IMG/VR virus record: IMGVR_UViG_643348547_000005
Location: 1 to 31,496 of that record
DNA length: 31,496 bases
Source of the DNA: a virus
Lineage: Duplodnaviria > Heunggongvirae > Uroviricota > Caudoviricetes
Strand: one strand, 5' to 3'
A program made the position numbers and the translations under genes. Positions 1 through 31,496 of this stretch are shown here, piece by piece. Each line of letters begins with the position of its first letter. The first letter of the stretch is position 1. Under the pieces are notes generated by a model. That model had not been told where the DNA came from. It saw only the letters and a program-made list of their open reading frames with translations, and ran no database searches.

Positions 1-19
1 CTATTTGATAAATATTAAA

Positions 20-1315
20 TTAATTTTTCATTGCTTCGTTATGGGGCATGGTTGGGGCAAACTCGCTTAACTGTGTATTTAACAAAGCTACCTGTGCATT
101 ATTGTTTTCAGACATCCATTTTCCGTATACCTGAAATACCATTTGCGCATCTGCATGGCCCATCTGGTTTGCTATAAATGCCGGGTTAGCACCAGCTGTC
201 AGCGACCAGCAGGCATAAGTATGTCTCGACTGATATGATTTTCGATGGCGGAGTCCGGCACGTTTTATCGCTGCGTCCCACATCTGCCTTATTGAGTCAA
301 CGGTAAAATGGTCACCATAATTTTTTACTCTCGCTGACACTTCAGGTTGAAAAACAAAGGTGCATTTTTGTTTTTCTGTTCTGCCATACTCTCTGAGGTG
401 AACATCAATGATATGCTCTTTGCTCAGTCTCGTTAATGTCATCTGACTCCGGAGAGCGTCGATTGCTGGCTTAATAAGATGAATGACCCGATTGGTTCCC
501 GCCTGTGTTTTTGGTACCGTGAAACGGTCTTTTGCTAAATTTCTCCTGATCATCATTGTTCCATTTTTCAGATCTATGTCCTCCCATCCAAGTGCACACA
601 GCTCACCAGGGCGAACTCCAGTATAAACAGAAACACACCATAAATTTTTTGCTTGCTGATTTCTGCACGCATCGATAAGACGGATAAATTCTTCCCGCGA
701 AAGAGGATCCGGAATGGTTCTTGATTCCTTTAATGGCGAGATCCCCTTAAACGGATTATCTGCCAGGTAACCGTTATCAACACCAAACTGGAACACGGCG
801 TTAAGATTTGTCATGTAATTATTTACAGTTACAGCCGATCTCCCTGGTTGTGTAACAATATAGTTACTTTTGGGGATCTGGTATCCAGTCAGTAACTCTT
901 TACGAACCTCCAGTAATTTTTCTTTATTAATCGATGAGGCAAGATTTTTTTCACCGATTATGCTCAGGATATTTTTGATGACGGCACGGTATGTGTTGAG
1001 TGATGTTTTGGCGACTTCAGTTTCTTTCAGTGCCAGAAATTTTTCAGCCAGTTCTTTTATGGTTAAATCTTGTCGGGCCTCACCAAATTTTTCCAGATTG
1101 CGTGAGGAGGGAAACTGTTTTGCATAGTCGAAAACACCAGTTTTTATTGCGTAACAAACAGAGGAGCGTAGTTCACCTGCAACGCGCCTGTTTTTTGCTG
1201 TGTCAGGAACCCCCAGATTTTCCCTGACTCTTACGTCTTTATAAACAAACCAGATACGTAATTTCCCTCCATGGTTTTCCACGCCTGTCGGATATTTCAT
1301 TTCAACTTCTCTCAT
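20..1315 (-). CDS. int: phage tyrosine integrase (site-specific recombinase)
   Basis: 431-aa ORF at the prophage edge, next to an excisionase-like ORF; C-terminal region has the integrase-like RHTYACWSL / MGHADAQMVFQVYGKW context. True start may be the internal Met at 1300 (MKYPTG...), which has a GAGAAG SD-like sequence upstream. Confidence 0.8.
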   Translation of the reverse strand: MREVEMKYPTGVENHGGKLRIWFVYKDVRVRENLGVPDTAKNRRVAGELRSSVCYAIKTGVFDYAKQFPSSRNLEKFGEARQDLTIKELAEKFLALKETEVAKTSLNTYRAVIKNILSIIGEKNLASSINKEKLLEVRKELLTGYQIPKSNYIVTQPGRSAVTVNNYMTNLNAVFQFGVDNGYLADNPFKGISPLKESRTIPDPLSREEFIRLIDACRNQQAKNLWCVSVYTGVRPGELCALGWEDIDLKNGTMMIRRNLAKDRFTVPKTQAGTNRVIHLIKPAIDALRSQMTLTRLSKEHIIDVHLREYGRTEKQKCTFVFQPEVSARVKNYGDHFTVDSIRQMWDAAIKRAGLRHRKSYQSRHTYACWSLTAGANPAFIANQMGHADAQMVFQVYGKWMSENNNAQVALLNTQLSEFAPTMPHNEAMKN

Positions 1316-1334
1316 TAGTTAGTGTGGTTTTTAG

Positions 1335-1550
1335 TCAAGTAAGATGACGTCTTGGTCTCGCTGATGCCTGGCGCTCAATCCAGCGATCAATTTCCTCCAG
1401 GTTGTAAAAGCATGGACTGTTATCCCATGGCATACCGTCATGAGCGACATGCTTATATTCCCTTCCTTCCATAAACGATTTTTCCCGGGCCTTTTTTAAC
1501 GTACCTTTTTTATTCCTTTCAGCGCAATTAACTGCTCTTCGGATACCCAT
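1335..1550 (-). CDS. small excisionase-like / hypothetical phage protein
   Basis: 71-aa basic ORF immediately upstream of and co-oriented with int, the classic xis position. No motif recognised with certainty; start codon uncertain. Confidence 0.35.
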   Translation of the reverse strand: MGIRRAVNCAERNKKGTLKKAREKSFMEGREYKHVAHDGMPWDNSPCFYNLEEIDRWIERQASARPRRHLT

Positions 1551-1657
1551 TTGCCGGGAGAGACAATCATGATTACTTCGCTCATCGATTTCTTTATCTC
1601 TTACATCAGACGAGCGCCGGTTGCAGAATACCAGTCACAACCGGCGACAGTTGAACA

Positions 1658-2200
1658 TTAAGAATCAGCCTGACTCGGGATCAGTTTTTGCCAGATAACT
1701 GAAACGTATTTTGCCTGGTAACGGGCGTCATCAAGTGCATTATGGCGCTCACCTTCGAATGGAATAGCCGTTCTGGCATCGAAGTCTATGGCTTTCCCCA
1801 GCTCAACGATTGTGCGTACATCGCGATCGTTGTAGTAACGCCACGGGCAGGGGATCCCCTGCCGTTCGTATGAACGGCGCAAAATCGTGTTGTCGAAGTT
1901 GGCTCCATTTCCCCAAACCTGAACAAAAAATTCACCGGAGTTTTCGTCGATAAATTCTCGCAATTGTAACAGTGCATCATCTAACGGGATTTCATCGGTC
2001 ATAATGGCAGATTGCGCTTCGCGTGATTGCTTAAGCCACCATTTAATGGTGTCCCGATCAATGACTCCGCCAGCAGTTTCCAGATCGATAGTCTTACTAA
2101 ATTCCGGTCCCATATCTCCGGTTTGCGGATCGAAAAATATTGCACCTATTGAGATGATCGGGGCATCAGGATTTTTTCCCATGGTTTCAAGGTCGATCAT
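1658..2200 (-). CDS. DEDDh-type 3'-5' exonuclease-like phage protein
   Basis: 180-aa ORF with IDLETMG (Exo I-like D-x-E) near the N-terminus and HNALDDA (H-x4-D) near the C-terminus, the signature of DnaQ-like DEDDh exonucleases. Confidence 0.65.
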   Translation of the reverse strand: MIDLETMGKNPDAPIISIGAIFFDPQTGDMGPEFSKTIDLETAGGVIDRDTIKWWLKQSREAQSAIMTDEIPLDDALLQLREFIDENSGEFFVQVWGNGANFDNTILRRSYERQGIPCPWRYYNDRDVRTIVELGKAIDFDARTAIPFEGERHNALDDARYQAKYVSVIWQKLIPSQADS

Positions 2201-2303
2201 TAGATGGTCACACGTCCTGCTGGTGGATGTGATTTCGTGATGACCGTTCTGAACCGCCCCGGGAATCCTGGAGACTAAACTTCCTGAGAAAGAGGTAAAC
2301 AGG

Positions 2304-2630
2304 ATGACTAAAAATACTCGTTTTTCCCCCGAAGTCCGTCAACGGGCAGTCCGTATGGTTCTGGAAAGTCAGAGCGAATATGACTCACAATGGGCGACAA
2401 TTTGTTCCATTGCTCCAAAGATTGGCTGTACGCCGGAGACTCTGCGTGTCTGGGTTCGCCAGCATGAGCGGGATACCGGGGGCGGTGATGGAGGGCTCAC
2501 CACCGCTGAACGTCAGCGTCTGAAAGAGCTGGAACGTGAAAATCGTGAACTGCGCCGCAGTAACGATATCCTTCGCCAGGCTTCCGCTTATTTTGCGAAG
2601 GCGGAGTTCGACCGCCTCTGGAAAAAATGA
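2304..2630 (+). CDS. IS629 OrfA (IS3-family transposase N-terminal HTH/leucine-zipper protein)
   Basis: 108-aa [22 protein letters not shown]... with the [13 protein letters not shown] coiled-coil typical of IS3-family OrfA; ends in an A6 run at the orfA/orfB overlap. Confidence 0.85.
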
Positions 2631-3044
2631 TGCCACTGCTGGATAAGCTGCGTGAGCAGTACGGGGTCGGACCGCTATGCAGCGAACTGCATATTGCCCC
2701 GTCAACGTATTACCACTGTCAGCAACAGCGACATCATCCGGATAAACGCAGTGCCCGTGCGCAGCGCGATGACTGGCTGAAGAAAGAGATACAGCGCGTA
2801 TACGATGAAAATCACAAGGTATACGGTGTGCGTAAAGTCTGGCGTCAGTTGTTACGGGAAGGTATCAGAGTGGCCAGATGCACTGTGGCACGTCTCATGG
2901 CGGTTATGGGACTTGCCGGTGTTCTCCGGGGTAAAAAGGTCCGTACGACCATCAGCCGGAAAGCCGTTGCCGCAGGCGACCGCGTAAACCGTCAGTTCGT
3001 GGCAGAACGACCTGACCAGCTGTGGGTGGCTGATTTTACTTACG
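2627..3044 (+). CDS. IS629 OrfB transposase, 5' exon (interrupted by group II intron after codon ...ADFTY)
   Basis: -1 frame relative to orfA; reads ...[12 protein letters not shown] and then runs into intron sequence. Exon 1 ends with G at 3044, the first base of a Val codon. Confidence 0.8.
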
Positions 3045-3700
3045 GTGTGCCCGGAGTTCAGGGCGGGCATGGATGCTTAAATGAACCGCGAGTCTGTCTG
3101 GAATATTGAACCGGTAACTCACGATGAGAAACCCAACAATCCCACCGGGTGTGACGGTGGAGAACCTGAGCGGCAGTGACCTGCGGCATGCCCGCAGGGT
3201 GATGTAACCCGCTGACAACGGGGATTGAGGCGAGATCACTAAGCCGAGATGATCCTCAAGGTTAAGTACTGAAAGGCTGAAGAACATGAACCCGTTAATC
3301 CGCCTCTGTGGGTTGAAAACGTCACCACGGCCTACGTGATCTGACAGGCCGTGCAGGAGGAACTGGCAGTGATACGTAAGCACTGCCGGTCGAAGGTGTT
3401 TTGACATGTATGCGAAACACCGGGGCAGCAGCGTCTATCACGCTTGCGTTGCTGACTTCTGCCAACTTGCGGCAAGCAAGGATAAAGAGTGCGACGGGCA
3501 GCCTCCTCAGTATGCCTGAGTCCAGGCAGGTAAACCGGGGAAGGTCAGCGACGGATGTTAAGGGGGCATGGCTCCGATGACGCGCTGGCTGGCGGAGCTT
3601 CCGTAGTAGTCCGCGATGGGGAAAGCCCATTACATGGCGAAGGGAAGCAGTTTGAATGTGTTTGCGACGTGAATTAACTGACCTAACGAGGTGAAGACCT

Positions 3701-5224
3701 TTGATAATCAGCGAAATGCAACGCAAGCTTGCCACATGGGCAGCCACCGATCCGTCCCTACGGATTCAACGGCTGCTGCGTCTAATAACACAACCAGAAT
3801 GGCTGGCTGAAGCGGCGCGGATCACGCTTTCATCAAAGGGGGCCCATACCCCCGGCGTTGATGGCGTGAACAAAACAATGCTACAGGCCAGACTGGCTGT
3901 TGAGCTGCAAATCCTCAGGGATGAATTACTCTCAGGCCACTACCAGCCCTTGCCCGCCAGACGGGTTTACATCCCTAAAAGCAACGGCAAACTGCGACCA
4001 CTGGGTATCCCCGCGTTGCGGGATCGTATTGTTCAGCGGGCCATGCTGATGGCGATGGAGCCGATATGGGAGAGTGATTTTCATACGCTCTCATATGGCT
4101 TCCGGCCTGAGCGCAGTGTCCACCACGCGATCCGCACGGTGAAATTACAGCTCACAGACTGCGGTGAAACCCGGGGACGCTGGGTGATTGAAGGCGACCT
4201 GTCCAGTTACTTCGACACCGTACATCATCGACTGCTGATGAAGGCTGTACGCCGCAGGATCAGTGACGCACGTTTCATGACTCTGCTGTGGAAAACCATC
4301 AAGGCGGGACATATCGATGTCGGTCTCTTTCGGGCGGCCAGTGAAGGTGTGCCACAGGGCGGTGTTATATCGCCGCTATTATCGAACATCATGCTGAATG
4401 AGTTCGATCAATACCTGCATGAGCGCTACCTGAGCGGGAAAGCCAGAAAAGATCGGTGGTACTGGAATAACAGTATCCAACGGGGCCGAAGTACGGCGGT
4501 CAGAGAAAACTGGCAGTGGAAACCCGCGGTGGCGTACTGCCGCTATGCCGATGATTTTGTCCTCATCGTCAAAGGCACCAAAGCACAGGCGGAAGCCATC
4601 AGGGAGGAGTGTCGGGGTGTGCTCGAAGGCAGTCTGAAACTCAGGCTGAACATGGATAAGACTAAAATCACCCATGTTAATGACGGCTTTATCTTTCTGG
4701 GGCACAGGATCATTCGCAAACGCAGTCGTTATGGCGAGATGCGAGTGGTCTCAACGATCCCGCAGGAGAAAGCCAGAAACTTCGCCGCATCGCTGACAGC
4801 ACTGTTATCAGGCAACTACAGTGAAAGCAAAGTCGATATGGCTGAACAACTCAACCGAAAACTGAAAGGCTGGGCCATGTTCTATCAGTTCGTTGATTTT
4901 AAGGCCAAAGTCTTCAGTTATATCGACCGTGTCGTGTTCTGGAAGCTGGCTCACTGGCTGGCCCGCAAATACCGTACAGGTATCGCTTCCCTGATGAGGT
5001 GGTGGTGTAAATCACCGAAACCGGGTCAGAGCAAAACGTGGGTTTTATTTGGTAAAACCAATCACGGCAAGCTCAGCGGCGAAATACTGTACCGGTTGGT
5101 GGGGCAAGGCAAGAAGCTGTTCCGCTGGCGGCTACCCGAAGGTAATCCCTATCTGAGGACGGAGACCAGAAACACGTATACATCGCGCTTTACAGAAGTG
5201 GCAATGGCGTTCGCCAGCATTTAA
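3701..5224 (+). CDS. group II intron-encoded protein (reverse transcriptase / maturase)
   Basis: 507 aa; RT motifs including the catalytic YADDFV (…AYCRYADDFVLIV…) and upstream LRPLGIPALRDRIVQ / PQGGVISPLLSNIML blocks; C-terminal maturase-like region; lies inside intron domain IV. Confidence 0.9.
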   Translation: MIISEMQRKLATWAATDPSLRIQRLLRLITQPEWLAEAARITLSSKGAHTPGVDGVNKTMLQARLAVELQILRDELLSGHYQPLPARRVYIPKSNGKLRPLGIPALRDRIVQRAMLMAMEPIWESDFHTLSYGFRPERSVHHAIRTVKLQLTDCGETRGRWVIEGDLSSYFDTVHHRLLMKAVRRRISDARFMTLLWKTIKAGHIDVGLFRAASEGVPQGGVISPLLSNIMLNEFDQYLHERYLSGKARKDRWYWNNSIQRGRSTAVRENWQWKPAVAYCRYADDFVLIVKGTKAQAEAIREECRGVLEGSLKLRLNMDKTKITHVNDGFIFLGHRIIRKRSRYGEMRVVSTIPQEKARNFAASLTALLSGNYSESKVDMAEQLNRKLKGWAMFYQFVDFKAKVFSYIDRVVFWKLAHWLARKYRTGIASLMRWWCKSPKPGQSKTWVLFGKTNHGKLSGEILYRLVGQGKKLFRWRLPEGNPYLRTETRNTYTSRFTEVAMAFASI

Positions 5225-5229
5225 ATGGA

Positions 5230-5263
5230 GAGCCGGATGCGCTGAAAGGTGCACGTCCGGTTC
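5230..5263 (+). ncRNA. group II intron domain V (catalytic hairpin)
   Basis: 34 nt GAGCCGGATGCGCTGAAAGGTGCACGTCCGGTTC forms the conserved DV stem-loop with GAAA tetraloop and 5' AGC triad, directly after the IEP stop. Confidence 0.8.
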
Positions 5264-5286
5264 GGGGAGGAGAGGCAGGGAAATAG

Positions 5287-5787
<501 letters not shown>

Positions 5788-5829
5788 GTTCACAGATAAA
5801 ACACTCTCCAGGAAACCCGGGGCGGTTCA

Positions 5830-6260
5830 CTGAAGCATTCTGGGCTTTGAAAGAGCGCCCGAACATCGATGTTCAGCGTGTCACATATGAAGGTGGCGCG
5901 ATTGATCAGCGAGCGCTTGGCGTTAATCGAGTGAAGATATTTGAACGCTGGAAGGCTATCGACACCAGGGATAAGCGTGAAAAGTTCACGGCGCTAGTGC
6001 CTGCAATTATGGAGGCTATCCGGATTAATGATTTCAGGTTGTATCGTGAAATTACTGACGGAAAAAGCATCACGTGCATGATCGCCGGGTTAAACAAAGA
6101 ATATGGCGATGTGGTGGAGTCCGGACTGCTTTTTGCTGATCCTGCCGTAGTGGATCGTGAAACTGACGAACTTATAGAAAAAGCAATTGCTTTCAAACTT
6201 GCGTATCGACAGCAATACCAACAAAAAGCTGGATGGAATTATGAGCCTTCTTTTTGCTGA
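5830..6260 (+). pseudogene. 5'-truncated hypothetical phage gene (cut by IS629 right end)
   Basis: The frame is open from the IS629 boundary (…EAFWALKERPNIDVQRV…) with no upstream start; the 5847 'start' in the ORF track is a TTG. Function not recognised. Confidence 0.4.
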
Positions 6261-7206
6261 ACGCCCACTGGTTATAAACACGCAGCTGGCAATGAAAATT
6301 GGCTTAAACGAAGCCATTGTTTTGCAACAACTGCACTACTGGTTGAGAGATACCAACTCCGGCATGGAATGTGATGGTGTTCGCTGGATTTATAACACAA
6401 CGGAACAATGGCTGGAACAGTTCCCATTCTGGTCAGAGTCAACGTTAAAGCGCGCGTTTGCAAGTCTGAAAACGCTGGGGCTTTTGCGTTGTGAAAAGCT
6501 CAATAAATCAAAGCGCGATATGACCAATTTCTACACGATCAACTATGGGAGCGAGCTTTTAGATGGTGGCAAATTGAGCGAATCCATCGGTTCAAAATGC
6601 GCCGCTCCATCAGGTCAAAATGACACGATGGAAGAGGTCAAAATGAAACGCTCCATTGGTTCAAAACGACCCAATGTCATCGGGTCAAAATGGCCTGATG
6701 ATCTTACAGAGAATACAACAGAGATTACTACAGAGAATAAAAACACTTTTCGTCCGGAAGCTTCGCAACCGGACCCGCAGACGACTGAACAGGATTTTTT
6801 AACCCGGAACTCCGACGCGGTTGTGTTTAGTGCGAAAAAACGCCAGTGGGGTAGCAGGGAGGATTTGGCGTGTGCGCAGTGGATCTGGGGGCGGATCGTG
6901 GGTCTCTACGAACAGGCAGCCAGTGATGATGGCGAGATCATGCGACCAAAAGAGCCTAACTGGACTGCCTGGGCCAATGACGTGCGCACAATGCGGATGC
7001 TGGATGGCAGAAGCCACAGACAAATTTGCGAAATGTTTGGTCGGGTTCAGCGAGATCCATTCTGGGTAAAAAACATCATGAGCCCGTCAAAGCTCCGCGA
7101 AAAATGGGACGAACTGGTCATCCGCCTGGGACGTTCACCTGTACAGCGTTGTGTTAATCATATTTCTGAACCGGATACAGAAATTCCGCCTGGTTTCAGA
7201 GGATAA
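6241..7206 (+). CDS. lambda-O-like replication initiator (iteron-binding)
   Basis: ATG at 6241 (MSLLFAERPLVINTQLAMKIGLNEAIVLQQLHYW… HTH-like N-terminal domain); five iterons lie inside the coding region and encode a repeated SIGSK-type linker; C-terminal domain follows. Family assignment is by architecture, not by identity. Confidence 0.6.
   Translation: MSLLFAERPLVINTQLAMKIGLNEAIVLQQLHYWLRDTNSGMECDGVRWIYNTTEQWLEQFPFWSESTLKRAFASLKTLGLLRCEKLNKSKRDMTNFYTINYGSELLDGGKLSESIGSKCAAPSGQNDTMEEVKMKRSIGSKRPNVIGSKWPDDLTENTTEITTENKNTFRPEASQPDPQTTEQDFLTRNSDAVVFSAKKRQWGSREDLACAQWIWGRIVGLYEQAASDDGEIMRPKEPNWTAWANDVRTMRMLDGRSHRQICEMFGRVQRDPFWVKNIMSPSKLREKWDELVIRLGRSPVQRCVNHISEPDTEIPPGFRG
6583..6692. repeat. 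iteron array (putative phage ori) inside the initiator gene
   Basis: Five copies of a roughly 18-bp motif (TCCATCGGTTCAAAATGC, TCCATCAGGTCAAAATGA, GAGGTCAAAATGA, TCCATTGGTTCAAAACGA, GTCATCGGGTCAAAATGG) with exact 23-bp periodicity, followed by an A-rich segment (ACAGAGAATACAACAGAGATTACTACAGAGAATAAAAACAC). Confidence 0.7.
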
Positions 7207-7246
7207 GTGTTGATTTCAGGTCATGAGGTAATTTTAAGGGGGACTT

Positions 7247-7669
7247 GTGGCAAAAGTTTTTACACAAGAAGAGCGGGAAAAAATTAAATGGCAGGTGGTG
7301 GAACTCGTGCGCCAGAGCGGCCGTGAGACGTTACGGCAACTGGAAGCTAAAACAGGTGCGACTAGATATCTGATGAGCGTTCTTGCCAGAGAGCTGGTAG
7401 CCAGTGGCGATGTATACAACTCCGGCTACGGGTTATTCCCCTCTGAACAGGCGCGTAAGGACTGGCAAAACGCCCGCAAAAAACTCTCGAGGGCAAAGGT
7501 GAAGAAACCTGCTGTGGTTGATCCGGACCTTATCTGGTCATCACCTGACGGAGAAATACGTCGCTACGACAGTCGCCTAAACATAATCTGTCGCGAGTGC
7601 CGGAAGAGCGAAGTTATGCAGCGCATACTGGCTTTCTATCAGGGTAATTTTCAGGACGTGGCGCAGTGA
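7247..7669 (+). CDS. hypothetical phage protein (HTH-like), in the position of a replication/nin gene
   Basis: 140-aa ORF immediately downstream of the initiator; its stop overlaps the next gene's GTG start (GTGA). Confidence 0.45.
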   Translation: MAKVFTQEEREKIKWQVVELVRQSGRETLRQLEAKTGATRYLMSVLARELVASGDVYNSGYGLFPSEQARKDWQNARKKLSRAKVKKPAVVDPDLIWSSPDGEIRRYDSRLNIICRECRKSEVMQRILAFYQGNFQDVAQ

Positions 7670-8022
7670 GTGCACCGGCAACCATTCTTGATATGTGCTG
7701 TGGCAGCCGCATGTTCTGGTTCGATAAGTCTGACGAACGGGCGATATTCAGCGATATCAGAAAAGAAGGATACACATTACGCAATGGGAGACGCTTGATT
7801 ATCAGCCCTGACATTATCGCAGATTTTCGTGCATTATCATTTGCAGACGCATCTTTTTCGATGGTTGTATTAGACCCTCCGCATCTTGAGAGTGTTGGTG
7901 ATAACGCCTGGATGGGAAAGAAATATGGACGGCTGAATAAAGATGCCTGGCGTGATGATTCGCGACAGAGATTTAAAGAAGCCTTTCGGGTGTTGAGGCC
8001 GCACGGCGTTCTGATTTTTTAA
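7666..8022 (+). CDS. SAM-dependent DNA amino-methyltransferase-like protein, probably truncated
   Basis: Motif I-like ILDMCCGSRMF, motif IV DPPH (VVLDPPHLE), then LRPHGVLIF; only 118 aa and ends in a T6 run, so likely incomplete. Confidence 0.5.
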   Translation: MSAPATILDMCCGSRMFWFDKSDERAIFSDIRKEGYTLRNGRRLIISPDIIADFRALSFADASFSMVVLDPPHLESVGDNAWMGKKYGRLNKDAWRDDSRQRFKEAFRVLRPHGVLIF

Positions 8023-9174
8023 TGGAATGAAACGCAAATACCGGTAAGCCAGATTCTGGCACTGACAGACAGAAAACCTGTTATCTGTCAACGAACAGGG
8101 AAAAAACGATAAAACCCACTGGATTATTTTTATGAAAGAGGCATCCAGTGAGTAGATTCGTAAGGCTACAGATACGTATATCTGAATAATTAAATTCAGT
8201 TCTGTAAATAAAATTTAATCCTTAACCGGATGGATTTCTGCACCCTCAGAACATCAGGAGGCCGCCCGAAAGGGCGGTAGTGAAATGCGAAAGTTCAAAA
8301 TTATTATTGAAACGGGAATAGCTGGTGGAGATTTTGAGGATGTATTCGAAGTGGACGATGACGCAACACCTGAGGAAATTCATGACGGAGCATAAGAAAT
8401 TTTCTTTAACTACTGCAATTACTCATACCACGAAATAAAAGACGATGAGGAAGAACAAAGTGGCTGATTTTTGTTCAGCTAAATATAACATCAGTTTTGA
8501 AGAGCGGGATGAACTATTAATGGACTATGGTGAGTTACGCGGTGGAAGTGCTGCTGATGTCGAATCCTAGCGTGATGACTATGAAGCGGGAAAAACTCCG
8601 GTCGAAGCATATTGTGATGAGTGGGGCGATGAATGAGCGAGATTAATTATCAGGAAGGGCATGAAACGGCGGGGCAAGCAAAACCAGTGGCATGGCGATA
8701 TCGCTACGTGAAAAAAGGCGTTACGGACTTTCAGGGGAAGTAGTGGTCTGGTGACTGGAAATATGTACCGAAAAAAGAGGATTGTAACGACAGGCCGAAC
8801 TATCAAATTCAGGCCTTATTCACTGCCTCACCAGTCCCAGTTACATCAGAAGAACTGGTTAAAGCTGTGCACTTTTATGAACAACTAAAACGCGAAAATC
8901 CACCAACATCCGGCAACTAGATTAATGGATTAACTATGTCGGTTAAACGACCAGCCAACTGAAAAAGCGGAAACCTGATTACAGGTTGCCAGATAAGGCA
9001 ATGAGCTACCTGGCGCGGAACGGACTGATAAGTATGGGGAATGTTTTACGATGAACCTTTAGACTAAAGAGTTTGTAACGCTATGTAAGTGATTTTTTCT
9101 GGTTTAGATATTTATATGTCCGGCCAAATTGAGGTGTGTTTAAATGTAATTGCACATTGATTGTAGGAGGAATA

Positions 9175-9354
9175 ATGAAAAACGCATTGCAGTTTTTGTT
9201 TGTTGCGTTCTGGTTGTTCGCATCATGTATGCCCATCATCTTCACAGCAAGGTATATGGAAAAAGTTGATGTTTTGATATTAATATTTGGATATATAAAT
9301 GCCCTTTTTTTAGGGGTGTTCATGGCGGTCATGTGCATTGAATACTGGCGGTAA
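9175..9354 (+). CDS. small hydrophobic (membrane) protein, hypothetical
   Basis: 59-aa ORF MKNALQFLFVAFWLFASCMPIIF… preceded by a strong AGGAGG SD at 9165..9170; two hydrophobic segments. Confidence 0.4.
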   Translation: MKNALQFLFVAFWLFASCMPIIFTARYMEKVDVLILIFGYINALFLGVFMAVMCIEYWR

Positions 9355-9688
9355 ATACAGCGAACTCCATTGGTTTAGTTGGATATTTACTGTGCTGGAC
9401 AAAAACGGTTTGCGGGGAAATCTTAGTTAAGTAGAATGACTGCGGGTGCTTGAGGCTATCTGCCTCGGGCATGGACACCAACGGCAGATAGAGAAAAGCC
9501 CCAGTTAACATTACGCGTCCTGCAAGACGCTTAACATTAATCTGAGGCCAATTTCATGCTAGACACATGTAGGTTAGCCTCTTACGTGCCGAAAGGCACG
9601 GAGAAGCAGGCTATTGTTAACACCAAGCTGTAATGTCCCCTTTGAACCATTCTAAAATGTCCCCAGACAATTCTCTGGGGGATTTTTC

Positions 9689-10912
9689 ATGATCAAAGAG
9701 ACTGTTACGATGAGTCATAAGGAACTCCACCGACTTCAGATTATTCAGGAACAAGCTGCGGCACGCATTGGCATTTCTATTCGGCAGGTTAAACGTCTGG
9801 TGCAACGGTATAGAAATGAAGGGCCTTCTGGTCTGGTTTCCCACCGACGTGGAAAGCGTCCTAATAATTCCTTTTCTACTGAATTCAGAGCAACAGTAAT
9901 TTCACTCCTCAAAGGCCGTTACGCTGATTTTGGACCTACGTTTGCGTGCGAAAAATTGCGCGAGATACACGGTTTATCTTTATCCGTTGAAACTCTCAGA
10001 AAGTGGATGATAGAAGAGGGGTTATGGCGTGAACGCCGTCGTAAAATTGCCCGTATATATCAACGCCGCATGCGACGATCATCTTACGGTGAACTGATCC
10101 AGATTGATGGCTCACCTCATGACTGGTTTGAAAATCGAGGCCCCAGATGTACACTGATCGTTTTCATTGATGATGCCACCAGTGCGTTGATGGCGTTGCG
10201 TTTTGTGCCTGCTGAAACAACCCGGGCTTACATGGAAACCCTCCGGGGTTACCTTAATGATCATGGCGTACCGCTCGCTCTCTACTCTGATAGACACAGT
10301 ATATTCAGGGTAAATAACCCAGAGCGGGAAGGTGAGCTGACCCAGTTCACTCGTGCGATAAAGACACTGGGCATCGAGCCAATCCATGCCAACAGCCCGC
10401 AGGCAAAAGGGCGGGTAGAGCGCGCCAATCAGACACTACAGGACAGGCTGGTCAAAGAAATGCGGCTTCAGAATATCAGTGATATTGAAACAGCAAATGC
10501 ATGGTTGCCGACCTTTATTGAAGCCTATAACAACCGGTTCGCTACGTCGCCTCGTACTACTGATAATGCTCATCTTGATGTGCACCATTCTGAAGAGGAA
10601 CTGGGTTATATCTTCAGCCTACAGGCGAAGCGCGTTCTGTCTAAAAATCTCACTTTCCAGTACAAAAGCAGTGCGTTTCAGGTACGCAGTGAGGGTCGGG
10701 GATATCGACTTAGGCATTCGGTTGTTACTGTATGCGAGAACTTTGACGGTGAAATTAACGTTCTGTATGACGGGAAAGCGCTGGGCTGGGAAAAGTATGT
10801 TGATGGCCCGGAGCCTATACCACTGGATGATGAAAAGAGTGTCCATGAACGAGTGGATAATGCCCGTATTGATTTACGCTCAAAATACTATGTTAAACCT
10901 AAAGCTGACTGA
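9689..10912 (+). CDS. IS481/ISNCY-like DDE transposase (HTH + rve integrase core), 3' end cut by IS600
   Basis: 407 aa; N-terminal HTH (…AAARIGISIRQVKRLVQRYRNEGPSGLVSHRRGKRP…), then rve-type core with IQIDGSPHDW (D), LYSDRHSIF (D) and SPQAKGRVERANQTL (E). The stop codon TGA (10910..10912) is supplied by the first bases of IS600. Confidence 0.6.
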   Translation: MIKETVTMSHKELHRLQIIQEQAAARIGISIRQVKRLVQRYRNEGPSGLVSHRRGKRPNNSFSTEFRATVISLLKGRYADFGPTFACEKLREIHGLSLSVETLRKWMIEEGLWRERRRKIARIYQRRMRRSSYGELIQIDGSPHDWFENRGPRCTLIVFIDDATSALMALRFVPAETTRAYMETLRGYLNDHGVPLALYSDRHSIFRVNNPEREGELTQFTRAIKTLGIEPIHANSPQAKGRVERANQTLQDRLVKEMRLQNISDIETANAWLPTFIEAYNNRFATSPRTTDNAHLDVHHSEEELGYIFSLQAKRVLSKNLTFQYKSSAFQVRSEGRGYRLRHSVVTVCENFDGEINVLYDGKALGWEKYVDGPEPIPLDDEKSVHERVDNARIDLRSKYYVKPKAD

Positions 10913-10973
10913 GGTAGCCTGAGTTTAACGGACACTCCTTCCTGAAATAGAATGGCATCAGAAGGAGCTAATA

Positions 10974-11276
10974 ATGAGCAGAAAAAACCAACGTTACTCT
11001 AAAGAGTTCAAAGCCGAAGCTGTCAGAACGGTTCTTGAAAATCAACTTTCGATCAGCGAAGGCGCTTCCCGATTATCTCTTCCTGAAGGCACTTTAGGAC
11101 AATGGGTTACCGCCGCCAGAAAAGGGCTCGGTACTCCTGGTTCCCGCACGGTGGCTGAACTGGAATCTGAAATTCTGCAACTGCGTAAGGCGTTAAATGA
11201 AGCTCGCCTTGAGCGAGATATATTAAAAAAAGCAACAGCGTATTTTGCACAGGAGTCGCTGAAAAATACGCGTTAA
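10974..11276 (+). CDS. IS600 OrfA
   Basis: 100-aa ORF MSRKNQRYSKEFKAEAVRTVLENQLSISEGASRLSL… with a C-terminal leucine-zipper-like segment (LESEILQLRKALNEARLERDILKK). Confidence 0.8.
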   Translation: MSRKNQRYSKEFKAEAVRTVLENQLSISEGASRLSLPEGTLGQWVTAARKGLGTPGSRTVAELESEILQLRKALNEARLERDILKKATAYFAQESLKNTR

Positions 11277-11311
11277 TCGAACAATGGCGACAACAATTTC
11301 CCATTGAAGCG

Positions 11312-12130
11312 ATGTGTCAGGTATTTGGTGTATCCAGGAGCGGTTATTACAACTGGGTACAGCATGAACCCTCAGACAGAAAACAAAGTGATGAGCGGCT
11401 AAAACTGGAGATTAAGGTGGCACATATCCGCACTCGCGAAACATATGGAACCCGGCGGCTCCAGACGGAGCTGGCAGAGAATGGCATCATCGTTGGTCGT
11501 GACCGACTGGCACGTCTTCGTAAGGAGCTAAGGCTACGCTGTAAGCAGAAACGCAAGTTCAGAGCGACTACGAACCCGAACCACAATCTGCCAGTTGCGC
11601 CAAATCTGCTGAACCAGACGTTCACTCCTACAGCACCAAATCAGGTCTGGGTGGCGGACCTGACGTATGTTGCCACACAGGAGGGATGGTTGTACCTCGC
11701 TGGCATCAAAGATGTTTATACGTGCGAAATTGTCGGCTACGCCATGGGAGAGCGCATGACAAAAGAGCTGACAGGTAAAGCCCTGTTTATGGCGCTCAGG
11801 AGCCAGCGCCCACCTGCCGGGCTAATCCACCACTCTGATCGAGGTTCACAGTACTGCGCATACGATTACCGGGTCATACAGGAGCAGTTTGGTCTGAAAA
11901 CATCAATGTCGCGTAAAGGTAACTGTTACGACAACGCTCCGATGGAAAGCTTCTGGGGAACGCTGAAAAATGAGAGCCTGAGCCACTATCGTTTTAATAA
12001 CCGGGATGAAGCCATCTCAGTAATACGGGAATACATTGAGATTTTCTACAATCGTCAGCGTCGTCACTCTCGTCTGGGGAATATCTCCCCGGCAGCCTTC
12101 AGGGAAAAATATCATCAGATGGCTGCTTAA
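11312..12130 (+). CDS. IS600 OrfB (DDE transposase; probably made as OrfAB fusion by -1 frameshifting)
   Basis: 272 aa from the first ATG; the frame is already open upstream to about 11261, overlapping the orfA end. DDE context: WVADLTYV, HHSDRGSQY, CYDNAPMESFWGTLKNE. Confidence 0.8.
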   Translation: MCQVFGVSRSGYYNWVQHEPSDRKQSDERLKLEIKVAHIRTRETYGTRRLQTELAENGIIVGRDRLARLRKELRLRCKQKRKFRATTNPNHNLPVAPNLLNQTFTPTAPNQVWVADLTYVATQEGWLYLAGIKDVYTCEIVGYAMGERMTKELTGKALFMALRSQRPPAGLIHHSDRGSQYCAYDYRVIQEQFGLKTSMSRKGNCYDNAPMESFWGTLKNESLSHYRFNNRDEAISVIREYIEIFYNRQRRHSRLGNISPAAFREKYHQMAA

Positions 12131-12173
12131 AAAAAGAACAAATGGTTGTGTCCGCTATTGCCAGTACACCTCA

Positions 12174-14871
<2,698 letters not shown>

Positions 14872-14902
14872 ATGATTTTTGCTGAAGATGGCGACATGAT
14901 GT

Positions 14903-14931
14903 TTGCATTTTTCAAAAAATATGGATAAAAT
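14903..14931 (+). promoter_or_regulatory. PR'-like late promoter (sigma-70 -35 TTGCAT / 17 bp / -10 TAAAAT)
   Basis: TTGCAT at 14903..14908 and TAAAAT at 14926..14931 with 17-bp spacing, about 30 bp downstream of the Q stop; followed by CAACGATGGG, resembling the lambda PR' start region. Confidence 0.4.
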
Positions 14932-14974
14932 TTTTTCAACGATGGGCTTTGTATACCCGACGTTAAGAAAAAGT

Positions 14975-15007
14975 AGAAAACCCGCTGATGAGCGGGTTTT
15001 GTGCTTT
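14975..15007 (+). terminator. tR'-like intrinsic terminator
   Basis: AGAAAA-CCCGC-tgatga-GCGGG-TTTTGTGCTTT: GC stem, U-tract, A-tract upstream; about 45 to 60 nt downstream of the putative PR' start. Confidence 0.5.
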
Positions 15008-15292
15008 AAATGGGGCAATGGTAATGTTGAATCTCATCCCGGGACTCATGTCTGTTAACTTATTATTTAGCTGGTGACTTGGTTATTTGCCTGATGTTTA
15101 AAATGTTTTCTTCCAGTACAATGTCCCTAAACACAATGAGTCTGCTTATTATATTATTAGCAGAGCTATTACGGCCAAAGTACAGCATAAGCTTTTAAAG
15201 CCAATCAACCAGTCATCAAGACAGACGGGGTTATTCATAAAAACTCTCCATGTGTGATCCGATGGGGCCTGAAATTAAAGCTTTAATATAGC

Positions 15293-15505
15293 TCATGAAA
15301 GGTAAACATTGGCAGCTGAAGGGCCACGCAGACCATTTATCCGGCAAAATTCCACGCGTAATCCGGTGGTAATTTCTTCTGCATCGCGGAGATTGAGCGC
15401 TGAAACATGAAGCTGGACATCGATACGACCATCGGATGGGGTGATAAGACCCTTGCCGCTTTTGCCGTCAAAGGTTTTGACAATTCCTGTCATTTTACGG
15501 GACAA
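15293..15505 (-). CDS. cspF: cold-shock-domain protein, CspF/CspH-like
   Basis: 70 aa [31 protein letters not shown]…[10 protein letters not shown]; CSD fold with degenerate RNP motifs as in CspF/CspH. Confidence 0.7.
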
Positions 15506-15805
15506 AAAAATTCCTTAATACTGATAACTTGGCGCACTATACACACGTTCCTGAAGAAAGCTATAGTTTTTTGATGGGGTTGAAGATGGCTGGATGTCTA
15601 AAATAAACATTGCTTCATATGTTCAACTATGCGTTAATGATTGCGTCGGTTTGAAGAACAGACGATATACGAAGTAGTTTACTAAAGCAGTTCTCATTTC
15701 AGGTGTTATTCACTTATTCCTTCTTTGAGTCTCTCCAATTAAGTACGAAGTCGTTTCTGTTATGCAAACCATTTATGCCGAAAGGCTCAAGTTAAGGAAT
15801 GTAGA

Positions 15806-16021
15806 ATGTCAAATAAAATGACTGGTTTAGTAAAATGGTTTAACGCTGATAAAGGTTTCGGCTTTATTTCTCCTGTTGATGGTAGTAAAGATGTGTTTGT
15901 GCATTTTTCTGCGATTCAGAATGATAATTATCGAACCTTATTTGAAGGTCAAAAGGTTACCTTCTCTATAGAGAGTGGTGCTAAAGGTCCTGCAGCAGCA
16001 AATGTCATCATTACTGATTAA
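15806..16021 (+). CDS. cspB: cold shock protein CspB-like
   Basis: 71 aa [38 protein letters not shown]… with RNP1 (KGFGFI) and RNP2 (VFVHF). Confidence 0.8.
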
Positions 16022-16302
16022 AATTCATCGCTCGTCTGTATACGATAACGAAGAAGGCTGATGCCTGAGTAGAGATACGGACAGAGTAGTGAATATTGGA
16101 TCTCTTTAATAAAAAGTAAGGAGGTCCAATACATGAAACAATGGCTAGCATATTTGGCAAAATCTTAATCAGGAAAAGTATGCTAACCATTGTGGTGAAG
16201 TGCAGGTTTGCTGCATGAATAGTTTTACAGCAGAAGCTAACTGCTGGCATGGCAAAACAAAGTGCGTAAGTGGATGACTCCCACAAAAAGCACCACAATC
16301 TC

Positions 16303-16326
16303 AAACCCGCTCAGGCGGGTTTTTTA
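16303..16326 (+). terminator. intrinsic terminator downstream of cspB
   Basis: AAACCCGC-tcag-GCGGGTTT followed by TTTTTATT. Confidence 0.6.
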
Positions 16327-16384
16327 TTATCTGCTTTAAATATATTATTAAAATATAAAAAATACTTGTTACTAATAAAATCAA

Positions 16385-16606
16385 TCAGGCTACAGCTTTA
16401 AGATTTGTCTGGAATACTTTGTTGCAATGAGGGCAGATCAAAAGGGCACCTTTTTGTACTCTTGAAAAACTGTGTTCTGACTCTTGGGTGCAGTTTGGGC
16501 AGGAACATTTAACGAGATAATTACGGCGTGATTTTGAGTTTTTACGTTCTGACATAGGCTTTTCCTGTATAAATGGCCGTATACAGTACACTAAATATGA
16601 AAACAT
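16385..16606 (-). CDS. small zinc-ribbon protein, hypothetical
   Basis: 73-aa ORF (possibly starting at the internal Met MSERKN…) with C-x-C-P-x-C … C-P-x-C spacing (KCSCPNC…ICPHCNK). Confidence 0.35.
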   Translation of the reverse strand: MFSYLVYCIRPFIQEKPMSERKNSKSRRNYLVKCSCPNCTQESEHSFSRVQKGALLICPHCNKVFQTNLKAVA

Positions 16607-16764
16607 TTCTCGTATTATTATTTTATATATGACTTTCTTTCAAAATAATTACCCACATTTTTAATGTGTATGTTTTTTTAGCGCCGTTGAGAACAACGTG
16701 TGCTGTCAAAACTACCCCGTAGACTCCGATCTTTTCAAACATATTGCACCATCCGTGTACATCG

Positions 16765-16990
16765 GGGTGAGGATATGAAATCAATGGATAAGTTAACAAC
16801 AGGTGTTGCCTATGGCACATCGGCGGGTAATGCTGGTTTCTGGGCATTGCAGTTACTCGATAAAGTAACTCCGTCACAGTGGGCTGCAATCGGTGTGCTG
16901 GGTAGCCTGGTTTTTGGCCTGCTGACGTATCTGACAAATCTTTATTTCAAGATTAAAGAAGACAGGCGTAAGGCTGCGAGAGGAGAGTAA
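16765..16990 (+). CDS. S: phage-21-type pinholin (class II holin S21-like) with dual-start motif
   Basis: ATG AAA TCA ATG (M-K-S-M) dual start preceded by GAGGA; two TM segments (…GFWALQLL… and …[23 protein letters not shown]…); basic C-terminus. Confidence 0.8.
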
Positions 16991-16994
16991 TCCA

Positions 16995-17302
16995 ATGACT
17001 CAAGACTATGAACTGGTTGTGAAAGGAGTCCGTAATTTTGAGAATAAAGTTACGGTAACTGTAGCCTTACAGGACAAAGAACGCTTTGACGGTGAAATTT
17101 TTGACCTGGATGTCGCCATGGACCGTGTTGAAGGAGCTGCGCTGGAGTTTTATGAGGCAGCAGCCAGAAGGAGCGTCCGGCAAGTCTTCCTGGAAGTAGC
17201 AGAAAAATTGTCAGAAAAAGTTGAGTCTTATCTGCAGCATCAGTACTCCTTTAAGATTGAAAATCCTGCCAATAAGCACGAGCGTCCTCATCATAAATAT
17301 CT

Positions 17303-17306
<4 letters not shown>
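16995..17306 (+). CDS. ydfR: lysis-cassette hypothetical protein (YdfR-like)
   Basis: 103-aa ORF between holin and endolysin, overlapping the endolysin start; same position and size as YdfR in Qin-type prophages. Confidence 0.5.
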
Positions 17307-18330
<1,024 letters not shown>

Positions 18331-18692
18331 GGTAATATTAAATCGGAACATTTACATCGCGGAATGTAAAATTTAAATAAAAAGGACTCTTCCATGAGCC
18401 AAAATTCCTGAAATCTTAAGGGTAAGATAAAAGGTCTTAATCAGAATGACACGTTTTATTAATAAATAAAGCTATTCTTTCATTGCTGTGTTTTTCTTTA
18501 CAAAAGTAATCCTTGCTATGGGTGGTTAATCATGCGTTAATGGTGTTCTGGTTTGTTACAAATTTATCTGAAGCAGTCATTGTTATAATTTTATTATTTG
18601 TACCTCTTGAGATTTCCTTGTTGGTTTTTCTCTCTGATATTTTTTTTCGGACCATTCTGCCCAAGGGCTAATTTCTTCAAAAGGTAATAATT

Positions 18693-18905
18693 ATGTCTAA
18701 CAAAATGACTGGTTTAGTGAAATGGTTTAACCCTGAAAAAGGTTTTGGTTTCATCACGCCGAAAGATGGCAGCAAAGATGTGTTTGTCCATTTCTCAGCA
18801 ATTCAGAGCAACGATTTCAAAACATTAACTGAGAATCAGGAAGTTGAATTTGGTATTGAGAACGGACCTAAAGGTCCTGCCGCTGTTCATGTAGTGGCGC
18901 TTTGA
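18693..18905 (+). CDS. cspI: cold shock protein CspI-like
   Basis: 70 aa [45 protein letters not shown]…. Confidence 0.8.
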
Positions 18906-19109
18906 GGTAGACAATATTACAAACCATATTCACTTTAGATGCCCGTGTTGTCATGGTTCCCAGTATAGAACATCATCTTTTGATGTTTCTGACATGAATC
19001 CTTTCGGGGCAAAATGTATCTTTTGTAAATCAATGATGATTACATTTGATAATATTTCACAATACTTAAATGCCAGCCGTCTGTCGTTGGATTTAAAAAA
19101 GTGAAAATG

Positions 19110-19132
19110 AAGGCTCCTTCGGGAGCTTTTTT
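19110..19132 (+). terminator. intrinsic terminator
   Basis: AAGGCTCC-ttcg-GGAGCTTT followed by TTTTTT. Confidence 0.6.
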
Positions 19133-19176
19133 GCTTGGTGTCTATTCGATGGATACTCACATACTACGGTAACATC

Positions 19177-19407
19177 ATGAAAAAAATCATAGTTTTTTTT
19201 AACTCTGAACCAGCAGTGGTAGTGCCAGCGATGACTGGAGTTAACACCATCATGCGTGAATATCCAAATGGCGAAAAAACACACCTTACTGTAATGGCCG
19301 CAGGGTTTCCATCTCTGACCGGAGATCATAAAGTCATTTATGTAGCCGCGGATCGACATGTTACTTCAGAAGAAATTCTGGAAGCAGCAATAAGGCTCTT
19401 GAGTTGA
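19177..19407 (+). CDS. hypothetical protein
   Basis: 76-aa ORF MKKIIVFFNSEPAVVVPAMTG…; no motif recognised. Confidence 0.35.
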   Translation: MKKIIVFFNSEPAVVVPAMTGVNTIMREYPNGEKTHLTVMAAGFPSLTGDHKVIYVAADRHVTSEEILEAAIRLLS

Positions 19408-19575
19408 TTTGATGCTATTGCATTGATAATTCAGGAAAATTCTCTTTGTCTGTTTGTGTAAAATTTAGACTATCGTATGTTGATTATTGCGATGTTTCAT
19501 CTTATCTTTTACACGTTTGCACCATATAATCGACTTACTGTGTAACTGGAAAGTCATAACAGACTAAAAGAGGAA

Positions 19576-19752
19576 ATGATGAATATTGAAAACTTAAAAA
19601 CAAAAGCAGAAGCAGATATTTCTGAATATATAACAAAAAAAATTATTGAACTTAAGAAAAAGACCGGGAAAGAAGTTACCAGTATTCAGTTTACCGCACG
19701 GGAAAAAATGACGGGTCTTGAAAGCTATGATGTCAAGATTAATTTAATCTGA
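19576..19752 (+). CDS. gnsB: GnsA/GnsB-family small protein
   Basis: 58 aa MMNIENLKTKAEADISEYITKKIIELKKKTGKEVTSIQFTAREKMTGLESYDVKINLI, resembling GnsB of Qin-type prophages; AGAGGAAA SD upstream. Confidence 0.65.
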   Translation: MMNIENLKTKAEADISEYITKKIIELKKKTGKEVTSIQFTAREKMTGLESYDVKINLI

Positions 19753-19903
19753 TGTATTCAATAATAAAATTTATCCATAAACCTCGTTTTTACGGGGTTT
19801 TGTTATATTTGAATGGTTCCGAATATCTAAATCACAATTGTTGATGGTTTTTATTAAACCAATGCAGTCCGGCTCAGGAGTGAGAGAAGCCGGACGTTAT
19901 GGT

Positions 19904-20329
19904 TTAGAGTGGTAAGATCTGTGTAGTTTTCTGGATGCTTTCAGTAAATAGTAATGAATTATCAAAGGTATAGTAATATCTTTTTTGTTCGTGGATATTT
20001 GTAACCCACCGAAAAACTCCTGCTTTAGCAAGGTTTCTTCTGTATTCCTGAAATGTGATCTCTCTGGATTTCAGCTTATTAGAGGTCGTTTCTATAAGAT
20101 GCCTATCCTTTGAAAATTTGACAGACACAATGTTTTTTAGGCCCTTTAATAACACTGTATTATCATTTTTTAATACAATATGAACATTCTCTGTGGCTAA
20201 ATAGTAAATGTAATGTGAGACATTGTGACGTTTTAGCTCAGAATAAAACCATTGATAGTTTAAATCGTTTCGAACTTTATCAAATATTTGTTTAAAAATG
20301 ACTACCTGATCCATAGATAAACCTTCCAT
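19904..20329 (-). CDS. ydfO: DUF1398-type protein (YdfO-like)
   Basis: 141-aa ORF in the Qin-like position between gnsB and cos; assignment from recollection of YdfO, not verified. Confidence 0.5.
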
Positions 20330-20371
20330 GTGATATGAGGGGGCGTAGTCTGCACGATTATCTAAATTGCT

Positions 20372-20605
20372 TCAATCTGGTCTGACCTGTTTTCTGAGCA
20401 ATTCAGTAATGTCACTCTTTTCTTTGTTTGCTTCAGAAGAAACTCTTTTTTCTGAGCACAGTCTCCGGCGGCAGGCTTCAATGACCCAGGCTGAGAAATT
20501 CCCGGACCCTTTTTGCTCAAGAGCGATGTTAATTTGTTCAATCATTTGGTTAGGAAAGCGGATGTTGCGGGTTGTTGTTCTGCGGGTTCTGTTCTTCGTT
20601 GACAT
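20372..20605 (-). CDS. small ribbon-helix-helix-like DNA-binding protein (lambda-right-end ORF homolog)
   Basis: 77 aa; basic N-terminus then RFPNQMIEQINIALEQ…NFSAWVIEACRRRL (beta-strand plus two helices, RHH-like); DNA matches the lambda genome right end just before cos. Confidence 0.5.
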   Translation of the reverse strand: MSTKNRTRRTTTRNIRFPNQMIEQINIALEQKGSGNFSAWVIEACRRRLCSEKRVSSEANKEKSDITELLRKQVRPD

Positions 20606-20639
20606 GAGGTTGCCCCGTATTCAGTGTCGCTGATTTGTA

Positions 20640-20990
20640 TTGTCTGAAGTTGTTTTTACGTTAAGTTGATGCAGATCAATTAATACGATACCTGCGTCAT
20701 AATTGATTATTTGACGTGGTTTGATGGCCTCCACGCACGTTGTGATATGTAGATGATAATCATTATCACTTTACGGGTCCTTTCCGGTGATCCGACAGGT
20801 TACGGGGCGGCGACCTCGCGGGTTTTCGCTATTTATGAAAATTTTCCGGTTTAAGGCGTTTCCGTTCTTCTTCGTCGTAACTTAATGTTTTTATTTAAAA
20901 TACCCCCTGAAAAGAAAGGAAACGACAGGTGCTGAAAACGAACTTTTGGGCCTCTGTCGTTTCCTTTCTCTGTTTTTGGCCGTGGAATGA
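20640..20990. promoter_or_regulatory. cos: lambda-type cos region (cosQ - cosN - cosB)
   Basis: …GGTGATCCGACAGGTTACG | GGGCGGCGACCT | CGCGGGTTTTCGCTATTTATGAAAATTTTCCGGTTTAAGGCGTTTCCGTTCTTC… matches the lambda right-end/left-end junction. The 12-nt cohesive end GGGCGGCGACCT is at 20806..20817 and CGTTTCC R-site-like repeats follow. Confidence 0.85.
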
Positions 20991-20993
20991 ACA

Positions 20994-21513
20994 ATGGAAG
21001 TCAACAAAAAGCAGCTGGCTGACATTTTCGGTGCGAGTATCCGTACCATTCAGAACTGGCAGGAACAGGGAATGCCCGTTCTGCGAGGCGGTGGCAAGGG
21101 TAATGAGGTGCTTTATGACTCTGCCGCCGTTATAAAATGGTATGCCGAAAGGGATGCTGAAATTGAGAACGAAAAGCTGCGCCGGGAAGTTGAAGAACTG
21201 CGGCAGGCCAGCGAGACAGATCTCCAGCCAGGGACTATTGAGTACGAACGCCACCGACTTACGCGTGCACAGGCCGACGCACAGGAGCTGAAAAATGCCA
21301 GAGACTCCGCTGAAGTGGTGGAAACCGCATTCTGTACTTTCGTGCTGTCGCGGATCGCAGGTGAAATTGCCAGTATTCTCGACGGGATCCCCCTGTCGGT
21401 GCAGCGGCGTTTTCCGGAACTGGAAAACCGACATGTTGATTTCCTGAAACGGGATATCATCAAAGCCATGAACAAAGCAGCCGCGCTGGATGAACTGATA
21501 CCGGGGTTGCTGA

Positions 21514-21539
<26 letters not shown>
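20994..21539 (+). CDS. nu1: terminase small subunit Nu1
   Basis: 181 aa MEVNKKQLADIFGASIRTIQNWQEQGMPV…, near-identical to lambda Nu1 as recalled. Confidence 0.9.
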
Positions 21540-25220
<3,681 letters not shown>

Positions 25221-25240
<20 letters not shown>

Positions 25241-26552
25241 TCTCCCGCATATTGCCAGCATGGCCTTTAATGAGCCGCTGATGCTTGAACCCGCCTATGC
25301 GCGGGTTTTCTTTTGTGCGCTTGCAGGCCAGCTTGGGATCAGCCGCCTGACGGATGCGGTGTCCGCCGACAGCCTGACTGCCCAGGAGGCACTCGCGACG
25401 CTGGCATTATCCGGTGATGATGACGGACCACGACAGGCCTGCAGTTATCAGGTCATGAACGGCATCGCCGTGCTGCCGGTGTCCGGCACGCTGGTCAGCC
25501 GGACGCGGGCGCTGCAGCCGTACTCGGGGATGACCGGTTACAACGGCATTATCGCCCGTCTGCAACAGGCTGCCAGCGACCCGATGGTGGACGGCATTCT
25601 GCTCGATATGGACACGCCAGGCGGAATGGTGGCGGGGGCATTTGACTGCGCTGACATCATCGCCCGTGTGCGTGACATAAAACCGGTATGGGCGCTGGCC
25701 AACGACATGAACTGCAGTGCAGGTCAGCTGCTTGCCAGTGCCGCCTCCCGGCGCCTGGTCACGCAGACCGCCCGGACAGGCTCCATCGGCGTCATGATGG
25801 CTCACAGTAATTACGGTGCTGCCCTGGAGAAACAGGGTGTGGAAATCACGCTGATTTACAGCGGCAGCCATAAGGTGGATGGCAATCCCTACAGCCATCT
25901 TCCGGATGACGTCCGGGAGACACTGCAGTCCCGGATGGACGCAACCCGCCAGATGTTTGCGCAGAAGGTGTCGGCATATACCGGCCTGTCTGTGCAGGCT
26001 GTGCTGGATACCGAGGCTGCAGTGTACAGCGGTCAGGAGGCCATTGATGCCGGACTGGCTGATGAACTTGTTAACAGCACCGATGCGATCACCGTCATGC
26101 GTGATGCACTGGATGCGCGTAAATCCCGTCTCTCAGGAGGGCGAATGACCAAAGAGACTCAATCAACAACTGTTTCAGCCACTGCTTCGCAGGCTGACGT
26201 TACTGACGTGGTGCCAGCGACGGAGGGCGAAAACGCCAGCGCGGCGCAGCCGGACGTGAACGCGCAGATCACCGCAGCGGTTGCGGCAGAAAACAGCCGC
26301 ATTATGGGGATCCTCAACTGTGAGGAGGCTCACGGACGCGAAGAACAGGCGCGCGTTCTGGCAGAAACCCCCGGAATGACCGTGGAAACGGCCCGCCGCA
26401 TTCTGGCTGCAGCACCACAGAGTGCACAGGCGCGCAGTGACACTGCGCTGGATCGTCTGATGCAGGGTGCACCGGCACCGCTGGCTGCAGGTAACCTGGC
26501 ATCTGATACCAATAAAGAATTACTTAATACACCTGAAGCTTTACCGGTATAA
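25221..26552 (+). CDS. C: head protease / scaffold C (with internal Nu3-type scaffold start expected)
   Basis: GTG at 25221 preceded by GAGGAG gives VTAELRNLPHIASMAFNEPLML…, matching the lambda C N-terminus; the ORF-track start at 25086 is an upstream in-frame extension overlapping B. Confidence 0.8.
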
Positions 26553-26561
26553 GAGGCAGTT

Positions 26562-26894
26562 ATGGCGACAAAAGAAGAGTTTAACCATTACCAGCCGCTG
26601 GGTAACAGTGATCCGGCTCATACAGCAATTGCGCCTGGCGGATTGAGTGCGAAAACGCCTGCAATGACCCCGCTGATGCTGGATGGCACTACCCGTAAGC
26701 TGGTTGTGTGGGATGGCACCACCGACGGTGCAGCCGTTGGCATTCTGGCGGTTGCTGCTGACCAGACCAGCACCACACTGACGTTCTACAAGTCCGGCTC
26801 GTTCCGTTATGAGGATGTGCTCTGGCCGGAGGCTGCCAGCGACGAGACTAAAAAACGGACCGCGTTTGCCGGAACGGCAATCAGCATCGTTTAA
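26562..26894 (+). CDS. D: head decoration protein D
   Basis: 110 aa [31 protein letters not shown]…, lambda gpD-like. Confidence 0.9.
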
Positions 26895-26911
26895 TCTTCC
26901 CCTTCATCAAC

Positions 26912-26937
26912 AAAGGCCGCCTGTGCGGCTTTTTTTA
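26912..26937 (+). terminator. stem-loop / intrinsic terminator between D and E
   Basis: AAAGGCCGC-ctgt-GCGGCTTT followed by TTTTTTATGG. Confidence 0.55.
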
Positions 26938-26949
26938 TGGAAATAATTT

Positions 26950-27975
26950 ATGTCTGTATATACAACTGCAGAATTACTGGCATCGACCCAGCATCACTTT
27001 AAGTTCGATCCGCTGTTTCTGCGCCTGTTTTTCCGTGAAACCTATCCTTTCACCACGGAAAAAGTCTATCTCTCACAAATTCCGGGACTGGTAAACATGG
27101 CGCTGTACGTTTCGCCGATTGTTTCCGGTGAGGTTATCCGATCCCGTGGCGGCTCCACCTCTGAATTTACGCCGGGTTATGTCAAACCCAAGCATGAGGT
27201 GAATCCGCAGATGACCCTGCGTCGCCTGCCGGATGAAGATCCGCAGAACCTGGCTGACCCGGCTTACCGTCGTCGCCGTATTATTCGGCAGAATATGCTG
27301 GATGAAAATCTGGCGATTGCCCAGGTCGAAGAGATGCAGGCAGTTTCTGCCGTGCTTAAGGGCAAATACACCATGACCGGTGAAGCCTTCGATCCGGTTG
27401 AGGTGGATATGGGCCGCAGTGCGGCGAATAACATCACGCAGTCCGGCGGCACGGAGTGGAGTAAGCGTGACAAGTCCACGTATGACCCGACCGACGATAT
27501 CGAAGCCTACGCGCTGAACGCCAGCGGTGTGGTGAATATCATCGTGTTTGATCCGAAAGGCTGGGCGCTGTTCCGTTCCTTCAAGGCCGTCAGGGAGAAG
27601 CTGGATACCCGTCGCGGCTCTCATTCCGAGCTGGAGACAGCGGTAAAAGACCTGGGCAAAGCGGTGTCTTATAAGGGAATGTATGGCGATGTGGCCATCG
27701 TCGTGTATTCCGGACAGTACGTGGAAAACGGCGTCAAAAAGAACTTCCTGCCGGACAACACGATGGTGCTGGGGAACACTCAGGCACGCGGTCTGCGCAC
27801 CTATGGTTGCATTCAGGATGCGGACGCACAGCGCGAAGGCATTAACGCCTCTGCCCGTTACCCGAAAAACTGGGTGACCACCGGCGACCCGGCGCGTGAG
27901 TTCACCATGATTCAGTCAGCACCGCTGATGCTGCTGGCTGACCCTGATGAGTTCGTGTCTGTACAACTGGCGTAA
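26950..27975 (+). CDS. E: major capsid protein E
   Basis: 341 aa MSVYTTAELLASTQHHFKFDPLFLRLFFRETYPFTTEKVYL…, lambda gpE-like. Confidence 0.9.
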   Translation: MSVYTTAELLASTQHHFKFDPLFLRLFFRETYPFTTEKVYLSQIPGLVNMALYVSPIVSGEVIRSRGGSTSEFTPGYVKPKHEVNPQMTLRRLPDEDPQNLADPAYRRRRIIRQNMLDENLAIAQVEEMQAVSAVLKGKYTMTGEAFDPVEVDMGRSAANNITQSGGTEWSKRDKSTYDPTDDIEAYALNASGVVNIIVFDPKGWALFRSFKAVREKLDTRRGSHSELETAVKDLGKAVSYKGMYGDVAIVVYSGQYVENGVKKNFLPDNTMVLGNTQARGLRTYGCIQDADAQREGINASARYPKNWVTTGDPAREFTMIQSAPLMLLADPDEFVSVQLA

Positions 27976-28016
27976 TCATGGCCCTTCGGGGCCATTGTTT
28001 CTCTGTGGAGGAGTCC

Positions 28017-28320
28017 ATGACGAAAGATGAACTGATTGCCCGTCTCCGCTCGCTGGGTGAACAACTGAACCGTGATATCAGCCTGACGGGGACGAAAGAA
28101 GAACTGGCGCTCCGTGTGGCAGAGCTGGAAGAAGAGCTTGATGACACGGGCGACACTGCCGGTCAGGAGACCCCTCTCAGCCCGGAAAATGTGCTGACCG
28201 GACATGAAAATGAGGTTGTATCAGCGCAGCCGGATACCGTGACTGATACGGCTGATCTGGTCACGGTTGTGGCACTGGTGACGCTGCATACTGATGCACT
28301 TCACTCCACGCGGGATGAGG
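28017..28320 (+). pseudogene. FI: DNA-packaging protein FI, 3'-truncated by IS insertion
   Basis: MTKDELIARLRSLGEQLNRD…HTDALHSTRDE matches lambda FI up to about residue 100, then diverges into IS sequence; AGGAGG-like SD (GGAGGAG) upstream. Confidence 0.8.
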
Positions 28321-31081
<2,761 letters not shown>

Positions 31082-31496
31082 CGTAAGTAAAATCAGCCAC
31101 CCACAGCTGGTCAGGTCGTTCTGCCACGAACTGACGGTTTACGCGGTCGCCTGCGGCAACGGCTTTCCGGCTGATGGTCGTACGGACCTTTTTACCCCGG
31201 AGAACACCGGCAAGTCCCATAACCGCCATGAGACGTGCCACAGTGCATCTGGCCACTCTGATACCTTCCCGTAACAACTGACGCCAGACTTTACGCACAC
31301 CGTATACCTTGTGATTTTCATCGTATACGCGCTGTATCTCTTTCTTCAGCCAGTCATCGCGCTGCGCACGGGCACTGCGTTTATCCGGATGATGTCGCTG
31401 TTGCTGACAGTGGTAATACGTTGACGGGGCAATATGCAGTTCGCTGCATAGCGGTCCGACCCCGTACTGCTCACGCAGCTTATCCAGCAGTGGCAT
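31082..31496 (-). CDS. IS629 OrfB 5' exon, copy 2 (partial; gene start at window edge, orfA lies beyond the window)
   Basis: Translation identical to 2627..3044 apart from the first Met, which is cut by the window end. Confidence 0.8.

Follow-up and report, generated by a model that had tools for sequence, protein, structure and literature searches.

Whether an array of short repeats inside a protein-coding gene of a decayed Qin-type prophage represents a replication origin, and whether such an origin has been retained, is the question raised by the gene at positions 6241 to 7206 on the plus strand (966 nt, 321 amino acids), annotated by PGAP as "hypothetical protein" WP_000054512. The gene is located in a stretch of 31,496 nucleotides, here called the window. 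According to the original prediction, the gene codes for a replication initiator similar to the O protein of phage lambda and contains its own origin. Our analysis indicates with high confidence that the segment from 6563 to 6741 serves a lambdoid phage of the Qin/mEp460 type as its origin of replication and is placed inside the phage's own initiator gene; a mechanism proposed for it is outlined below.

The core motif G[GT]TCAAAA[CT]G matched the plus strand at positions 6590, 6613, 6636, 6659, and 6683, and no match was found on either strand of the 31.5 kb window outside 6590 to 6692. The 5 matches compare with 0.47 expected, and none of 100 shuffled sequences reached 5, so the five repeats predicted within the gene are real. 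A period of 23 bp was recovered both by the repeat search and by TRF. The exact 23-bp spacing claimed earlier applied to three of the core-to-core distances between iterons 1 and 5, whereas the last was 24 bp (23, 23, 23, and 24 bp). Likewise, the proposed motif form GGT(T/C)CAAAA fitted copies 1 and 4 only, and is better written as (A/G/C)G(G/T)TCAAAA(T/C)G. A sixth, degenerate copy, here called iteron 0 (GGCAAATTGAGC, core at 6569 to 6576), was located 23 bp on the 5' side of iteron 1, which extends the series of distances to 23, 23, 23, 23, and 24 bp; at the homologous position, phage mEp460_4F5 contains a good copy, GAGGTCAAAGTGAAC.

At full length, the units correspond to iteron 0 at 6563 to 6583 (ATGGTGGCAAATTGAGCGAAT, in register with iteron 1), iteron 1 at 6586 to 6606 (ATCGGTTCAAAATGCGCCGCT), iteron 2 at 6609 to 6629 (ATCAGGTCAAAATGACACGAT), iteron 3 at 6632 to 6652 (AAGAGGTCAAAATGAAACGCT), iteron 4 at 6655 to 6675 (ATTGGTTCAAAACGACCCAAT), and iteron 5 at 6679 to 6699 (ATCGGGTCAAAATGGCCTGAT). 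The consensus iteron is a 21-bp palindrome, ATCgGgTCA-AAA-TGAcccGAT, to which iteron 5 is the nearest of the copies, and the iterons are direct repeats with dyad symmetry. The six units span 33% to 48% of the coding sequence, or 33% to 52% of its 966 nt if the adjoining 12-mers are included. A DnaA-dependent origin is not indicated, since no DnaA box was found in the region from 6000 to 7400 and the window-wide count was at the level expected by chance.

That the gene encodes a replication initiator is supported by the match of its product to PHROG 391, "replication initiation O-like" (E = 1.1e-91; amino acids 17 to 321 against profile positions 11 to 298 of 298), and by the homology of its C-terminal half to lambda O, with 34% identity over 148 amino acids in a BLASTP alignment of residues 147 to 294 with lambda O residues 135 to 270 (E = 1e-26). 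The C-terminal helical domain comprises amino acids 183 to 297 (6787 to 7131, plus strand). Its helices in the AF2 model had block-mean pLDDT values mostly between 66 and 79, which dropped towards residue 297; the confidence of the model for this domain was moderate only. The protein ends in a tail, QRCVNHISEPDTEIPPGFRG (7144 to 7203, plus strand), which in a pairwise comparison resembled the extreme C-terminus of DnaT from Escherichia coli, with 14 of 20 residues identical to DnaT 160 to 179 (E = 9e-8). The homolog in mEp460 carries the RAST label DnaT, but this identity was rejected for the initiator, whose score with the NCBIfam equivalog model for DnaT was 16.2 bits (cut-off 201) and which aligned to this model by the last 20 residues alone. 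A DnaT-like nature of the whole C-domain was rejected too, as the BLAST similarity was confined to the same 20 residues.

The N-terminal domain has a different affiliation. Amino acids 1 to 110 (6241 to 6570, plus strand) were modeled as a winged helix with a predicted recognition helix at residues 66 to 79, and this domain presumably binds the iterons. The best structural match was the replication initiator of a staphylococcal multiresistance plasmid, followed by DnaB and the N-terminal domain of DnaD, and the fold is thus predicted to be of the plasmid-initiator/DnaD-NTD type. A profile search for the N-terminal domain of lambda O (PF04492) gave nothing, BLASTP produced no alignment, and hhalign of the family N-domain profile against lambda O residues 1 to 118 returned a probability of 0.1%. 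The designation "O-like" is therefore appropriate for the C-domain but not for the N-domain. For the protein as a whole, there was no Pfam match at E ≤ 0.1, RepA_N included, and no NCBIfam family; matches to Slx4 and YLR146W-A in these scans were below the cut-off. The precomputed Pfam annotation was empty for homologs without an N-terminal extension, PF06254 and PF17761 being present only on longer ORFs, and the sequence and profile searches of PDB yielded only the DnaT tail, a chance match to YteR, and sub-threshold matches to PadR-type winged helices. The initiator is, in short, a mosaic of a winged-helix N-domain, a lambda O-like C-domain, and a DnaT-like tail. Between the two domains is a linker of amino acids 112 to 174 (6574 to 6762, plus strand), with pLDDT values below 50 and no predicted structure in the AF2 model, and its coding sequence covers the 12-mers, iterons 1 to 5, and the greater part of iteron 0. 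Very probably, the repeats are the origin of a lambda-like phage, situated in the linker-coding part of the initiator gene.

To place the array in a wider context, we compared 81 loci that encode the same N-terminal domain, from Enterobacterales to Firmicutes, by means of an autocorrelation scan at lags of 10 to 40 over about 6.9 kb per locus. The locus-wide maximum was at a lag of 21 to 25 and 250 to 520 nt into the ORF in 51 of the 81 loci, a count which overstates the number of independent events because the loci are related by descent; about 0.5 loci were expected by chance, an estimate based on the fraction of positions and lags that these ranges cover. The position of the array of about 23 bp has been kept across lineages, while the core sequences differ. 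However, the arrangement is not universal for the N-domain, since about 10 Bacillus-type relatives, including L049, L057, L058, L061, L063, and L069, had no 23-bp array in the gene.

The sequence of the half-site was found to covary with residue 67 of the initiator, which is located where the predicted recognition helix begins and is a serine in the protein of the window. S67 was associated with GGT(CAA) in 19 loci, D67 with GGG/GTG (G(G/T)GCAA) in 17 loci, and K67 with GGA(CAA) in 7 loci, again with shared descent inflating these counts. N-domains that were 86% to 90% identical but had K versus D at position 67 had different half-sites, and K67 domains with merely 39% identity, from Enterobacterales and of the Clostridia type, had GGACAA in common. 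This pattern also bears on the suggestion that the repeats are operators for the cII/YdaT-like protein encoded upstream or for the winged-helix DUF977/LygF protein encoded downstream. Both neighbors are predicted or plausible DNA binders, and the downstream gene in the relatives often matches HTH_24, MarR, or PerC. Yet, the half-site follows residue 67 of the initiator itself, and the array stays in place while the downstream gene varies fully among the relatives (loader, helicase, PerC, or DUF977), and we consider a role as operators very improbable.

The original prediction also placed an A-rich tract after the repeats. Such a tract is present, although it is not a plain run of A but consists of three tandem 12-mers, ACAGAGAWTACW, at 6706 to 6741 on the plus strand (TRF period 12, 2.8 copies), which in order read ACAGAGAATACA, ACAGAGATTACT, and ACAGAGAATAAA, and which form the predicted DNA-unwinding and helicase-entry region. 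In the segment from 6700 to 6750, 24 of the 51 nucleotides on the top strand are A (47%), the GC fraction is about 0.33, and the 40 bp starting at 6704 (6704 to 6743) represent the least stable duplex within 5850 to 7700, with a value of −44.3 compared to a mean of −54.9 (sd 3.5), a deviation of 3 sd. By analogy, the 12-mers are predicted to be the counterpart of the A/T-rich tract of lambda. Across the 81 loci, the 12-mer motif was enriched 56-fold at this position of the gene, and at least 2 copies were identified in 60 loci. A literature search with the 12-mer sequence retrieved unrelated papers only.

Since both types of repeats lie within a coding sequence, they could in principle reflect a repetitive, flexible linker of SIGSK and TENT units selected at the peptide level, with no role for the DNA. 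The earlier description of repeated SIGSK units holds for iterons 1, 4, and 5, which encode SIGSK (S-I-G-S-K-C in iteron 1), SIGSK, and VIGSK, and most of the 12-mers (158 of 174) are in a single frame that gives T-E-x-T. However, since 23 is not divisible by 3, iterons 2 and 3 fall in the two other frames and encode P-S-G-Q-N-D and E-E-V-K-M-K, and the repeated unit is a palindrome at the DNA level. The relatives keep the 23-bp period with different sequences, and their half-sites covary with residue 67. As for the 12-mers, 16 of the 174 are in other frames, and the codons for T-E-x-T are fixed at their synonymous positions: glutamate is encoded by GAG in 97 of 98 cases, compared to 46% elsewhere, and threonine by ACA in 99 of 101 cases, compared to 24% elsewhere. 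This test started from the peptide motif, so that the codons were not preset by the nucleotide pattern. The use of three frames, the differing arrays of about 23 bp in the relatives, and the covariation with residue 67 exclude that these are codon-level repeats lacking an origin function, and the peptide-level explanation, to which we assign a negligible probability, is already close to refuted.

Iterons of plasmids serve in origin function as well as in copy control and autoregulation, and the repeats could be binding sites for the initiator used mainly for the latter purposes, through titration or handcuffing, with the true start of replication elsewhere in the phage genome. In favor of this, the evidence for binding is the covariation with residue 67, and strand opening and the start of synthesis at this site are predictions. 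On the other hand, the array lies directly next to the duplex with the lowest stability in the region, a DNA-level element conserved across phyla, no second repeat array was found in 6200 to 7300, and the layout matches the plan of iterons plus an A/T-rich region in ori-lambda and in pSK41 (PMC5703833). A purely or mainly regulatory function is therefore considered unlikely.

As to whether the prophage retains this origin, the integrity of the sequence supports the prediction that it does, since the segment from 6540 to 6770 is identical to that in phage PhiR42_1. The larger region from 5827 to 8100 is 100% identical in PhiR42_1, 97% in mEp460_ev081, and 96% in HannyBb. Phage mEp460, which is reported to complete both lytic and lysogenic cycles (PMC9836094), also has this array. 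The gene order in PhiR42_1 and mEp460 is an intact cI-cro-cII-O-LygF. In the window, an IS3-type ORF is located at 5341 to 5787, followed by the cII-like gene of the YdaT family at 5829 to 6260 (plus strand), which has lost its N-terminus; in the records of CE10 and N32, which are identical, the PGAP annotation indicates that IS3 truncates this gene ("missing N-terminus"). Identity to genomes and phages without this IS3 begins at about 5827. The cI-cro region has been displaced by IS3 and does not precede the initiator gene here, and the origin is therefore probably silent as long as the initiator is neither expressed nor provided in trans. On the 3' side, the initiator gene is followed by a gene for a DUF977/Ren-like/LygF protein and then by a methyltransferase fragment, in the same order as in the intact phages, and neither in the window nor in these phages was a helicase-loader gene of the P or DnaC type found directly downstream of the initiator gene. 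Terminator-like matches were noted inside the initiator gene.

These observations raise the possibility that the origin is real but a dead relic, unable to fire in this prophage. Besides the truncation of the cII-like gene and the displacement of the cI-cro region, the window contains several more IS-type and group II intron ORFs. Lambda-type origins require transcription nearby, and the promoter scan identified no sigma-70-like promoter in 5700 to 7300, which makes the activity of the origin in this prophage doubtful. Against this, the origin and the initiator are intact, and read-through from IS3 or an initiator provided in trans by a superinfecting relative could still fire the origin. We consider the chances for and against a relic to be roughly even. 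This question concerns the state of the element rather than its identity, and a relic is compatible with the explanation of the repeats as an origin. The decayed prophage thus keeps an intact pair of origin and initiator, which, once activated or provided in trans, could amplify the adjoining chromosome.

The mechanism that we propose for the origin draws on lambda O/ori-lambda and the RepA_N plasmids by analogy. The N-terminal winged helix would bind to every iteron as a dimer, and its residue 67, where the recognition helix begins, would read base 3 of the GG(T)CAA half-site. The DNA would be wrapped and stressed by the phased iteron array, and the adjoining ACAGAGAWTACW repeats would melt. 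The lambda O-like C-domain and the DnaT-like tail may then recruit the helicase machinery of the host, as no loader or helicase gene of the phage follows; the family ORFs with a DnaT-like tail also have no loader or helicase gene downstream. Literature searches yielded no experiment on binding, unwinding, or autonomous replication for this initiator family, and searches on the iterons or replication modules of phages of the mEp460 type led to no work on this origin.

More tentatively, the locus may be a self-contained "solo initiator", in which the ACAGAGAWTACW array is a sequence-specific unwinding and helicase-entry element, the single residue 67 (S, K, or D) sets an iteron specificity that could be re-programmed, and the IPxGFRG tail uses the host partner of the DnaT C-terminus to load DnaB without a phage loader. 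This combination is possible, but we would not consider it probable; its three parts are not described in the searchable literature. The conservation of the 12-mers from Enterobacterales to Firmicutes, irrespective of the iteron specificity, the type of C-domain, and the type of loader, suggests that the conserved N-domain itself recognizes the 12-mers, perhaps as single-stranded DNA.

With these results, the "hypothetical protein" becomes a well-supported initiator of replication whose predicted origin is mapped to the base. Although Pfam lacks a model for the N-domain family, its members are found widely among phages of both Proteobacteria and Firmicutes, and for them the data provide a rule for finding origins: a palindromic 23-bp array followed by ACAGAGAWTACW repeats, about 320 to 520 nt into the gene. 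Residue 67 is a candidate specificity residue for engineering orthogonal pairs of origins and initiators, and the DnaT-like tail offers a testable lead on how lambdoid phages without a loader recruit the host helicase.

Several known systems share features with this locus. The RepA_N initiators of staphylococcal multiresistance plasmids include Rep of pSK41, whose origin consists of the Rep boxes within rep (PMC5703833), and an origin in the linker-coding center of the gene characterizes the initiator type to which they are assigned, as it does the gene of the window. Unlike these, the protein of the window has no RepA_N Pfam match, is only 11% identical in the structural alignment, has a lambda O-type C-domain, and belongs to a phage of Proteobacteria rather than to a Firmicute plasmid. 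Gene 18 of P22, gene 18 of phage L, and other lambdoids contain distinct in-gene iterons taken as the origin, and the initiator types of lambdoid phages differ in sequence specificity (PMC8022706). These initiators come from other families and have a gene for a DnaB-type helicase as their partner, whereas the module in the window has neither loader nor helicase. With DnaT (primosomal protein I) of E. coli, the similarity consists of the last 20 residues (70% identity), at the extreme C-terminus in both proteins, and nothing beyond the tail matches. The comparison with the N-domain of DnaD/DnaB and with the phage "replisome organizers" differs in that DnaD and DnaB of Firmicutes are host adaptor proteins whose genes are not known to contain a cognate array of iterons.

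The closest parallel is the system of lambda O and ori-lambda. The differences are that the N-terminal domains are unrelated at the sequence level, that lambda has four units of 18 bp and the window six of 21 bp, that the A-rich tract in the window is built of conserved 12-mers, that there is no P-type helicase-loader gene downstream, and that the C-terminus of the protein is a DnaT-like tail rather than that of lambda O. In both, however, the origin is located in the middle of the initiator gene, with 4 to 6 palindromic iterons about two helical turns apart (20, 24, and 23 bp in lambda versus 23, 23, 23, 23, and 24 bp here), and the lambda iteron ATCCCTCAAAACGAGGGAT shares the design ATC..TCAAAAyGA..GAT. 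An A-rich, purine-skewed, easily melted tract directly follows the iterons, the two initiators are homologous in their C-terminal domains (34% identity, E = 1e-26), and the order cro-cII-initiator is the same in the intact relatives of the window. The central iterons, their similar spacing, the palindromic design, and the least stable duplex next to them thus bear out the proposed lambda ori-in-O arrangement. A layout with the origin inside the initiator gene has long been known from phage lambda and some plasmids, and the present finding is solid but ordinary in kind.

The initiator gene (6241..7206 on the plus strand; 966 nt, 321 aa) holds a repeat region with G[GT]TCAAAA[CT]G cores at 6590, 6613, 6636, 6659, and 6683, and no other match occurs on either strand of the 31.5-kb window. 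Shuffled sequences gave 0.47 matches by chance and 0 of 100 shuffles reached five, so the repeats of the original prediction are real, with small corrections. The 23-bp period was recovered alike by a repeat search and by Tandem Repeats Finder, but the claimed exact spacing breaks down at the final interval, which is 24 bp. A sixth, weaker iteron copy, GGCAAATTGAGC, lies one period upstream of the array, where the phage mEp460_4F5 has a good copy. The stacked-copy consensus, ATCgGgTCA-AAA-TGAcccGAT, is a 21-bp palindrome, and the lambda iteron, ATCCCTCAAAACGAGGGAT, is built on the same ATC..TCAAAAyGA..GAT plan.

Immediately 3' of the array, Tandem Repeats Finder identified three tandem 12-mers at 6706-6741 (ACAGAGAATACA, ACAGAGATTACT, and ACAGAGAATAAA). 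The lowest duplex stability in 5850-7700 was found in the 40-bp window from 6704 (nearest-neighbour dG −44.3; mean −54.9, sd 3.5). We also noted that a GATC site at 6700-6703 joins the last iteron to the 12-mers (TGATGATCTTACAGAG), and that GATC(T/C)TACAGAG is present at this junction in many relatives; it could be a Dam/SeqA site.

As 23 is not divisible by three, successive iteron copies are read in different frames, and copies 1 to 5 translate as SIGSKC, PSGQND, EEVKMK, SIGSKR, and VIGSKW. The iteron repeat is a DNA feature and not a peptide feature: the SIGSK units previously proposed are found in three of the five copies, but the other two read otherwise. An AlphaFold2 model built from a 98-sequence alignment divided the protein into three parts, consisting of a confident N-terminal domain (aa 1-110; block-mean pLDDT 82 to 95 beyond the first ten residues), a segment with pLDDT below 50 (aa 112-174), and a helical C-terminal domain (aa 183-297). 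The low-confidence segment is coded by 6574-6762, which comprises the iterons and the 12-mers, so that, according to the model, the origin signals fall at a place where almost any protein sequence would be tolerated.

The motif CA[GA]AGA[ATC]T was enriched 56-fold in the 240 nt that follow the arrays, with at least 2 copies in 60 of 81 loci, including Firmicutes. It codes mainly for T-E-x-T, in one frame. In a codon test that began from this peptide motif, GAG made up 97 of 98 Glu codons (46% elsewhere in the same genes), the first Thr codon was ACA in 99 of 101 (24% elsewhere) and the last was ACA or ACT in 99 of 101 (48% elsewhere), while 16 of 174 motif matches lay in other frames. The fixed codons and the out-of-frame matches indicate that the constraint acts on DNA. 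The element is retained across iteron types, C-domain types, and downstream genes, and lines up with the lambda A/T-rich tract in a protein alignment; a literature search found no description of it.

Scanning one genome per species yielded 80 loci with N-domain relatives from Enterobacterales, Pseudomonas, Acinetobacter, Staphylococcus, Bacillus, Lactobacillales, and Clostridia, and the phage records had the same taxonomic spread. Periodicity was scanned as self-match at lags 10 to 40 in 90-bp windows over about 6.9 kb per locus. The locus-wide, all-lag maximum fell 250 to 520 nt into the initiator ORF at lag 21 to 25, almost always 23, in 51 of 81 loci (the window counted), compared with about 0.5 loci expected by chance, as estimated from the proportion of positions and lags. 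The relatives' repeats hold the palindromic GNNCAAWWTGNNC form and differ in sequence (GGTCAAAATGACC, GGACAATTTGTCC, G(G/T)GCAAATTGCAC, GGATCAAAATGATCC, and others).

About ten Bacillus-type relatives had no in-gene 23-bp array, and their origin may lie elsewhere. The array-less Bacillus and Neobacillus loci (L049, L050, L057, L058, L061, L063, L069, L074, and L076) encode short proteins of 228 to 285 aa that keep the N-domain, including S67; in most of them the gene is also devoid of 12-mers. P0018, a naturally occurring E. coli variant of 290 aa, lacks 31 aa, corresponding to exactly the 93 bp lying between iteron 1 and iteron 5 (window 6586-6678), and is left with one full and one degenerate iteron, a loss that looks like recombination between repeats. 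Together with the four 12-mers in one relative, this suggests that the arrays grow and shrink by recombination. Three loci on contigs binned to unrelated taxa, L070 (labelled Micrarchaeota MAG), L005 (Bacillota MAG), and L007 (Veillonella MAG), also carry initiator genes of the kind seen in bacterial phages, E. coli-like ones in two cases; these misplaced genes are probably binning contamination.

The third base of the half-site varies with the residue aligned to S67, which opens the predicted recognition helix (aa 66-79). In counts that ignore phylogeny, S67 pairs with GGTCAA in 19 loci, D67 with GGGCAA or GTGCAA in 17, K67 with GGACAA in 7 of 8, and A67 or P67 with GATCAA in 2. The half-sites of K67 and D67 proteins differ though their N-domains are 86% to 90% identical, and GGACAA is common to K67 domains of only 39% identity (Enterobacterales versus Clostridia-type). 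The pattern is the one expected from direct readout of the repeat by the N-domain, and argues against the repeats belonging to the product of a neighbouring gene. Along with the in-gene 23-bp arrays and the conserved 12-mers, this covariation supports the original reading of an origin within the initiator gene.

No Pfam or NCBIfam model was found for the initiator, which PGAP labels 'hypothetical protein'. Its full length matches phrog_391 in PHROGs ('replication initiation O-like', 1e-91), and aa 147-294 align to lambda O 135-270 (34% identity, E 1e-26). The lambda-O-type N-terminal domain sought in following up the prediction did not appear, the N-terminal 115 residues giving no alignment to lambda O, but the O-like assignment stands through the C-domain. 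The C-terminal 20 residues (QRCVNHISEPDTEIPPGFRG, window 7144-7203) share 70% identity with the very end of E. coli DnaT, the rest of the protein being without DnaT similarity, which accounts for RAST naming the mEp460 gene 'Primosomal protein I'. The initiator is therefore a mosaic in which a DnaD/plasmid-initiator-like winged helix is followed by an origin-encoded linker, a lambda-O-type C-domain, and a DnaT-like tail.

Of the 74 family ORFs examined, all 200 aa or longer, 23 ended in ..IPxGFRG or a near variant. No loader or helicase was seen among the 21 downstream proteins scanned for this group, the matches being to PerC, HTH_24, or DUF977. Among 40 ORFs with other tails, the next gene encoded an IstB/DnaC-like ATPase (13), lambda P (3), or DnaB helicase (3), at least 19 of 40. 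DnaT is the adaptor in the PriA-PriB restart pathway, and its way of bringing in DnaB/DnaC is still open (PMC13377028). A role of the tail in helicase recruitment is a lead suggested by these patterns, not a result.

The window matches a Qin-type prophage adjoining rspB, with 100% identity to E. coli CE10 and N32 in 5800-8100. The intact order in PhiR42_1 and mEp460 is cI, cro, cII-like, initiator, LygF/DUF977, and methyltransferase, and none of these phages has a helicase-loader or helicase gene after the initiator. The cII-like gene is cut by IS3 in the CE10 and N32 records; the window has an IS3-type ORF at 5341..5787, and identity to genomes and phages without this IS3 starts at about 5827. 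Hence the initiator gene is no longer preceded by the cI-cro region, and no sigma-70-like site was found in 5700-7300. PhiR42_1 is identical to the window throughout 5827-8100, and mEp460_ev081 differs in 6540-6770 by two substitutions, one in the iteron 1 core. Origin and initiator gene are intact in this prophage; mEp460 reportedly goes through both the lytic and the lysogenic cycle (PMC9836094).

Several ORFs of IS type (IS3, ISNCY-like, IS600-like, and possibly IS21-like) interrupt the early region at about 5341-5827, 9689-10912, and 11312-14534, and the IS3 end abuts a truncated cII/YdaT-like gene. The DUF977 gene (7247-7669) is a 'Ren-like exclusion protein' in PHROGs and LygF in phage records. 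The next ORF (7666-8022, 118 aa) covers only 52-165 of 229, the middle part, of a PHROG DNA-methyltransferase profile, and PGAP calls it a complete class I SAM-dependent methyltransferase. Two ORFs of 507 aa, both with TTG starts, were noted at 3701-5224 (+) and 28902-30425 (−). The first resembles a group II intron reverse transcriptase, and no such gene is annotated there in CE10 and N32, so the window either comes from a different strain or has an additional insertion.

Three leads emerge: the conserved 12-mer, the specificity rule at residue 67, and the DnaT-like tail of initiators that have no loader. The element is very probably an origin of a well-known kind, itself uncharacterised so far; we infer binding by the initiator, unwinding, initiation, and activity in this prophage. 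Its layout is classical, with precedents in three systems, and by analogy it would work like them. Lambda has four iterons and an A/T-rich tract within O, and P22 and phage L have distinct repeats within gene 18 that are regarded as the origin (PMC8022706). In RepA_N plasmids such as pSK41, Rep boxes central in rep are bound by the N-terminal winged helix, the central domain coded by origin DNA serves as a linker, Rep with an in-frame deletion of this domain still rescues replication in trans, and the C-domain is host-specific (PMC5703833). Compared with lambda, the window initiator has the O-type C-domain but neither the O N-domain nor a P-type loader, and it resembles the plasmid-initiator/DnaD group by fold only.
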